Source: Patescibacteria group bacterium
GTDB lineage: Bacteria; Patescibacteriota; Patescibacteriia; UBA9570
NCBI GenBank assembly: GCA_041665365.1
Contig: JBAYIY010000001.1
Coordinates: forward strand, 29,041 to 93,040
Length of the DNA stretch: 64,000 nucleotides
Reading direction: 5' to 3'
The notes beneath the pieces were generated by a model. It did no database searches, was not told the DNA's origin, and saw only the letters and a program-made list of their open reading frames with translations. Within the stretch, counting starts at the first letter, position 1; each line of letters starts with the position of its first letter. Below, in pieces: positions 1 to 64,000 of this stretch. A program made the translations under genes and the position numbers.

Positions 1-4
1 AGGA

Positions 5-1054
5 GTGTTTGGATTACCTTATGCGTTTGCTCAAGCCGGAGTTTTTGTCGGAATTGTTTATGTGCTTGTGATTGGTTGTGTTCTCTTGTTTGTAAATTTG
101 GCGTATGGTGAAATTGTCAGTAGTATACCTGGACACCATCAATATACTGCCTATGTTGAGAGGTATTTAGGAAAGCGCTGGAAAATACTGGCAGTTTGCT
201 CAATGTGCTTAGGATTTTATGGAGCTTTGAGTGCCTACTTAGTTGAAGTAAATAAGCTTTTATTTGCCCTGTTTGGCCAATCGTGGATTGGACTGGTATA
301 TTTTTCTTTATTGGCGCTCGCTTTATTAGTTGGCATTCGAGCTGTCGGCGTTTTGGAAAAAATACTGATGATTGTGATGCTGTCTTTGATTACTATTTTT
401 ACTGTCTATGCGCTACCACACATCAACATCAGTAACTATACCACTGCGAGTGGTGCAAATATATTTTTGCCATACGGCGTGGTGTTATTTGCGCTGGCCG
501 CTGCCTCGGCCATACCGGAAATGAAAGAAGTGCTGGGAAATAACCGGTCAAAACTGTACTTGGCAATTATTATTGGATCTATTATTCCACTAGTAATATA
601 TTTAGTCTTTCCGATTGTCACAGTGGGCATTACCGGCAGTAATACAACTGAAAGTGCTGTGCTTGGTTTAGGAAAAGCGCTCGGACCACAAGTTTTGTGG
701 TTAGGTAGTATTTTTGGTTGTATCACAATGACCACATCTTTTCTGGTGCTCGGTTTGGCACTCCGAGAGATGTTTCAGTATGATCTGCATATCAAGCCAA
801 CCTTAGCCTGGTTTATCACATTACTCCCCCCGCTGGTGATCTTAGCCCTAAACAATCTGAGTTTTATTGAAATTCTTGGCATCTCCGGTACATTTATTGG
901 GGGGATTGATGGTATAATTATCATGCACATGCATCGTCAATTGCGTAACATAAACCATGCCAAATCATCTTTTATTTTACATGGTTTAGCTTATTTAGTT
1001 TTTATTGGTGGTATTGCCTATGAAATTTGGATCGTGGCTCAACGATTATCGTAA
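5..1054 (+). CDS. amino acid permease (AAAP/Aa_trans-like), 5'-truncated at window edge
   Basis: N-terminal 'GLPYAFAQAG' motif and ~10 hydrophobic helices typical of the Aa_trans/aromatic amino-acid permease family. The ORF is open at position 1. Confidence 0.55.
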   Translation: MFGLPYAFAQAGVFVGIVYVLVIGCVLLFVNLAYGEIVSSIPGHHQYTAYVERYLGKRWKILAVCSMCLGFYGALSAYLVEVNKLLFALFGQSWIGLVYFSLLALALLVGIRAVGVLEKILMIVMLSLITIFTVYALPHINISNYTTASGANIFLPYGVVLFALAAASAIPEMKEVLGNNRSKLYLAIIIGSIIPLVIYLVFPIVTVGITGSNTTESAVLGLGKALGPQVLWLGSIFGCITMTTSFLVLGLALREMFQYDLHIKPTLAWFITLLPPLVILALNNLSFIEILGISGTFIGGIDGIIIMHMHRQLRNINHAKSSFILHGLAYLVFIGGIAYEIWIVAQRLS

Positions 1055-2516
1055 GTATAGATTATTGGAAATGATTCCCGGTTTGTTGTCTTGGGGTACT
1101 TTAATTGGTGCTGTTTTATTAACGATAATTACGCCTATCACCATGGTTTATGTTGTTATTGTGTACGATTTTTACTGGATGGTAAAAGTGGCATACATTA
1201 ACACTTTTCTCGTTATTTCCTTTTTTACTTACAAAAAAACCATGCGCATCAATTGGCCAGATAAACTAAAGACCTTGAACAATACTGAAATCTATCATAT
1301 AATTTTTATCCCTAACGCATCAGAAAATATTAATGTAGTTGAATCCACATTTGCGGCTTTAGCTAAAACCAACTATGACCCAGACCGGCTTTGGATCGTG
1401 TTTGCCGCTGAAGCTCGTTTTCCTGGCAGTATTGCCAATGGTCTAGCGATGCAACAACGCTACGCCGATCGTTTTGGAAAAATTATTGTCACCACCCATC
1501 CTGATAATATTCCAGGTGAAATTGCTGCCAAAGGAGCCAATCTAACCTTTGCCGGAAAATATATTAAGCCACTAATTGACCAAGCCGGTTTGCCTTATAA
1601 AAATATTTTGGTGACTATTTTAGATGTTGATTCATGTGTTGAACCGCAATATTTTGATTATTTAACCTACACTTTTTTACAGCATCCTGATCGACTTCAT
1701 ACGAGCTACCAGCCCATTCCAATGTTTAACAATAATATCTGGGATTCACCGGCTATTATGCGAGTAGCCTCAATGGGAACAACGTTTTGGTCGATGTCTG
1801 AACAAGTGCGGCCAGAGCGTCTGTTAACCTTCGCGTCACATAGTATGCCCTGGCAAGCTTTGGTTGATGTTGGTTTTTGGCAAACGGATGTAGTATCGGA
1901 TGATTCACGAATTTTTGTACAATGTTTTTTGGAATATGATGGCCATTATAGTGTGACACCATTACATATGCCTATTTATATGGATACAGTTTTATCGGAT
2001 AATTTATGGAAGAGTCTAAAAAATCTTTATAAGCAGCAACAACGCTGGGGGTGGGGGAGTGAAAACATACCGTTTATGCTCTGGCAATTTCGTCAGGCTA
2101 AACAAATTCCCATACGAAAAAGAATTTTAGCAGTCATAAATCAATTAGAGGGTCATTGGTCTTGGGCAACTGCTTCGATTATTATATTTTTTTTAGGCTA
2201 CGTACCACTCCGTTTGGTTGAGTGGCAGCAGGCGACTGATCAAATTGCCACCATTGCGCCACAATTACTAAATGTCATGCTTAGTGTGGCCGATATTGGT
2301 TTAATCTTATCGGTTATTTTAGGAACGCTGATTCTACCGCGCCGACCAGTTAATTATTCACCCAGTCGATATATAATGATGATAGTACAATGGCTGTTAT
2401 TACCGATTTCTATGATCGTGTTTGGTTCATTCCCGTCACTAAGCGCTCAAACAAGATTATTGTTTGGTAAATATCTAGGTTTTTATGTCACTGAAAAATC
2501 CAGACGAACACATTAA
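1005..2516 (+). CDS. membrane-embedded processive family-2 glycosyltransferase (cellulose/chitin-synthase-like)
   Basis: N-terminal TM helices, D-x-D-like 'LDVDS', and the Q-x-x-R-W signature 'YKQQQRWGWG' of processive GT2 enzymes, followed by C-terminal TM helices. Confidence 0.6.
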   Translation: MVVLPMKFGSWLNDYRKYRLLEMIPGLLSWGTLIGAVLLTIITPITMVYVVIVYDFYWMVKVAYINTFLVISFFTYKKTMRINWPDKLKTLNNTEIYHIIFIPNASENINVVESTFAALAKTNYDPDRLWIVFAAEARFPGSIANGLAMQQRYADRFGKIIVTTHPDNIPGEIAAKGANLTFAGKYIKPLIDQAGLPYKNILVTILDVDSCVEPQYFDYLTYTFLQHPDRLHTSYQPIPMFNNNIWDSPAIMRVASMGTTFWSMSEQVRPERLLTFASHSMPWQALVDVGFWQTDVVSDDSRIFVQCFLEYDGHYSVTPLHMPIYMDTVLSDNLWKSLKNLYKQQQRWGWGSENIPFMLWQFRQAKQIPIRKRILAVINQLEGHWSWATASIIIFFLGYVPLRLVEWQQATDQIATIAPQLLNVMLSVADIGLILSVILGTLILPRRPVNYSPSRYIMMIVQWLLLPISMIVFGSFPSLSAQTRLLFGKYLGFYVTEKSRRTH

Positions 2517-3228
2517 AATATCAATTGTCATACCAGCCTATAATGAAGAACTGACCATAGCGCGGTGTTTACGTAGTGTTACTGAACAAAGTTTGCCACG
2601 TGATGAATATGAAATCATTTTAGTTGATAATAATTGTACAGATAACACTGTCAAAATCGCCAATACTTTTGACAATATCATTATTGTACAGGAAACCAAT
2701 CCAGGAGTTGGGGCGGCTCGGGCGGCGGGCTGGGCTCGAGCGCGTGGTGAAATTATTGCCTCGACCGACGCTGATTGTCAGGTACCAAAACATTGGCTAC
2801 GTAAAATTTTACATCGCTTTACTGTAGAACCACATTTAGTTGCAATATCTGGTGGTTATTTATTCTACGATCGAAATTTCTTAATAAACATACTGGTGCG
2901 GATTGTTGAGCGTTGTTTAGTGGCTCTATCTTGGTTTTTAGCCGGTGGTGTTATGGCGATGACGGCTAACAACATGGCCGTGCGCCAATCAGTTTATGCT
3001 CAAACCAGTGGCATTGACCCGAACCTGCAATACGGTGAAGATCTTAATTTAGCCAAAAAACTCCATGCCTATGGCTCAATACGTTGGGTCTTTAATAATC
3101 GCATTAAAACTACAGCCAGACGTTTTCAGGGTCTAAATTTATCCGTCGTACCATATGCCCTAAATTTTGTTTCTATGTCGGCGCGCAATAAAGCGTTCAA
3201 GAATCACTTAAAAACTATTCGTAAATAG
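2485..3228 (+). CDS. GT2 family glycosyltransferase
   Basis: 'ISIVIPAYNEE...IILVDNNCTDNT' GT-A fold N-terminus and 'STDADC' DxD-type motif. Confidence 0.75.
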   Translation: MSLKNPDEHIKISIVIPAYNEELTIARCLRSVTEQSLPRDEYEIILVDNNCTDNTVKIANTFDNIIIVQETNPGVGAARAAGWARARGEIIASTDADCQVPKHWLRKILHRFTVEPHLVAISGGYLFYDRNFLINILVRIVERCLVALSWFLAGGVMAMTANNMAVRQSVYAQTSGIDPNLQYGEDLNLAKKLHAYGSIRWVFNNRIKTTARRFQGLNLSVVPYALNFVSMSARNKAFKNHLKTIRK

Positions 3229-4026
3229 TACTTGTTTATATCCGTGCTCAAAGTCAGCCAATGACATGGCTGGTTTACCGGCCGGTTGAATCATATCACA
3301 AATAAATTTGCCCTCTTGCCAATGCGCCTGAGTAATTTTATAGCGCTGCTCATTTTCTACAAAATAAACACCTGGCCAAGGTTGCAAAGCGCGATACCGA
3401 TTCCACATCTTCCGAGCCGACATATCTGGCCGTAATTCACCATCAGATTTTCTTAACATTTTTGCGATTGTTACACCTAAGGTCGATTGTGCTTGCGGTC
3501 TGATGGTTTGGTTTAAATATTTATGTATTGTTTCAGTTAACAGATCTGCCCCAATTTGACTTAAAGTTTTTTCTAAAGTAATGGCTGTATCATGTATAGA
3601 AATCGGATAATTCTGTTGTGACAAAATGGGGCCGGTATCTAATCCGGTATCGATTAACATTATGGTCACACCAGTTTCTGCATCGTCTGATAACAAGGCA
3701 GATTGAATGGGGGATGAACCGCGCCAGCGTGGTAGTAAAGAGGGATGAAGGTTAATAATCCCAAATGGAAAATGATCAATGATCGCTTGTGGGATTTTAA
3801 CACCATAATCAATGACTATGCCTAAATCGGCTTCGGGTAAATCATTTAAACTATGCTGCAATGGAAGCCCGAATGTTTTTGTCAGCTCACTAACTGGGGT
3901 AGGAGTTAACCTATGTTGTCGACCACTAGGTCGATCTGGCTGACTAACAACCAACTGAATACTATCTTTTAGTAAAGTCAAACTTGGTAAAGCCACTAAA
4001 CCACTGCCAAAAAAAATTAGCTTCAT
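3208..4026 (-). CDS. fmt: methionyl-tRNA formyltransferase
   Basis: 'IINLHPSLLPRWRGSSPIQ' formyltransferase core. Directly downstream of def (def-fmt operon). Confidence 0.85.
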   Translation of the reverse strand: MKLIFFGSGLVALPSLTLLKDSIQLVVSQPDRPSGRQHRLTPTPVSELTKTFGLPLQHSLNDLPEADLGIVIDYGVKIPQAIIDHFPFGIINLHPSLLPRWRGSSPIQSALLSDDAETGVTIMLIDTGLDTGPILSQQNYPISIHDTAITLEKTLSQIGADLLTETIHKYLNQTIRPQAQSTLGVTIAKMLRKSDGELRPDMSARKMWNRYRALQPWPGVYFVENEQRYKITQAHWQEGKFICDMIQPAGKPAMSLADFEHGYKQVLFTNSF

Positions 4027-4481
4027 GCTTCAAATTTATCGATAATAAGCACGCCTGTGAGATGATCAATTTCGTGTTGAAACACTTTAGCCAATAAACC
4101 CTTGGCTTTAAACAGATGCTTTTTGCCGTCAAGAGTATAGGCTTTAACGCGCACTTTTTCCGGCCGACGCACATCGCCAAATAGGGTTGGACACGATAAA
4201 CAACCTTCTTCCATAACATTCATGGTTTTAGAAGAAAATACAATTTTCGGGTTAGCGAGCACTAAATGATCCGGTGTTCCAGCCACATCTTTATTAATAA
4301 CAAATAAATTGATATTTTTTGCAACCTGCGGGGCAGCCAAACCAATACCGGTATTTTTTATCATGACCACAATCATTTGTTGACCTAATTCAACATAATT
4401 TGGTAATTCTGCAATGGGCAAATTATGCGATTTTGCCCGTAATATCTTATTGGGTTGTAGGGTAAGAGGTAATACTTCCAT
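4023..4481 (-). CDS. def: peptide deformylase
   Basis: Motifs 'GIGLAAPQV', 'EGCLS' and 'HEIDHL' (metal ligands). Confidence 0.9.
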   Translation of the reverse strand: MEVLPLTLQPNKILRAKSHNLPIAELPNYVELGQQMIVVMIKNTGIGLAAPQVAKNINLFVINKDVAGTPDHLVLANPKIVFSSKTMNVMEEGCLSCPTLFGDVRRPEKVRVKAYTLDGKKHLFKAKGLLAKVFQHEIDHLTGVLIIDKFEA

Positions 4482-4486
4482 AAACG

Positions 4487-5800
4487 CTAGATTAACACAT
4501 ATGGCGGATAATGAAAACGTTTACGCTCGCGCAATGTTTGTTTGTACCATTGCTCTGGATAGGGCTGATGAAGCGCTTGAATTACTGGGTGATCTGGAGC
4601 ATAAGTTTGTATATACAAACGGGCGACACGGTTACGAAGCCAGATTAATTGTTGGAGAGTGGTTTCATGACTGCGATAATCAGGCAGGGTTAATTGTGCA
4701 TCAAGGCTAGTAGCAATGACAGTATCAATTGTGCTCCAATCGAGTTTATTAAACAGTGCGGTTGTTCCAACAATGATGGTTTTATCCGGAAACATTTGTT
4801 TGATCGTTTTATCAATGACGTTAACCGTCCGATTATGCCACAACACCACATGCGTAGCTTCGGCCATGGCGGCCAAGACACCCGGTGCAAACAAAACACC
4901 TGGCGACGAAGCTATAGTGGTAATTTTGGGTAAATAATCTTCCGTTAAAAGCGCAGTAACAATCGGTTGATGCGCCACTTGCTCGGTGCGCGGTGCCATA
5001 CTCAGGTAAACAGCGTAAGTTTGTTTATCCACGACAGTTTGAACGTGATAACGTGGTTTCATATCCCACTGTTCATGAGCAGAATTTTCTGGATCAAGCA
5101 CGATTACTCGCGTTGCCTCGGTTAAAGGTAAAAGCGACAATCTTTTTGTACCAATGAGAACACCAGGCTGATGATTTACTAATACCTGCCATGCCGATTG
5201 AATGGTATCTTTATGTTTAGCTTCGACTACTAGTGGATGATATTGGGCCACAACGCCTGACCAATAGGCTATCTGAGTGTGATCAGGACAAATAATAACC
5301 ACCGGACCCTTTACGTGTTTAATCAAACCAAGCACAACCGCGGCGGCTTCATTACTTCGTTGATAAAGGATTGTACTTGAACTCTGCAATGAGACAACGG
5401 TATCGACAACTTGTTGAATGACCGCTTGGCGTTTTTTTTGAATAACCAAGGCACGCGGTAAGACTGGCTGTGGAGCGGTTTTTAATGCTTTTTTCTTATG
5501 AAACTGCGGGAGACAAGCCAGATAGGCGGATGATAAACTAATCTCATAATGATCGGCTAGCCAATGTAAAAAATTGTTGTATGGCTCTGGTAATTTATCG
5601 GGTAAGACAGTTTCGATCCATTTGGCGGTGGGATAAGGAGTAACATTATTGTCTTGCACAACACCAAGCACACTTGAATTACGCCAGGGAATCATTACCA
5701 ACTGACCTTTAACTAGAGCAGCGGTTGACCGATAGGTAAATTGATCCTTGCCACGAATCACCCGAATCACCGGACTGACCAGTACGTAACAGTCTGACAT
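4487..5800 (-). CDS. PriA-like primosomal protein N' homologue with degenerate helicase motifs
   Basis: N-terminal 3'-DNA-binding-domain-like region ('FTYRSTAALVKGQLVMIPWRNSSVLGVVQD'). Walker-B position reads 'VLDPENS' instead of DEEH. No GxGKT Walker A and no Cys-rich zinc region. Ends at the conserved 'YPP' motif. Conserved priA-def-fmt context. Confidence 0.5.
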   Translation of the reverse strand: MSDCYVLVSPVIRVIRGKDQFTYRSTAALVKGQLVMIPWRNSSVLGVVQDNNVTPYPTAKWIETVLPDKLPEPYNNFLHWLADHYEISLSSAYLACLPQFHKKKALKTAPQPVLPRALVIQKKRQAVIQQVVDTVVSLQSSSTILYQRSNEAAAVVLGLIKHVKGPVVIICPDHTQIAYWSGVVAQYHPLVVEAKHKDTIQSAWQVLVNHQPGVLIGTKRLSLLPLTEATRVIVLDPENSAHEQWDMKPRYHVQTVVDKQTYAVYLSMAPRTEQVAHQPIVTALLTEDYLPKITTIASSPGVLFAPGVLAAMAEATHVVLWHNRTVNVIDKTIKQMFPDKTIIVGTTALFNKLDWSTIDTVIATSLDAQLTLPDYRSHETTLQQLIWLRNRVARLYIQTYAPDHPVIQALHQPYPEQWYKQTLRERKRFHYPPYVLI

Positions 5801-5804
5801 TGAG

Positions 5805-6578
5805 TTAAATTAAATTGAATTGTGCCACCAATAATCCGGAATCATGCACCACTTCGTAGGATAATATATTCGCTCTAACTTTAGCTTCTGATAATGCTCC
5901 AGACAATAATACTAAAGTGCGGAACTCATTGACCGCCTGAGCTGATTCAGCTAAATCAAGATTAAGTGATTGGAGTTGGGTTAAGTCACCCGATTGAATA
6001 GTTTTCATGATGCGATCGGCAAAGGCTTTTCCCGCCGGATCGGTCATGGCATGGCCTAATTCGACTGAGGCAATACAGGCGATTCGTTTATTACTTTGCA
6101 AAGCCACTGAGCGTAACAACTGGCCAAAAGCGTAATGTTGTTCCACACCCAAATGTGCCAAACTTACCGGCACAATTTTCACTGATGGAAGATGTTGTGT
6201 TAAGTGGTAGAGCGCCACGGCGGCACCGTAATCCAATTCTGGTTGCGTAATACTATGTACTGGTTGACGATGGGCATCGGCATACTCACGAATTTTTGAG
6301 ACTAACTCAATATCACCATGCAGTTTAATTGAAGTCTGCGCATCACCGAAATCTTCATAGGTGCAAATAAAATCGGGTGATAGGTTAACCGCAAAAGACG
6401 CTTCACTCATTGGCGCATGTGGTGATAAAACAAATATAGTATCAGGCTGCATTACATAAAATTCACCTTCCAGTTCTTTCAAGGCAGTTCGAGTATTCGT
6501 TAGCCCAGCTTGATCTCCGTTCATACCTGGCAAAGTACTAGGGGAGTGGGGCACGATGGCAGCAAAAACCAAGGACAT
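5805..6578 (-). CDS. class III extradiol dioxygenase / MEMO1-LigB superfamily protein
   Basis: 'AAIVPHSPS' and 'VLSPHAP' motifs resembling MEMO1/AmmeMemoRadiSam protein B and LigB-type folds. Confidence 0.4.
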   Translation of the reverse strand: MSLVFAAIVPHSPSTLPGMNGDQAGLTNTRTALKELEGEFYVMQPDTIFVLSPHAPMSEASFAVNLSPDFICTYEDFGDAQTSIKLHGDIELVSKIREYADAHRQPVHSITQPELDYGAAVALYHLTQHLPSVKIVPVSLAHLGVEQHYAFGQLLRSVALQSNKRIACIASVELGHAMTDPAGKAFADRIMKTIQSGDLTQLQSLNLDLAESAQAVNEFRTLVLLSGALSEAKVRANILSYEVVHDSGLLVAQFNLI

Positions 6579-6582
6579 ATAT

Positions 6583-8016
6583 TTATTTAGTAGTTGACTT
6601 AGTTAGACGTAATGGTTTACCTGTCTTATGCAATTTTAAATCGTCTTTTTTCACTTGAATAATTTGGTCGCGACCACCTAAGCGTTTTAAAATACCGGTC
6701 GAGGCAATGGGTCGCTTCTTGCCACCATCGATCACATAAATTGTATCGCGTTCTGGAATTTTTAGTAAAGTGCCATCCGCATACTTGATGGCTGGCCGTT
6801 GCGGAAACTGTTGTAATACTGCAGGGCTCTCAGCTTCTATCGCATATCCTTTGAATCTATTTTCTAAAATAGTTTTTGATCTAATATCATGTATGTAACC
6901 AGATTCATCCAAATAGACGACGGCTCCGCTAGTTTTATTTTGCAGCACGGCACCTAACGGATACTTATTGTTTTCCGTAATGGGCACACCATCTGGAATA
7001 ATGTTCAGTTCGGCTTGCGTCATAGGGATCACTTCTTCAGGATTATACCCTAAATTGTGAAAAACAGAGGCTGAGGTGATAGCTCGTTTGTTATGATCAC
7101 CATCAATGAGATAAATGCCACCAGTGGGACCTTGTACTAGGATGAATTTTGGCACAGCAATCGGGGTCCCAAAATTATAACGATCAATGACAGAACTATC
7201 GACTGTGACAATTTGGTTTGGATTATAATTGGCCAGTAAAGCCGTGGTTGAAGTAATTGGCCGCAACTGATTGCGCTCTAATTTGTACACGGCACCGGAA
7301 ATAGAATCTTGCAACAAAGTTAGATTAGGATAACGTAAATAAACTGACGCTCGATTCGGAAAGAACCCCTCCATGATGTCGTAAAATAATGAGTTGCCAC
7401 CCACATAACTAGCCCCACCGTAATAACCCAGCCATGGTGTGTAGGTGTAAAGTACGGCCGTCGCTTTGTTTTGCGGAGTAATGGCGATGCCATCTAGAGT
7501 AGTTTTGGTAATGCCAACCCCCCAACCAGAAATAGTACTGTTATGATCTTCCAGGTCTGCTAAATAACCATTGCGAATTTGGTTGCCAGCGGCATCAAGC
7601 TGCTTGGCAAAGCCTTTGTACTTGATCACGAGAGGATCGTCTTTAGAACAACTATCACACACGCCATAACCTAAAGCCCAATCTAGTAAATTTGTGTTGT
7701 GCCCAGTTACTAAACTTGATTCTTTCTGTACCGTGGCAATAATAAATTGCGCATTGAGTTGATAACGCTGAGCAGTGTTGTAAATAATTTCCGCCGCTGA
7801 GCGTTGTGTGCCATCTACATCAGTTGTTGTATAATCGCTTAACGCCCCACCCCGATTGCTCAAAAAAGTTTGAATACTGGTTAATGACATTCGGCTATAA
7901 TCGGTCATGTCCTCATTACTGATGATATCATGCGGATTAAATGGTGCGGCAAAACTAGCCAGTGGCACCACTAGCGGGACAAAAATAGCTAATGTTAGCA
8001 TCATTCTATTAAACAT
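6583..8016 (-). CDS. secreted protein with lysozyme-like N-terminal region and four tandem ~55-aa repeats
   Basis: Signal peptide 'MFNRMMLTLAIFVPLVVPLASFA'. Four C-terminal repeats share 'G-x-[IV]Y-[LV]-[ILD]-x-x-x-x-R-x-I-x-S'. Confidence 0.5.
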   Translation of the reverse strand: MFNRMMLTLAIFVPLVVPLASFAAPFNPHDIISNEDMTDYSRMSLTSIQTFLSNRGGALSDYTTTDVDGTQRSAAEIIYNTAQRYQLNAQFIIATVQKESSLVTGHNTNLLDWALGYGVCDSCSKDDPLVIKYKGFAKQLDAAGNQIRNGYLADLEDHNSTISGWGVGITKTTLDGIAITPQNKATAVLYTYTPWLGYYGGASYVGGNSLFYDIMEGFFPNRASVYLRYPNLTLLQDSISGAVYKLERNQLRPITSTTALLANYNPNQIVTVDSSVIDRYNFGTPIAVPKFILVQGPTGGIYLIDGDHNKRAITSASVFHNLGYNPEEVIPMTQAELNIIPDGVPITENNKYPLGAVLQNKTSGAVVYLDESGYIHDIRSKTILENRFKGYAIEAESPAVLQQFPQRPAIKYADGTLLKIPERDTIYVIDGGKKRPIASTGILKRLGGRDQIIQVKKDDLKLHKTGKPLRLTKSTTK

Positions 8017-8059
8017 ATTGCTTTGAGTATATCTTATTCTGTGCTAAAGTTCAAGGGCT

Positions 8060-8722
8060 ATGAGTGTCCGGATAGATCCATTAACTAAACAGGCAGTGCA
8101 TAACTTACTCGATCAGTGGCTCCAACAAACTGAGCGTAAAGTTATCTATACACCCAATCCAGAAATTCTGGTCTATGCTTATTACCATAAAGATTATACA
8201 GCCTGTCTTAATCGCAGTGCTTTAAATTTACCAGATGGGATTGGCATTGTGCACTGCAGTAAAGGTAAAGTGCCAGAACGGGTCACTGGTACTGATACTA
8301 TGAATTATATATTAAACCAATCTAAAAAAAATAATCTTACGGTTGGAATTGTAAAAAAAACCACCGGCTTATCTTCTGTTGCAGAAATAAAACAACATCT
8401 ACCAGATAGCGAAGTGATTACTGAGAGCGGTTCGTTTACAAAAATTCCAGACGTGGTTTTGGTTAGTTTAGGTTTTCCGGAACAAGAATATTGGATTGAG
8501 CAACATTATCACCAACTCAAAGGTAGCCGCATTATCATGGCAGTAGGGGGGAGTATCGATCATATTACTGGTCAACAAAAACGTGCCCCATTGCTTTTTC
8601 AGCGTCTTGGGTTAGAATGGCTGTGGCGTGTCTTGTGGCAGCCACACCGTCTGAACAGAATTATCACGGCGGTGCTCGTTTTTCCTTATTTACATTATAC
8701 TAAACAACTCTTTCATGTCTGA
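8060..8722 (+). CDS. WecB/TagA/CpsF (GT26) family glycosyltransferase
   Basis: 'LNLPDGIGIV', 'GFPEQEYWI' and the C-terminal 'LEWLWRV' motif typical of TagA/WecG. Confidence 0.75.
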   Translation: MSVRIDPLTKQAVHNLLDQWLQQTERKVIYTPNPEILVYAYYHKDYTACLNRSALNLPDGIGIVHCSKGKVPERVTGTDTMNYILNQSKKNNLTVGIVKKTTGLSSVAEIKQHLPDSEVITESGSFTKIPDVVLVSLGFPEQEYWIEQHYHQLKGSRIIMAVGGSIDHITGQQKRAPLLFQRLGLEWLWRVLWQPHRLNRIITAVLVFPYLHYTKQLFHV

Positions 8723-10115
8723 AGTTCGCACTCGGTTTGCCCCTTCACCTACCGGTAATCTCCACATTGGCGGCGCGCGCACGGCTTTGTATTCTTATTT
8801 ATGGGCGAAGAAAAACCATGGTAAATTTTTCTTAAGAATTGAAGATACTGATCAGACTAGATATCAAGCTGGCGCCGAGCAATCAATTTTGGCTGGTTTA
8901 CAATGGCTGGGTTTGGCATGGGATGGAGAGATAGTTAAACAATCTACCCGTACAGCCATCTATCGAGAGTATGCTGAACAACTGTTACAAGACCATAAAG
9001 CCTACCGTTGTTTTTGCAGTGCTGAACGGTTAGATCTAATGCGTGAATTGCAAAAGAAAAAAGGGCGCGCCCCTAAATATGATAAAACCTGTTTACACTT
9101 ATCGGCTGAAGAACTGTCGGCCAAGTTAGCCAATCATGAACCGTACGTCATTCGGTTAAATATTGAACCGACCGGTGTTGTTCGAATCACCGATTTAGTA
9201 CGCGGACCAATTGAATTTGCGTGCGCTGAGCTGGATGATCAGATTTTGTTAAAATCCGATGGTTTTCCGACGTATCATTTAGCCAATGTCATTGACGATC
9301 ATGCTGCCGGTATAACAGATGTCATTCGCGGTGAAGAATGGATTCCATCGACGCCTAAACATGTCTTGTTATATCAAGCCTTTGGTTGGCAACCACCCAC
9401 CTTTGCTCATTTGTCATTGTTCATCAATAAAGGGGGAGGGAAGTTATCCAAACGTGAAGGCGCTGCCGCATTACTAGAATATAAACAACAAGGCTATCTA
9501 CCTGAAGCGGTGATTAATTTTATTGCGCTGTTGGGTTGGAATCCTAAAACCACCCAAGAGTTTTTTAGCCTAACCGAACTAGTACAAGCGTTTGACCTGA
9601 AGCAAGTAAATACAGCGAATCCCATTTTTGATACAGACAAACTTGATTGGTATAATGGCCAATATATTCGTAAATTAACCCCGGCACAATTACTGGAACA
9701 ATGTCGACCATATTTGCCAGAGGCCGACATGGATTATCAACAAAAAGTTGTTTTGCTTGAACAGGAACGTCTAAAAAAATTATCTGACATTACTGCTTTA
9801 ACTGACTTTTTCTTTACTGATAAATTAGTTTATGAACCAACTTTGCTTGTCTGGAAAAAATCTGATGCCGCCAGTACGAAAAAATACCTACAAGATTTAT
9901 TTAATTTATTGAGTACATCTTTTTCTGAAAATTTAGAACCAGACATCCTCACTTGGATCAAGCAAAACAATTACCAAAATGGTGATGTGTTATGGCCACT
10001 GCGAGTAGCTTTATCCGGTAAAAAAGCTTCACCACCGCCTTTTGCCGTGGCGACAGTCTTAGGTAAAGAAAAAACCCTCAACCGTATCCAAAACGCCATA
10101 AACTTGCTAAAATAG
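8715..10115 (+). CDS. gltX: glutamyl-tRNA synthetase
   Basis: 'VRTRFAPSPTGNLHIGGARTALYSY' HIGH region and 'KLSKR' KMSKS-type motif. Confidence 0.9.
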   Translation: MSEVRTRFAPSPTGNLHIGGARTALYSYLWAKKNHGKFFLRIEDTDQTRYQAGAEQSILAGLQWLGLAWDGEIVKQSTRTAIYREYAEQLLQDHKAYRCFCSAERLDLMRELQKKKGRAPKYDKTCLHLSAEELSAKLANHEPYVIRLNIEPTGVVRITDLVRGPIEFACAELDDQILLKSDGFPTYHLANVIDDHAAGITDVIRGEEWIPSTPKHVLLYQAFGWQPPTFAHLSLFINKGGGKLSKREGAAALLEYKQQGYLPEAVINFIALLGWNPKTTQEFFSLTELVQAFDLKQVNTANPIFDTDKLDWYNGQYIRKLTPAQLLEQCRPYLPEADMDYQQKVVLLEQERLKKLSDITALTDFFFTDKLVYEPTLLVWKKSDAASTKKYLQDLFNLLSTSFSENLEPDILTWIKQNNYQNGDVLWPLRVALSGKKASPPPFAVATVLGKEKTLNRIQNAINLLK

Positions 10116-10122
10116 ACGTAGC

Positions 10123-11331
10123 ATGAAAAAAATTATCCTATTAGCCAGTATTTTACTGTGTTTTAGCCCATTTGTTGTATTGGCCAATGGTAATTTGGTT
10201 GAAATTCAAGCCAAATTAAAAGAAAAGCAGCAAGCTTATGATGATTTACAATCCAAAATTGATATTTATGAAGAAAACATAAAATCAAAACAAAATGAAG
10301 CCGCCACCTTGAATAGCCAGTTGGAGGTGATTGATCAAAATACCGAGCTAACTAAATCCGAGATCGAGCAAACCACTGTGGAGATTGATAGTTTGGGCTT
10401 GGAGATAGATAGTTTACAAATAAACATCAATGATACTGAGGATAAATTGGTGAGCAACAAAGAGTACATGAATAAAATGATTCGTGATTTATATGATTAC
10501 GATCAACAAACCTATCTCGAAATTTCTTTATCTCATGCCACCTTATCGGATTTTTCGACGCAAGTTGAATATACCGAAACTATCAATACTCAATTTAAAG
10601 ATGCGACGGAACAACTGCGTCAGCTAAAAGACCAACTCAAACAAACTAAGCAAGATAAATCTGAAAAACAAGCCGCCGAACAGCAAAAAAAACAAGATTT
10701 AGTAGCTCAACAAGAAACCTTAGTGGGGGAGGCCATGTACAAAGAAGGGCTACTGTCTACAGTACAAAATGACGAAAGTAAATTTCAACAGCTCATTAAA
10801 GATGTGCGTGCTGAACAAGATGGCTATAATGCTGAAATTTCTCGCTTAGAAAAGTCGGCGCGCGAGACCTACAGTCAACATAGTGGCCCCAATAATACTA
10901 GTACCACCGATACCTTGCCAAGTGAGTTTGATCCGATGTGGCCAGTATCTGGAACTATCACGGCGACATTTCATGACCCGAGTTATCCATTTAGAGCATA
11001 CTTTCAACACGATGCCGTAGACATTGGTGTTCCTCAAGGTACGCCAATCAAAGCCGCTGATAGTGGGGTAGTGTCTGTTGTACGGTTTGATGGGTCAACT
11101 AATTTTGCTTATGTGTTAATCGTGCACGCTGATAATTTTGCTACGCTGTATGGCCATGTCAGTGCTGTTTATGTGCAGCCAGAAGAGATTGTCCAAAAAG
11201 GTCAAACCATTGCCTTAAGTGGAGCCATGCCTGGCACCCCTGGAGCAGGGCCATACACAACGGGTCCACATCTTCATTTCAGTGTCCGCCTCAACGGTAT
11301 CCCAGTTGATCCGTTGTTGTATTTACCGTAA
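10123..11331 (+). CDS. coiled-coil M23 family peptidase (EnvC-like murein hydrolase activator)
   Basis: Signal peptide, long coiled-coil region, and a C-terminal M23 domain with 'HDAVDIG' and 'GPHLHFSV' zinc-binding motifs. Confidence 0.8.
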   Translation: MKKIILLASILLCFSPFVVLANGNLVEIQAKLKEKQQAYDDLQSKIDIYEENIKSKQNEAATLNSQLEVIDQNTELTKSEIEQTTVEIDSLGLEIDSLQININDTEDKLVSNKEYMNKMIRDLYDYDQQTYLEISLSHATLSDFSTQVEYTETINTQFKDATEQLRQLKDQLKQTKQDKSEKQAAEQQKKQDLVAQQETLVGEAMYKEGLLSTVQNDESKFQQLIKDVRAEQDGYNAEISRLEKSARETYSQHSGPNNTSTTDTLPSEFDPMWPVSGTITATFHDPSYPFRAYFQHDAVDIGVPQGTPIKAADSGVVSVVRFDGSTNFAYVLIVHADNFATLYGHVSAVYVQPEEIVQKGQTIALSGAMPGTPGAGPYTTGPHLHFSVRLNGIPVDPLLYLP

Positions 11332-11399
11332 TGATGGGGAATTGTCGATGTGTCGGACAATAAACCTTATACGACGCATGGCTACTATTTACTGCTTCA

Positions 11400-12464
11400 T
11401 TACTTGTAATATACTCGATCTGGGAACCGGACATCGATATAATCAACACTAGCAGGGTTTTTAATCTCGTCACTGATTACAGTGTTTAAATTATTTAACT
11501 GTGTAGCAAGATCCAACTTACTATCTAAATACACCTCAACGTTGTCTTGTGTCACTACAATTATGTCTTGAATCACTGTTGGATAGTCACACGGTGTTTT
11601 TTTGTATTCAGCGGCTAGTTTAATAAAAGCCTCATTAGAATTTTTATCACCCTCAGTCTTCTTGATCTCTTCTAATAAATCCAAACTTTGATCAACGGTA
11701 ATTGTATCGCTTCTCAGTTGATCTAAGATGTCACGCTTTTTTTGTTTAGCCGATTCAGTGGTTGATCCGGCAATTTCATCAGCAAAGATTTTTTCAGTCA
11801 CAAATTGTTTAGCTTGACACGTCACTGGCATTATGGCGTATTCAGAAATATCAAGATTGCTCTCTAGTGTAAACTTGTCGTTTACTTCACTAATAAACTC
11901 CATCACACCCGGCGATAAAATTGATTCGCCAACAGTTATTTCCCGTTGTTTATTGCGTTCACGAATATGGGGAAAATGGGGATCAACTTCAGTAGCAGTG
12001 GTAGTTTGAGTAATAGTTCCTTCCACATCAAGATAATAATAACTATTATCATTTATATAAACATAGCCCGGTACACGTTCAGACACCGTGACAATAACGG
12101 TTTTGGGCCATTGTACTTCTACTAGAATCGATCGTAGTTGTATTTTATGACTGAGTTGCTCAGCGATGCTATCGGACAATTGTTGTTTATCTAAAAAGGG
12201 TAAAAACTTTTGTTTAAATATCAACCATTGCCGTTGTTGCAAACCCTCTGCGGTAGCCGAACTAATATCTTCTTCAGTTAAATATTGCTGACCTTTCACA
12301 ATAATGGTCTGAACCGACAAAAAGTGCCAATAAAAAAACACAAACCAAACTATTATACTCAACAAAATTAGTGATCCTATAATAGCAAATAAATCACGTT
12401 TCCGGTGCTGTTTCTTTTCAACATCACGTGCAAAATACGGATTATGGAACCGACCTTTCAGCAT
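11400..12464 (-). CDS. FtsQ/DivIB-like cell division protein
   Basis: Short cytoplasmic tail, a single TM helix and a POTRA-like segment ('VQTIIVKGQQYLTEEDI'). Assignment is weak. Confidence 0.35.
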   Translation of the reverse strand: MLKGRFHNPYFARDVEKKQHRKRDLFAIIGSLILLSIIVWFVFFYWHFLSVQTIIVKGQQYLTEEDISSATAEGLQQRQWLIFKQKFLPFLDKQQLSDSIAEQLSHKIQLRSILVEVQWPKTVIVTVSERVPGYVYINDNSYYYLDVEGTITQTTTATEVDPHFPHIRERNKQREITVGESILSPGVMEFISEVNDKFTLESNLDISEYAIMPVTCQAKQFVTEKIFADEIAGSTTESAKQKKRDILDQLRSDTITVDQSLDLLEEIKKTEGDKNSNEAFIKLAAEYKKTPCDYPTVIQDIIVVTQDNVEVYLDSKLDLATQLNNLNTVISDEIKNPASVDYIDVRFPDRVYYK

Positions 12465-12511
12465 GCCTGTGAGTATAGACGAAATCGCTAAAATCAGCCA
12501 TACTTCAGGCT

Positions 12512-13378
12512 ATGTTTGAGCGTTATCGCAGCCATTATCCACAAAGTTTTCACGTAAATATAACCGTGGCATTGTTCCCAAATGATAAAGTCATTGCTAT
12601 CCCCTATCCGATCAACCACCCACAGCAAACTGTCATGGATGTTAACTTTTCTAGTGATGGGAACATAACTGATCATGGTGCGGTGATTATTATTGAACAC
12701 GGAAAAACAGCCCGCATTGAAGCTACAATATCTGTTAAACCATTCAAGCCAATTTTTCCACAAGCCGATTTGGCTTTTCAATCGGCCGGTGGAGCTGACC
12801 ACATGTATCTCGAACCAGACCAATTTATCCACTCCAAGCATCCGGCTATTCTGGCTGAAGTTAAAAAAATAAATCTTAAACAACGACCTTTGCAAATTCT
12901 AGAACATATCTATAATCATTGTTTAGATCAACTGCAATATGGCAACCCAGTTCCTGGGCTCTATACCACCACTGAGGCCTTAGCGTTAGATTCAGTTGAT
13001 TGTGGAGGCTTTAGTACATATTTAGCGGCCATGGTTCAAGCTTGTGGTATTCCAGTTCGACTAGTATCTGGGTTTTGGGCCGGCTATAAACATAATGACA
13101 TGCATGCCTGGATAGAGGCCTTACTACCAGATGGCACTTGGTGGCCAATGGATCCATCCGTTGAATGGCTGCGGTTGAGACGACGGTCAGCTAAACATGG
13201 CGGATTTGGACAGTTAGGCAGTGATCGGATTGTGATCAATATTGGCACTAATCATGTTATAAAATATCAATCTAAAGACTATCCCGTAGGGATGTTGCAA
13301 CTACCAATGATTCTAACTACCACGGGTGATACTCAATATTTACAAGTCGAAACAACCATAACCTGCACACGTTTATGA
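12512..13378 (+). CDS. transglutaminase-like cysteine protease family protein
   Basis: Cys-His-Asp core 'DCGGFSTYLAAMVQACGIP...MHAWIEALLPDGTWWPMDPS'. Confidence 0.7.
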   Translation: MFERYRSHYPQSFHVNITVALFPNDKVIAIPYPINHPQQTVMDVNFSSDGNITDHGAVIIIEHGKTARIEATISVKPFKPIFPQADLAFQSAGGADHMYLEPDQFIHSKHPAILAEVKKINLKQRPLQILEHIYNHCLDQLQYGNPVPGLYTTTEALALDSVDCGGFSTYLAAMVQACGIPVRLVSGFWAGYKHNDMHAWIEALLPDGTWWPMDPSVEWLRLRRRSAKHGGFGQLGSDRIVINIGTNHVIKYQSKDYPVGMLQLPMILTTTGDTQYLQVETTITCTRL

Positions 13379-14535
13379 TTACCACAGCGCTGTCTCCAAA
13401 TGTTGAACGAGACGATGTGATACAAGCTTTAAAGTTGATCGTGCAACCTTGGAAATGGTTAAACGGATCGGCGACTGAACAATTACGCAATAAACTGTCA
13501 ATTTATTTTAATAATCATGAAGTTATATTAACCAATTCCGGTCGAACAGCTTTGCTAACAATTTTACAAGCCTTACAGTTGCATGATACAGATGAAGTTT
13601 TATTGCAAGCCTTTACCTGTAATGCCGTATCAAACCCAATTCGCTGGGCCGGAGCCAAACCCGTGTTTGTTGATATCACTTCTGAAACATACACCATGAA
13701 TCCGGTTGATTTAGAGAAAAAAATTACTCCACATAGTAAGGTTTTAATTATCCAACACACTTTTGGTCAGCCAGCTAATTTAGAAATTTTACTAGACCTC
13801 GCCAAAAAAAATAATTTATATGTGATTGAGGATTGTGCGCACGCACTAGGAGCTAGCTATCATCATCATCAATTATTAGGTACCTTTGGTGACGCGGCAA
13901 TCTTTAGTTTTGGACGCGATAAAGTTATCTCTTCAGTTTATGGTGGTTTTTTATTGCTTAACAAAGAGCAAAAAAATATATCCCAACTCCCCTATCCCAG
14001 CCTACTCTGGACACTACAACAATTAATTCATCCCATCGTGACAAAATCCCGCTATTCATTTAAGGTTTTTCAAACGTTAGGTTTATTATCTTTAGCCGTT
14101 AGTCAACTCGAAAGATTCGGCAAGAAACCTAAATATTTTCCAGCGCGTTTACCTAATGCTTTAGCCGCTCTCGCTTTAGTACAGTTCGATAAATTAGAGC
14201 GTTTCAATAAACATCGTCAACTCATGGCTAAAATGTATCATGATAATTTACAGCCCAATAGCCCGTGGCAAGAAGATTCAATTTGGTTACGCTATAGTGT
14301 GAATGTAACCGATCAACCTGGAGTATTTAATAAACTCAAACAACAAGGTGTTATACTAGGTGACTGGTACTGGGCGCCGGTAGTACCAACGTTATTAGAC
14401 TATGTGAGTACTTCATGTCCTGTGGCTGAAACGGTCTGTAAAAATATTATTAACTTGCCAACTCATATTAATATCTCACCAAGAGCTGCTGAAAAAATTA
14501 TTACTCTAATGAAACCTTATGTCACTAACCATTAA
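13375..14535 (+). CDS. DegT/DnrJ/EryC1/StrS family PLP-dependent sugar aminotransferase
   Basis: 'LYVIEDCAHALGASY...FSFGRDKVIS' with the PLP lysine in the 'GRDK' context. Confidence 0.8.
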   Translation: MITTALSPNVERDDVIQALKLIVQPWKWLNGSATEQLRNKLSIYFNNHEVILTNSGRTALLTILQALQLHDTDEVLLQAFTCNAVSNPIRWAGAKPVFVDITSETYTMNPVDLEKKITPHSKVLIIQHTFGQPANLEILLDLAKKNNLYVIEDCAHALGASYHHHQLLGTFGDAAIFSFGRDKVISSVYGGFLLLNKEQKNISQLPYPSLLWTLQQLIHPIVTKSRYSFKVFQTLGLLSLAVSQLERFGKKPKYFPARLPNALAALALVQFDKLERFNKHRQLMAKMYHDNLQPNSPWQEDSIWLRYSVNVTDQPGVFNKLKQQGVILGDWYWAPVVPTLLDYVSTSCPVAETVCKNIINLPTHINISPRAAEKIITLMKPYVTNH

Positions 14536-15532
14536 ACCGATTACAGATCAAACCGTTTGGGATCAATTTATTGTGGTAGAAAAACCCGACACGTTTTTAC
14601 AGAGCTATACTTGGGGTGAATTTCAGGCAGACAAGATTGAACGCATCGGGGTATGGTCAGAGAATGATCTAGTCGGTGTGGCCTTATTGATTATCACGGA
14701 GGCCAAACGCGGTAAGTTTATTTTATGTCCCCACGGACCTATAATTAAAGCCCATAATAATCTCGTGCTAGATAAGTTATTAGAGTACATGGTTGAGTTA
14801 GGTAAAAAAGTCAAAGCCGATTTTATCAGGGTGGCACCTTTATTTCCAGATCAGCCGGATGTTAAAGACTGTTTTATTAAAGAAGGGTTTAGACGAGCGC
14901 CAATTCACGTTCATCCGGAATTAAGTTGGATTTTAGATATTACGCCAGACGATGAAATACTCATGAAGAATATGCGTAAAACCACTCGTTACAGTATTCG
15001 CAAAGCCGAAAAAGATGGTGTGACTGTTAGAATCAGTACAAACCAAGCTGACATTGCCGTATTTCACAAGTTATACCTTACTACTGTGGCGCGGCAAGGT
15101 TTCCAACCATTCAGTTTGGAATATTTAGAGCGTGAGTTTACTACCTTCAACCAGACTGACATGGTCAGAATTGGCATTGCCGAGGAACAAGGTGTGGCCG
15201 TGGCTGGTGCGATTATTATTCTGACACCTTATGAAGCCTTTTATCATCAAGGTGCTTCATCACATATCAACCCAAAATCAACCGCGGCTTATCTGTTACA
15301 ATGGCGTATGATCCAGGAAGCCAAGCAGCATGGTTGCACAAAATATAACTTCTGGGGTATTAGCCCCGACGATAAGCCGAATCACCCTTGGGCTGGTTTG
15401 AGTCTGTTTAAGAAAGGTTTTGGTGGGCAGGCTTACCAGTATCTACCAACGCAAGATAGACCGCTGACTTTAAAATATTGGCTCAATTGGTTACTGGAAA
15501 CTACGCGGCGAAAGCGACGCGGGTATGATTAA
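14519..15532 (+). CDS. FemAB-family peptidoglycan aminoacyl-transferase (tRNA-dependent)
   Basis: Methicillin-resistance (FemAB)-like N-terminus 'QSYTWGEFQ' and GNAT-fold duplication. Located next to cell-wall genes. Confidence 0.6.
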   Translation: MSLTIKPITDQTVWDQFIVVEKPDTFLQSYTWGEFQADKIERIGVWSENDLVGVALLIITEAKRGKFILCPHGPIIKAHNNLVLDKLLEYMVELGKKVKADFIRVAPLFPDQPDVKDCFIKEGFRRAPIHVHPELSWILDITPDDEILMKNMRKTTRYSIRKAEKDGVTVRISTNQADIAVFHKLYLTTVARQGFQPFSLEYLEREFTTFNQTDMVRIGIAEEQGVAVAGAIIILTPYEAFYHQGASSHINPKSTAAYLLQWRMIQEAKQHGCTKYNFWGISPDDKPNHPWAGLSLFKKGFGGQAYQYLPTQDRPLTLKYWLNWLLETTRRKRRGYD

Positions 15533-16760
15533 ACATCCAGGGGTGTAGCACCTCTGGAATAATAATTGTGCCATCAGCTTGCTGATAATTTTCCATGATA
15601 GCGGCAATAATCCGGCCAATCGCTAGGGCGGTGGCATCGTTCATGTGGACAAAATTAGTACTACCATCCGCTTGGCGGTACCGTGTATTTAACCGTCTCG
15701 CTTGATAATCTGTCATGTAGTCAGCGGTATGCGTTTCACGATACACGCCTTGACCAGGCATCCAGGTATTTATATCCATCCCGCGCGCATTTGGATCACC
15801 GATATCACCGGTGCATTTTAGTAAGACCTGATACGGTAAGTTTAATTTTTGTAATAATGTTTCTTCAATACTCACTAACAAGTTGTGTTCTGCCATACCT
15901 TGCTCTGGCGTACTAAATACTTCCATTTCTATTTTATGAAATTGATGTAACCGCAAAATACCGCGCGTATCTTTACTGGCCGCACCAGCCTCACGCCGCA
16001 AGGCTGGTGAAAAAGCAATATACCGTAAAGGCAATTTAGCTTCCGGAATAATTTCACCCAAATGAATCGAGCCTAATGTATGCTCAGCACTACCAATTAA
16101 ATACAGATCATCCGATGGAATGTAATACCGTTCAGCAGCGGGATGTAATCGACCCATCTTTTCAAACACATCAGGTTTAATAAAAATGGGCGGAATAACC
16201 GGTATGAACCCCTGCTCTAGGGTGACGGAAAATGCTAACTGCACTAAAGCATATTCCATTAAGGCTAATTCTTTTTTAAGATATGTAAACCTGGCACCCG
16301 AGACGCGGGCAGCCGCCTCATTATCAATCACATCTAACGCTTTGCCTAATTCCCAGTGCGGTTTTGGAGTAAAATCAAACTGAGGTTGTGTCCCCCACTC
16401 ACGCACCATCACATTGCCAGATTCATCCGCACCAACTGGCGTATCCTGTGTGGGAACATTTGGTACTTGATACATTAATACTTGATAATCATGCTCAACC
16501 TTACGTAATTCCTCTTCAATCTTACTGGCTTGTTGTTTTAGGTTTTTACCAAGTTCAATCTGATCTGGAGTTGGTTTATTCTTCTTACCTTGATTAGCAA
16601 AGGCATTACGTTGTTGATTAAGATCATCTAAGTTTTTTTGTAACTCTCTTTTGGCATCATATTTCTTTAGAACTTCTTCAATATTAACCGTACTATTTTT
16701 ATTTTTTATAGCCTGTTTTACTTCATTAAGATGGTCGCGAATATATTTGATATCAAGCAT
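15501..16760 (-). CDS. serS: seryl-tRNA synthetase
   Basis: N-terminal coiled-coil arm and class II aaRS core ('FSPALRREAGAAS...GILRLHQF'). Confidence 0.9.
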   Translation of the reverse strand: MLDIKYIRDHLNEVKQAIKNKNSTVNIEEVLKKYDAKRELQKNLDDLNQQRNAFANQGKKNKPTPDQIELGKNLKQQASKIEEELRKVEHDYQVLMYQVPNVPTQDTPVGADESGNVMVREWGTQPQFDFTPKPHWELGKALDVIDNEAAARVSGARFTYLKKELALMEYALVQLAFSVTLEQGFIPVIPPIFIKPDVFEKMGRLHPAAERYYIPSDDLYLIGSAEHTLGSIHLGEIIPEAKLPLRYIAFSPALRREAGAASKDTRGILRLHQFHKIEMEVFSTPEQGMAEHNLLVSIEETLLQKLNLPYQVLLKCTGDIGDPNARGMDINTWMPGQGVYRETHTADYMTDYQARRLNTRYRQADGSTNFVHMNDATALAIGRIIAAIMENYQQADGTIIIPEVLHPWMFNHTRVAFAA

Positions 16761-16769
16761 AGTTTTGGG

Positions 16770-18209
16770 TTATTGTTTTGGTCTTAACAGTGGAAACATT
16801 ACGCACTCACGAATCGGTTTATCCATTAAAAATGAAAACAATCTTTCACTCACGCCAAAACCGGAAGTGGGTGGCATGCCATATTCTAAGGCATCAATAA
16901 AATCTTGATCATGCCTTTGCGCTTCCTCATCACCGGCCGCGCGCAGTTTGGCTTGATTGGCAAAACGTTCGGCCTGATCAATTGGATCATTCAACTCAGT
17001 ATAACCGTTGCCCAGTTCACTACCGGCAATAATTACTTGATAGCGTTCGACTAATTCAGGATTGTCGGTTTTTCTTTTAGCTAAGGGTGAGACAGCTACA
17101 GGATGATTCACTAAAAACACGGGTCCGGCTATTTGTTTACGACAATGTTTCCATAATAGATCCATCAGTCTCCCTTTCCCCATCTCACCAGCTATTTTAA
17201 TATTAAGTTCAGTACACTTTTTTTTAAGATCCGTGGCTGAACTGGTTAATATATTAATATTAAGTTGATCTTGAATGGCCGTGACATAATCTAATCTCGG
17301 CCACGGTTGATCGAAATCAACTTTAAAACCTTTGATGTCGAATTGTAATTTACCGAAAGTAGCTTGAATAACATGTTTGTAGAGTCGTTCTACTAAGTGC
17401 ATGGTATTTTCATAATTAGCATAAGCCCAATAAAATTCCATTTGGGTGTAATCTTGTAAATGTTCCGGGCTAATGCCTTCATTGCGAAATTGTCGACCAA
17501 TTTCAAAGGTTTTTTCAAAGCCCGCCACCATGAGACGTTTTTGCCATAATTCCCCCATCGAGATACGCAAATACAGATCAATGTCTAAAGCATTATGGTG
17601 CGTTGTGAACGGTTTAGCGTCGGCTCCACCGGGCGTGGTTTCCAGCACGGGTGTTTCTACTTCCAGGAAATTTTCCGTTTGTAAAAACTCGCGCAGGCTC
17701 CGCCAGAACATGGCTTTCTTTTGAAACATATCACGCAACTCCGGACGCAGCTGCATATCCACATAACGCCGCCGGTAACGTTGTTCTTCATCTTGTAAAC
17801 CAAACCATTCATCCGGTAATGGCTGGATGGCTTTGCTTAACATGATAATCTTTTCAACCAGAATAGATTGTTGGCCCTTATGTGTCACAAAAGGTTTGCC
17901 GCTTACCTCGACAATATCACTGACATCAAATAAATTTAGCTCGCTGTAATCTGGTTGTTTTAGTTCGGTTTTAGATAAGGCAATTTGAATTCTGCCTGAC
18001 GCATCTTCCAGTTGAGCAAAAGTTAATTTGCCGTGTTCCCGCCATTGCCTTATTCTACCAGTTATTATTACAGTAACATCCGATAAACTAGCAAAGTCAG
18101 TTAGGACTTGAGCCACCGTATGGGTACGATGACTAACCGACGGAAACACCTGACCCAACTTTTCCAAGTAGGCTTTGGCTTTATCTATCCGAACAGACCG
18201 TTCTTCCAT
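16770..18209 (-). CDS. lysS: lysyl-tRNA synthetase class II
   Basis: OB-fold anticodon-binding N-terminus and class II motifs ('FEIGRQFRNEG', 'GGADAKPF'). Confidence 0.9.
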   Translation of the reverse strand: MEERSVRIDKAKAYLEKLGQVFPSVSHRTHTVAQVLTDFASLSDVTVIITGRIRQWREHGKLTFAQLEDASGRIQIALSKTELKQPDYSELNLFDVSDIVEVSGKPFVTHKGQQSILVEKIIMLSKAIQPLPDEWFGLQDEEQRYRRRYVDMQLRPELRDMFQKKAMFWRSLREFLQTENFLEVETPVLETTPGGADAKPFTTHHNALDIDLYLRISMGELWQKRLMVAGFEKTFEIGRQFRNEGISPEHLQDYTQMEFYWAYANYENTMHLVERLYKHVIQATFGKLQFDIKGFKVDFDQPWPRLDYVTAIQDQLNINILTSSATDLKKKCTELNIKIAGEMGKGRLMDLLWKHCRKQIAGPVFLVNHPVAVSPLAKRKTDNPELVERYQVIIAGSELGNGYTELNDPIDQAERFANQAKLRAAGDEEAQRHDQDFIDALEYGMPPTSGFGVSERLFSFLMDKPIRECVMFPLLRPKQ

Positions 18210-18718
18210 TAGGACACTTTCGTTAGCGTGTAGATGATATTACCTTTCGGTACAGCCACCGTCACTTTATCTCCGACTTTATGACCTAAAAATGCTTTCC
18301 CCATGGGCGATTCATTAGAAATCTTTCCATTGGCTGGGTCGGCCTCATTTGAGCCTACCACATCATATTTCAATTCTTTGCCAGCTGGATTAGTGACAGT
18401 AATACTTGAACCAATCACCACTGTTTTCGAACCTTTCGCTTTGGTAATCAGTTTGGCATTACGGATGGCTTCTTCCAACTCTAATATCTTAGTTTCAACC
18501 AAGACTTGTTCTTCTTTAGCATCACTATACTCCGCATTTTCTGATAAATCACCCAGCTCTTTAGCACTGGCAATTCGGCTGGAAATATCCTTACGTTTGG
18601 TCGTTTTAAAGTACTCCAAATCACTCTTTAATTTCTCTAAACCTTCTGGTGTTACAAATGTTTCTTTATTTGTCATGCCGAGTATTGTACTGTGGCTAGT
18701 ATTGAGTGTCAATACCAT
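18209..18718 (-). CDS. greA: transcription elongation factor GreA
   Basis: 'GDLSENAEYSDAKEEQ' acidic finger and FKBP-like C-terminus. Confidence 0.9.
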   Translation of the reverse strand: MVLTLNTSHSTILGMTNKETFVTPEGLEKLKSDLEYFKTTKRKDISSRIASAKELGDLSENAEYSDAKEEQVLVETKILELEEAIRNAKLITKAKGSKTVVIGSSITVTNPAGKELKYDVVGSNEADPANGKISNESPMGKAFLGHKVGDKVTVAVPKGNIIYTLTKVS

Positions 18719-20558
18719 ATTTACTCAACACCGCTTTGGCTACTGGCACGGCGGCTTCGGTGCTTTCGCCACCTTCCTCAACCAACACGGTTAAGACTAA
18801 TTTTGGATTTTCGTATGGTAAAAAAGTGGTATACCAGGAATGGGTTTTGTCTGTGCCACCCATTTGGGCGGTACCGGTTTTACCGGCCGACGTCATTGGC
18901 AAGCTGCTCATGGTTCGGGCGCTACCGCCGGTAACCGCTTGACGCATACCGGCGCGTACTACAGCTAAATATTGATCATCGACAAACTGCTGCCGCCGAA
19001 TAATGGGCTCAACTGTTTGTGTGGTGACACCGGCTTGATCGGTGATATGGTCGACCAATTGTGGCTGATACAAGGTGCCACCATTAGCCACGACTGATGT
19101 GTACATAGCTACTTGTAGGGGTGTGACTAATAAATCACCTTGGCCAATTGAGACATGGTAAGTATCTCCTAAATACCACGGCTCACCTTTTGCCTCTTCT
19201 TTCCATTCCCGGGTTGGTACAAAACCATCAGCTTCACCGGGTAAAGGAATGCCGCTTTCTTCGCCCAAGCCAAATTCTTTAGCATAAGCGGCGATACGAT
19301 CAATGCCCAATCCACCGGTAATTTCACGAGTGTCTTTATCATAGGTGCCACCGCCAGCAATATAAAAATAGGTATTCACTGACTCAGCTAAAGCTTTATA
19401 GATATTTGTAATACCATGCCCGCCGGCTTTCCAATCTGGAAATAAACTATCAACCATGATACCGCCGACACTATTCACGGTGGTGGCCGGTGTTACTACT
19501 CCTTCTTGTAAAGCAGCTGATGCTACAATCAGTTTAAAAGTTGAACCAGATGGATACTCTCCGGAAATGACGCGATTAAACAAAGGTTTACGGGAATCGT
19601 TTATTAAATCAGCGTAGGTGTTAGCCGTGATGCCTTTAATAAATAGATTCGGATCATAGCTGGGATAGCTGACTAAAGCCCGAATGGCGCCAGTGTTAGG
19701 ATCAAGGGCTACGGCTGAGGCACCTGGCAAGCCTTTACTATCTACCATATTTTTTAGTTCATCGTACAATAATTGTTGTAGATTTGTATCGATGGTTAAT
19801 ACTAAATTTTCTCCGGGAATAGCTGGTTCTTCAGCAATATCATTCATGGCTTGACCGGCGGCGGTAGTTTCTTTAGTAATGGTACCTTTTTTACCATGCA
19901 AGACAGCTTCATAGGTAGATTCCAAACCAGTCTTCCCAATTTGATCGGATAATTCATAGTCATCAGCTAAACCATCAGCCAGATCAGCGTTACTAATTCT
20001 GCCAATATAACCCAAAATGTGTGCATATAAATCTGGTTGAGTATAATGCCGGGCGGTTTGCGCCTCAACATATACACTGGTTGAATCATGAAACTGTGCC
20101 ATGAGCGCTATGGCTTTATCATGAGCAACGAATTCTTGAACGATGTGTGGTTGTGTATTATTTTTGTTGGTATTTTTTTCCAGCACGACAAAATTTGGTT
20201 CATTCTTCACTAAGGGCAGACCGGTCACATCATAAATCAAACCACGCGCCGCCGGAATGGTAATTATTTGACTACGATTAGCATCGGCTTGCGCACGATA
20301 ATCAGACCCGTGTAGCACTTGTAACCAAACTAATCTACCAAGTAATACAATACACAAGCCGACCATGACTGTGCCTAACCAACTGACGCGACTACCTGGT
20401 AAAGCACTGGCAATATAGCTCGTGGGCACGCTCGGATCGATGGGAGCTTTATCCACCACATGAGCCCGATAATAGGTTCCTAATTTTGTATCACGAATTG
20501 ACCCATCCCGAATGGAATTAAACAAGTCTTTCATAACGTGATGGAATAATCCAAACAA
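18696..20558 (-). CDS. mrdA: penicillin-binding protein 2 (transpeptidase)
   Basis: 'STFK' SxxK, 'SVN' and 'KTGTA' motifs. Sits downstream of mreBCD. Confidence 0.85.
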   Translation of the reverse strand: MFGLFHHVMKDLFNSIRDGSIRDTKLGTYYRAHVVDKAPIDPSVPTSYIASALPGSRVSWLGTVMVGLCIVLLGRLVWLQVLHGSDYRAQADANRSQIITIPAARGLIYDVTGLPLVKNEPNFVVLEKNTNKNNTQPHIVQEFVAHDKAIALMAQFHDSTSVYVEAQTARHYTQPDLYAHILGYIGRISNADLADGLADDYELSDQIGKTGLESTYEAVLHGKKGTITKETTAAGQAMNDIAEEPAIPGENLVLTIDTNLQQLLYDELKNMVDSKGLPGASAVALDPNTGAIRALVSYPSYDPNLFIKGITANTYADLINDSRKPLFNRVISGEYPSGSTFKLIVASAALQEGVVTPATTVNSVGGIMVDSLFPDWKAGGHGITNIYKALAESVNTYFYIAGGGTYDKDTREITGGLGIDRIAAYAKEFGLGEESGIPLPGEADGFVPTREWKEEAKGEPWYLGDTYHVSIGQGDLLVTPLQVAMYTSVVANGGTLYQPQLVDHITDQAGVTTQTVEPIIRRQQFVDDQYLAVVRAGMRQAVTGGSARTMSSLPMTSAGKTGTAQMGGTDKTHSWYTTFLPYENPKLVLTVLVEEGGESTEAAVPVAKAVLSKYGIDTQY

Positions 20559-21000
20559 TCAAGGCAGTTAGACTACTAGTTACTAGCCAAGCCACCGGCC
20601 AATGCCACCATGTAATATTGGTTACAGTTGATAAAGTCAGCTGCCAGAGCCAGGGCAAAATGCTCACTGCCACACTGGCACAAAACGTTGTGACAAAAAC
20701 AGACAAAGCTGAAGCTTGTTTTACCCAGGTAGTATGTATTAACTGAATAATGATAGTGATGGATAAAAGCATTATCATCCACATACCAAATGGAGTTGGT
20801 GCATAAATATCAATTACCAGACCTAACACGACTGCCACATAACCGATCCGAGACCAAGGCAAAACATGTGTCAACACAGCTATCACAACCCAACTTGGAA
20901 AGAAACAAAATGCCAGCGCTGGCCAAGCCCAACTGCTTAGTTCCGCCAAAACCGTTACACCTAGCAGAGTGACTAAAGCCACCCACCGCACTATGGTCAT
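20518..21000 (-). CDS. mreD: rod shape-determining protein MreD
   Basis: Small polytopic membrane protein immediately after mreC. Confidence 0.6.
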   Translation of the reverse strand: MTIVRWVALVTLLGVTVLAELSSWAWPALAFCFFPSWVVIAVLTHVLPWSRIGYVAVVLGLVIDIYAPTPFGMWMIMLLSITIIIQLIHTTWVKQASALSVFVTTFCASVAVSILPWLWQLTLSTVTNITWWHWPVAWLVTSSLTALIVWIIPSRYERLV

Positions 21001-21806
21001 AAATTTTTTGGAATGACAACCGAGACAATCGCATTATTGCCGTAACGCACCATCGATGTGACTGTGGCGGACTTGAACAATTCACTGCTGGCATCAACAA
21101 CTTGTTCAACGGTACCAATAATTAAACCGGCCGGAATATATTGATCTTGCCCATTGGTGACAATCATGTCTCCAGCCTGCAAGGGGTAGTCTTTTAAAAT
21201 ATATTGTAACAACAGACTAGTACCGAATTGGCCAACGACTAACCCACTGGTAGCATCTTCCGCCTGCGTTTTGGCTTGAATAGCACTATCATCATTAGTA
21301 ATTAGACGAACCTCACTGTAGGATTCATGTACCGCTGTAATCACACCCAACATCAAACCTGGCCCATATATAATTGGATAACCCACCTGAACATTGTCAG
21401 CATTACCAATGTTGATATACAGCCATTGTCCGACCGTACTATCACCCACCCTGGTTAATACTTTAGCCGGCTGTAAGGTATAATCGCGCTCTTGGGCAAA
21501 CGCTAACTCAGCGCTGTATTCTTCATATTGTTTTTGCTGTTGTTGCAAATCGTGATTTTGTTGCACTAAACTAGCCAGTTGATCTTTCATGGTTCGGTTT
21601 TCTGCTAAGAGTGTGCTATCGGTTGTACTGTATAAAGGGCTGTAAGAATCAATCGCCGCATAGGTTAAACTCATGGTGGGTTGTACGATTAAACTTAACC
21701 AGTGCTCGATTGGACGCAACCAACCCGCATAATAAACCACCACGGCTACACCGATCACGGCGAGCAGAGCTAACCATTGCCGCGCCTGATCTTGAATAAA
21801 TTTCAT
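20997..21806 (-). CDS. mreC: rod shape-determining protein MreC
   Basis: N-terminal TM helix, coiled coil and beta-rich C-terminal domains. Sits between mreB and mreD. Confidence 0.75.
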   Translation of the reverse strand: MKFIQDQARQWLALLAVIGVAVVVYYAGWLRPIEHWLSLIVQPTMSLTYAAIDSYSPLYSTTDSTLLAENRTMKDQLASLVQQNHDLQQQQKQYEEYSAELAFAQERDYTLQPAKVLTRVGDSTVGQWLYINIGNADNVQVGYPIIYGPGLMLGVITAVHESYSEVRLITNDDSAIQAKTQAEDATSGLVVGQFGTSLLLQYILKDYPLQAGDMIVTNGQDQYIPAGLIIGTVEQVVDASSELFKSATVTSMVRYGNNAIVSVVIPKNL

Positions 21807-22846
21807 GTCTGACTAGTGAAGATGATGGTTTGTTTCATCGCCTCAAGATCTTCTAGTACTAATCCGGTACCACGCGCCACAGCTGTTAATGGATCATCCA
21901 CCACGTGCACGGGAATTTTTGTTTCGGCAGCGATACGATCATCCAGCCGTTTTAATAGTGCCCCGCCACCGGTTAACATGATACCGCGATCATAAATATC
22001 TGCGACCAACTCGGGTGGAGTTGTTTCAATGGTATTACGAATACTCTCAATGATATTACTAATGGCTCGTTCCAAGGCAGCGCGCACATGCCGACTGGTT
22101 AAAGTTAATTCACGTGGTAAACCGGTGATCAAATCACGGCCGCGCACTGGCATGTCTAATTCCTCATCTAATGGCAGGGCTGAACCCAATTGTATTTTTG
22201 CCTGTTCGGCTGTCCGCTCACCAATTAATAAATTAAATTCATCACGCACAAAATTAACAATATCTTGGGTAAGATCATCTCCGGCCGTGCGTAAAGAACG
22301 CCAATTCACCACGCCACCTAACGCAATCACCGCCATTTCTGTAGTACCGCCACCAATATCTACAATCATCGTACCAATCGATTCCCCCACCGGTAGACGT
22401 GCGCCGATAGCTGCCGCCATTGGTTCTTCAATTAAAATTACTTCCTTGGCACCGGCATTACGCGCCGCATCTTCCACTGCTTTACGTTCCACTTCAGTCA
22501 CACCGAGTGGTATCGCTATCACCACGCGCGGGCGCGGTAAAATAGAAAATGATTCGCGATGGACTTTATCAATAAAATGTTTCAACATTTTTTCCGTGAC
22601 TTCGAAATCAGACACAACTCCTTTTACTAAGGGACGAGTCGCAATAATATGAGCTGGTGTTTTTCCGACCATCGCTTTAGCGTCTTGACCAACGGCTAGA
22701 ATTTGATCGGTTTGTGTGTTTACAGCCACAACAGATGGCTCATTGATAATGATGCCACGATCGCGCACATACACTAAAGTGTTGGCCGTACCGAGGTCAA
22801 TGCCAATATCTTTGGATACGCTACTAAAGAGATTTTTGAAATTCAT
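21803..22846 (-). CDS. mreB: rod shape-determining protein MreB
   Basis: Actin-fold 'IGIDLGTANTLVYV' phosphate-1 motif. Operon mreBCD-mrdA. Confidence 0.9.
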   Translation of the reverse strand: MNFKNLFSSVSKDIGIDLGTANTLVYVRDRGIIINEPSVVAVNTQTDQILAVGQDAKAMVGKTPAHIIATRPLVKGVVSDFEVTEKMLKHFIDKVHRESFSILPRPRVVIAIPLGVTEVERKAVEDAARNAGAKEVILIEEPMAAAIGARLPVGESIGTMIVDIGGGTTEMAVIALGGVVNWRSLRTAGDDLTQDIVNFVRDEFNLLIGERTAEQAKIQLGSALPLDEELDMPVRGRDLITGLPRELTLTSRHVRAALERAISNIIESIRNTIETTPPELVADIYDRGIMLTGGGALLKRLDDRIAAETKIPVHVVDDPLTAVARGTGLVLEDLEAMKQTIIFTSQT

Positions 22847-24068
22847 GATAGTTATTTATGTACTGTTCAGGGGTGACTAATTGTGTGGCTTCAGCTTGCC
22901 GTTGTTTCCATTCCAATTTCCCGGATGTTTTTTGACCAATAATTAATCGATCCGGCAAACCGAGCAAATCAGCATCAGCTAATTTATTCCCCACTGAAGT
23001 AATACGGTCGTCATAGAGTACCGAAATTTGCGCTTTTTGTAAAGCCGCATAGATCGTATTAGCCTGAGTACTATCTTTATTCAAGTTGATTAAGTGCGCC
23101 TGATATGGTGCCACACTCACTGGCCAAATAATACCTTTGTCATCATGATAGATTTCAACAATTGTGCCCAATAACCGCGTTAAGCCGATACCGTAACAGC
23201 CCATCACCACTGGCTGTTTCTGGCCGGTCTCGGCGGTAAACTCGAGCTTAAATGGTTCAGAAAACTTCGTCATTAACTTAAAGATGTTACCCACCTCAAT
23301 AGATTTTTTGGTATCAAATTGATCGTTGTCACAACTTGGACAAGTAGGAGTTTCTGACTTTATTTCTTTATTGATAGCCAAATGACATTGGGTGCAGATA
23401 AAAATAATATCTTCCCCTGCCTCAGTCACAGTTTGAAATTCGTGCGAATATTTTGCAAACGCCCCACCCGAGGCAAATGTCAAATAAGTAGTGTCGGCTA
23501 AACCCATCCGCTTAAAAATATTTTTGTAGGCTTGAGTGACTGCATCATAATATTTATCCAAATCTGACACTGAGCTATGAAAAGAATACATGTCTTTCAT
23601 CAAAAACTCTCGTCCGCGCAGAATGCCAGATTTAGGACGCAATTCTTTTCTAAATTTATGTTGAAACTGATACACCGCACACGGTAAATCTTTATAAGAT
23701 TGCACATATTGTTTTACTAGCGGCACAACAATTTCTTCATGAGTGGGACCTAGAGTATATTCATGACCAGCTTCATCTTGTAATTTATAGAGAATGTCAT
23801 GCATCGTATCCCACCGTCCGGTTTTTTGCCAATTCGCTTTCGGTTGCAAAGCCGGCATAGAAACTTCTTGCCCACCAACTAGGTTCATTTCCTCTCGAAT
23901 AATACCAGCAATACGATTAACCACTAAATTTCCCAAGGGCAATAATGTATAAACCCCGGCCATTAGTTTACTGATATAACCAGCGCGCAACAATAATTGT
24001 GCGTTAATACTAGTTTCCTCTTGATTGATCGATTTACTGGTTTTGGTAAACAACTGAGATTGACGCAT
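22824..24068 (-). CDS. proS: prolyl-tRNA synthetase (compact, no large editing insertion)
   Basis: Class II motifs and the 'YAIGLTRLLG' tail. 414 aa indicates no INS editing domain. Confidence 0.8.
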   Translation of the reverse strand: MRQSQLFTKTSKSINQEETSINAQLLLRAGYISKLMAGVYTLLPLGNLVVNRIAGIIREEMNLVGGQEVSMPALQPKANWQKTGRWDTMHDILYKLQDEAGHEYTLGPTHEEIVVPLVKQYVQSYKDLPCAVYQFQHKFRKELRPKSGILRGREFLMKDMYSFHSSVSDLDKYYDAVTQAYKNIFKRMGLADTTYLTFASGGAFAKYSHEFQTVTEAGEDIIFICTQCHLAINKEIKSETPTCPSCDNDQFDTKKSIEVGNIFKLMTKFSEPFKLEFTAETGQKQPVVMGCYGIGLTRLLGTIVEIYHDDKGIIWPVSVAPYQAHLINLNKDSTQANTIYAALQKAQISVLYDDRITSVGNKLADADLLGLPDRLIIGQKTSGKLEWKQRQAEATQLVTPEQYINNYHEFQKSL

Positions 24069-24072
24069 AAAT

Positions 24073-25164
24073 TTATCGCACTAGCCCCACGACATCTTTG
24101 ATCGTAACGGCCATAATGAATAATAAGAAAATAACAAACCCAATATTATGCACAATAATTTGCCATTTAGTTGGCACCGGTCGCCGAATAATGGCTTCCA
24201 CGACTACAAAAATAAGTTTTCCGCCATCCAGTGGTGGAAACGGTAATAAATTGAAGATGGCTAAATTGATTGACAGCATCCCAGCTAATTGTAAGAGATA
24301 AATGAAACCGAGTTGGGTCGCTTGATAGGTAATGCGCGCAATACCAACCGGTCCTGATACACTGCTCGAGACATCAACACCATGGAAAGCCCCAAGAATT
24401 AATCCACCCAGGGCTTGTAAGATTGCCACGGCGAATTTGTTGGTATAACGCGTCGCCTCAATGATAGCTCTATACCAGGGTAGGCGGACCGTACCAGATT
24501 CAACGAAATATGCCCCAATCCCTGCCGAGCCATCGGCTAACTGAATAGTGCTTGTATTCAATTCAAGGATTGTCTGGTCACGTTTAATGGCTAGTTTAAT
24601 CGGTGAATTTGGTAATACCGTTTTGAGTATGTCCTTGACTGCCACCACCGAACTGACTGTTTTACCATCTACAGCCACAACACTGTCAGAAATTTTTAAC
24701 CCAGCTTGAGCGGCGGGAGTATCAGCCGAAATGTCTGCCACTAAGATGGTCGGATTCGATACAGTGGCACCGGGTGGTAACTGATCAATATTTGATGGCA
24801 TACCGATCATATAGCCAACTGCAAATAAGCCAATGGTCAAAAGGTAATTCATGACAATACCAGCAATTAAAATCGCAAAGCGTCGCCACAAACTCTTAGC
24901 CATAAAATCATCTGATTGCTGATGATGTGGCTCATCATTCTCTTCAATCACACCTTTAATTTTGACGAAACCACCTAAGGGAATAGCATTAACGGAATAT
25001 AAAGTTTTACCAAATTTTTTTCCAAACAAGCGCGGTGGAAAGCCGAACCCAAACTCATCTACTTGTACTCCATTTAACCTGGCCACAATAAAGTGGCCAA
25101 ATTCATGGACTAATACCAACAGACCAAGGATGCAGATAAAACTAACCACTGACAATATCATCAT
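24073..25164 (-). CDS. rseP: RIP zinc metalloprotease RseP (M50, with PDZ)
   Basis: 'HEFGHF' motif in TM1, a PDZ-like middle domain, and an LDG motif near the C-terminus. Confidence 0.85.
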   Translation of the reverse strand: MMILSVVSFICILGLLVLVHEFGHFIVARLNGVQVDEFGFGFPPRLFGKKFGKTLYSVNAIPLGGFVKIKGVIEENDEPHHQQSDDFMAKSLWRRFAILIAGIVMNYLLTIGLFAVGYMIGMPSNIDQLPPGATVSNPTILVADISADTPAAQAGLKISDSVVAVDGKTVSSVVAVKDILKTVLPNSPIKLAIKRDQTILELNTSTIQLADGSAGIGAYFVESGTVRLPWYRAIIEATRYTNKFAVAILQALGGLILGAFHGVDVSSSVSGPVGIARITYQATQLGFIYLLQLAGMLSINLAIFNLLPFPPLDGGKLIFVVVEAIIRRPVPTKWQIIVHNIGFVIFLLFIMAVTIKDVVGLVR

Positions 25165-25694
25165 AATGTCATGACATCAGCCGCTTTCTTATCAGCTAAC
25201 GTAGTTACCTCCTTATTATATTGATCGACTAATTTTTGAATGTTTTTTTGTTCAGCAAAAGCTTGATCTTCAGACATGGCTTTATCGACTTTCTTAGTTT
25301 TAATGTCATTCATACATTCTTCACGCAGTAATTTAATATGAACTTTAGCCGCTTCGGCTCGATCTGACACTAATTTCACAATTTCTTTACGTTTTTCTTC
25401 AGTTAAAGGTGGAAAAGGCAAACGAACGACGGCGCCATCGACAGTTGGATTATAATCACGTCCACACATCCGTAACGCCCGCTCGACATCTTTGAGAATA
25501 CTTTTATCCCAGGGTTGAATCACTAACTGCGTCGCTCCTTGACTGGTAATAGTGGATAATTGTGATAGCGCTGTTTTTGTGCCGTAGGCTTCGACCAGAA
25601 CATCATCCAACACGGCTGGCGTCACTCGCCCAACTTGTAATCCAAGTAATTCTTTTTGAAAATGGGCAATGATATTAGCAAATTTTTCTGTCAT
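25161..25694 (-). CDS. frr: ribosome recycling factor
   Basis: Full-length alignment-like similarity ('VRLPFPPLTEEKRKE'). Confidence 0.9.
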   Translation of the reverse strand: MTEKFANIIAHFQKELLGLQVGRVTPAVLDDVLVEAYGTKTALSQLSTITSQGATQLVIQPWDKSILKDVERALRMCGRDYNPTVDGAVVRLPFPPLTEEKRKEIVKLVSDRAEAAKVHIKLLREECMNDIKTKKVDKAMSEDQAFAEQKNIQKLVDQYNKEVTTLADKKAADVMTL

Positions 25695-25703
25695 ATAAAT
25701 TTA

Positions 25704-26813
25704 TTATTTAGGTTGCTTAAGCAAGCCACTTTGTTCTTCAACTTTAAACATCCCAGCATACATGACATTAGGCGTTTGGGGATCAATTAAATAGCGATAA
25801 ATTTTTCGCACGGACGGAAAATTCTCAATCACTTTCCAGGTGACACCCGCATCAACCGATTTATGCACAACATTATTTAATGTGAAAAATATTTCATTGG
25901 AATTACCTGGTGTTGTCCAGACATTTCTAATGTCATCATTTTGTTTATCATCAGCACCAATTAACGTTACAATGTCACTCCATGTCGTACCATTATCGGT
26001 ACCGCGCATAATGCCGCGCCGGGTGACAATAAATACAATGGTCGAATCATTACTATCCAACGCCATATCATCGACTTTATCGGCTCCCGGAAATTGTTGT
26101 TTAAAATCTTTATCTAATAACAACGTCCAACCAGAATTAATGGTGTCGGCTGTTTCATCCGGAATTGGTTCCCCACCATTGTCAGTTTTATAAACATAAC
26201 CATCAGTGTTTAACACATAAATAATTCTGGTATCATGTTTGGCGATAAATATCCGTTTAATCCCATCCCCTTTTTGCATACGTAAATCCCAATTAACTCC
26301 GTAATCAACACTCTTTAAGAGAGTCCCGGCTGACGTACCAGCATAAACCCGATTATGTTCATAGTTATCCACCACTACTGTAGTAATAGATGCACCTTGC
26401 ACATCACTATAAACTGTTTCCCAGCTCACACCTTGGTCAGATGATTTTAATACTTTAGTATCTTGTGCGACATAAACATTGTTTGGATCAACCGGGTCAA
26501 CTGCAATCGCATTAATCGTGCCCGTATTAACCTGTTGTGATTGAATCCAACTCTCGCCACCAGTTAAGGTAATATATAATCCCTGCCCGGCTGTACCGAT
26601 ATAAATAATATTTGGATCAGTTGGGTGGAAGGTCATCGCCAGAATATTTAGATCACTAATAGTAACGGCGGTTTTACCATTCATTTTTACAAAATTCACT
26701 TGTTCCCAATTTTCTCCTGAATCAAGCGAGCGAAACACACCGCCGTCAACGCGTTGATTACAACTAGCACCTAACAATAATACTGGTAGAAGAAAAAGGG
26801 CGAGTTGTTTCAT
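25704..26813 (-). CDS. secreted BNR/Asp-box repeat beta-propeller protein
   Basis: Signal peptide and at least six S-x-D-x-G-x-T-W Asp-box repeats ('SSDQGVSWETV', 'SVDYGVNWDL', 'GTDNGTTWSDI', 'SVDAGVTWKVI'). Confidence 0.65.
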   Translation of the reverse strand: MKQLALFLLPVLLLGASCNQRVDGGVFRSLDSGENWEQVNFVKMNGKTAVTISDLNILAMTFHPTDPNIIYIGTAGQGLYITLTGGESWIQSQQVNTGTINAIAVDPVDPNNVYVAQDTKVLKSSDQGVSWETVYSDVQGASITTVVVDNYEHNRVYAGTSAGTLLKSVDYGVNWDLRMQKGDGIKRIFIAKHDTRIIYVLNTDGYVYKTDNGGEPIPDETADTINSGWTLLLDKDFKQQFPGADKVDDMALDSNDSTIVFIVTRRGIMRGTDNGTTWSDIVTLIGADDKQNDDIRNVWTTPGNSNEIFFTLNNVVHKSVDAGVTWKVIENFPSVRKIYRYLIDPQTPNVMYAGMFKVEEQSGLLKQPK

Positions 26814-27586
26814 AAGATGGGATTAATATTCAAAAGTAAGTTAGTATAAATAAATTTGGCTTGCACCGCCTGAGCTGACTGTCGTCTAGCCTGAGCCACC
26901 AGGGTTAAACCGTGCAGGGCTGCTGCCGTCGGCAAGGCTTGATACAGGACAAGTTCAATTTGATCCAACACTTCAGATAATTGATCAGCTTTGATGATAT
27001 CACCAAGGCGCTCAGCACTGGGACGTTGTAATAACACGCGATAACGTTCCAAGCTCGGCTGCAGTTTTTTGAGCTGTTTCACCTTGCCTGGCAACCCTTG
27101 CGCCAATGGCAGCATATTAGCCTGAGCGGGAAAGGCCGCTATCATAGCCGCATCACTGACGCGCTCAAACCAGAGCACCTGGCAGCGTGATTGCACTGTA
27201 CTAGGGATATTGTCTAGGGCGGTCACTAACAAATATATCGTCACACGACTACGTGGCTCTTCGAGCACCTTTAGTAGGGCGTTCCAAACTTGGTAGCTTA
27301 GCTCCTGTGCTTGATTGATAACGATAGCCCGCTGCCCTGACCACAAACTTGTTTCCATAGTCGTGGCTATCATGGCTCGAGCTGTTGTCAGATCAAAATC
27401 GGCTCCGGAAAACCAAGCTACATTGGCCTCAGCTAAATTGGCAAGATGCTGGCTCAGAAAAGTGGTTTTACCGATATGTTCTGGTCCAACCCATAATTGA
27501 GCTGGCGGGACTATACCACTTTTTTGCAGATTTTGCAAATACTGTTGGATCATTTTGTTTCCAACTAACTCGATCTTCTTAGGCAT
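26810..27586 (-). CDS. holB: DNA polymerase III delta' subunit
   Basis: AAA+ fold with degenerate Walker A 'GPEHIGKTTF'. Confidence 0.7.
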   Translation of the reverse strand: MPKKIELVGNKMIQQYLQNLQKSGIVPPAQLWVGPEHIGKTTFLSQHLANLAEANVAWFSGADFDLTTARAMIATTMETSLWSGQRAIVINQAQELSYQVWNALLKVLEEPRSRVTIYLLVTALDNIPSTVQSRCQVLWFERVSDAAMIAAFPAQANMLPLAQGLPGKVKQLKKLQPSLERYRVLLQRPSAERLGDIIKADQLSEVLDQIELVLYQALPTAAALHGLTLVAQARRQSAQAVQAKFIYTNLLLNINPIL

Positions 27587-27590
27587 GATT

Positions 27591-28757
27591 CTAGTCTACT
27601 TGGGATAACAAAACTTGCCAAGTTTGTTCAGCGCAACGTTCCCAAGAAAACTGCTTAACTTGAGTTAAACTTTTCTGACGAGCCACACTCTGATCAGCTT
27701 GCAAACAAGTTAAAATGGTTTGAGCCATATGGTGAGGATCGGTCTGGTTAAAAAACCAACACGCCTCACCGCCCACTTCCCGCAAGGCTCCAATATCTGA
27801 ACAAGCTACTTTTGTTCCCACGGCTAGCGCTTCAAGCACCGGGATACCAAAGCCCTCATAGTGTGACGGAAAAATAAAGGCACTCGCTTGGCGCATGAGA
27901 TCGGGTAAAGCACTAGCTTCGGTATAACCCAAGAATTTAACATCCCGCTCTAGTTTTTGATCTTTCACCAACTGGGTTATTTGTTCATAACCAAAACCAG
28001 GTTGCCCAGCTAACCAGAGTTGCTCGGGAATGTGTCTAGTGTGTTTTAATTCAGCAAAAGCTAAAATTAAATTATTGATGTTTTTCTTTAACTCAATACG
28101 GCCAACAAAAAACAGATACGATTGTGTCATGGTTACTTTATTCGGTGTCTCATAGTATGATGTTCGATCATAACCATTGTGCACTACGGCTATTTTATGA
28201 TCAGACACTGTATAACAATTTTGTAATTCATGTTTAGTGAATTCAGAAATAGTGATTATTTTTTTGGCATGACGCACTGCAAAGCGCATGGAGTAACGGT
28301 GATAATCCAACTCAGTCGTGCCATATTTACCGAGTGTTAAAATTTTTATTAACCAGTGTAAAATTTTTCCACCAATATAAGTATTGGCATACAAGGCGGC
28401 ATTGCGTTCAAACCCTAAATCATGGGCGACATAGACAGTGTTTCTGACATGAATTAATGGAATGGTATGAGCCGGAATGAAGAGCACATCCGGCCTAAGC
28501 CATGGTACCAGCATGGTGAGAGATAAACGTAATTGCGTCCATAATAATTTGGGTGGCCAGCGCAATATTCGTATTTCCCAATCGGCTGGTAAATCTTTCA
28601 GATCAGCTACTAATGGTTCTTTGAGATACAACACAATGTGGTGTTGAGTTGGATCGTAAATGCGGGCAAAGTTTTTTAATAAATAATAACAATACCACTC
28701 TGTACCAGTGCGCTGTCGAACATTCGCCCGAGAGGCATCGATACCGATCGTAATCAT
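27591..28757 (-). CDS. GT4 family glycosyltransferase
   Basis: 'FPSHYEGFGIPVLEALAVG' GT-B signature. Confidence 0.8.
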   Translation of the reverse strand: MITIGIDASRANVRQRTGTEWYCYYLLKNFARIYDPTQHHIVLYLKEPLVADLKDLPADWEIRILRWPPKLLWTQLRLSLTMLVPWLRPDVLFIPAHTIPLIHVRNTVYVAHDLGFERNAALYANTYIGGKILHWLIKILTLGKYGTTELDYHRYSMRFAVRHAKKIITISEFTKHELQNCYTVSDHKIAVVHNGYDRTSYYETPNKVTMTQSYLFFVGRIELKKNINNLILAFAELKHTRHIPEQLWLAGQPGFGYEQITQLVKDQKLERDVKFLGYTEASALPDLMRQASAFIFPSHYEGFGIPVLEALAVGTKVACSDIGALREVGGEACWFFNQTDPHHMAQTILTCLQADQSVARQKSLTQVKQFSWERCAEQTWQVLLSQVD

Positions 28758-29761
28758 CGGGTCGACAAAATAGATCGTTTGTAGGATTCCAAATTTTCTA
28801 GAGCAATACCCGTACCTTTCACCACATTTTGTAACGGATCATCCGCTAAATAAGCCGGTACATTGATCGCGCGCGCCAATAATTCATCCAAATTTCGCAG
28901 CATCCCGGAACCACCCGATACAACCATGCCTTTATCAATTACATCAGCCGACAACTCGGGCGGCGTGTCTTGCAAAACAGATTTTACAGCTTGCACAATA
29001 CCCTGCAGTTCATCCTGAATGGCTTCAGTGATATCATCTGATGTAACTGTAGCCGTGCGCGGTAAACCGGTGACCATGTCACGCCCACGCACATCCATCG
29101 ATAATCGATCGGTCATCGGTAAAGCCGAACCAATTTTGATTTTTAATTCTTCTGCACTCCGTTCCCCAATGGCTAAATTAAACTGTTTGCGCACATACTC
29201 TTGAATAGCCGCATCAAACTTGGTGCCGCCAATGCGCACAGATGTATTGGCCACAATTCCGCCCAAGGAAATAACCGCAATTTCACTAGTGCCACCACCA
29301 ATCTCAATAATCATATGCCCCGAGGCTGAACCAATCGGAATCCCCGCACCAATCGCTGACGCCACCGGTTGCTTGATAATAAAAGCCGCTTTCGCTCCGG
29401 CTTGTAACGTAGCATCAATTACCGCCCGACGTTCTGTGGAAGTAATACCAGCCGGTACCGCGATCATCACTTCCGGACTAATAAACCGGACACCACCTAA
29501 TGCCTTATTAATAAAATAACGCAACATACTTTCCGTAGTTTTATAATCCGCAATCACCCCTTCTTTTAGTGGACGTTTGGCCACGATGGTATCCGGTGTA
29601 CGGCCTAACATTTCACGCGCTTCACTGCCCACAGCTAACACCTTGCCGTCATGTTGACTAACGGCCACAACGGACGGTTCATTTATAGCAATACCGCGCT
29701 TAGGTACGTAAACCAATGTGTTTACAGTCCCAAGGTCGATTCCAATTTTTTTAACAAACAT
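28754..29761 (-). CDS. MreB/Mbl-type actin-like protein (second paralogue)
   Basis: 'IGIDLGTVNTLVYV'. ~55-60% identical by eye to the mreB at 21803-22846. Its ATGA stop/start overlaps the downstream GT4 gene. Confidence 0.85.
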   Translation of the reverse strand: MFVKKIGIDLGTVNTLVYVPKRGIAINEPSVVAVSQHDGKVLAVGSEAREMLGRTPDTIVAKRPLKEGVIADYKTTESMLRYFINKALGGVRFISPEVMIAVPAGITSTERRAVIDATLQAGAKAAFIIKQPVASAIGAGIPIGSASGHMIIEIGGGTSEIAVISLGGIVANTSVRIGGTKFDAAIQEYVRKQFNLAIGERSAEELKIKIGSALPMTDRLSMDVRGRDMVTGLPRTATVTSDDITEAIQDELQGIVQAVKSVLQDTPPELSADVIDKGMVVSGGSGMLRNLDELLARAINVPAYLADDPLQNVVKGTGIALENLESYKRSILSTR

Positions 29762-29766
29762 AAGGT

Positions 29767-31740
29767 TTACTTATAGTCGACTGTCATGACCACATCACGC
29801 CATAAAGGCATTGTCAAATGCACCTTAGTATTATCAATTGTAACGGTTTCGTCAAGAGCCTGAGCGGCTAAGACTTTTCGCCCGGCATCAATGTTCATAG
29901 TGGCTGTGACATTGTTTGTCCCTGGCTGTTTTTGCCAGGTTAACTGATATGTACCAGCCATAATTTGCTCACCAATGCGCTCGGGCAACCGATAACTCAA
30001 CTTGATGGTATCCTCAGTTTTAGGCTCAACCGAAATGAACCCGCCAAACACAGTTTTATGCACAGCCTCATCTTCACTACTAGTGGCTGCTACGGGGTCT
30101 CCACCTAAATAGCGATCGTTTGTTAAAAATCCTTCACTACTAAGTAACTCACTACCAATCGGCGCATAGATTCTGGTATAACTGCGATAGCGTGTGGTGA
30201 AATCATCAAACACACCATCGTTTTTATAGTGCATAACGATATCCGCCTGCCAGTGATCACCGACTTTGGTGACAGTATAATCAATTGTCTTAGTCATGAC
30301 TCGATCGGTTTTTTTGGCGGCCAAATTGGCATCGATCACCATTAAATAATCGTTATCTGTTACCGTGACAGAACCATCCCACCCAATCTGATGCATTAAA
30401 TTCTGCACGGCAGCATCATTGGAATACACCAAGAGATGTTTTTCTTCAAAGTTAGTAATGGCTAGATCACCCAATTTACCCCAATCAGACTGCGGCAAAT
30501 TCATCACGCGATTCATAATCTCAGCGGCTAGCTTACCAATGACGGCTTTACGCGCTGCGTCGGACACCCCTTCCTTATAATAGGCAATTTCCACTTGATA
30601 TTGTAGTTTTTCAGTGAGATTATCAGCATTATATTCATCACCATCAATCACAATCGGGCCGGTAATCACAAGTAAATCATGAATCACTTCCGGCGTTACG
30701 GCAATCACACCATCGATGTGGGTGGTGGATTGTGATTCACGAGTATAAAAATCTTCGGCGCGGGCGGCTGAGGTAGGAAAATCAGGATCCCAATTAGAAT
30801 CGCGCAGATACCAACGTGAGGCATCGAGATATTTTTGTAATGGTTCCGGTGGAGTTTCCGACCAAGTATATTTTACTTTGTTATCAATATTATAAATATT
30901 ATCGGTTTTAAATTCTTCAATGTTACCGCTTTTCAATTGCAAAATACCGTAGGTGCCAATAAAACCCCCGGTTGGTCTTAATTCGGTATTGTTTTGTAAA
31001 AGAAACAGATAAGTTTTACTGTCTGGATAACCAGCAATGGTTGGTGCCACTGTTAAAAATGGTAAACCCTTATTAACCGCTGCCTCAATATTAGGCAGAT
31101 TGGTTTTAATAGTACTGACAATGATAGCTAATGGTCCAATCACGCCTTTATCCGGCAAGTCTTGCAGGGCGGTGACAGAGGCTTGTAAATCAGACTGAGC
31201 CGCCGTTAATGTATCTGGCGATTCACTAATAGTTTTTAAAAAGGCCTCGCGCTCCGCTTTACCAATTTTATTAGCGGTCGTACTTTTGTCACCCACTAAT
31301 TTATCGACTTCTTGAATGATTTTCACGAGTGGTTTACCGGCTTGTATGCCCTTATCACTGGCCAACAAAAGCTGATCCACTACCTGAAATTGTGTATGCA
31401 CATACGGCAACCATTTGATGGGCCATAAGCCATCTGATGCCGCCCGGGCTAAAGTAATATGTTCCGACGCTTGATTTAAATTGTCATTTATTGCCGTATA
31501 TTTCTTATCGGCAATATTCTGTTGTATCTTAGTAGCATCATTTTTCAGCGCCATACCAGCCTGGTATAAGCGCCGGGCTTGATAAGTTGAATACCCTCCG
31601 ACTATCAGTAGAATCACAATGACGACAAATAAACCTATATATAAAGGTTTACGATTGCGACGCCGTTTTGGTCCAATCACTTTAGCTGGTGTATCAACCG
31701 AACGAATCTCAGGAATTTTTTCCATAACCTTGTTTAGCAA
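29767..31740 (-). CDS. DUF4012-like single-pass membrane protein with large extracytoplasmic domain
   Basis: Basic cytoplasmic tail 'KRRRNRK', one TM helix, and a ~600-aa exterior domain. Architecture and context resemble DUF4012 proteins of cell-envelope polysaccharide loci. Confidence 0.45.
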   Translation of the reverse strand: MLNKVMEKIPEIRSVDTPAKVIGPKRRRNRKPLYIGLFVVIVILLIVGGYSTYQARRLYQAGMALKNDATKIQQNIADKKYTAINDNLNQASEHITLARAASDGLWPIKWLPYVHTQFQVVDQLLLASDKGIQAGKPLVKIIQEVDKLVGDKSTTANKIGKAEREAFLKTISESPDTLTAAQSDLQASVTALQDLPDKGVIGPLAIIVSTIKTNLPNIEAAVNKGLPFLTVAPTIAGYPDSKTYLFLLQNNTELRPTGGFIGTYGILQLKSGNIEEFKTDNIYNIDNKVKYTWSETPPEPLQKYLDASRWYLRDSNWDPDFPTSAARAEDFYTRESQSTTHIDGVIAVTPEVIHDLLVITGPIVIDGDEYNADNLTEKLQYQVEIAYYKEGVSDAARKAVIGKLAAEIMNRVMNLPQSDWGKLGDLAITNFEEKHLLVYSNDAAVQNLMHQIGWDGSVTVTDNDYLMVIDANLAAKKTDRVMTKTIDYTVTKVGDHWQADIVMHYKNDGVFDDFTTRYRSYTRIYAPIGSELLSSEGFLTNDRYLGGDPVAATSSEDEAVHKTVFGGFISVEPKTEDTIKLSYRLPERIGEQIMAGTYQLTWQKQPGTNNVTATMNIDAGRKVLAAQALDETVTIDNTKVHLTMPLWRDVVMTVDYK

Positions 31741-32533
31741 GTTTTAAATAGGTTAACCAATCTTTAATATGAATGCGTGTTGTGTAATTTAGCAAACTCC
31801 CAAACCCACCCCAGAATGAATGTTGGGCTGATTCGCGTCGATGATAATGCACAATAGACACGTCGGGATAGTATATCACTTTATAGCCATGTGCACGAAT
31901 GCGATCGCATAATTCAAAATCAGCAAAATAAAGGAAAAAATCTTCCTGTAATGCACCTACTGTATCTAAAACAGATTTACGCGCGACTAACACGGCACCT
32001 AATAACCAATCCACTTCCCGCACCGACTGGTGATCAAAATCTACCATTAAATGATTGGCTAAATCTTGTTTGGCAAAAGCTAATTTACCTAACGGTGTGC
32101 GCCGATAAAGCGGAGTTAGTTTTGAATATGGCCGAAAACAAGATGATTGAATCGAACCGTCGCCGTTAGTTAATTTTGGTCCTAACAAAGCAATATCGGG
32201 ATGATCATCTAAATACTGACACAGTTTAGATAAATCAGCCGGGTTTAAAAATATCACATCACTATTCATGATCACGATATAGTCTCCTTTAGCTTCCTTA
32301 ATACCAAGATTATTGCCTTTGGCATGACCGGTATTAGTCGGGCTAGCAATTAGTTTAATCTTAGGATAATATTTTTGCATCATCGCCACACTGCCGTCAC
32401 CGGAGGCGTTATCAACCACGATAATCTCAGACGGCACAGTTAAGTTTAAACTAAGCAAATTTTTCACCGCCAAACGTAATAAATGTTTGGTTTTATAGTT
32501 TAAAATAATGAAAGATAATTTTATGTCGGTCAT
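31709..32533 (-). CDS. GT2 family glycosyltransferase
   Basis: 'LSFIILNYKT...IIVVDNASGDGS' and 'MNSD' DxD. Confidence 0.8.
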   Translation of the reverse strand: MTDIKLSFIILNYKTKHLLRLAVKNLLSLNLTVPSEIIVVDNASGDGSVAMMQKYYPKIKLIASPTNTGHAKGNNLGIKEAKGDYIVIMNSDVIFLNPADLSKLCQYLDDHPDIALLGPKLTNGDGSIQSSCFRPYSKLTPLYRRTPLGKLAFAKQDLANHLMVDFDHQSVREVDWLLGAVLVARKSVLDTVGALQEDFFLYFADFELCDRIRAHGYKVIYYPDVSIVHYHRRESAQHSFWGGFGSLLNYTTRIHIKDWLTYLKLAKQGYGKNS

Positions 32534-33450
32534 AAAGCTAACTGTCTTTTTTTAATCATTTTAGGAAGCAGTCGAAACATGGTTGGAAACATGCGTAAAG
32601 TGGACCATTCGAAAATCAAGACATAGCCGAGTTTAACACATTCGTACGGTAACAACCAGGGCAGGCGTTTTAACCAATCAAATAATGACAGATTCTTAAA
32701 TAACAGCCAAATATGGTTACGGTAGGACATAGCCCGAATTAAAGCCGATTTTTGGCCACGTCCAGCCAAAGTAGTCTGTTGAATGGAGCGGGCATGATAG
32801 ATGACGGCCGTTGGTTCATACCACACCGTATAACCGGTGCGATGTAAACGCCAGCTTAAATCAACATCCTCTTTATAGGCGACAAAATCACTGTCAAAAC
32901 ATTCACTTGTGATAGCCGACCGACGCAATAACATACCGGCTCCGGTAATACCAAAAACTTCCTCAGCTGAATCATATTGACCCGTATCGGCCACTTGCTC
33001 TCCCCGATTAACCGCTCGCCCACTTCTTTTTAAAATCAGACCAGCACTATCAAAAATTTTACTAGGTTGACCATCGATCAATTTCAACATTTTGCCTCCA
33101 ACCATGGCACAGTGCGTGTCTTGCTGCATTCGCTCAACGAGACGTGTGATACTAGTGGGAGTTAAAATAATATCATCGTTACAGATATAAATATATTCTC
33201 CAGTGGCAACCTTAATGCCTTGATTATTGCCTTGCGCAAACCACACGTTAGTTTTATTGACAATTAATTGATCAACTGGACGAACGGTTTGATGTTGTAG
33301 CCAATCGACCGTACCGTCGGTTGAAGCATTATCAACTACGATTACTTCCACATCTGGATAAATTAATTTAGCTAACGATGCAAACAAGGCTGGCATGTGC
33401 CGCTGACTATTATAAGTAAGAATAATAATACTAACTCTGGCTTTGGTCAT
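32530..33450 (-). CDS. GT2 family glycosyltransferase
   Basis: 'VSIIILTYNS...VIVVDNASTDGT' and 'CNDD'. Confidence 0.8.
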   Translation of the reverse strand: MTKARVSIIILTYNSQRHMPALFASLAKLIYPDVEVIVVDNASTDGTVDWLQHQTVRPVDQLIVNKTNVWFAQGNNQGIKVATGEYIYICNDDIILTPTSITRLVERMQQDTHCAMVGGKMLKLIDGQPSKIFDSAGLILKRSGRAVNRGEQVADTGQYDSAEEVFGITGAGMLLRRSAITSECFDSDFVAYKEDVDLSWRLHRTGYTVWYEPTAVIYHARSIQQTTLAGRGQKSALIRAMSYRNHIWLLFKNLSLFDWLKRLPWLLPYECVKLGYVLIFEWSTLRMFPTMFRLLPKMIKKRQLAL

Positions 33451-34828
33451 AAACAGTACTAATTGATAAAGCTAATGCTATCCAACCTAAGCCGAGCGGA
33501 TGATTCAGATATGGTGTCAACATATGTACAAAAGCCAGAGCCACTACACCTAAACCGGCGGTTAGACTGTAAAGATTATTTTGAGAAAACAATCTGATAG
33601 ATAAAGCAGTTATAATACTAACATATAGTAATACTCCTACCAAACCAAGTTTTAACCATAGATCAAGGTAACCCCACTCAAACGCAAAAGTGGTAAACCA
33701 ACCAGATTGATTATTAGTCAAAGCGCGCGGATCTTTGGTTTGATAAGTCACCGTAGTGCCAAAACCCGAACCAAGCAAGGGATGTTGTAAAGCAGCTAGA
33801 GCCAAGGGTTTTAATAGAGCTAATCTTGAGCCACTAGCCGCTTCGGTTGTGACATCACTGGTACGATCAGACAATAAACTAGCGGCATCAACCCCTGAGC
33901 CACTACTAAACAGTGGCACGTTAATAATGGCCAAAATAAACATGTATCCAATAATTGCACTACTACCAACAATTAAGAGATAATATAATCGTTGCTTAAA
34001 AAATATTAAAAATATAATTATTATCAATCCGGTTGCTACCCAAAAACTTCTGGAATAACTGAGCACTAGTAAACTTACTGTTACAACCGATAACACATAG
34101 AAATATTTGGCACGGTGTTTTAATAATAGAGCGGTGCTCGTAAAAATAAACGCTAACAACACATAAATGTGGCTCTGAAAAAAAACTCTGGTGAAATGAT
34201 TAGCTTGGACGGTGACTTCCGCTAAACGAAAATCACGCACCCAGCGATATAGTTCAGGTAGATAATACCCAAAGGCACCCGGGTGTGAATATAAAAATAA
34301 TATGAACACTGATTGGATCGCCAAAACAGTCACACCGGCTAACAATACTGTGAAGAGATTTTTAATATCTTGTTCAGTTTTAACCGCTTGCACAAATGGT
34401 ATCACCATGGCAATAAATAAATATCCATTCATGTCTAAAAATATTTTAGCCGGATCATTGTGATAGATTAAGGCTGTCAACACTGCGAGACCAAACACCC
34501 CAACTAACCCAACCCACCATTTCCAATAATTGGTTTTAAAAAACCGAATTTGTTTATCTCGAATAATCCATACAATCGTCGCTAACATAATAACCAAAAA
34601 TATCCCTAAGCGTAACTGCCCAATTAAATGACCCTGCGAACCGATAACCAATTCGGCCAACACGCCAGCTATGCCATAGTGCAAGCGATATAAACTAGCC
34701 AGTAAGACGAGTAATAAAATTATACCCAAGACAATATTTTTCCAACTCGGGTAACTGTAAACCAACCAAGATAATCCCTCTACGGCTAGCAAAATTGCTA
34801 ACCAACTAGCGTACCACTTGATTCGCAT
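33431..34828 (-). CDS. O-antigen ligase/polymerase (Wzy/WaaL family) membrane protein
   Basis: About 11 TM helices with a large periplasmic loop. Set in a polysaccharide locus. Confidence 0.6.
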   Translation of the reverse strand: MRIKWYASWLAILLAVEGLSWLVYSYPSWKNIVLGIILLLVLLASLYRLHYGIAGVLAELVIGSQGHLIGQLRLGIFLVIMLATIVWIIRDKQIRFFKTNYWKWWVGLVGVFGLAVLTALIYHNDPAKIFLDMNGYLFIAMVIPFVQAVKTEQDIKNLFTVLLAGVTVLAIQSVFILFLYSHPGAFGYYLPELYRWVRDFRLAEVTVQANHFTRVFFQSHIYVLLAFIFTSTALLLKHRAKYFYVLSVVTVSLLVLSYSRSFWVATGLIIIIFLIFFKQRLYYLLIVGSSAIIGYMFILAIINVPLFSSGSGVDAASLLSDRTSDVTTEAASGSRLALLKPLALAALQHPLLGSGFGTTVTYQTKDPRALTNNQSGWFTTFAFEWGYLDLWLKLGLVGVLLYVSIITALSIRLFSQNNLYSLTAGLGVVALAFVHMLTPYLNHPLGLGWIALALSISTVYDQSQS

Positions 34829-35657
34829 AAGCTAAAAACATACTAACCGGATGTAATGTAATAAACCACAGATAAGCCAACACCCCGTTATGCTTACGCA
34901 TGTAGGTTTGTAAGCTATGGTTAAAAATGCGCTGCGCCGTAGGCCGAGCCAATTGTTTAAAACTTTGTCCTTTAGCATGAATACAGGTCAAACTTGGCTC
35001 ATAGCGCACCACATAACCATCGAGTTGTAATTTACGTTGCAAATCAACTTCTTCAAACCAGGCGAAATAATCTTTATCAAAACCGCCATAGTGTTTAGCT
35101 AAAACCGTTGGCATAAACATAAAGGCGCCCATCACCTGGGGAACACAAGCCGGTTTGGTATAATCAAAATCAATCATGAGATATTTATCAACTAAATGCG
35201 GAAATAAATGATGTAACTTTAATTGAATCACAGTTTGATCAGATACCCTGGGCCAAGCGCGCACGGTTGGTTGAATTGAACCATCACGATTCAATAATTT
35301 CACTCCGACCATACCCAATTTGGCTTGACTAGTTTTAAATAGTTTTAGCAAATCTGGAAAAATATTACTAACCAACTCACAATCATCATTTAAAAAAAGC
35401 ACATACTCCCCTTGCGCTTGAATGAGGGCTTGATTATTAGCCGCCCCAAACCCTTTATTATCTGGGTTGCGCAGCAAGTGAACCTGAGGAAAGTCTTGTG
35501 CCACCATGTCCGCTGAACCATCAGCGGAGTTATTATCAACCACAAAAATTTCATAGTTACAGTCGGTCGTATATTGCGCAATAGAGTGTAAACACGAGCG
35601 TAACTGTGCACGCACATTCCAGGACACAATGATGATAGAAATGTCAATCATGGGCAT
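34806..35657 (-). CDS. GT2 family glycosyltransferase
   Basis: 'ISIIIVSWNV...IFVVDNNSADGS' and 'LNDD'. Confidence 0.8.
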   Translation of the reverse strand: MPMIDISIIIVSWNVRAQLRSCLHSIAQYTTDCNYEIFVVDNNSADGSADMVAQDFPQVHLLRNPDNKGFGAANNQALIQAQGEYVLFLNDDCELVSNIFPDLLKLFKTSQAKLGMVGVKLLNRDGSIQPTVRAWPRVSDQTVIQLKLHHLFPHLVDKYLMIDFDYTKPACVPQVMGAFMFMPTVLAKHYGGFDKDYFAWFEEVDLQRKLQLDGYVVRYEPSLTCIHAKGQSFKQLARPTAQRIFNHSLQTYMRKHNGVLAYLWFITLHPVSMFLAYANQVVR

Positions 35658-36658
35658 TACTTTAGCATGTCATTAAATTGTTGCCTACGGTGCTCCCAAG
35701 TTTGGTTTAGTACCCAGTGCTGTGCGGCAGATTCTAGTTCAGCATAGTTTTTTCGTTGCAAAGCCTTAATCAGATCAGCTGGATTAGTGGGATCAACTAA
35801 GATACCGGTAATACCATCTTGAATTGCTTCACTCATGCCACCAGAGCGCCCACCGATACAGATTTTACCGAAACTATTCGCCTCTAAAGCCACTATTCCA
35901 AAACCTTCGACATCGCCATTAGATAATTGCCGAGCCGGCATAACCAAACATGTACAATGTTGGTAGAGATAAGCAATTTCTTGATCTGATAAATTTTTTA
36001 AAATATGCACTCTTTTTTCTAATTTATATTCTTTTATTAACTCGTTTAATCTTGGTTCATCTTGACCTGAGCCCGCTATTACATAATGTATTTCGGGTAT
36101 TTTATTTAGTGCCTCAATTACCCGATCAAACCCTTTTCTTTCAACCAAACGACCCACTGATAGAATAAATTTTTCCGGTATCGGCTCGGCTGGTTTTACA
36201 ACACCGGTGGTTGGAGTGATATGAGCCGCTGGATGAATCACTGTAATATTTTGTAAAGTTCGATCAAAAGTGAACAGCAGGTTTTTGGTATAGTCTGACG
36301 CCGCCACAATATGTTGCGCATGTCGTAAGATTCGTTTCAGTAACCAGCGTTTACGCCAATATGTTTGCGGTACCAAAACATCCATACCGTGCGTAAAAAC
36401 AATATATGGTTTTTGAGTTAATAATTTAACAACCAACGCTACGGTGCCTAAGGGTAAAACCTGTCCCACTAAAACATGAGAATAATTATACAAACGAACT
36501 TGACCAATTAACCACGGAATCATCAGCCACCAAGGCTTGGGCATATCTAATCTGGTGGCTACTTTGCAGCGTAACAAATTATGGTAATAATTAGCCACGC
36601 CGCCTACATCCGGCGGATACTCTAGGGTTATTAAGAGCGGGTACGCATTTGTTGCCAT
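35657..36658 (-). CDS. GT4 family glycosyltransferase
   Basis: 'MPARQLSNGDVEGFGIVALEANSFG' GT-B C-terminal domain. Confidence 0.75.
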   Translation of the reverse strand: MATNAYPLLITLEYPPDVGGVANYYHNLLRCKVATRLDMPKPWWLMIPWLIGQVRLYNYSHVLVGQVLPLGTVALVVKLLTQKPYIVFTHGMDVLVPQTYWRKRWLLKRILRHAQHIVAASDYTKNLLFTFDRTLQNITVIHPAAHITPTTGVVKPAEPIPEKFILSVGRLVERKGFDRVIEALNKIPEIHYVIAGSGQDEPRLNELIKEYKLEKRVHILKNLSDQEIAYLYQHCTCLVMPARQLSNGDVEGFGIVALEANSFGKICIGGRSGGMSEAIQDGITGILVDPTNPADLIKALQRKNYAELESAAQHWVLNQTWEHRRQQFNDMLK

Positions 36659-38109
36659 AACACCTTTATTTCACTAAATTTTACACCACCAAAGACGAAC
36701 AATAAACCGACATAAATAATAATGCAGACACTTAATATCAATAAGAATATCATACTGGTATGATCCAGACTTTGCTGTAACCACCAGGCTAACACAGCCA
36801 TGATACTGGCAGACAACAAACTAATGCCGGCTTTTTTTAGAATAACCAAACTGCGAAATTCCGTCAGTTGATACACATACGGTAAACCCAGTAAGACTAA
36901 AACGATGGCACTGAGAGTGGCCGCCAGAGCTGCCCCCATGTAGGTATATTGCGGAATCAAAATGATGTTTAAGACAACGTTAACACCTAAAGCTATGCCC
37001 ATGTTTAACGTATTGGTTAATTGTTTATTGGCGGCATTCAAAGCATTGCCAATGGGATAATTCGCAAATAAAAACACTACCCCAGCCATAAACAATTGTA
37101 AGGCCGGAATTGTGGCCGGAAAATCTTTAAAAGCTAACTGAATAATATCTGGTGCCAACACATAAGTACCCAAAGCGATTGGTATGCTTAAAAATAATAA
37201 CAATATACTAGTTTGTTCAAAAATGTTACGAAAAGATTCTTTTGATTGCAATAGCGCTTGACTCATCGCCGGGAAAAAAGCGGTCGCAAAAGCGCCTGGT
37301 AAAACGGTTAAGGTAATAGTTAATTTTAGCGCGATACTGTACCAGGCCACATAGCGATCCCCAGCTAAATAATTTAACATCACTGTATCAATTGAACCGT
37401 TCAATTTAAAAAATATATCAGCCAGGGCAAACGGTGCGGCCATAATAAATAGCTGACGCATAGTTGGCCAATGCCACTGCCAGCCTAACCGAATGTCGGT
37501 TTTACGATACAATATATAAACAGCATAGAGTAAATACAAAACACTGGCACAGTTAATGGCAATAATTAAACCGCCCGCTTTATAACCGAAGAAAAAAAAT
37601 GTTCCGCCAATAACCACTACAGCGATCTGGTAAAAAACTTGACCAATCGCCTCATACTGCATGAGTTGCTGCGCGCGTAAGACGGCAAAGATAACCGATC
37701 GAAAGGTATCGAACACAATAATACCGATAGCCAAATAAACCAGCATGACTGTATACGCTGGCATTGGTTTGTATAAATTTAAAATATGAAACAGACCAAT
37801 CAAAACCACAACGCTGACAATCGTTAGAATAATTTTTAACGATAAAGCCTGCTTAAAATATTCCTGTAATCGTTCTGGATTCTTGGCACCCTGCCGCGTT
37901 AAAACCGGAATCAAACCAAAATTCATCAAGATTACAAAAATACTTGTGTACGTAACCGCAAAGGTGTATTTCCCTAATAACTCATCCCCCGCTGGTATAG
38001 CCAGTTGATGGGCAATGTAGGCGAACCACCAAAACGCCAGAGCTTTTTGAGCCATGGACGATAAGGTGAGATAAGTAGCATTCTTTGCTAAGACGCCAGA
38101 TAGCGTCAT
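36631..38109 (-). CDS. Wzx-type polysaccharide flippase (MOP superfamily)
   Basis: About 14 TM helices and the 'polysaccharide biosynthesis protein' topology. First gene of the locus. Confidence 0.65.
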   Translation of the reverse strand: MTLSGVLAKNATYLTLSSMAQKALAFWWFAYIAHQLAIPAGDELLGKYTFAVTYTSIFVILMNFGLIPVLTRQGAKNPERLQEYFKQALSLKIILTIVSVVVLIGLFHILNLYKPMPAYTVMLVYLAIGIIVFDTFRSVIFAVLRAQQLMQYEAIGQVFYQIAVVVIGGTFFFFGYKAGGLIIAINCASVLYLLYAVYILYRKTDIRLGWQWHWPTMRQLFIMAAPFALADIFFKLNGSIDTVMLNYLAGDRYVAWYSIALKLTITLTVLPGAFATAFFPAMSQALLQSKESFRNIFEQTSILLLFLSIPIALGTYVLAPDIIQLAFKDFPATIPALQLFMAGVVFLFANYPIGNALNAANKQLTNTLNMGIALGVNVVLNIILIPQYTYMGAALAATLSAIVLVLLGLPYVYQLTEFRSLVILKKAGISLLSASIMAVLAWWLQQSLDHTSMIFLLILSVCIIIYVGLLFVFGGVKFSEIKVLWQQMRTRS

Positions 38110-38120
38110 GGGGATAAAAG

Positions 38121-38528
38121 CTAACGTTTAGACCACTGTGGTGCGCGGCGAGCCCGTTTCAGACCGGGCTTCTTGCGTTCTTTCTTACGTGAGTCACGGG
38201 TTAAAAAGCCAGCTGTTCTAAGATTTTTGCGCAAACTTTCATCAATGGTCAACAATAAACGGGCAATGCCCAAACGCATGGCAATGGCTTGCGCCGCTTT
38301 ACCGCCGCCTTGTACTTTAGCGCTAATTGAAATTGTTTTGGCATCTCCATAATGACTCAGCGGAGATTTAATGTCTTTCAGTAAAGTGGCCGGAAAATAA
38401 TCAGCCACTGGCTTATCATTCACTGTAATTTCGCCATCGCCTTTTTTTAACAAACGCACCCGCGCGACAGCCGTTTTACGTCGACCAACGGCATAAAGAT
38501 AAGTTCGTTTTGTCTTGGTATCTGCCAT
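38121..38528 (-). CDS. rpsI: 30S ribosomal protein S9
   Basis: 'GRRKTAVARV...GGGKAAQA' and a basic C-terminus ending in ...SKR. Confidence 0.9.
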   Translation of the reverse strand: MADTKTKRTYLYAVGRRKTAVARVRLLKKGDGEITVNDKPVADYFPATLLKDIKSPLSHYGDAKTISISAKVQGGGKAAQAIAMRLGIARLLLTIDESLRKNLRTAGFLTRDSRKKERKKPGLKRARRAPQWSKR

Positions 38529-38530
38529 AA

Positions 38531-38869
38531 CTATTCAATCGTTAAACGCTTAAGCATCTGATCCCGTAATTTGTTTTTTGGTAACATATTGTTAACCGCG
38601 CGCCGGAGCAACTGAGCCGGAGTAAAATCTTTCGCCAATTTCATCTTTAAACCACCGGGATGAAAAGTGTGATGTTTATGCTCAATCGTCGCCAATCTTT
38701 TAGCATCAAATTTTAGTGCCGAAATATTTTTAACTTCTACCATATCGCCACAATTAGAGTAGGGCTGATAATCTGGTTTGTGTTTACCCATCAGCAAGCC
38801 CGCTACTTTCGTAGCCAAACGACCGAGGGTAATATTGGTTGCATCAACACTGTGTGTTTTTCGAATCAT
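38531..38869 (-). CDS. rplM: 50S ribosomal protein L13
   Basis: 'GRLATKVAGLLMGKHKP...HPGG' L13 core. Shorter than typical L13, so the start may be imprecise. Confidence 0.85.
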   Translation of the reverse strand: MIRKTHSVDATNITLGRLATKVAGLLMGKHKPDYQPYSNCGDMVEVKNISALKFDAKRLATIEHKHHTFHPGGLKMKLAKDFTPAQLLRRAVNNMLPKNKLRDQMLKRLTIE

Positions 38870-39264
38870 ACATTTACTTTGTCAGTTGGTTTATCAGTTG
38901 ACTTGGCCGGCTGCTCAACAAACTCTAATTGCACTAATTCAGCGCCATCACCTTTACGGACACCAAGTTTGGTGACACGGGTGTAGCCACCTGCGCGCTG
39001 ATCGAACATAGGTGCAATGGTTTTGATCAACTTATTGACCGCTGTAACATTACCTAAGCACGCTAAAAGATAACGGCGGGAGGATTCTGTATTGCGTCTG
39101 GCGCGCGTTATTAACCGCTCTACAAAAGCTTGCGTCACTTTAGCTTTGACTTTAGTGGTACGTAACCGACTGTTCGTTATCAAACCAATGGCCTGACTTT
39201 TCAACAAAGCCTTCCGTCCGGCGTGATTACGATCAATTTTTTTGACAGACTTCTGGTGGCGCAT
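38866..39264 (-). CDS. rplQ: 50S ribosomal protein L17
   Basis: 'MRHQKSVKKIDRNHAGRKALL' L17 N-terminus. Confidence 0.9.
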   Translation of the reverse strand: MRHQKSVKKIDRNHAGRKALLKSQAIGLITNSRLRTTKVKAKVTQAFVERLITRARRNTESSRRYLLACLGNVTAVNKLIKTIAPMFDQRAGGYTRVTKLGVRKGDGAELVQLEFVEQPAKSTDKPTDKVNV

Positions 39265-39270
39265 ACAATA

Positions 39271-39969
39271 TTATTCAGTCACCTCAGTAAACGAATTACC
39301 AATCACCGACAAATGATCAACTAACATGGCACAAGCTTGGTGCATGGCTTGCTCCGGAGTGAGCGTACCATCAGTAGTGACATCCATGAGTAATTTATCA
39401 AAGTTAGTCATTTGTTCCACCCGCACATGTTCAGTTTTGAAATTAACATTACGTACCGGTGTATAAACAGCATCTAAAGCCATAAAACCAACGTCGAGTT
39501 TTTCATCCTCACGGGCTTCCACTGGCACATAACCACGACCTTTTTGCGCCAAAATAGTAATTTCCAGTTTGGCAGAAGCATCGGTTAAGGTGGCAATATG
39601 CACATCTGGGCTCATCACTTCAATATCTGAATTTTTTTCAATATCTTTGGCGGTGACTTTTTTCTTACCAGATACTTTTAAAGTTACTTGCACGGCTTCA
39701 TCTGAAAAAACTTTTAGACGGACTTGTTTCAAGTTTAATAAAATATCAACCACATCTTCTTTGACGTGTTCCATGGTAGAAAACTCATGATCGACCCCTT
39801 TAATTTTGACGGCTGTGATCGCACCACCTGGTAACGAAGATAACAATACTCGGCGCAACGCATTACCCAAGGTTGTACCATAACCCGGATAACATGGTGA
39901 GATAGTAAACAAAGCGTGATTGGTATCAATCGTTTGCGCTTGGATTTGGCTAGGAAGTTGAATATCCAT
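39271..39969 (-). CDS. rpoA: DNA-directed RNA polymerase alpha subunit, N-terminal (dimerisation/assembly) domain only
   Basis: alpha-NTD motifs 'GYGTTLGNALRRVLLSSLPG'. At 232 aa it ends where the NTD ends. rplQ starts 7 bp later, leaving no room for an alpha-CTD. Confidence 0.85.
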   Translation of the reverse strand: MDIQLPSQIQAQTIDTNHALFTISPCYPGYGTTLGNALRRVLLSSLPGGAITAVKIKGVDHEFSTMEHVKEDVVDILLNLKQVRLKVFSDEAVQVTLKVSGKKKVTAKDIEKNSDIEVMSPDVHIATLTDASAKLEITILAQKGRGYVPVEAREDEKLDVGFMALDAVYTPVRNVNFKTEHVRVEQMTNFDKLLMDVTTDGTLTPEQAMHQACAMLVDHLSVIGNSFTEVTE

Positions 39970-39987
39970 ATGGCGTAAGTTTGATTA

Positions 39988-40599
39988 TTAACGAGAATAA
40001 AATTCCACGATCATATTAACTGCAATGCTGCCTTCAGCATCTTTGGCCGTGGGCAAAGTTAACACCTGCGCAGAATAACGAGTTTTATCTAGCTGCAACC
40101 AGTGCGGTGCATCATACGTTTTTAAATGATTGACGACTTGTTCAGTATACTTCGATGCTTGCGTACTGGTTTTTAGAATAATCACATCACCAACTTTTAC
40201 TTGGCGTGATGGCACATTACATTTCTTGTCATTCACTAAAATATGACCATGCGTCACTAATTGGCGCGCTTGCCGCCGCGTTGTTGCTAAACCCATTCGG
40301 TACACGACATTATCCAAACGACCTTCTAAAAATTGCATGAGCTGTTCGGCGGTGTTACCAACTTTACGGCTAGCGGCCGCATAATAATTGGAAAATTGGC
40401 GTTCTAAAATACCATATAAGGCTTTGGCTTTTTGTTTCTCACGTAATTGTAAACCAAATTGGCTCAAACGCGGTTTTCGCTTCATACCGTGCTGGCCTGG
40501 AGCATAATTGCGTTTGGTTAAAGCACATTTGACTGAGCCACAAACGCTCTCTCCGAAACGGCGACAGGCTTTACATTTTGCTTTGAGATTTCGTGCCAT
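39988..40599 (-). CDS. rpsD: 30S ribosomal protein S4
   Basis: Zn-ribbon-like N-terminus 'CKACRRFG' and an S4 RNA-binding domain. Confidence 0.9.
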   Translation of the reverse strand: MARNLKAKCKACRRFGESVCGSVKCALTKRNYAPGQHGMKRKPRLSQFGLQLREKQKAKALYGILERQFSNYYAAASRKVGNTAEQLMQFLEGRLDNVVYRMGLATTRRQARQLVTHGHILVNDKKCNVPSRQVKVGDVIILKTSTQASKYTEQVVNHLKTYDAPHWLQLDKTRYSAQVLTLPTAKDAEGSIAVNMIVEFYSR

Positions 40600-40613
40600 A
40601 GGTAATACAATAA

Positions 40614-41003
40614 TTAAACGCGACGTGGTTTTTTAGGGCGACAGCCGTTGTGTGGCATCGGAGTAATATCCTTGATATCGGAAATGGTTAAACCGGCCGC
40701 TGTAATGGCGCGCAAGGCTCCATCGCGACCACTGCCAATACCCTTAACAAATACTTGCACTTCTTTTAAGCCAGTTTCTTTAACTTTCTCTAAAGTTTCT
40801 TTCAGTACCACACCCGCAGCATAAGGCGTTGATTTCTTTGGTCCTTTAAAGCCGTATTGTCCAGCACTACCTTGAGCCACAGTATTTCCAGCCGAATCAG
40901 TAATATTAATAATTGTGTTATTGTACGTCGATAACACGTGAATCGCCCCTTTGGCAAGGGATCGCTTCTTTTTTTTCTTCTTTTTTAGAACAGCTTCGGC
41001 CAT
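40614..41003 (-). CDS. rpsK: 30S ribosomal protein S11
   Basis: 'GIAHVLSTYNNTIINITD' S11 core. Confidence 0.9.
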   Translation of the reverse strand: MAEAVLKKKKKKKRSLAKGAIHVLSTYNNTIINITDSAGNTVAQGSAGQYGFKGPKKSTPYAAGVVLKETLEKVKETGLKEVQVFVKGIGSGRDGALRAITAAGLTISDIKDITPMPHNGCRPKKPRRV

Positions 41004-41050
41004 AATATGAGATAATTTGTAGTAGATTTATTGAACTTAATTGTTGTTAA

Positions 41051-41446
41051 TTATGTTTTTTGAGCCGCAATCTTACGACCGGATCCCATAGTGTGGCGTT
41101 TGTTACCACGCACAGTGCGGTTATTAGTTTTGGTCGATTGCCCGCGCACCGGTAAATGCCGAATGTGACGACTACCCCGATAACTGCCAATTTCCTTCAA
41201 GCGTTTAATATTAGCAAAAATCTCGCGACGTAAATCACCTTCCACAGCGATGCCCATCTTATCAATCATGGTTTTAATGGCATTCACGTCAGCTTCGGTT
41301 AAATCTTTGGCGCGCGTATCAGGATTGATCTTCGCTTCCTTAAGAATTTTTTTGGATAATGGAATACCTACTCCGTATAAGTATGATAACGCCACTTCAA
41401 TGCGTTTTTCATTTGGGAGGGTAACACCGGTAATACGTACTGCCAT
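41051..41446 (-). CDS. rpsM: 30S ribosomal protein S13
   Basis: '[11 protein letters not shown]...[15 protein letters not shown]'. Confidence 0.9.
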
Positions 41447-41450
41447 AAGA

Positions 41451-41564
41451 TTAGCCTTGACGTTGTTTATGTTTAGCTGTTTTACAAATCACATGAACTC
41501 GACCTTGACGGCGGATCACTTTACAAGATGTGCAGATGGCTTTGACTGAGGATCTAACTTTCAT
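41451..41564 (-). CDS. rpmJ: 50S ribosomal protein L36
   Basis: Not in the ORF track. My own translation of the minus strand gives [37 protein letters not shown], which matches the L36 zinc-ribbon consensus. Confidence 0.9.
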
Positions 41565-41580
41565 GCTAATAAGGAAATCT

Positions 41581-41865
41581 TTAGTGTCGATAAATTACTC
41601 TACCTTTAGTTAAATCATACGGGGTCATCTCGAGCGTCACGCGATCACCGGGCAAAACTTTGATCCGATGCATACGCATTTTCCCCGACAGAATACCTAA
41701 TATCTCATGCCCGCTGTCCAGTATTACCCGGAACATGGCATTCGGAAGCATTTCAGTCACCTCACCTTGCATCTCAATAAACCCTTTTTTGGTAGAGCGC
41801 GGTGCGCCACTGCCTGGTTGAGGTTGTACTGGTGCTGGGCGTGAAGTGTTTGAATGATTTGGCAT
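41581..41865 (-). CDS. infA: translation initiation factor IF-1
   Basis: '[31 protein letters not shown]' S1-like IF-1 core. The annotated ORF has a ~20-aa N-terminal extension, so the true start may be internal. Confidence 0.85.
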
Positions 41866-41958
41866 TAAAAAAATACTGCTAAAAAACGAGCTTGGTCGAA
41901 CTTTTGATAGATATTGTCAATTTCTTGGCAAATTCGAGTATTTCGACAAGCAGACAAT

Positions 41959-41987
41959 AGTATACGTAGGCTGAATTGACCTGTCAA
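41959..41987 (-). promoter_or_regulatory. sigma70-like promoter for the infA-rpmJ-rpsM-rpsK-rpsD-rpoA-rplQ operon
   Basis: Minus strand reads TTGACA, a 17-nt spacer, then TATACT. The -10 ends about 95 nt upstream of the infA ORF start. Confidence 0.35.
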
Positions 41988-42059
41988 CTTAACTTTTGTC
42001 AAGCCTGTGGATAACCGGCTTACCTATCAGCTTATTAAGTGATTTGGCATTTTTTTTGG

Positions 42060-42581
42060 TTAGCACTCGTTGGCCAGTTTTGGTTTCGATATCTTTGCGA
42101 GCGTTGCCCAGGCTTTGCGGATTTCAATACTCTTCAGCCGTTGGTTCACCCAATCCGGGCTATAGCCTTTTTTTAAATAGGTTTTTAAAGCTCGACTGAT
42201 AGCTAATTCTGGATCAGCCGTTTCTTCTAAACGTTCATACCCTACCTGTGCCAACCAAAGTTTAAACGGCTCAGCATTTGGTGAGGGAATGGATTGAATT
42301 AGTCGGAGCATAGTTTCGGTATCAGCTGCGTCAGTTATGTAATACTTACCGTCTGATGACTGCAATTTCAGTTGGTGACATTTTGTCACCAACTCACTTC
42401 CCTCTTTACGGAGTCGTTCTGCCAGCTTATTCCAGTACTTCCTAGCATCAACACTGTCAGTTAGGACACGAACCACGTCAATAACCGAAAAGTACCACAA
42501 TTCTTTGTCTGCGTCCCAATGGCGTCTGATCTGGCTACCTTGAAATAAGGCAATGGCTTCTTTTTTAGATTTCATAACCAA
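42060..42581 (-). CDS. Bro-N domain protein (DinD / phage-antirepressor-like)
   Basis: 'IRRHWDADKELWYFSVIDVVRVLTDSVDARKYWNKLAERL' resembles Bro-N/DinD family N-termini. Locally higher GC (~47% by eye). Confidence 0.5.
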   Translation of the reverse strand: MVMKSKKEAIALFQGSQIRRHWDADKELWYFSVIDVVRVLTDSVDARKYWNKLAERLRKEGSELVTKCHQLKLQSSDGKYYITDAADTETMLRLIQSIPSPNAEPFKLWLAQVGYERLEETADPELAISRALKTYLKKGYSPDWVNQRLKSIEIRKAWATLAKISKPKLANEC

Positions 42582-42658
42582 ATCTTACCCCAAAAAAAGG
42601 CTATTGTAAAGGCCGTTTTAAGCCAAAATTGGCTTATTAGTTAGCATGGGTTAAATCC

Positions 42659-43072
42659 CTACCAATTTAAATACGTAATCGTGAGTTGCAATATGGTCGC
42701 GAATGTCACCCACAACAAATAGGGTATCTGAACATACGCCACCCATCGTATCCGGGGATAAATGACTACCATACACCAAATGAGGGTGCTGAGCACTAGG
42801 AGAATATCCACGGCTGCCAGCCAGTTGCTTCTTAGGCCAAACTGAATTGGAGTGAAGACAGCATTAAAGATCAGGTTCAACACAAATGGTACGGCCATCA
42901 TCCGCGGTAATTGTTTCTTCCAGACCATCCAAAATACTGTACCAAACGAAATGGCAATCAATCCGTACAGCACCGTCCACGCTGGGCCAAATAACCAGGT
43001 TGGCGGCGCCCAGGTGGGTTTAATCAATTGTGCATACCAGCTAGGGATGTCCATTAGGTGTAGTATAGTCAA
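42659..43072 (-). CDS. TspO/MBR (tryptophan-rich sensory protein) family membrane protein
   Basis: 'PSWYAQLIKPTWAPPTWLFGPAWTVLYGLIAISF' signature N-terminus and Trp-rich TM helices. Confidence 0.7.
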   Translation of the reverse strand: MTILHLMDIPSWYAQLIKPTWAPPTWLFGPAWTVLYGLIAISFGTVFWMVWKKQLPRMMAVPFVLNLIFNAVFTPIQFGLRSNWLAAVDILLVLSTLIWCMVVIYPRIRWVAYVQIPYLLWVTFATILQLTITYLNW

Positions 43073-43147
43073 TCGCGGATTTCTTGCATAGATTAAAGGG
43101 TTTTATTACACTGAAGCTGGTTGGGGTGGGATGGATGGTGTGGGGGT

Positions 43148-43429
43148 TTATTTTTTGAACTTTGGCCATCGATTATAACCCACCGACGGATCATTGGATT
43201 TTAACTTTTTTATATAATCAACCTCAATTTTATTTACTTCCTCATCAGGTGCATCTTCAGATTGCCAAAGAATTTCTCGCCGAATAGTAAAATCTTTTTT
43301 ATCAGTGTCTGAAAAATCTTGCTCAAGTATTTTACTATCAGGGCTACCGAAGTATCTAAAAGTCCCGGTCAAATCTTTACCAACATAGATTTTCCCGTTT
43401 GGATATGTGATTTTATATATCCACTTCAT
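43148..43429 (-). CDS. small GIY-YIG nuclease superfamily protein (YhbQ/UPF0213-like)
   Basis: 'WIYKITYPNGKIYVGKDLTG' matches the GIY-(x10)-YIG spacing. No additional domain. AT-rich. Confidence 0.45.
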   Translation of the reverse strand: MKWIYKITYPNGKIYVGKDLTGTFRYFGSPDSKILEQDFSDTDKKDFTIRREILWQSEDAPDEEVNKIEVDYIKKLKSNDPSVGYNRWPKFKK

Positions 43430-43501
43430 ACAGTGTTACTAAGTAAAAAGTTATTGAATAGTTATTTCCGTTAAATTGGTGGGAATGGGGTGAGTGGTTT
43501 C

Positions 43502-43984
43502 CTATCTATTAACTACCGGCAAATATGTGCATCTGCAAAATGGTTTGCCATTTTGATTCATATCATAAGTGCAACGTGGATTTGGTATTGGCATATTTTC
43601 AAAAGCCTCTTTCAAATCAAATATTTTACCGCTATTAATATTACAGTGAATGCAACCTGAATTACATAAAATCTCCACTTTTTCACAGCCCAGTTCCTTA
43701 AGTATTTGCAATTCCAATTTTGCGGCAGCAGCATTTTCTTTAAAACTGTCTTTTCCTTCCTCATTCAGATACAGAGCCATTGTGAAATAAATCATTTTTT
43801 GATCTTGCAGGTCAGTGGTTTTAAGAATTACTAAATTAAACAATGACCATAATGTGTCACCATCAGATGCAGGTTGACCAAATTTCTTTGTTAGCTTTTC
43901 CTTCTGATTCTCAAAATCCTTCCCAGATACACCATAAGCTGATAGAGAATTAAGATATTTTTTTATATAGGCCATAAAACTCAT
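43502..43984 (-). CDS. hypothetical protein with Cys-rich C-terminus (putative metal-binding)
   Basis: C-terminal 'CEKVEILCNSGCIHCN...PRCTYD...FCRCTY' cluster of nine Cys. I recognise no family. Confidence 0.4.
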   Translation of the reverse strand: MSFMAYIKKYLNSLSAYGVSGKDFENQKEKLTKKFGQPASDGDTLWSLFNLVILKTTDLQDQKMIYFTMALYLNEEGKDSFKENAAAAKLELQILKELGCEKVEILCNSGCIHCNINSGKIFDLKEAFENMPIPNPRCTYDMNQNGKPFCRCTYLPVVNR

Positions 43985-44042
43985 TTTAGAATAACATCAC
44001 CACCTTTGGCTATATGATCCAAATTGGAAAATGTTACATTTT

Positions 44043-44780
44043 CTAATAGTGAAAACGTGGGTCAGTTGATAATTCATCCTTCAGCTTCTGATTCTGCTGT
44101 CCTAATTCTTTGAGCCTAGGAATAAAACTATCTATAAATTGCATTTCTTGAGAGTTATTGTTTATGTCATCAAATAAATCCATTAAGCCCATCGCGATAT
44201 TTCCCACCAACCACAAATCAGATTTGACATGTAACTCATCCTCTAAATCAAAATAGGGTGTATCAAATTGCCCTGCAACTCTATTGAAACTGAATGTTTT
44301 CATAGCATAGATAATATTTGAATGTGAAGTGGTCGAATTAATATGATCCTTAATTTTCTGTATGTGGTTAGAACCGTCACGATGATACGTTGTGATCCAT
44401 TTGTACCTTTTATTCTTTAGTGCGTCTGATGCTTTCAGTATTCCTTGTTCATCGTAATCAGCAAAACCATCAACCGACGGATTGGCAATTGCATAAGCAG
44501 CACATGTACCGGCTTCCAAAACCTGACGTAAGTCCATCATGGCTTGCGTGTGATGCAACCTAAGTGCGGAGAATAGGGCAAGTGTGTGATGTTTTCTAAT
44601 CTGTGACAGAAAAATTACAAAAACTCCTAGTTTGGGGCTAACTGACTTCAAAAAAGTATTTAGGAGAGTATTTAAGTTTGATGCATTTAGAAAATGCTCG
44701 TCATATCGTACTTTCCCTTCGAGAACCAGTTTTGTCTCAGTCTCAATAATCTCACCGATAGTTCCCTGCTTGATTCCCAT
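44043..44780 (-). CDS. hypothetical protein
   Basis: Unrecognised 245-aa ORF. Starts 5 bp after the alaS stop. AT-rich (~33% GC by eye). Confidence 0.4.
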   Translation of the reverse strand: MGIKQGTIGEIIETETKLVLEGKVRYDEHFLNASNLNTLLNTFLKSVSPKLGVFVIFLSQIRKHHTLALFSALRLHHTQAMMDLRQVLEAGTCAAYAIANPSVDGFADYDEQGILKASDALKNKRYKWITTYHRDGSNHIQKIKDHINSTTSHSNIIYAMKTFSFNRVAGQFDTPYFDLEDELHVKSDLWLVGNIAMGLMDLFDDINNNSQEMQFIDSFIPRLKELGQQNQKLKDELSTDPRFHY

Positions 44781-44785
44781 AAATA

Positions 44786-46552
44786 TTAACTCTCCTCCAC
44801 CACCGCCTTAATCCGCCTCACGCCAGCGGAACAAGCTTCTTCCTTCAGGATCTTAAAGTGACCAACCTCTTGAGTATTGTTCACATGCGGGCCACCGCAG
44901 AATTCTTTGGAGAAATCACCAACGATGTAGACTTTCACTTTGACGTCGTACTTGCTATCGAATAAACCAATGGCTCCCAGCTTATGGGCTTCTTCCACAC
45001 TCATGATTTCATAATGCACCGGCAAAGCACGTTTAACTTGTTCGTTGACCATGTCTTCAACTTGTTTAAGTTGTTCAGTGGTCATTTTTTCGGGGTGGGA
45101 AAAATCGAAACGGAGACGCTCCGGGGTGATGTTGGAACCTTTTTGGTAGACATGCGGACCGAGGATGCGGCGGAGGGATTCTTGCAATAAGTGTGTGGCG
45201 GTGTGACCGCGGATGGTTTCCCAGGAGGCATCGGCTAGACCACCTTTGAACCGTTTTTGGGCACCAGCGCGGGATTGCTCTTGGTGTTGTTTATAAAAAT
45301 CATTGAAGCCATCTTCATCTATCGTCAGGTTTTTTTCTTTGGCCATTTCTTGAGTAAATTCTAAGGGGAAACCATACGTATCAAAGAGATGAAAAGCATG
45401 CTCCCCCAACATAACTCCACCACGAGGAATGTTTACAGTGAGCCTATCGAACTGTTTTTCCCCTTTTTCTAAAGTCTTGGCAAATTTTTCTTCTTCATTA
45501 ACTAACTCTAGTTTGATTTCGGAACGTAAATCATTAAATTTCGGATAATATTGTTTGAACATATCAATAACGATGTCGGCTAGGTCTTGTAAAAAATAAC
45601 CTTTGATACCTAATTTACGTCCATGACGAATAGCGCGGCGAATTAAACGACGCAATACATAACCTTGATCGATATTTGAAGGTGAGGCACCATCGCAAAT
45701 CATAAATGTAGCAGCGCGAACGTGATCGCAGATTATTTCCTTTGAAGTATCCCCGTGGGTGGTGGCCAGTTGATTGATTTTATCCATGATTGGGACAAAC
45801 AAATCGGTTTTATACACCTCGTCTAAACCATTGAGCACAGCGGTGACGCGTTCTAAGCCCATGCCGGTATCAACATTTTTTTGTTTAAGCGGTTCAAATT
45901 TTCCATCGGCCGTTTTTGAATACTGCATGAACACATCATTCCAAATTTCCACATACTTACCACACGAACAACTTGGGTCACACTCGGGTTTACATTTTTC
46001 TATGCCGACATCATAAAACATTTCGGTGTCTGGTCCACATGGGCCGGTCACACCAGCTGGACCCCACCAATTTTGCGCTTTGGGAAAAAAATAAATGCGT
46101 TCATCGGGAATACCTAGGTTGCGCCATAAAATAGCTGATTCATCATCACGCGGGGCATCGGCGTCACCGGCAAACACACTAACCGATAACCGCTCCACTG
46201 GGATGCCGAGCCAGTCTTTGCTGGTTAAAAATTCAAAACTCCAAGTGATGGCTTCTTTTTTAAAATAATCGCCTAACGACCAATTGCCTAACATTTCAAA
46301 AAAAGTTAGATGCCAGCGATCACCGACTTCTTCAATATCACCAGTGCGCACACATTTTTGCACATCAGTTAAACGCACCCCTGCCGGATGTGGTTCCCCC
46401 ATTAAATACGGTACCAATGGGTGCATACCGGCCGTGGTAAACAACACCGTTGGATCATTGTCCGGAATCAACGAGGCCGAACCAATAATGGCGTGATTCT
46501 TACTCGAAAAAAAATCTAAATACTTCTGCCTTATTTCATGTGAAGTAATCAT
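44786..46552 (-). CDS. alaS: alanyl-tRNA synthetase (catalytic + editing domains, lacks C-Ala domain)
   Basis: Class II catalytic core ('FTTAGMHPLVPYL', 'FEMLGNWSLGDYFK') and editing-domain 'HTATHLL' / 'CGGPHV' motifs. Only 588 aa. Confidence 0.85.
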   Translation of the reverse strand: MITSHEIRQKYLDFFSSKNHAIIGSASLIPDNDPTVLFTTAGMHPLVPYLMGEPHPAGVRLTDVQKCVRTGDIEEVGDRWHLTFFEMLGNWSLGDYFKKEAITWSFEFLTSKDWLGIPVERLSVSVFAGDADAPRDDESAILWRNLGIPDERIYFFPKAQNWWGPAGVTGPCGPDTEMFYDVGIEKCKPECDPSCSCGKYVEIWNDVFMQYSKTADGKFEPLKQKNVDTGMGLERVTAVLNGLDEVYKTDLFVPIMDKINQLATTHGDTSKEIICDHVRAATFMICDGASPSNIDQGYVLRRLIRRAIRHGRKLGIKGYFLQDLADIVIDMFKQYYPKFNDLRSEIKLELVNEEEKFAKTLEKGEKQFDRLTVNIPRGGVMLGEHAFHLFDTYGFPLEFTQEMAKEKNLTIDEDGFNDFYKQHQEQSRAGAQKRFKGGLADASWETIRGHTATHLLQESLRRILGPHVYQKGSNITPERLRFDFSHPEKMTTEQLKQVEDMVNEQVKRALPVHYEIMSVEEAHKLGAIGLFDSKYDVKVKVYIVGDFSKEFCGGPHVNNTQEVGHFKILKEEACSAGVRRIKAVVEES

Positions 46553-46588
46553 GGCGATAGTTTAGTGAATTATAAGGGTTTCGTCTAG
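46545..46588. repeat. 44-bp direct repeat copy A (alaS promoter/start region plus the mnmA-type TAG stop)
   Basis: 'gtaatcatggcgatagtttagtgaattataagggtttcgtctag' is 43/44 identical to 48743-48786. On the minus strand it carries TATAAT 16 nt before the alaS ATG. Confidence 0.85.
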
Positions 46589-46590
46589 CT

Positions 46591-48750
46591 TTATTGTCTT
46601 TTTGTTCTTAATGCACTGTGCAATTCATCAAATCGTTTTATAATGGTGTAGTCATCTAGTGCAGCCGTCATGGCTTCATAATTATCTGCGTTTAATTTAC
46701 GCAAAATTTCGCGGGCTTTTTCAATGATCGTCGAGGACTTACCGGGACGAATCATTCGTTCGAGGTGGCGTAATCCACTGGATCGTTGCACTAGATATCG
46801 CAATTCGGCAGCATCTTCTGGCTTGATATCAGGAGAAAAATCAATCAATAATGCTGGTAGAACTTCACGTAAACGTGTCCGAAATTTAGGGCTGTCTTTT
46901 AAGAGGCGATCAAACTCTGAGCGTCCTTTCAATTCTTCATACACTTGTTTTTGTAAGGTGTTGTCTTTAAAAATAAATTTATCAACATGATAATCACTGA
47001 GTGATGCGCTTCTAAGATAGGATCGAATAATTTTTTGAAAATTTATAATAGGATCACGTTGGGCAATTTGGTACACGATTTCTATTTCTGTATGATCCGC
47101 CTTATCGGCGATGGTTTGATATTGTTCATTAATCGCCGCTGCTAGTCCGTCAGGCAATTCTGCTGGAACACCGTGTTGTCGCATTAATTCAACAACCTTC
47201 GATGTAAAAAACACGCGTTCTTTGGCACGGGTTTGTTCGTGAATAATGTTCGCAGAAAACTGTTGTCCGATGGCTATGATACGATTATCTTCTACCTGAC
47301 TTAAATCATAGGTGGTTCCAAACTGCTGAATGGCTAAACTTCGATAATAATCTTGTTCTGCAACGCTCAAAGAAGTAACTGGAGGAAGTTCAGCTGGTGC
47401 TTCGTTGCTGCCATCAATTTTCACCATATAATATTCAAGAATATCTTTTAATTGCTCGGAATGATGCGGAGCAGTCAGAGGCATATCAAGGGCAACGGCT
47501 CTAACGACAGGCTCCATACGTAATAGAGTATGATCTAAACCGATAATTTTTTTTGTATCCAGATCTCGTTTTGCCCACGTAGCATCCGTTATAACGGAGT
47601 TAGCTGATCCATCGCGTGTCACGGTCACAAATGAATTCCAGGCGTGCCCAACTTTATTTAAATTATGTGATAAATAATCATCTCGTTCTGGAGCAAAAGA
47701 GTCATCACCCTGCTCAAAAAGAGCGTAAGTATTACGTAATCGATTATATTGAGTTTGATTGGCTTTAAGTGCCTCAAACACACCTTTAACAGCACTGGCA
47801 AAATTCCGACACACTCCATTACCTTCCCAAGTAGGGTCGGTTCGTCTTTGTAAACCTTCTTGCAATAACTGTAACACTGTACTTTGATCAGCTACAGTAT
47901 CTTGACCGACTACTAAATCACCCCGCTCAGCTTTAGTATCACTCCATTTATATTTCGTTAAATCAACTACCAAACTAGTAGCTAATTCTACGGCTTGACT
48001 AGGCGACAATGCATCTAATTCTTTTATCCCCAATCCTTTAGCAATTTCAGCTCCTTCCCCTTTTATATATTTTATAATAAAATTATATAGTTTCTTTTCC
48101 CAACCTCTTTCTTTAATTGTTTCTTGATAAGTTTTAGCGCTTGGTGCAGTTCCATCTAGACGACCGTCGCTCATTAAATATTTTTCGACTGAAGCAGGGA
48201 TAGGATGAGCCTGTTCCGCTGCAGCTACCTGGGGATGAAAAGACTTTAATTCTGAAAAAGCGATCGTATTATCTGGTGAAGGTTGTAGTCTGAGTAATGG
48301 ATGATCAATGACACGTTCTTCGGCTTCAACTGTTGTTAAAAAATAGGCTTTGGCTTCATCCCAAGTATCAAAAATAAAAGAGGTTGTAGCTAAATAATAT
48401 CTGCCAGTTTCATCTATTCCGCCCGGTACGGTCACTTTATAACGGCCATCCGCTTCTAACTTAATGTTGAAAAAATGATCGCCGGCATAGGTTTTATCTA
48501 ATGAAGCACGCTCGGTTGCAATGCGCACATCATTTTTTGATATTTCAACGCGCGCTCTGGCTGTCGCTTCATCTTCAAATCGTTCTTGACATGTTCCAAC
48601 TATTGAACCATTTGAGCTATCAATCAAGCCAGGTAACGACACTTCGAATTTTCCATCGACCGCAACTATACTATATAGCTCTCGCCCATTTGGATTTATA
48701 AATAAGTCCCTCTTTCTTTCACTAGCTCTAATTGATTCAGAGGTAATCAT
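46591..48750 (-). CDS. large cytoplasmic protein with central transglutaminase-like Cys-His-Asp (papain-fold) core
   Basis: 'GNGVCRNFASAVKGVF' (Cys), 'VGHAWNSFVTV' (His) and 'ITDATW' (Asp) have transglutaminase-like spacing. There are ~300 aa of unrecognised N-terminus and ~320 aa of unrecognised C-terminus. The N-terminus 'MITSE' copies the alaS 'MITSH'. Confidence 0.55.
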   Translation of the reverse strand: MITSESIRASERKRDLFINPNGRELYSIVAVDGKFEVSLPGLIDSSNGSIVGTCQERFEDEATARARVEISKNDVRIATERASLDKTYAGDHFFNIKLEADGRYKVTVPGGIDETGRYYLATTSFIFDTWDEAKAYFLTTVEAEERVIDHPLLRLQPSPDNTIAFSELKSFHPQVAAAEQAHPIPASVEKYLMSDGRLDGTAPSAKTYQETIKERGWEKKLYNFIIKYIKGEGAEIAKGLGIKELDALSPSQAVELATSLVVDLTKYKWSDTKAERGDLVVGQDTVADQSTVLQLLQEGLQRRTDPTWEGNGVCRNFASAVKGVFEALKANQTQYNRLRNTYALFEQGDDSFAPERDDYLSHNLNKVGHAWNSFVTVTRDGSANSVITDATWAKRDLDTKKIIGLDHTLLRMEPVVRAVALDMPLTAPHHSEQLKDILEYYMVKIDGSNEAPAELPPVTSLSVAEQDYYRSLAIQQFGTTYDLSQVEDNRIIAIGQQFSANIIHEQTRAKERVFFTSKVVELMRQHGVPAELPDGLAAAINEQYQTIADKADHTEIEIVYQIAQRDPIINFQKIIRSYLRSASLSDYHVDKFIFKDNTLQKQVYEELKGRSEFDRLLKDSPKFRTRLREVLPALLIDFSPDIKPEDAAELRYLVQRSSGLRHLERMIRPGKSSTIIEKAREILRKLNADNYEAMTAALDDYTIIKRFDELHSALRTKRQ

Positions 48751-48786
48751 GGCGGTAGTTTAGTGAATTATAAGGGTTTCGTCTAG
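48743..48786. repeat. 44-bp direct repeat copy B
   Basis: 43/44 identical to 46545-46588. Contains the mnmA TAG stop (48783-48785), TATAAT, and the ATG plus first codons of the 719-aa gene. Confidence 0.85.
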
Positions 48787-49871
48787 TTAATCTCTCTTTC
48801 AATTATCACTCCACCGCCTAATACTACATCCCCATCATAAAACACAGCAAACTGGCCGGGTGTTACGGCTCGAACGGGTTCGGCAAAGTCTATTTTATTT
48901 CCACTGACACTACATTTAACATCTGGAGTGCGATAACGTACTTTTACGGAACACGTAAATGTGTCGGTTGGTCTGAGGCCGGATACCCAATGCTCATCGC
49001 TAAACGTACACCAGTTGGAAAATAAACTGGGATGATCTTTACCCTGACAGATTACTAAAGTGTTATCAGACAGACGTTTGTCCACCACATAATATGGGCC
49101 AGTACCACCAATTTCAATGCCCTGGCGCTGACCAATGGTGTAATAGGCTAAACCTTTATGCTCCCCCACTATTTTACCGTCTGTTAAAACCATTGGTCCA
49201 GGTGCAGCTTTAACATATTGTTTTAAGAAAGTTTGAAAATCAATATCACCAATAAAACATAAACCTTGACTGTCAGGTTTGGTCGCCACTGGTAATTTAA
49301 ACTGTTCCGCTAGTTTACGCACTTCTGGTTTTAATAAACCCCCAATCGGAAATAATATTCTGGATAATTGAGTTTGATCTAAATGGTAAATAAAATATGA
49401 TTGATCTTTATTCGGATCGGTTCCCTTTAACAATTGATTTTTTATGATTCGTGAATAATGCCCCGTCGCGATTTTATCAAAACCCAGCGTCATCATTTTA
49501 TCTAAAAACGATAAAAATTTTATTTGGGTGTTACACATTACATCAGGGTTAGGTGTGCGTCCGGCTTTGGTTTCTTCTAAGAAATATTGAAACACTTTAT
49601 CACGGTACTCTTTTTCAAAATTGATACTTTGAAACGGAATCTTTAAGTGAGCACAAATAGCGGTAACATCTTTCACATCATCTTCCCACGGGCAATGATC
49701 GTACTTACCACGATACGCTGCATCGGCTTCATCGGACCAATTCTTCATGTAAAAGGCTTCTACTTGGTAGCCCTGCTGCAATAATAACGCCGCCGACACA
49801 GCTGAATCGACCCCGCCACTCATGGCGACGGCAATTTTGTTGTTTTTCTGAATTGACTGTGGTATAGTCAT
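48783..49871 (-). CDS. mnmA: tRNA-specific 2-thiouridylase MnmA
   Basis: PP-loop '[14 protein letters not shown]' and catalytic Cys motifs. Start placed at the internal Met 'MTIPQS' (363 aa, matching the expected MnmA length). The longer ORF to 49985 would overlap pdxS. Confidence 0.8.
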
Positions 49872-49880
49872 GCCCAGACT

Positions 49881-50756
49881 ATGGCAAAAAATACATTTAA
49901 ACTCAAGTCCGGTCTGGCCCAAATGCTTAAAGGTGGGGTGATTATGGATGTGGTCACAGCCGACCAAGCCAAGATTGCCGAACAAGCCGGTGCGGCTGCC
50001 GTGATGGCTTTAGAACGCGTTCCGGCTGATATCCGCGCGGCTGGCGGTGTAGCTAGAATGAGTGACCCAAAGTTAATTAAAGCCATAATGAAAGCCGTGA
50101 CAATTCCGGTCATGGCCAAAGTTAGAATCGGTCATTTTGTTGAAGCCCAAATTATTGAAGCCTTGGGAGTAGACTATATTGATGAATCTGAAGTGCTCAC
50201 CCCGGCCGACCCATTTTCTCATATTGATAAAACTACTTTTAAAATACCGTTTGTGTGTGGTGCCAGAGATTTAGGTGAGGCTGTACGCCGAATCAACGAA
50301 GGTGCGGCCATGATTAGAACCAAAGGTGAGGCGGGTACCGGTAATATTGTTGAAGCGGTGCGGCATATTAAAAGGATCGCTGAAGATCTGAAGGTACTGA
50401 AGACGCTGAAAAAATCACAGCTAAAAAAACTAGCCAAAGATTATCGGGTACCGTTAGAATTATTAGAGCAAATACAAAAATTGGGGAAATTACCAGTCGT
50501 GAATTTTGCGGCCGGTGGCATTGCTACCCCAGCCGACGCTGCCTTGTGTATGCAGTTAGGTGTAGACGGTGTGTTTGTGGGTAGCGGGATATATAAATCC
50601 AATAATCCAGCCAAACGCGCCAAGGCCATTGTAGAAGCTACTACTCATTATAATGATCCCGATTGGTTAGCACGGGTATCTGAAGATTTAGGTGAACCGA
50701 TGCCCGGATTAGAAATAACTGAATCTTTAACTAAGTTATCATCCCGTGGCATTTAG
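49881..50756 (+). CDS. pdxS: pyridoxal 5'-phosphate synthase lyase subunit PdxS
   Basis: '[15 protein letters not shown]' and (beta/alpha)8 barrel motifs. Confidence 0.9.
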
Positions 50757-51360
50757 AATAGGTGTATTGGCACTACAAGGTGATTTTTATGAACACTTAG
50801 TGGCCTTAAAAAAACTCAAGGTTGATGGTGTGCCAGTTCGAACAGTGTCTGATATAGAAAAAACTTCCAGTTTAATTATACCAGGCGGTGAAAGTACTAC
50901 GATTAGTAAATTATTAATCACGAGTGGTTTAAAAAACTGGATAATAAAACATGCCAAAACAGGTTATCCTATTTATGGCACCTGTGCTGGTTGTATTATT
51001 CTTGCCTCTCTTGGACTGATAGACATTTCGGTGAAACGAAATGCTTATGGCCGACAACAAGATTCTTTTGCTGAACTAATTCAATCTAAAATGTTTCCCA
51101 ACTTATCCGGTGTATTTATTCGGGCGCCGATTATCACTCGGATTGGTGCTGGTGTTAACGTGTTGGCGACACACAACGATATGCCTGTGCTCGTACAACA
51201 AAATAATATTCTCGCCGGAACATTTCATCCGGAATTAACCGATAAGGTAGATGTGCACCGCTATTTTGTCACACTGAGCGCCCAATCGGCTAAACGCTCC
51301 GCTTCACTGAAGCGTGTCCAAGAGGTCGACGCCCCCATCACTACTACAATGATATTGTGA
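50746..51360 (+). CDS. pdxT: pyridoxal 5'-phosphate synthase glutaminase subunit PdxT
   Basis: '[10 protein letters not shown]', catalytic 'GTCAG' and 'FHPE'. A ~14-aa C-terminal extension overlaps the convergent gene. Confidence 0.85.
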
Positions 51361-52502
51361 TCTCCATCGTGCACACGCATCGCTAAACAATACAATGCTT
51401 CATAAATAAAACCAGTTTTGCTACCGGTAATATCCAAGTTACTAGTCAACATTAAACTGTTGGTATTATTAAAATCGTGAAAATTACCGTAATTGATGGT
51501 AGTAAATTGGTAATATGGTGTGGCTGTGATGGCGGCAATGTCATCATTTTGTAAGGCCAGATTCATAAATCTGGCATAGTCACTGGCGGTAGTGATATTG
51601 CCCACATCTAAGCCAGATGGGTCGGTAAACACTGTAGCAGTTAAACCAAGTTCCTCAGCAGTATCATTCATCTTATTAACAAAATCAGATACTGAATAAC
51701 CGGCATTACCCACTAAACCATAAGCGGCATTGTTCGCTGAACCAACTAGCATCGCATTCATTAAATTATCCATGGTCATAGTTTCACCCTCAGTCACGCG
51801 TAAGAAAGCCCCTTCTTTATCATAACTACTATGATAGGTCGCCACCTTATCCAAATCGACACCGTCATTAAACAACACATAACCGGTCATTAATTTTGTC
51901 ATCGACGCCATTGAACGTTGGGTGTCGGCATTATGGTTATATAACACCGTACCAGTATCAGCATCGATGGCAATCGCCGCCGCCGCGTCAATAGCGCCAA
52001 ACTCATTAAACGGATCCGTCGTGTCAGCTGCCACTACCACTAAAGAATTTAAGGCACCCCATTGGGCTGTGACCGTCTGATCAGCTTGGCTAACTTGAGA
52101 ATCCAATTTAACCCAAGTTTGACTGCCGGTATTATAATAATAAAAGAAGCGATCATACTGATATTTTTTACCCTTGAGATGATACTGAAATTGTAAGGGT
52201 TCATTTATCCAATTAGATTCGTCTTGAATGGTGTAACTATAAACCGGTGAAATTTGTTTTAAGGTGTCAGGTAAAACCGGGAAATTTTTCACGCGCCGCA
52301 CCCACGCTTTAGTGGCGGTTTGCAAACTATTGGCTTGAATACCTAAATCTAATCGACCGCGCTCTAAAGTATAGCCAGAAGTTCTGCTACCTTGATCAAG
52401 TGTTATCTTAGTGACTGGCTGTTGTGCAAAAACAACCAATGGTAGAAAAAATAAACCAAGGCTATTTAACCAAACGACCCGGACCATTCGGATTGTAGCC
52501 AT
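51261..52502 (-). CDS. D-alanyl-D-alanine carboxypeptidase (S11, PBP5-like) with extra N-terminal domain
   Basis: Signal peptide. Motifs 'SMTK' (SxxK), 'SANN' (SxN) and 'KTGF' (KTG). ~150 aa of unassigned N-terminal sequence. Confidence 0.75.
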   Translation of the reverse strand: MATIRMVRVVWLNSLGLFFLPLVVFAQQPVTKITLDQGSRTSGYTLERGRLDLGIQANSLQTATKAWVRRVKNFPVLPDTLKQISPVYSYTIQDESNWINEPLQFQYHLKGKKYQYDRFFYYYNTGSQTWVKLDSQVSQADQTVTAQWGALNSLVVVAADTTDPFNEFGAIDAAAAIAIDADTGTVLYNHNADTQRSMASMTKLMTGYVLFNDGVDLDKVATYHSSYDKEGAFLRVTEGETMTMDNLMNAMLVGSANNAAYGLVGNAGYSVSDFVNKMNDTAEELGLTATVFTDPSGLDVGNITTASDYARFMNLALQNDDIAAITATPYYQFTTINYGNFHDFNNTNSLMLTSNLDITGSKTGFIYEALYCLAMRVHDGDHNIIVVVMGASTSWTRFSEAERLADWALSVTK

Positions 52503-52881
52503 TATCTATTTCTTCTTTGTCAGTAAAACCATCACCATCCGTATCCGCCTTGAGTGGATCGGTGCCATAACGCTTTTCATCGATGTCTCGCAAACCATCT
52601 TTATCCGTATCAAGCTCCTGTAATGGAATAGAGGAATTACTATTATTGGTATTATTTGTGTTATTCACTGGCGTGACTGACGGGATCTCTTGAAATGGAT
52701 CAAGTTCAATGTACAACCAAATACCACCGCCAATTAAACTACCCAACACCAAAACAGATATCACAACAATAATAATTTTCTGACTGGTTGTTAAACCGGT
52801 GCGTCTAAACGATTCCATGGCCGCTTGATCCGCTAACGGTACACCCGGTTTAGTTAGCGGAGCTGATTCATTAGCAAACAT
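52462..52881 (-). CDS. small single-pass membrane protein with thrombospondin-type-3-like Ca-binding repeats
   Basis: One TM helix, an Asn/Thr-rich linker 'NNTNNTNNSNSS', then 'DTDKDGLRDIDE' and 'DTDGDGFTDKEEIDNG' (DxDxDG) repeats. Confidence 0.5.
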   Translation of the reverse strand: MFANESAPLTKPGVPLADQAAMESFRRTGLTTSQKIIIVVISVLVLGSLIGGGIWLYIELDPFQEIPSVTPVNNTNNTNNSNSSIPLQELDTDKDGLRDIDEKRYGTDPLKADTDGDGFTDKEEIDNGYNPNGPGRLVK

Positions 52882-52928
52882 AGATTACAGTGTAGCATAT
52901 TAGATATATTTACGGTATACTTTATCAC

Positions 52929-54443
52929 ATGTTTCGAGACATTAAGGTAACCACAAAGATTTTAGCTATATTTGTTGTTTTAGTCATACTGATTGTTAAC
53001 TCCTGGGCGTTTACTTTTACTACCGTCTTAGATTTTAGAAATACCTTTACCACCATTCAGGATTATTCCTTCCCTAGTGTGGTAACTACAGCCGAACTAA
53101 AAGATGATGTCCACGTGGGTATGCTAGCGGTGTATACCTATATCACCACGGGTGATCCAACAAGTAAAACTCTGTATCAGGAACATTTTAATCAAGCCAT
53201 TCAAACCGAATATCGCCTCTTTCAATTATCTCAAACTAGTGCCGATTTTGAGTTTACGCAAAAATTCAACGATAAACTGCTGGATATATATAATCAAGCC
53301 GATAGTTTAGTCACTTTATATGAAAGTGAGGCACCGTCTGAGGATATCAGTAAACAATTAGCCAAACTAAATACCTCACGCGCTGAGTTTAATAATTTTG
53401 TCGAAACGACGATTACCGATCAAACCACCGCTCAAGTGACTGAAACTGGTGATACCATTTCCAAAACTGTTAACCAAACGCAATATTATCTGTTTGGGGT
53501 GTTAGTTTTTGTGGTGATCGTAATAATATTTGTCTGGTTGTTTGTTTCTAACAATATTACTAAGCCGATTCGAAAATTAACAGCCGCGGTGCAATCCTTT
53601 GGTAAGGGTGAATTTCACCGTGTTACTATCACTCATAATGACGAACTAGGATTATTTGCCAAAACGTTTAATACCATGGCTGAGAATATTCAAAAGAGCC
53701 AGGCGGCCCTCGAAGAAGAATTGGAAAAAACCAAACAACTGGATCGCCAAAAATCTGAATTTCTCTCGATTGCGGCGCACCAATTACGCACCCCGATGTC
53801 TGGCATCCGTTGGGTGAGTCAAATGTTGTATGACGGCGATATGGGTGATTTATCCGAGCAACAAAAACACCACATGGGTAATGCTCTGGAAAATATTAAT
53901 CGTATGATCTTGTTGATTAATGATTTGTTGGATGTTACTAAAATTGAAGAACAACGTTTTACTTATAAATTTGTCCATACCGACCTGGTAAAAATTTGTC
54001 AGGATCAAATTACCGCTTTAGCCCAATTAGCCAAAAATCAAACGGTCACTGTTAATTTAATTCATGAACCAGCCGGTGCCTTACTAACAGAAGTTGATGT
54101 TGAAAAAATTAGTATGGCCATAAACAATCTCATTGATAATGCCATTAAATATTCAAAAACAGGTGGCAGTGTTGAGGTTTCTTTAAGCAAACATGGTAAC
54201 ACAATTCATGGCTCAATTCGTGATCATGGCATTGGTATTCCGAAAAAATCACAAGCGGAAGTATTTACTAAATTCTTTCGCGCGCCCAACGTGTTAAAGA
54301 TTATTACTGAAGGCAGCGGTTTAGGTTTATTTTTAGCCAAAGATATTGTTGCCAAACACAACGGCAAAATTTGGTTTGAATCTGAAGAAAATATCGGGAC
54401 TACGTTTTTCTTCGATTTACCTGTGACACAATCACCTTCGTAA
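52929..54443 (+). CDS. sensor histidine kinase (HAMP-HisKA-HATPase_c)
   Basis: Two TM helices flanking a ~150-aa sensor domain, an H-box 'LSIAAHQLRTPMSGI', and N-, G1- and G2-boxes ('DNAIKYS', 'DHGIGI', 'GSGLGL'). Confidence 0.85.
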   Translation: MFRDIKVTTKILAIFVVLVILIVNSWAFTFTTVLDFRNTFTTIQDYSFPSVVTTAELKDDVHVGMLAVYTYITTGDPTSKTLYQEHFNQAIQTEYRLFQLSQTSADFEFTQKFNDKLLDIYNQADSLVTLYESEAPSEDISKQLAKLNTSRAEFNNFVETTITDQTTAQVTETGDTISKTVNQTQYYLFGVLVFVVIVIIFVWLFVSNNITKPIRKLTAAVQSFGKGEFHRVTITHNDELGLFAKTFNTMAENIQKSQAALEEELEKTKQLDRQKSEFLSIAAHQLRTPMSGIRWVSQMLYDGDMGDLSEQQKHHMGNALENINRMILLINDLLDVTKIEEQRFTYKFVHTDLVKICQDQITALAQLAKNQTVTVNLIHEPAGALLTEVDVEKISMAINNLIDNAIKYSKTGGSVEVSLSKHGNTIHGSIRDHGIGIPKKSQAEVFTKFFRAPNVLKIITEGSGLGLFLAKDIVAKHNGKIWFESEENIGTTFFFDLPVTQSPS

Positions 54444-54975
54444 TATAATCCAGTTCGATATTACACAGTTCCTCCACTAACCGTCTACTTAGGGTGGTAG
54501 TTTTTTTTGTATGAGGTATTAAACTAACTGACACTCGATCATCATTGATTGATGATATTGTTAAATTTACACCATCTATTGTCAGACTTCCTTTGAGTAT
54601 AATATATTCCATGAACTCTTTCGGTAATTGTAGTGTTAAGTTCGCATTATTTGCTAATACATTTCCAACACCATCAATATGTCCATAAACCAAATTACCA
54701 GATAAAGGCGTAGTTAAAGTTAAAGCCGGTTCAGCATTAATTTTATCTCCAACGCGCCAACTAGATACTGTAGTTAATTTCATAGTTTCGGCCATATATT
54801 CTACTGTGAAAGAACTATCTGTAATTAACGTTATAGTAGAACATATCCCATTTAATAAAATACTTTCTCCAACCGTAACTTCACCCCAGTTCGGTTTAGT
54901 CAATGTCACTGTCAAAACATCACCGTGTTGAATAGATTTAATGCTGAGCAGTTCTTTTACTATGCCTGTAAACAT
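54400..54975 (-). CDS. ribE: riboflavin synthase (alpha subunit)
   Basis: 'MFTGIV' start and the duplicated lumazine-binding half-domains. Confidence 0.8.
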   Translation of the reverse strand: MFTGIVKELLSIKSIQHGDVLTVTLTKPNWGEVTVGESILLNGICSTITLITDSSFTVEYMAETMKLTTVSSWRVGDKINAEPALTLTTPLSGNLVYGHIDGVGNVLANNANLTLQLPKEFMEYIILKGSLTIDGVNLTISSINDDRVSVSLIPHTKKTTTLSRRLVEELCNIELDYITKVIVSQVNRRKT

Positions 54976-55355
54976 AATTTTATAGCTTTAATATCAAGCT
55001 GCATTTGGTTCTGCAAACTCTCACCATCAGAAAAAGCTTGATTGGCTCTAATAAAATTTGTTAAACGAAATTCAACTCGACCAGTAATATCAACACTACC
55101 ATCAAGAATGTGCGCCTCAGCTTGACGCTCGGTTTCATTAAAAGTAATGGCCGCACCAATAAAAATGGCGGCCGAAAATTTATGTGTCTCTTTCAAAACA
55201 AAGCCGGCATAAACACCGTCTGGAATAGATGCCGTTACGGGTATATTCAAAGTCGGTACACCTAAAAGACGTCCTCGCCCACGATGCGGCTGGACGTCTC
55301 CGGTTATAGTGTACTGAACTACTTGCGCTTCAGTTCGCGCTGCACTAGTTTCCAA
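54960..55355 (-). CDS. stand-alone riboflavin kinase domain protein
   Basis: 'GRGRLLGVPTLN' RFK flavin-binding motif. At 131 aa it lacks an FAD-synthetase module. Confidence 0.65.
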   Translation of the reverse strand: METSAARTEAQVVQYTITGDVQPHRGRGRLLGVPTLNIPVTASIPDGVYAGFVLKETHKFSAAIFIGAAITFNETERQAEAHILDGSVDITGRVEFRLTNFIRANQAFSDGESLQNQMQLDIKAIKLCLQA

Positions 55356-55651
55356 TGGGTTTTAAGATCACGTTTTAGAGATTTTACCGTACCGGTACCA
55401 ACTTTCTTTTGTGCCGCATATTCATCGACAACTTGCTCCACAATTTCATCATACTTTTTTTGACTAATCTTTTTTATAACATGCACGCGTTTACTAATAT
55501 CTTTCGATAAATCAATCGCAGTATCTTTAATTTTTTTGGCAGTCAATTTACCAGATTTGGTCTGTCCAAAAAAATACGCTGCTACTCCAGCGGCTAAAAC
55601 TGCACCGACTCCTAATGTTGTACCTAATACGAGAGAACCTTTGTTGGCCAT
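55319..55651 (-). CDS. YtxH/DUF948-like small membrane-anchored Lys-rich protein
   Basis: Start moved to the internal 'MANKGS'. N-terminal TM helix 'LVLGTTLGVGAVLAAGVAAYFF' and a Lys-rich helical tail. The upstream region is AT-rich. Confidence 0.4.
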   Translation of the reverse strand: MANKGSLVLGTTLGVGAVLAAGVAAYFFGQTKSGKLTAKKIKDTAIDLSKDISKRVHVIKKISQKKYDEIVEQVVDEYAAQKKVGTGTVKSLKRDLKTHWKLVQRELKRK

Positions 55652-55688
55652 AATTTGATTTTTAATACTAATTATATAGATAGTATAT

Positions 55689-57032
55689 CTAAAGTTCAAC
55701 ACTTTGTCCAATTTCTGGCAGGCTGACGGTTTGACCGCGGCGGCGGAGAACACCGGCGAGAATTTCGGCATTTTCTGGTTCGCCGTGAGTTAACCAAATG
55801 TGTTGCGGTTTGTTAGGCATAGTATGCACCCAATTTACTAACTTGGGTTGATCGGCGTGGGCGGAATAGGCTCCGATGGCGCGTACTTTGGCATGCACGG
55901 GTACGCGATCACCATCGATGGTAACTTCTCTGGCTTTGTCTAATAATTGTCGACCCAAAGAACCTTTCACTTGATAACCAACAATTAATAATTGATTATT
56001 GGCATCGGGTAAATAATTTTTAGCATGAAAGCGTACGCGACCGCCTTGCATCATGCCGGAACCAGCCAGAATAACTTTGGGCGCCTTCACATGTAAAATC
56101 GCACGAGATTCCTCGCTGGTTGTAGTAAACTTTAACCCATTAAATTTAAACACATCGTCCCCTTTCTCTAGCAAATACTGTGTCTCTTGATTAAACCAAT
56201 CGTTATATTTAGGATAAATTCTCGTGGCTTTGATGGCTAGTGGGCTATCAATGAAAATTGGCACTGGTGGAATTTCTTTATTTTCTACCAAACCATTAAG
56301 TTCATACAAAATTTCTTGGGTGCGCTCTAGCGCAAAAGCTGGAATCAATAATGTCCCTTTCATGGTGATAGTTTCGTAGATGGCTGAAGACAGTAATAAT
56401 TTACGTTCGCGGCCGGGTTCATGGGCGCGTTGACCATAAGTTGATTCCATTACCATATAATCAGCCTGGGGTAGGGGTTCAGTTGGTTTTAGTAACGGCA
56501 CCGGTGGATTACCAACATCGCCAGAAAAGATTATGCTTTTACCACCAGCAGTTATTTTAATAAAGGCTGAACCCAACACGTGCCCAGCATCAAAAAATTC
56601 TATATTAAATGGCCCCACGGTGACTGGCTCATGATACTTTACACCATTAAACAAAGCGGTGGTCGCTAAAACATCTTCGGCCGTATAGAGTGGTGGGTAA
56701 CCAGCTTGTTCGGCGTCTAATTGAATTACATGCGCGCTATCTTCCAACATGAGAGCAGCTAAATCTAACGTCGGTAAGGTGGCGATCACTTTTCCTTGGA
56801 AGCCTTCGCGCACCAAACGCGGGATGCGTCCACAATGATCAATATGCGCGTGTGTCACACAAATGGCTGCCACGCCACTGGGATCAAAGGCAAATTTGTC
56901 ATAGTTCTTATCATCCGTAAATTGTTCTCCTTGAATCATGCCACAATCGACGAGCAATTTGGTGTTATCTTGTTCCAGTAAATACTGCGAGCCTGTCACC
57001 ATGTGGCAAGCGCCGAGAAAAGTTATTTTCAT
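55689..57032 (-). CDS. beta-CASP family MBL-fold ribonuclease (RNase J / CPSF-like)
   Basis: 'HAHIDHCG' (HxHxDH) with downstream beta-CASP motifs. 447 aa. Confidence 0.6.
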   Translation of the reverse strand: MKITFLGACHMVTGSQYLLEQDNTKLLVDCGMIQGEQFTDDKNYDKFAFDPSGVAAICVTHAHIDHCGRIPRLVREGFQGKVIATLPTLDLAALMLEDSAHVIQLDAEQAGYPPLYTAEDVLATTALFNGVKYHEPVTVGPFNIEFFDAGHVLGSAFIKITAGGKSIIFSGDVGNPPVPLLKPTEPLPQADYMVMESTYGQRAHEPGRERKLLLSSAIYETITMKGTLLIPAFALERTQEILYELNGLVENKEIPPVPIFIDSPLAIKATRIYPKYNDWFNQETQYLLEKGDDVFKFNGLKFTTTSEESRAILHVKAPKVILAGSGMMQGGRVRFHAKNYLPDANNQLLIVGYQVKGSLGRQLLDKAREVTIDGDRVPVHAKVRAIGAYSAHADQPKLVNWVHTMPNKPQHIWLTHGEPENAEILAGVLRRRGQTVSLPEIGQSVEL

Positions 57033-57589
57033 AAATAGTGTTGTTGATAATATTTGGCAAATAAACGCACGGCTTTGGCGCGATGATCGTACTTTTGTTT
57101 ATCCGTTACCCCCATTTCAGCAAACGTCCTGCTATCCCCAGTGGGAATAAATATATTATCATACGGCATGGTTATTTTTCGTGGTCCACGAATCGTTCGC
57201 ACTAATCGACCTCGACAAACTCCCCTGAACACCACCGGCTTAGCTCGAGCTGAGGCTTTAAAAGCGATGTAACTACAAAAATAGGCGTGCTGGCCAGACT
57301 TTATTAGTTTAAACAAACCCTTAAACCCTAAACTCATCGCTACATAGCGCGATAACACACCGGGAAACTGTTTATAACCAGTAAAAAAAATACCAGTATC
57401 ATCGACTAACACTGGTGCCTTTATTAGATTATAGGCTTGTTCAACTTTATGCCGCACTACTGCTTCAATCGATAAACTTTGGATTTCATCTATTTCTATG
57501 GCTTCAGGTTTAAGGCCAATGCCATACGGTTTCAAGGCCTGACTAATTTCTAGTGCCTTGAGCGGATTACTGGTAACCAACCTAATCAT
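57029..57589 (-). CDS. non-canonical purine NTP pyrophosphatase (RdgB/HAM1 family)
   Basis: 'VTSNPLKALE' N-terminus, 'VDDTG', and a C-terminal 'DHRAKA' motif. Confidence 0.7.
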   Translation of the reverse strand: MIRLVTSNPLKALEISQALKPYGIGLKPEAIEIDEIQSLSIEAVVRHKVEQAYNLIKAPVLVDDTGIFFTGYKQFPGVLSRYVAMSLGFKGLFKLIKSGQHAYFCSYIAFKASARAKPVVFRGVCRGRLVRTIRGPRKITMPYDNIFIPTGDSRTFAEMGVTDKQKYDHRAKAVRLFAKYYQQHYL

Positions 57590-58362
57590 GGCTTAATCAG
57601 CTTACCGCACATTTGACAAACACACAGTGGTACACGATTTTCTCCAATCCCGATATTATAACGTTTATTAGCTTTGCCTGAAAAAAATACCAGTAAAGTT
57701 GACCGATGCGATTGACGAATCGTGACAGTATCCCGATCTGGCACGGTGATAATTCTGTCATCGTTATCACTCACCAATAAAGCTGGCCCACGATCCACGC
57801 GAATTTTTATTATTGAATCTACCGGTAGTATCGAATGACTTAATGGAGCAATTGAGTTATTGAAGGCTACACCCATGCCTTGTTTAAAGGTGCTATGCGT
57901 AATACTTTGAAAATATCCGGCACTACCTAGTGGAGTAGATACCACTACACCATCACCTAACATCTCATCACCAAATGGTTCGTGATCTATCCAAACATGA
58001 TAGCGCAAACCACTATTTGCGGAAGCATGTGCGACCACAATATCATTTAAACCATAAATGGTTTGTTGATTATACTTGGCTTCCAGTAAGGTTTGTTCTT
58101 GTAAACTATATTGCCCTCGTACCAGTAAACGCAAAATAACTTCAGGAGCAGTGCGGGCACACGCTTGACACACGCGACTATGCCGAATCATCACCTTCGG
58201 TACCATGGGATAATGGCGCTCGGCATATAGTAAAGTACCATCACCACCATAACACAACACAAAATCCGGCTTGGATTTAACTATTTGTATATCTTTAGGA
58301 TAATGCTGCTTGATATACCGAGCCAGCTCGAGTTTTTGTAGGCCGCTGATGACTACTTTCAT
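57586..58362 (-). CDS. nadK: NAD+ kinase
   Basis: 'GGDGTLL' motif and the NADK fold. Confidence 0.8.
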   Translation of the reverse strand: MKVVISGLQKLELARYIKQHYPKDIQIVKSKPDFVLCYGGDGTLLYAERHYPMVPKVMIRHSRVCQACARTAPEVILRLLVRGQYSLQEQTLLEAKYNQQTIYGLNDIVVAHASANSGLRYHVWIDHEPFGDEMLGDGVVVSTPLGSAGYFQSITHSTFKQGMGVAFNNSIAPLSHSILPVDSIIKIRVDRGPALLVSDNDDRIITVPDRDTVTIRQSHRSTLLVFFSGKANKRYNIGIGENRVPLCVCQMCGKLIKP

Positions 58363-58383
58363 AGGTATCAGTATAGCACAACT

Positions 58384-59991
58384 TTAATCGTAAATCTCTT
58401 CGCGCTTCTCGCGCATGTAGGCAAACCAATCTTCAAACACATCGACGATCAATTTAAATGGGGCTTCAATGATGACATCTAAGATAAAGACAAAGATATT
58501 TATTTTCGAAAAATTAACTGAGAGCATGCGCCCGGAGCGCACAATTGGAATGGAAAAGAAATCGATAATGGCACTGAGCAAGCTATCGCGTTTATCTAAC
58601 ACCACTAAATCTTTGGCCATTTGGCGGACCCGTAAACCAAAGAAACTAATCAAAGTTAAGAACACCAGGAATAAAGCGATCCCGAGCCAGTTGAAATGCA
58701 CCGCCATTAACGCCAAGATTAAACCACCAAACGTAATTAAGAAAGCTAACCAATAAAATAGAGTATATAAACCATTGGCAAACCAATTGCGTGCCGTGGC
58801 CGGCCGAATGCGATAAACAATATCTTTTCCTTGATAACTATAAACGAGATCTTTTATACCCTCGATAATCTTTAAGGTATTCTCTTTGGCCGGAATGTGC
58901 ACTGCCAAAGCAATCACAAATAATAATAAGGGATGAAAAACAATGTTGACCCCCAGCGGCATATAATTTAGATGACCGTAAACTAGTAAATCGTAAGGTA
59001 ATTCAACAATTAAGGCCAAAAACATTTTAGTGACAAAAATGTAAATAATACTGCGCAAACTGGTTCGTCTTAATTTTGTTTTTACTTCTTTATACCGTTG
59101 ATTAGTCGCCTCTTCAATTACTTCAGTAAGTTTGTCTGGATTTTGTAAAATCACCATGGGATCTTCGGTTTTCAGTAACCAATCAGACAATACCACAAAG
59201 ATGATATTGATTTTACGCATCTGCCGGATCAATTTTTCTTCCAACGGATGGGCAATTTGTTTAGCAATCGTCGCTTGCACATTCAATACATTTCGGGCTA
59301 CCCGTTTAACCGTGTCTGGATTCCCCTCTTTCCAATCCGGATAAAAAAACCGTAATAAATTATAGGATGTTAAATCAACATCGTACTGCGGATAGGCTTT
59401 TAAAACAGCGGTGTAGATTAATACTTTACGTTCATCTTCGGTAATTCGTTTGGATAAAATATCAATCCGTTCCAACATGGTGGTATAAAAAAACTCAATC
59501 ATGCCATCTTTGTGCGGCGATGGCAGTAACACTTCTTCAATTTCACAAGCCAACATGGTAATACACCAATCAAAAGTCTCCTCGCGTTGCCGACCTTCTA
59601 AGGCAGGTATGGCTTGACCTAAAAAATTGGCATACTTCACCAAAACTTTCTCGACATCTCCGATGACAATTTCCGGCAGTGTATTGTTCCTAATATAACC
59701 ACCCCGGATCAGTTCAACAATGAGGGGCTTCGCAATTGAGGTTGGCTCTACTCCGGGAACAAACCGGCGTTTTAAAATCCGAACAATAGTAGATTTAATC
59801 AACAAATGTTCCTCTTTGTAATCTAGGGCATTACGCACTTTTTCATACACAAAAGCCAACCGGCTGATGGCTTCAGTAATTTTGAATTTGGGTAATACCT
59901 CGATATCTTTTCGGTGTGCCGTTTCGCGCTTGGCCGCTTTGACCAAACGTTGCACACTGAGCGGTATTGTATATGACGACGCCTCAGGCAT
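58384..59991 (-). CDS. hypothetical membrane protein (soluble N-terminal ~300 aa + C-terminal TM bundle)
   Basis: I recognise no family. There are at least four hydrophobic helices in the C-terminal half. Confidence 0.4.
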   Translation of the reverse strand: MPEASSYTIPLSVQRLVKAAKRETAHRKDIEVLPKFKITEAISRLAFVYEKVRNALDYKEEHLLIKSTIVRILKRRFVPGVEPTSIAKPLIVELIRGGYIRNNTLPEIVIGDVEKVLVKYANFLGQAIPALEGRQREETFDWCITMLACEIEEVLLPSPHKDGMIEFFYTTMLERIDILSKRITEDERKVLIYTAVLKAYPQYDVDLTSYNLLRFFYPDWKEGNPDTVKRVARNVLNVQATIAKQIAHPLEEKLIRQMRKINIIFVVLSDWLLKTEDPMVILQNPDKLTEVIEEATNQRYKEVKTKLRRTSLRSIIYIFVTKMFLALIVELPYDLLVYGHLNYMPLGVNIVFHPLLLFVIALAVHIPAKENTLKIIEGIKDLVYSYQGKDIVYRIRPATARNWFANGLYTLFYWLAFLITFGGLILALMAVHFNWLGIALFLVFLTLISFFGLRVRQMAKDLVVLDKRDSLLSAIIDFFSIPIVRSGRMLSVNFSKINIFVFILDVIIEAPFKLIVDVFEDWFAYMREKREEIYD

Positions 59992-60013
59992 ATGGGCGTC
60001 AAAGTAACATTAT

Positions 60014-60478
60014 TTAATCGGTTTGTCTAGTTTCATTATCTTTCCCTAAACGATATTCCCAAATAATCTCTAAATGATCGAAGGCCATATCGGCTTTATC
60101 TGGTAATTTATCCAGATCAAACCATTGCACAGCGGTCACTTCATCATCTGGTTCATGAATTTTTTCAATGGGTTTAACAATAAACACAAAGCTAACATTT
60201 TGTCGATCATCACCGGCACGGTTTGGCGTATCGAGCACGGTGAGTAATTCGGCTATTTCACTGGTGTAGCCAGTTTCTTCCAATACTTCACGCATAATCG
60301 CTTCTAAAGTGGTTTCGTCACGCTCTACATAACCACCCGGGATGGCCCATTTACCGCCAGCCCGCAGATGGTCAGCGCGCTTCACCAGTAGAATCTTACT
60401 TTCCTTAATCATGAGGGCATCAACTACGACATGCCTCAAATTGGCTGTGTTATTATTTTCGAAGGTACACGCAATCAT
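60014..60478 (-). CDS. NUDIX hydrolase
   Basis: Nudix box 'GGYVERDETTLEAIMREVLEETGY'. Confidence 0.85.
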   Translation of the reverse strand: MIACTFENNNTANLRHVVVDALMIKESKILLVKRADHLRAGGKWAIPGGYVERDETTLEAIMREVLEETGYTSEIAELLTVLDTPNRAGDDRQNVSFVFIVKPIEKIHEPDDEVTAVQWFDLDKLPDKADMAFDHLEIIWEYRLGKDNETRQTD

Positions 60479-63400
60479 TAGTTGGTATTGAGATATAATC
60501 TGGTATTAGCATCAAGTTTACCGCTGATGCTTAAGGTGTTGTCCGTTTGATAATGCAGTAAGGCTTCCTCAGTTTTTCCGTCGAAGGTTTTGTCTGGCTG
60601 ACCGGTAAAATAATTGGCCTTTTTCAAACGTTTTTCTAAAGCGGTAATTTCTTTATCAACATCATTGAGATTGAGATCTTTGGTAAAACCAACCCGCACG
60701 ATAAAATGTTTTTTACTAGCCACTGTCCCAGCGGGATTCTTTACCTTAACAGTATACGAACCTGACTTAAATGCCACCGGAACCTTCGCAGTTAGAGAGG
60801 TGGAATCATTCCAGGTCACATTACTCAACTGAGTTTTACCAATCCAGACGGTGGCATTATGCTTGAAGTGTTGTCCGGTTAGGGTAATGTCACGTTCAAC
60901 GTTATTAGACACAAAATTGGTCGAGAGACTGCCCACATACAGACCACCACTGGTGATGCGTACTGCATTGGCACGCGTTACTTTTCGACCATCCGGATTA
61001 ACAACCTTTACGCTATACCGGCGCGCCCCCATGCCAGCTGGTACAGTAGCGGTGATTTTAGTTCTACTTTCTACTACTACATCATTTAATAATTTCTGAC
61101 GTAATTTAACTTTAGTGGTGCCAACTTTTTGAAAATTAGTACCATGAATCGTAATGGTGCGATCTTTACTGTTGGTGAATTTGTTACTTCGGACTGAACT
61201 AATCGTTGGTTTAGTACCGCGCAACCAAGACATGGCTCCACTGAGAAAATTATCCAAGGTGGCTGTACCGGAATCATTAATACCTTCGATGCCAAAACTG
61301 AGATACATTAACCGATAAGTATCATTATCCACCTGTACGCCGGCTGATTTATCAACCCCTTTACCTAACGTGTAGTTAAAGATACTCTCAGCATCATCAG
61401 CCGTGTTCACGGTTAATTCATCCACGGAATAATTGGCGTGCGTGCCAGAACTGGAAATAACATATGGATCAATCGAATAGGTTGTTGTGCCAACCACGGT
61501 AGCTGGTTCATAAATTGTCGAAACATACTGGGCATGCAAATAATTCCAACCAAAGTCACTCGGCGCACCTAACGAACTGGCTAATGATTCCGATGATATC
61601 AGCATATTTCCGCCGGCATCTAAATAAGACTGCATAGCGGTAGTATCACCCGGTGAAAAAGTGGCATCTAACCAAATCACTACTGGATATTGTGACATGA
61701 CATCAGCCGCCGGGGTGCCCAATTTCGTCACATTCCACACCATTGCGTTATAATCTAAGTTGTCTAACGCCGTCACTATTCTATCGGCTGCCCCAACACA
61801 ATGTGTTGCACCGCCGTAGGATAAACCTTCAATTGGTGCATCATAACAATAACCGTCATTATCCACTACTAGTACTTTCGGCCCCTCACCTACCCAAAAT
61901 TTGCCTGTGTGCGTACTGCTTTCACTGGTGTCATCCTCGGTGGCTGTGATGGAAATAGTATACTCTCCGCTGACAGCTTCAGCTGGAATGGTTAATGGAA
62001 TAGATGTCCAGGAAGTTTGTGGAAGATAGAACATGCCATAATAATCCAATCCCACAGCTAGTTGTGCTGAGGTTCCGGATAAATCTGCTACAGCTGTGCC
62101 GTCAGGATCAGTTACACTATAGGTGAGAGTAACATCATGGGCTTCTATATCATGTTCGGTAACATACGCCCACATGGTAACATCATCACCGGCCGCAAAT
62201 TGATTGGTAAAAGAAGCAATATCACTAGTGGTATCACCATTACTGTCACCCCCAGTTGGTTTGTCATTAGTGGCTGGCAATAAAACGTCACCACTGTCTG
62301 AAGTAGTAATTGGTTGTAATCCAACTGTCGTGACCGTCGGCACATCGCTTAATAAGGCCAATTGCAGGCTAGCCACTGCCGTGGTGGCTGGATCGGCTGT
62401 TATGGTGACTAAACCGGTTACATCGTCTGCTGTTAAGGTAATGGTGGCTAAACCATTCGCATCGGTGGTTGAACTACTAGTTGAAAGTGTACCGGCGGAA
62501 GTTGACCAACTAATTGTATCTCCCACTACGGCTGCATTAGAGGCATCACGTACTGAGACTGTTAAATTAGCAATAGCGCTACCATCTGTTACCAATGTAC
62601 CGGTGTCAGCATATAATATAGCCGAAGCCGTCTGTGTACCAGTTGCATCTAACGCATTCACTGCACCGTAACCGGATAAATAATCAACCCCAGAAATTGA
62701 ACCAAAATCATCGGCGGTATTTTGCAAAATTTGCCGCACAGCGCGTGGGTTGGTGGTACTAAACTTTTGCATAATTAAAGCCGCTACCCCGGCCACATGT
62801 GGTGACGCCATCGAAGTACCGGAATATTTTTCGTATTTATTACCAGGAATGGAAGATGATATACTTTCACCTGGAGCGATAACGTTGACTTTACCCCAAT
62901 TCGAGAAATCTGATTTATAACCATCTTCATTCGTTGAACCAACCGATACTACTGAAGCATAGGCCGCTGGATAAGACGGTATGGTGTAACTGTAACTATT
63001 ACCAGCCGCCGCCACTACTAATACACCATTGGTTTCAGCATAATCAATGGCGGCTTTCATGGTATTGGAAGCCATGGCAGTACCCAAACTTAAGTTTATA
63101 ATATTGGCTCCGTTATCTACTGCGTAATGAATGCCATCAGCAATGGTACTGTCATAGCCATAACCACTAGAATCTAATACCTTTACCGGCATAATCGTAG
63201 CGGACGAGGCCACTCCACGCACCCCAACGGTGTTATTTTCGGCGGCAATAATTCCGGACACATGTGTACCATGACCATACTCATCTTCTGGATCATTATC
63301 TGGAGTCACCGCTGTGTACAAACTACCAATGAAATCATAGCCATAATAATCATCAATATAACCATTACCATCATCATCCACACCATTACCGGCTGTTTCA

Positions 63401-63816
63401 CCAACATTCACCCACCGGTTGGCATCTAAATCTTCATGCAAATAATCAACTCCGGTATCAACCACAGCCACAATGATGCCGGCACCAGTGGCACCATTGG
63501 TGGTGGCAGCGGCAGCGGCTTGCACTTGATCGTAACCCCAGGAGGTTGTCTGCCCGAGCGCCCGTACTAAACCATCCGGTTCAACAAAAGCCACATTAGA
63601 TTGTTTGGACCAATGTTTAATAGTATCCAATACACTACTACCGGCCGCTACTGGTACCCGCTCAGTGGTACCATTTTTGTATTTTACCACCACATGATCC
63701 GACGCAAAACTAGCCTGATTACTTGGCGTGGTAGCGCTGTCTTGCCATGGACCAGCTTGGACACTGATTGGAATAATCACACTGAATAATGCTACCAGCC
63801 ATAAACGTTTTGACAT
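60478..63816 (-). CDS. secreted S8 subtilisin-like serine protease with Big/IPT-TIG domains and C-terminal peptidoglycan-binding domain
   Basis: Signal peptide. Catalytic triad 'VVDTGVD', 'HGTHVSG' and 'GTSMASPHVAG'. Ig-like and TIG repeats. The C-terminal segment 'LEKRLKKANYFTGQPDKTFDGKTEEALLHYQ' looks like a PG_binding_1 domain. Confidence 0.85.
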   Translation of the reverse strand: MSKRLWLVALFSVIIPISVQAGPWQDSATTPSNQASFASDHVVVKYKNGTTERVPVAAGSSVLDTIKHWSKQSNVAFVEPDGLVRALGQTTSWGYDQVQAAAAATTNGATGAGIIVAVVDTGVDYLHEDLDANRWVNVGETAGNGVDDDGNGYIDDYYGYDFIGSLYTAVTPDNDPEDEYGHGTHVSGIIAAENNTVGVRGVASSATIMPVKVLDSSGYGYDSTIADGIHYAVDNGANIINLSLGTAMASNTMKAAIDYAETNGVLVVAAAGNSYSYTIPSYPAAYASVVSVGSTNEDGYKSDFSNWGKVNVIAPGESISSSIPGNKYEKYSGTSMASPHVAGVAALIMQKFSTTNPRAVRQILQNTADDFGSISGVDYLSGYGAVNALDATGTQTASAILYADTGTLVTDGSAIANLTVSVRDASNAAVVGDTISWSTSAGTLSTSSSTTDANGLATITLTADDVTGLVTITADPATTAVASLQLALLSDVPTVTTVGLQPITTSDSGDVLLPATNDKPTGGDSNGDTTSDIASFTNQFAAGDDVTMWAYVTEHDIEAHDVTLTYSVTDPDGTAVADLSGTSAQLAVGLDYYGMFYLPQTSWTSIPLTIPAEAVSGEYTISITATEDDTSESSTHTGKFWVGEGPKVLVVDNDGYCYDAPIEGLSYGGATHCVGAADRIVTALDNLDYNAMVWNVTKLGTPAADVMSQYPVVIWLDATFSPGDTTAMQSYLDAGGNMLISSESLASSLGAPSDFGWNYLHAQYVSTIYEPATVVGTTTYSIDPYVISSSGTHANYSVDELTVNTADDAESIFNYTLGKGVDKSAGVQVDNDTYRLMYLSFGIEGINDSGTATLDNFLSGAMSWLRGTKPTISSVRSNKFTNSKDRTITIHGTNFQKVGTTKVKLRQKLLNDVVVESRTKITATVPAGMGARRYSVKVVNPDGRKVTRANAVRITSGGLYVGSLSTNFVSNNVERDITLTGQHFKHNATVWIGKTQLSNVTWNDSTSLTAKVPVAFKSGSYTVKVKNPAGTVASKKHFIVRVGFTKDLNLNDVDKEITALEKRLKKANYFTGQPDKTFDGKTEEALLHYQTDNTLSISGKLDANTRLYLNTN

Positions 63817-63857
63817 ATGGGTTTTTGTTTAAAATAAAAATTACGAATAATGAATCA

Positions 63858-63886
63858 ATTATACTAAAAATTTAACAGACTGTCTA
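63858..63886 (-). promoter_or_regulatory. putative sigma70-like promoter of the S8 protease gene
   Basis: Minus strand reads TAGACA, a 17-nt spacer, then TATAAT, about 40 nt upstream of the ATG at 63816. Confidence 0.3.
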
Positions 63887-63889
63887 TTT

Positions 63890-63931
63890 AAATCATGTAG
63901 AGACGCGATTAATCGCGTCTCTACATGATTT
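63890..63931. repeat. perfect 42-bp palindrome (21-bp arms, no spacer)
   Basis: 'aaatcatgtagagacgcgatt|aatcgcgtctctacatgattt' is exactly self-complementary. It abuts the -35 of the protease promoter. Confidence 0.8.
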
Positions 63932-64000
63932 TATCCAATACAATCAACCCTTCAATGTGAGGCGTTCTGGGGAAAAAATTAAACAGTTTCGCGTCAATAA

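Follow-up and report, generated by a model that had tools for sequence, protein, structure and literature searches.

A transglutaminase-like gene between two copies of the alaS leader in a Patescibacteria genome, most likely a recombination scar

We analysed a 64,000-nucleotide stretch of a Patescibacteria genome (the window), in which mnmA, a 719-aa ORF (the cargo) and alaS are all encoded on the minus strand. The first-pass annotation had described a 44-nt direct repeat at this locus (46545-46588 and 48743-48786, 43/44 identical) that contains the mnmA stop codon, a TATAAT, an ATG and a shared Met-Ile-Thr-Ser (MITS) start. The repeat and its anatomy were confirmed, and the repeat was found to extend to 47 nt, giving the following layout:

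48783..49871, minus strand: mnmA (tRNA 2-thiouridylase), the upstream flank, whose stop codon lies inside c1
48740..48786, minus strand: repeat copy c1 (mnmA-proximal), covering the TAG stop of mnmA and the base just before it (the end of the last sense codon), then 32 nt of spacer and ATG ATT ACC TC, which opens the 719-aa ORF
48757..48762, minus strand: -10-like hexamer TAAACT, 6 nt upstream of the cargo ATG (TATAAT at 48767-48772)
46591..48750, minus strand: the 719-aa cargo ORF, transglutaminase-like, between mnmA and alaS
46589..48739, minus strand: the payload between the repeats, 2151 nt, from within codon 4 of the 719-aa ORF (T GAA TCA...) to a terminal TAA AG
46542..46588, minus strand: repeat copy c2 (alaS-proximal), the native alaS leader plus ATG ATT ACT TC, 45/47 identical to c1
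46559..46564, minus strand: -10-like hexamer TAAACT, 6 nt before the alaS ATG (TATAAT at 46569-46574)
44786..46552, minus strand: alaS (short form, 588 aa), which flanks the unit downstream and natively owns the repeated leader

The two copies of the direct repeat (46542-46588 and 48740-48786) lie 2198 nt apart, share a perfect core of 31 nt and differ at two positions, 46544 and 46557 in plus-strand numbering. Read on the minus strand, the repeat is CTAGACGAAACCCTTATAATTCACTAAACTA[Y]CGCCATGATTAC[Y]TC, and both copies carry TATAAT, the second -10-like hexamer TAAACT and ATG ATT ACY TC (Met-Ile-Thr-Ser). The duplicated content is the native alaS leader with the ATG and four codons, such that the cargo ORF and alaS both start with MITS. 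This is the sole direct repeat of at least 24 nt within the 64-kb window; 20 random sequences matched to the window in length and Markov-1 composition contained no direct repeat longer than 22 nt. No third copy was found in the window, allowing up to 8 mismatches.

Comparison with relatives identified alaS as the source of the repeat. In this subclade, alaS natively starts with MITS (MITSHD in P0090), the leaders of alaS in L162 and L012 are homologous to the repeat, and both the GCC ATG ATT context and a TAnnnT hexamer that aligns with the TAAACT of the repeat are conserved in the alaS leaders of all relatives. The repeat thus comes from the 5´ region native to alaS, which means that the cargo has taken over the alaS start, as had been proposed from the window alone. 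No sigma-70 promoter with a -35 box was scored in either copy, and no terminator was detected between mnmA, the cargo and alaS. Shine-Dalgarno sites are nearly absent from this genome (1/60 genes), and a -10-like hexamer located 5-10 nt before the ATG is enriched (10/60 genes against a background of 3.1%, p=1.5e-5). Because Shine-Dalgarno sites are lacking, near-ATG hexamers are enriched and the repeat carries such a hexamer, it is plausible that the repeat is a putative leaderless promoter-plus-start module.

The payload is a single bare ORF, truncated at codon 4 and with no start codon, promoter or terminator of its own. One of its ends lies inside the ORF and the other 2 nt past the stop codon, and no inverted repeat pairs the two ends. 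The GC3 of the cargo is 0.27, 2.6 SD under that of the window's genes. The cargo protein had no match in Pfam, NCBIfam, PHROG or PADLOC and no sequence match in the PDB, and the Pfam Transglut_core profile matched neither the window protein nor any of 54 family members at E<=1. The core fold shows similarity to the transglutaminase-like superfamily, and Cys314, His369 and Asp389 are invariant in the 54 family sequences, within the motifs GNGVCRNFA, GHAWN and DxTW. The family was found here in Patescibacteria records only. We thus consider the cargo to be an unannotated transglutaminase-like protein restricted to Patescibacteria, with a putative, motif-based Cys-His-Asp triad. The core is accompanied by two N-terminal beta-beta-beta-alpha modules, which have weak matches to AP2-like and homing-endonuclease-associated repeats, and by an all-helical C-terminal domain of ~290 aa; residues 1-20 are disordered. 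Searches of the cargo family revealed no nuclease or recombinase, whether by fold or by family. The cargo differs from the known transglutaminases and transglutaminase-like cysteine proteases (TG2/TG3, S. pyogenes TglA, LapG, CPR-C4/vasohibin) in lacking a Pfam Transglut_core match and in its 719-aa architecture; CPR-C4, for example, is a 221-aa Cys-His-Leu enzyme (PMC9108980). The closest family member, P0001, is 67% identical to the cargo and has a different genomic context, and P0002, the syntenic homolog at an mnmA/alaS junction, is 62.5% identical. The three closest members share an N-terminal M-x-x-S, with P0001 and P0002, like the cargo, having Ser at position 4.

The first-pass annotation had suggested looking for an empty mnmA-alaS junction in related genomes, and such a site, with mnmA directly beside alaS, is present in L161 (alaS 84% identical, 47-nt spacer) and in L013 (alaS 78% identical, 9-nt spacer). 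In three further relatives, L011, L012 and L162, unrelated genes fill the same slot. Given the empty sites in two relatives and the other cargo in the slot of three, the mnmA-alaS junction appears to be a hotspot of insertion and turnover in this Patescibacteria clade. The first-pass annotation had named as counter-evidence to its reading that related genomes all carry the gene at this position with non-duplicated flanks; this holds in part, as one relative, L160, carries a homolog of the gene there without a duplication. Reading on from mnmA, L160 has an 18-nt spacer, then a family gene that uses a start of its own (MLDS) and, after a further 7 nt of spacer, alaS. This family gene is ~63% identical to the cargo and occupies the same slot, the native alaS leader is retained (p=0.01), and the spacers are unrelated to c1 of the window. 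The presence of a homolog in this slot without a duplication indicates that the link between gene and slot is older or wider than the window's duplication. The L160 flanks differ in their similarity to relatives: at the alaS 5´ end, L160 matches L161 and L162 with 91-94% identity, the mnmA 3´ end is only 70% identical to L161, and the same two segments of the window are both ~71% identical to L161. The L160 flanks are thus a recombinant mosaic, in which recombination at the junction is directly visible. Among the genomes searched, we found no same-species strain with an empty site and no donor closer than 63% protein identity.

From these comparisons, the locus is most likely a recombination scar and not a new kind of mobile element. 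The best explanation, to which we assign a probability of about 0.5, is one homologous exchange in the alaS leader combined with one illegitimate in-frame joint at the hotspot, the donor being a relative with the gene upstream of alaS. In this model, the window's lineage would have started with an empty site (mnmA-TAG, leader, alaS) and would have acquired the transglutaminase-like gene from a related donor that had it directly upstream of the alaS leader, as in L160. L160 would represent the donor-type arrangement, with the cargo already beside the anchor; it is not the actual donor, being only 63% identical. Homologous exchange would have occurred within the ~47-bp alaS leader and start, and the illegitimate joint would have fused codon 4 of the cargo in frame to codon 4 of alaS. 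To judge from the distant homologs, this joint, which falls after the TC of the Ser codon, may have used TC/Ser microhomology of at most a few bases. Two routes would fit this model: a Campbell-type single crossover, in which a re-circularised fragment of 2198 bp integrates, or homology-facilitated illegitimate recombination whose illegitimate joint falls within the anchor. Both would leave the homologous segment duplicated on either side of the insert, with c1 as the recipient's leader and c2 as the donor's. As c1 and c2 have only two differences, donor and recipient alleles are indistinguishable here. The cargo would thereby have gained a Shine-Dalgarno-less, probably leaderless, expression module and the N-terminus MITS, with alaS keeping its own module. 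The protein should tolerate the N-terminal swap, as its residues 1-20 are disordered. At a later time, precise RecA-mediated loss of the cargo could occur through the two repeats. It counts against this model that 47 bp with a 31-bp perfect core is near the minimum for RecA-dependent exchange, and the rival routes considered below would give the same final structure.

The mechanism, left as unclear in the first-pass annotation, is less obscure than that, since a known recombination route, which may have operated in the window, yields exactly this topology. In E. coli, 56/60 candidate one-sided recombinants carried a duplicated homologous segment, and these duplications arose when a molecule that had been degraded and re-circularised integrated by one crossover (Amarir-Bouhram et al., 2011, PMC3240628). 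As in the window, the insert was flanked by a direct duplication of the homologous segment, and, as in our model, one illegitimate joint (the circularisation) and one homologous exchange sufficed, with no need for a dedicated recombinase. That experiment involved a plasmid conjugated into E. coli and duplications of 109-950 bp, whereas the window has a natural 47-bp duplication with an in-frame ORF fusion, and its process is reconstructed. Homology-facilitated illegitimate recombination (de Vries and Wackernagel, 2002; Prudhomme et al., 2002; Meier and Wackernagel, 2003), as it is summarised in PMC5361080 and PMC3240628, similarly uses a one-sided anchor in a conserved gene to import adjacent foreign DNA, with the other end joined with little or no homology. 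In the classical form summarised there, the recipient DNA between anchor and joint is deleted, whereas in the window the joint, placed 47 bp into the anchor, would give a duplication. Another parallel is offered by the serial displacement arrays of T6SS effector-immunity/Rhs loci (Kirchberger et al., 2017, PMC5361080), where cargo is swapped among related strains at a hotspot by conserved genes and partial or orphan remnants are scars of one-sided recombination. The T6SS/Rhs scars are orphan immunity genes and 3´ gene ends; the window scar, in contrast, is a duplicated 5´ expression module used by the cargo.

Little is known of how small, compact Patescibacteria genomes gain and lose accessory genes, and this locus is an unusually clean example, combining a hotspot between two housekeeping genes, close relatives in which the slot is empty, occupied or filled with other cargo, a junction mosaic and a scar. 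The scar would show how a foreign ORF that has no promoter can be connected in a single step to the Shine-Dalgarno-less, probably leaderless, start module of an essential gene, with the essential gene unharmed. The recurrent anatomy around the family, described below, and a possible reversible loss via the 47-bp repeats provide handles on gene flux and cargo function. If the recombination explanation is true, the locus is instructive and involves no new principle.

One alternative, which we regard as possible but somewhat unlikely, is a secondary event in situ. A resident L160-type ortholog would have had the alaS leader and four codons copied over its 5´ end through ectopic gene conversion or template switching during replication, replacing its spacer and start. 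The occurrence of the family gene at the junction of L160, a diverged relative, without a duplication and with spacers unrelated to c1 is in line with this possibility, and the shared M-x-x-S N-terminus could supply microhomology. In addition, repeats that are 45/47 identical flank a gene only 63% identical to its syntenic homolog, which implies that the repeat is much younger than the presence of the gene in the clade. However, such an event requires a non-reciprocal copy with almost no flanking homology, after which mnmA must still end on the copied TAG. The window mnmA tail (..EREIN) resembles those of L012 (..ERELCI) and L013 (..DRELLV), as expected for an undisturbed empty-site recipient, and the greater similarity of P0001, from another context, than of the syntenic P0002 argues against simple vertical descent.

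We also noted duplications at other loci of the cargo family. Four of them duplicate the 5´ end of an unrelated downstream gene: the pyrD start (L003), the GDPD start (L006), a tRNA-Ser promoter (L116, with a 2091-nt unit holding the family gene alone) and the first ~14 codons of the next gene, a 255-aa gene (L109). In other genomes, the repeats around family genes are unrelated in sequence, each belonging to the local downstream gene. Their lengths range from 32 to ~70 nt, compared with 47 nt in the window, and the unit contents vary by locus. These recurrences raise the prospect of de novo insertion with a long staggered target duplication, either by an enzyme not yet recognised (one acting in trans, or the family protein itself) or by fork template switching (FoSTeS/MMBIR type), with the family gene as a selfish or preferentially mobilised unit landing at gene 5´ ends. 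We consider this improbable. In its favour, the anatomy recurs with unrelated downstream genes, only one marginal case was seen among ~320 other ORFs, in the window, L006 and L116 the family gene ends directly at or within the downstream copy, and the N-terminal modules have the weak AP2-like and homing-endonuclease-associated matches. On the other hand, the catalytic core is transglutaminase-like, with no nuclease or recombinase fold or family, most family loci (~20/26 with usable flanks) have no bracket, the duplication lengths and unit contents vary, and L160 carries the gene at the same site with no duplication. At L006, moreover, 10/16 differences between the repeat copies are at third codon positions (P=0.016), which fits donor and recipient alleles, as in the recombination model, better than decay after an in-situ duplication and suggests that two diverged alleles, not a recent copying, are involved. 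The comparison with ~320 ORFs, mostly core genes, would show enrichment for any often-exchanged accessory gene, and the window was selected for the trait. Nonetheless, recurrence at four other family loci keeps a small chance of something more novel, and we give slim odds to a previously unrecognised "leader-capture cassette" of Patescibacteria that needs no recombinase. Such a cassette would consist of one ORF that lands time and again at the 5´ ends of unrelated genes (alaS, pyrD, GDPD, tRNA-Ser, the 255-aa gene), each time duplicating 30-70 bp of promoter and start, and that excises and re-integrates via the repeats or is inserted by an activity possibly involving its own putative nucleic-acid-binding modules.

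Known classes of mobile DNA were rejected. Transposon and IS insertions resemble the window in that directly repeated target sequence flanks the insert. The target-site duplications known for them are short (about 2-15 bp) and are accompanied by a transposase and by defined element ends. The payload encodes no transposase or integrase, the neighbouring genes are housekeeping genes, there are no terminal inverted repeats, and the duplication length is not short or fixed. A transposon-type target-site duplication is therefore not supported, no att sequence being common to the insertions either. Within the 64-kb window, no second near-identical copy of the unit was found. A site-specific integrative element (attL/attR) was likewise rejected, given the lack of an integrase and of an att core shared across the family insertions. 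An integron gene cassette resembles the cargo unit in being a promoterless single ORF expressed from signals at the insertion site. We rejected this class given no attC-like structured site (the repeat is unstructured as RNA and DNA, z 0.6 and 1.1), a stop codon 2 nt from the repeat and no integrase or intI among the neighbours; in contrast to integron cassettes, the window repeats are target sequence, not element sequence.

Finally, the repeat is seen in independent assemblies. An ENA contig (L001, 365 kb, assembled with k=141) runs through both copies, a JGI contig from another sample (L010) is 100% identical to window positions 43065-47448, and Logan unitigs from a third sample (L002, L095) end exactly at the 31-mer common to both repeats, as expected of a true repeat in a k=31 graph. 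Although every source is a metagenome assembly, misplacement of one repeat copy or of the whole unit by an assembler is hardly credible given three concordant samples and assemblers, unitig ends at the predicted branch, and c1 and c2 variants (C..C and T..T) that are each linked to their own downstream gene.

Between mnmA and alaS, two copies of a direct repeat enclose a 2151-nt payload. The repeat, described as 44 nt long in the first-pass annotation, is real and was well described, and extends to 47 nt.

Layout of the mnmA-alaS region
48783-49871, minus strand: mnmA
48740-48786: upstream, mnmA-proximal copy of the 47-nt direct repeat
46591-48750, minus strand: 719-aa ORF (the cargo)
46542-46588: alaS-proximal copy of the 47-nt direct repeat
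44786-46552, minus strand: alaS, short form, 588 aa

The copies, spaced by 2198 nt, are 45/47 identical with a 31-nt perfect core and read CTAGACGAAACCCTTATAATTCACTAAACTA[Y]CGCCATGATTAC[Y]TC on the coding strand. The TAG stop codon of mnmA falls inside the upstream copy, and both copies end in ATG ATT ACY TC, so that both ORFs start with Met-Ile-Thr-Ser. The payload runs from codon 4 of the 719-aa ORF to two bases past its TAA and is therefore a bare ORF without its own start codon. This was the only direct repeat of at least 24 nt in the window; random sequences of equal size gave repeats of at most 22 nt.

Comparison with relatives shows the 47-nt repeat to be the native alaS leader. It is homologous to the alaS leaders of the relatives L162 (TAGACGAA...TGTAATTCACTACACTACTGCC ATGATT) and L012, and a GCC ATG ATT context with a TAnnnT hexamer 6-10 nt ahead of the ATG is common to the alaS genes of all relatives. 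The protein record P0090 starts with MITSHD, which makes MITS the native N-terminus of alaS in this subclade. Scored as sigma-70 promoters with a -35 box, both copies fail; both contain TAAACT-N6-ATG. Shine-Dalgarno sites precede 1/60 genes, below background, leaving the genome essentially without them, and -10-like hexamers 5-10 nt before starts are enriched (10/60 genes versus a background of 3.1%, p=1.5e-5). Across the whole window, a TATACT-like -10 hexamer lies at this distance ahead of the ATG in about one sixth of the genes, which suggests that leaderless transcripts are widespread in this genome. We infer that the 47 nt may constitute a complete, probably leaderless, expression module with promoter function. 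The leader has no Rfam match and no predicted RNA structure. No terminators were found between mnmA, the 719-aa ORF and alaS, so co-transcription from mnmA is possible.

The junction takes varied forms in the nearest relatives compared, whose alaS genes are 77-84% identical to that of the window; in a scan of GTDB species-representative genomes, the relatives among the matches listed were all at most 70% identical. The site is empty in L161 (mnmA, 47 nt, alaS) and in the Kerfeldbacteria MAG L013 (mnmA, 9 nt, alaS, then infA and ribosomal-protein genes), as the first-pass annotation had predicted. The gap holds two unrelated genes in L012 and five in L011, and a different gene lies upstream of alaS in L162. 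In L160, mnmA is followed by 18 nt, a homolog of the 719-aa gene (63% identical, with its own start, MLDS...), 7 nt and alaS. An apparent decayed duplication in the global alignment of L160 was ruled out by shuffling (p=0.13 and 0.99). The arrangement that would speak against the reading of the first-pass annotation, the gene at this position in related genomes with unduplicated flanks, is partly borne out, by L160. The link of the family gene with the mnmA-alaS slot is not unique to the window.

L160 is also a mosaic, with an alaS 5´ end 91-94% identical to L161 and L162 and an mnmA 3´ end just 70% identical to L161; between the window and L161, both ends are about 71% identical. The varied junction states and this mosaic make the junction a hotspot, where recombination through the genes on either side swaps the cargo. 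Relative to the window, the alaS of L012 is 82.5% identical and its mnmA only 68%, a contrast that is another sign of discordant histories on either side of the junction; in L011 and L161, mnmA and alaS have similar identities (about 79-84%).

The cargo belongs to an uncharacterised, transglutaminase-like family restricted to Patescibacteria, the source of every named one of its 87 homologs. Invariant columns include GNGVCRNFA (Cys314), GHAWN (His369) and DxTW (Asp389). The protein has no match in Pfam, NCBIfam, PHROG or PADLOC, the last giving no link to defence systems, and no PDB sequence match; Foldseek returned nothing significant in PDB or the viral structure library BFVD. Searches for a phage link gave no matches in IMG/VR, PHROGs or BFVD, and no homologs turned up in viral contigs. 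The vasohibin-like Patescibacteria protease CPR-C4 (PMC9108980) was rejected as the identity of the cargo: it has 221 aa as against 719, its triad spacing differs, and its PDB entries are unmatched by sequence. Nothing points to the cargo being a recombinase or nuclease; weak AP2-like matches alone hint at possible nucleic-acid binding by its N-terminal beta-beta-beta-alpha modules. Its GC3 of 0.27, 2.6 SD under that of the window's genes, is consistent with a foreign origin.

The neighbourhoods of family genes differ from genome to genome. A check limited to 400 nt from the homologs showed no flanking repeats, a result overturned by a wider scan, which revealed bracketing direct repeats around family-gene units in four further loci, with the downstream copy in each covering the 5´ end of the gene that follows. 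These copies comprise the -10 region and start of pyrD in L003 (38/45 identical); the ~22 initial codons of a GDPD gene in L006 (about 80% identical, the upstream copy directly following tRNA-Pro); the 32-nt -35/-10 promoter of tRNA-Ser in L116 (29/32 identical, in a 2091-nt unit with the family gene alone); and about 45 nt from the ATG of the next gene in L109 (about 80% identical, z=7.8). Repeat units of at most 4 kb contained 5/26 family genes versus 16/320 other ORFs (p=0.014), a comparison in which the window had been picked for this trait and the other ORFs are mostly core genes, not recently acquired ones. Among the ~320 ORFs outside the family, start duplication of this kind was seen just once, as a marginal case. 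Most differences between the L006 copies, 10/16, fall at third codon positions (P=0.016), the pattern to be expected if both are functional alleles, one from the donor and one from the recipient, but not if an in-situ duplication had decayed.

The structure in the window needs two joints, one homologous (the repeat) and one non-homologous (cargo codon 4 to alaS codon 4). Its outcome is exactly like that of one-sided recombinants in E. coli, where the homologous segment was duplicated in 56/60 candidates and the duplications arose when a molecule that had been degraded and re-circularised underwent a single crossover (PMC3240628); for T6SS loci, homology-facilitated illegitimate recombination has likewise been proposed as the route of serial insertion (PMC5361080). 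Given these precedents, we favour acquisition by recombination, with a probability of roughly 0.5. An ancestor with an empty mnmA-alaS site would have received the family gene from a relative with the L160-type arrangement, through one homologous exchange within the leader of alaS together with one illegitimate, in-frame joint between codon 4 of the cargo and codon 4 of alaS. The alaS-native repeat, the empty sites, the donor-type arrangement, recombination at the junction and the absence of any mobility gene from the locus are the observations behind this model; which relative was the donor, how the events were ordered and the microhomology at the joint are what we infer. RecA-mediated precise loss of the cargo could also be possible.

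That the leader was instead copied in situ onto a resident gene is possible though unlikely. Insertion de novo, leaving a long staggered duplication through some unknown activity or template switching, is kept alive by the recurrence of the bracket anatomy at family loci; we consider it quite unlikely, and a transposon-like framing found no support. An assembly artefact is very unlikely, as the structure is shared by three independent assemblies: a 365-kb ENA contig (k=141), a JGI contig (L010) 100% identical across 4.4 kb, and Logan unitigs whose breaks coincide with the shared 31-mer. Searching the JGI metagenome collection for exact 41-mers gave 0 matches though L010 carries the sequence, so the collection is incomplete for this purpose. 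We would class the locus as a further, unusually clean example of a recombination scar of known type, located at an insertion hotspot; there is a small probability that the recurring capture of leaders is the mark of a new cassette-like mode of mobility.

Other features were noted around alaS. Five extra genes (245 aa, 157/160 aa, 93 aa, TspO and Bro-N) lie between alaS and infA at ~42060-44780 (minus strand), and in L012 and L013 alaS is followed directly by infA, without them. This stretch is a second variable slot adjoining the first; no flanking repeats of at least 24 nt were found there. The 93-aa ORF (43148-43429, minus strand; MKWIYKITYPNGKIYVGK...) weakly matches the GIY-YIG N-terminal domain of homing/group I intron endonucleases (PHROG 314 and 7168, E about 4e-4 to 7e-4; TIGR01453, E 0.004) and appears to be a stand-alone GIY-YIG domain in a variable region. 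The closest Patescibacteria matches of the 588-aa AlaS are at least 69% identical, followed by named Spirochaetes and Clostridia/Bacillota at about 60-63%.

Brackets at several other family loci were rejected as start duplications. Those of L096/L097 and L100 are palindromic terminator-like elements; in L096 (5641-5748 and 8862-8969; L097 likewise), they are 108 nt long with core CACCGCCATAAAAAAACCGCCCTTTCGGGCGGTTTTTTTATGGCGGTG, flank a unit that pairs the family gene with a 137-aa gene, and look REP- or MITE-like. The bracket of L144 is an unexplained exact 127-nt direct repeat (1-127 and 4194-4320) around a 4.2-kb unit in which two other ORFs accompany the family gene, and the contig begins within the repeat. 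In L130, a contig with a distant family member, the family gene lies within an 8.7-kb repeat unit flanked by ~160-nt repeats (8286/17010 and 8469/17193); a CRISPR-like array (277-1300) has a 37-nt repeat (GTTGCGGTTTGACGCCAATTATTTATCTGCTAAAAT) with a period of about 66 nt. An unexplained direct repeat of ~120 nt in L004 (5890-6010 and 7292-7412; about 80% identical, core 56/61), unlike the window's in geometry, flanks an opposite-strand alanine racemase, which lies immediately ahead of the family gene with its 183-aa partner. The brackets of L146 and L148 are multi-copy elements of 30-45 nt resembling tRNA 3´ ends (..GTTCGAA..CCCGCCA and AATTCCACACCTCTAAAGCCACGGCCCGCCA), which separate gene cassettes including the family gene (L146 1595-6800, L148 4006-9735) and could be what serial integration at a tRNA gene left behind. 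In L119, a tRNA 3´ end is duplicated over 27 exact nt and there is an exact repeat of 88 nt (17957/21308 and 18851/21186), with copies about 2.3-3.4 kb apart; such features typify elements integrated at tRNA genes and have no connection with the family gene at 10001-11932.
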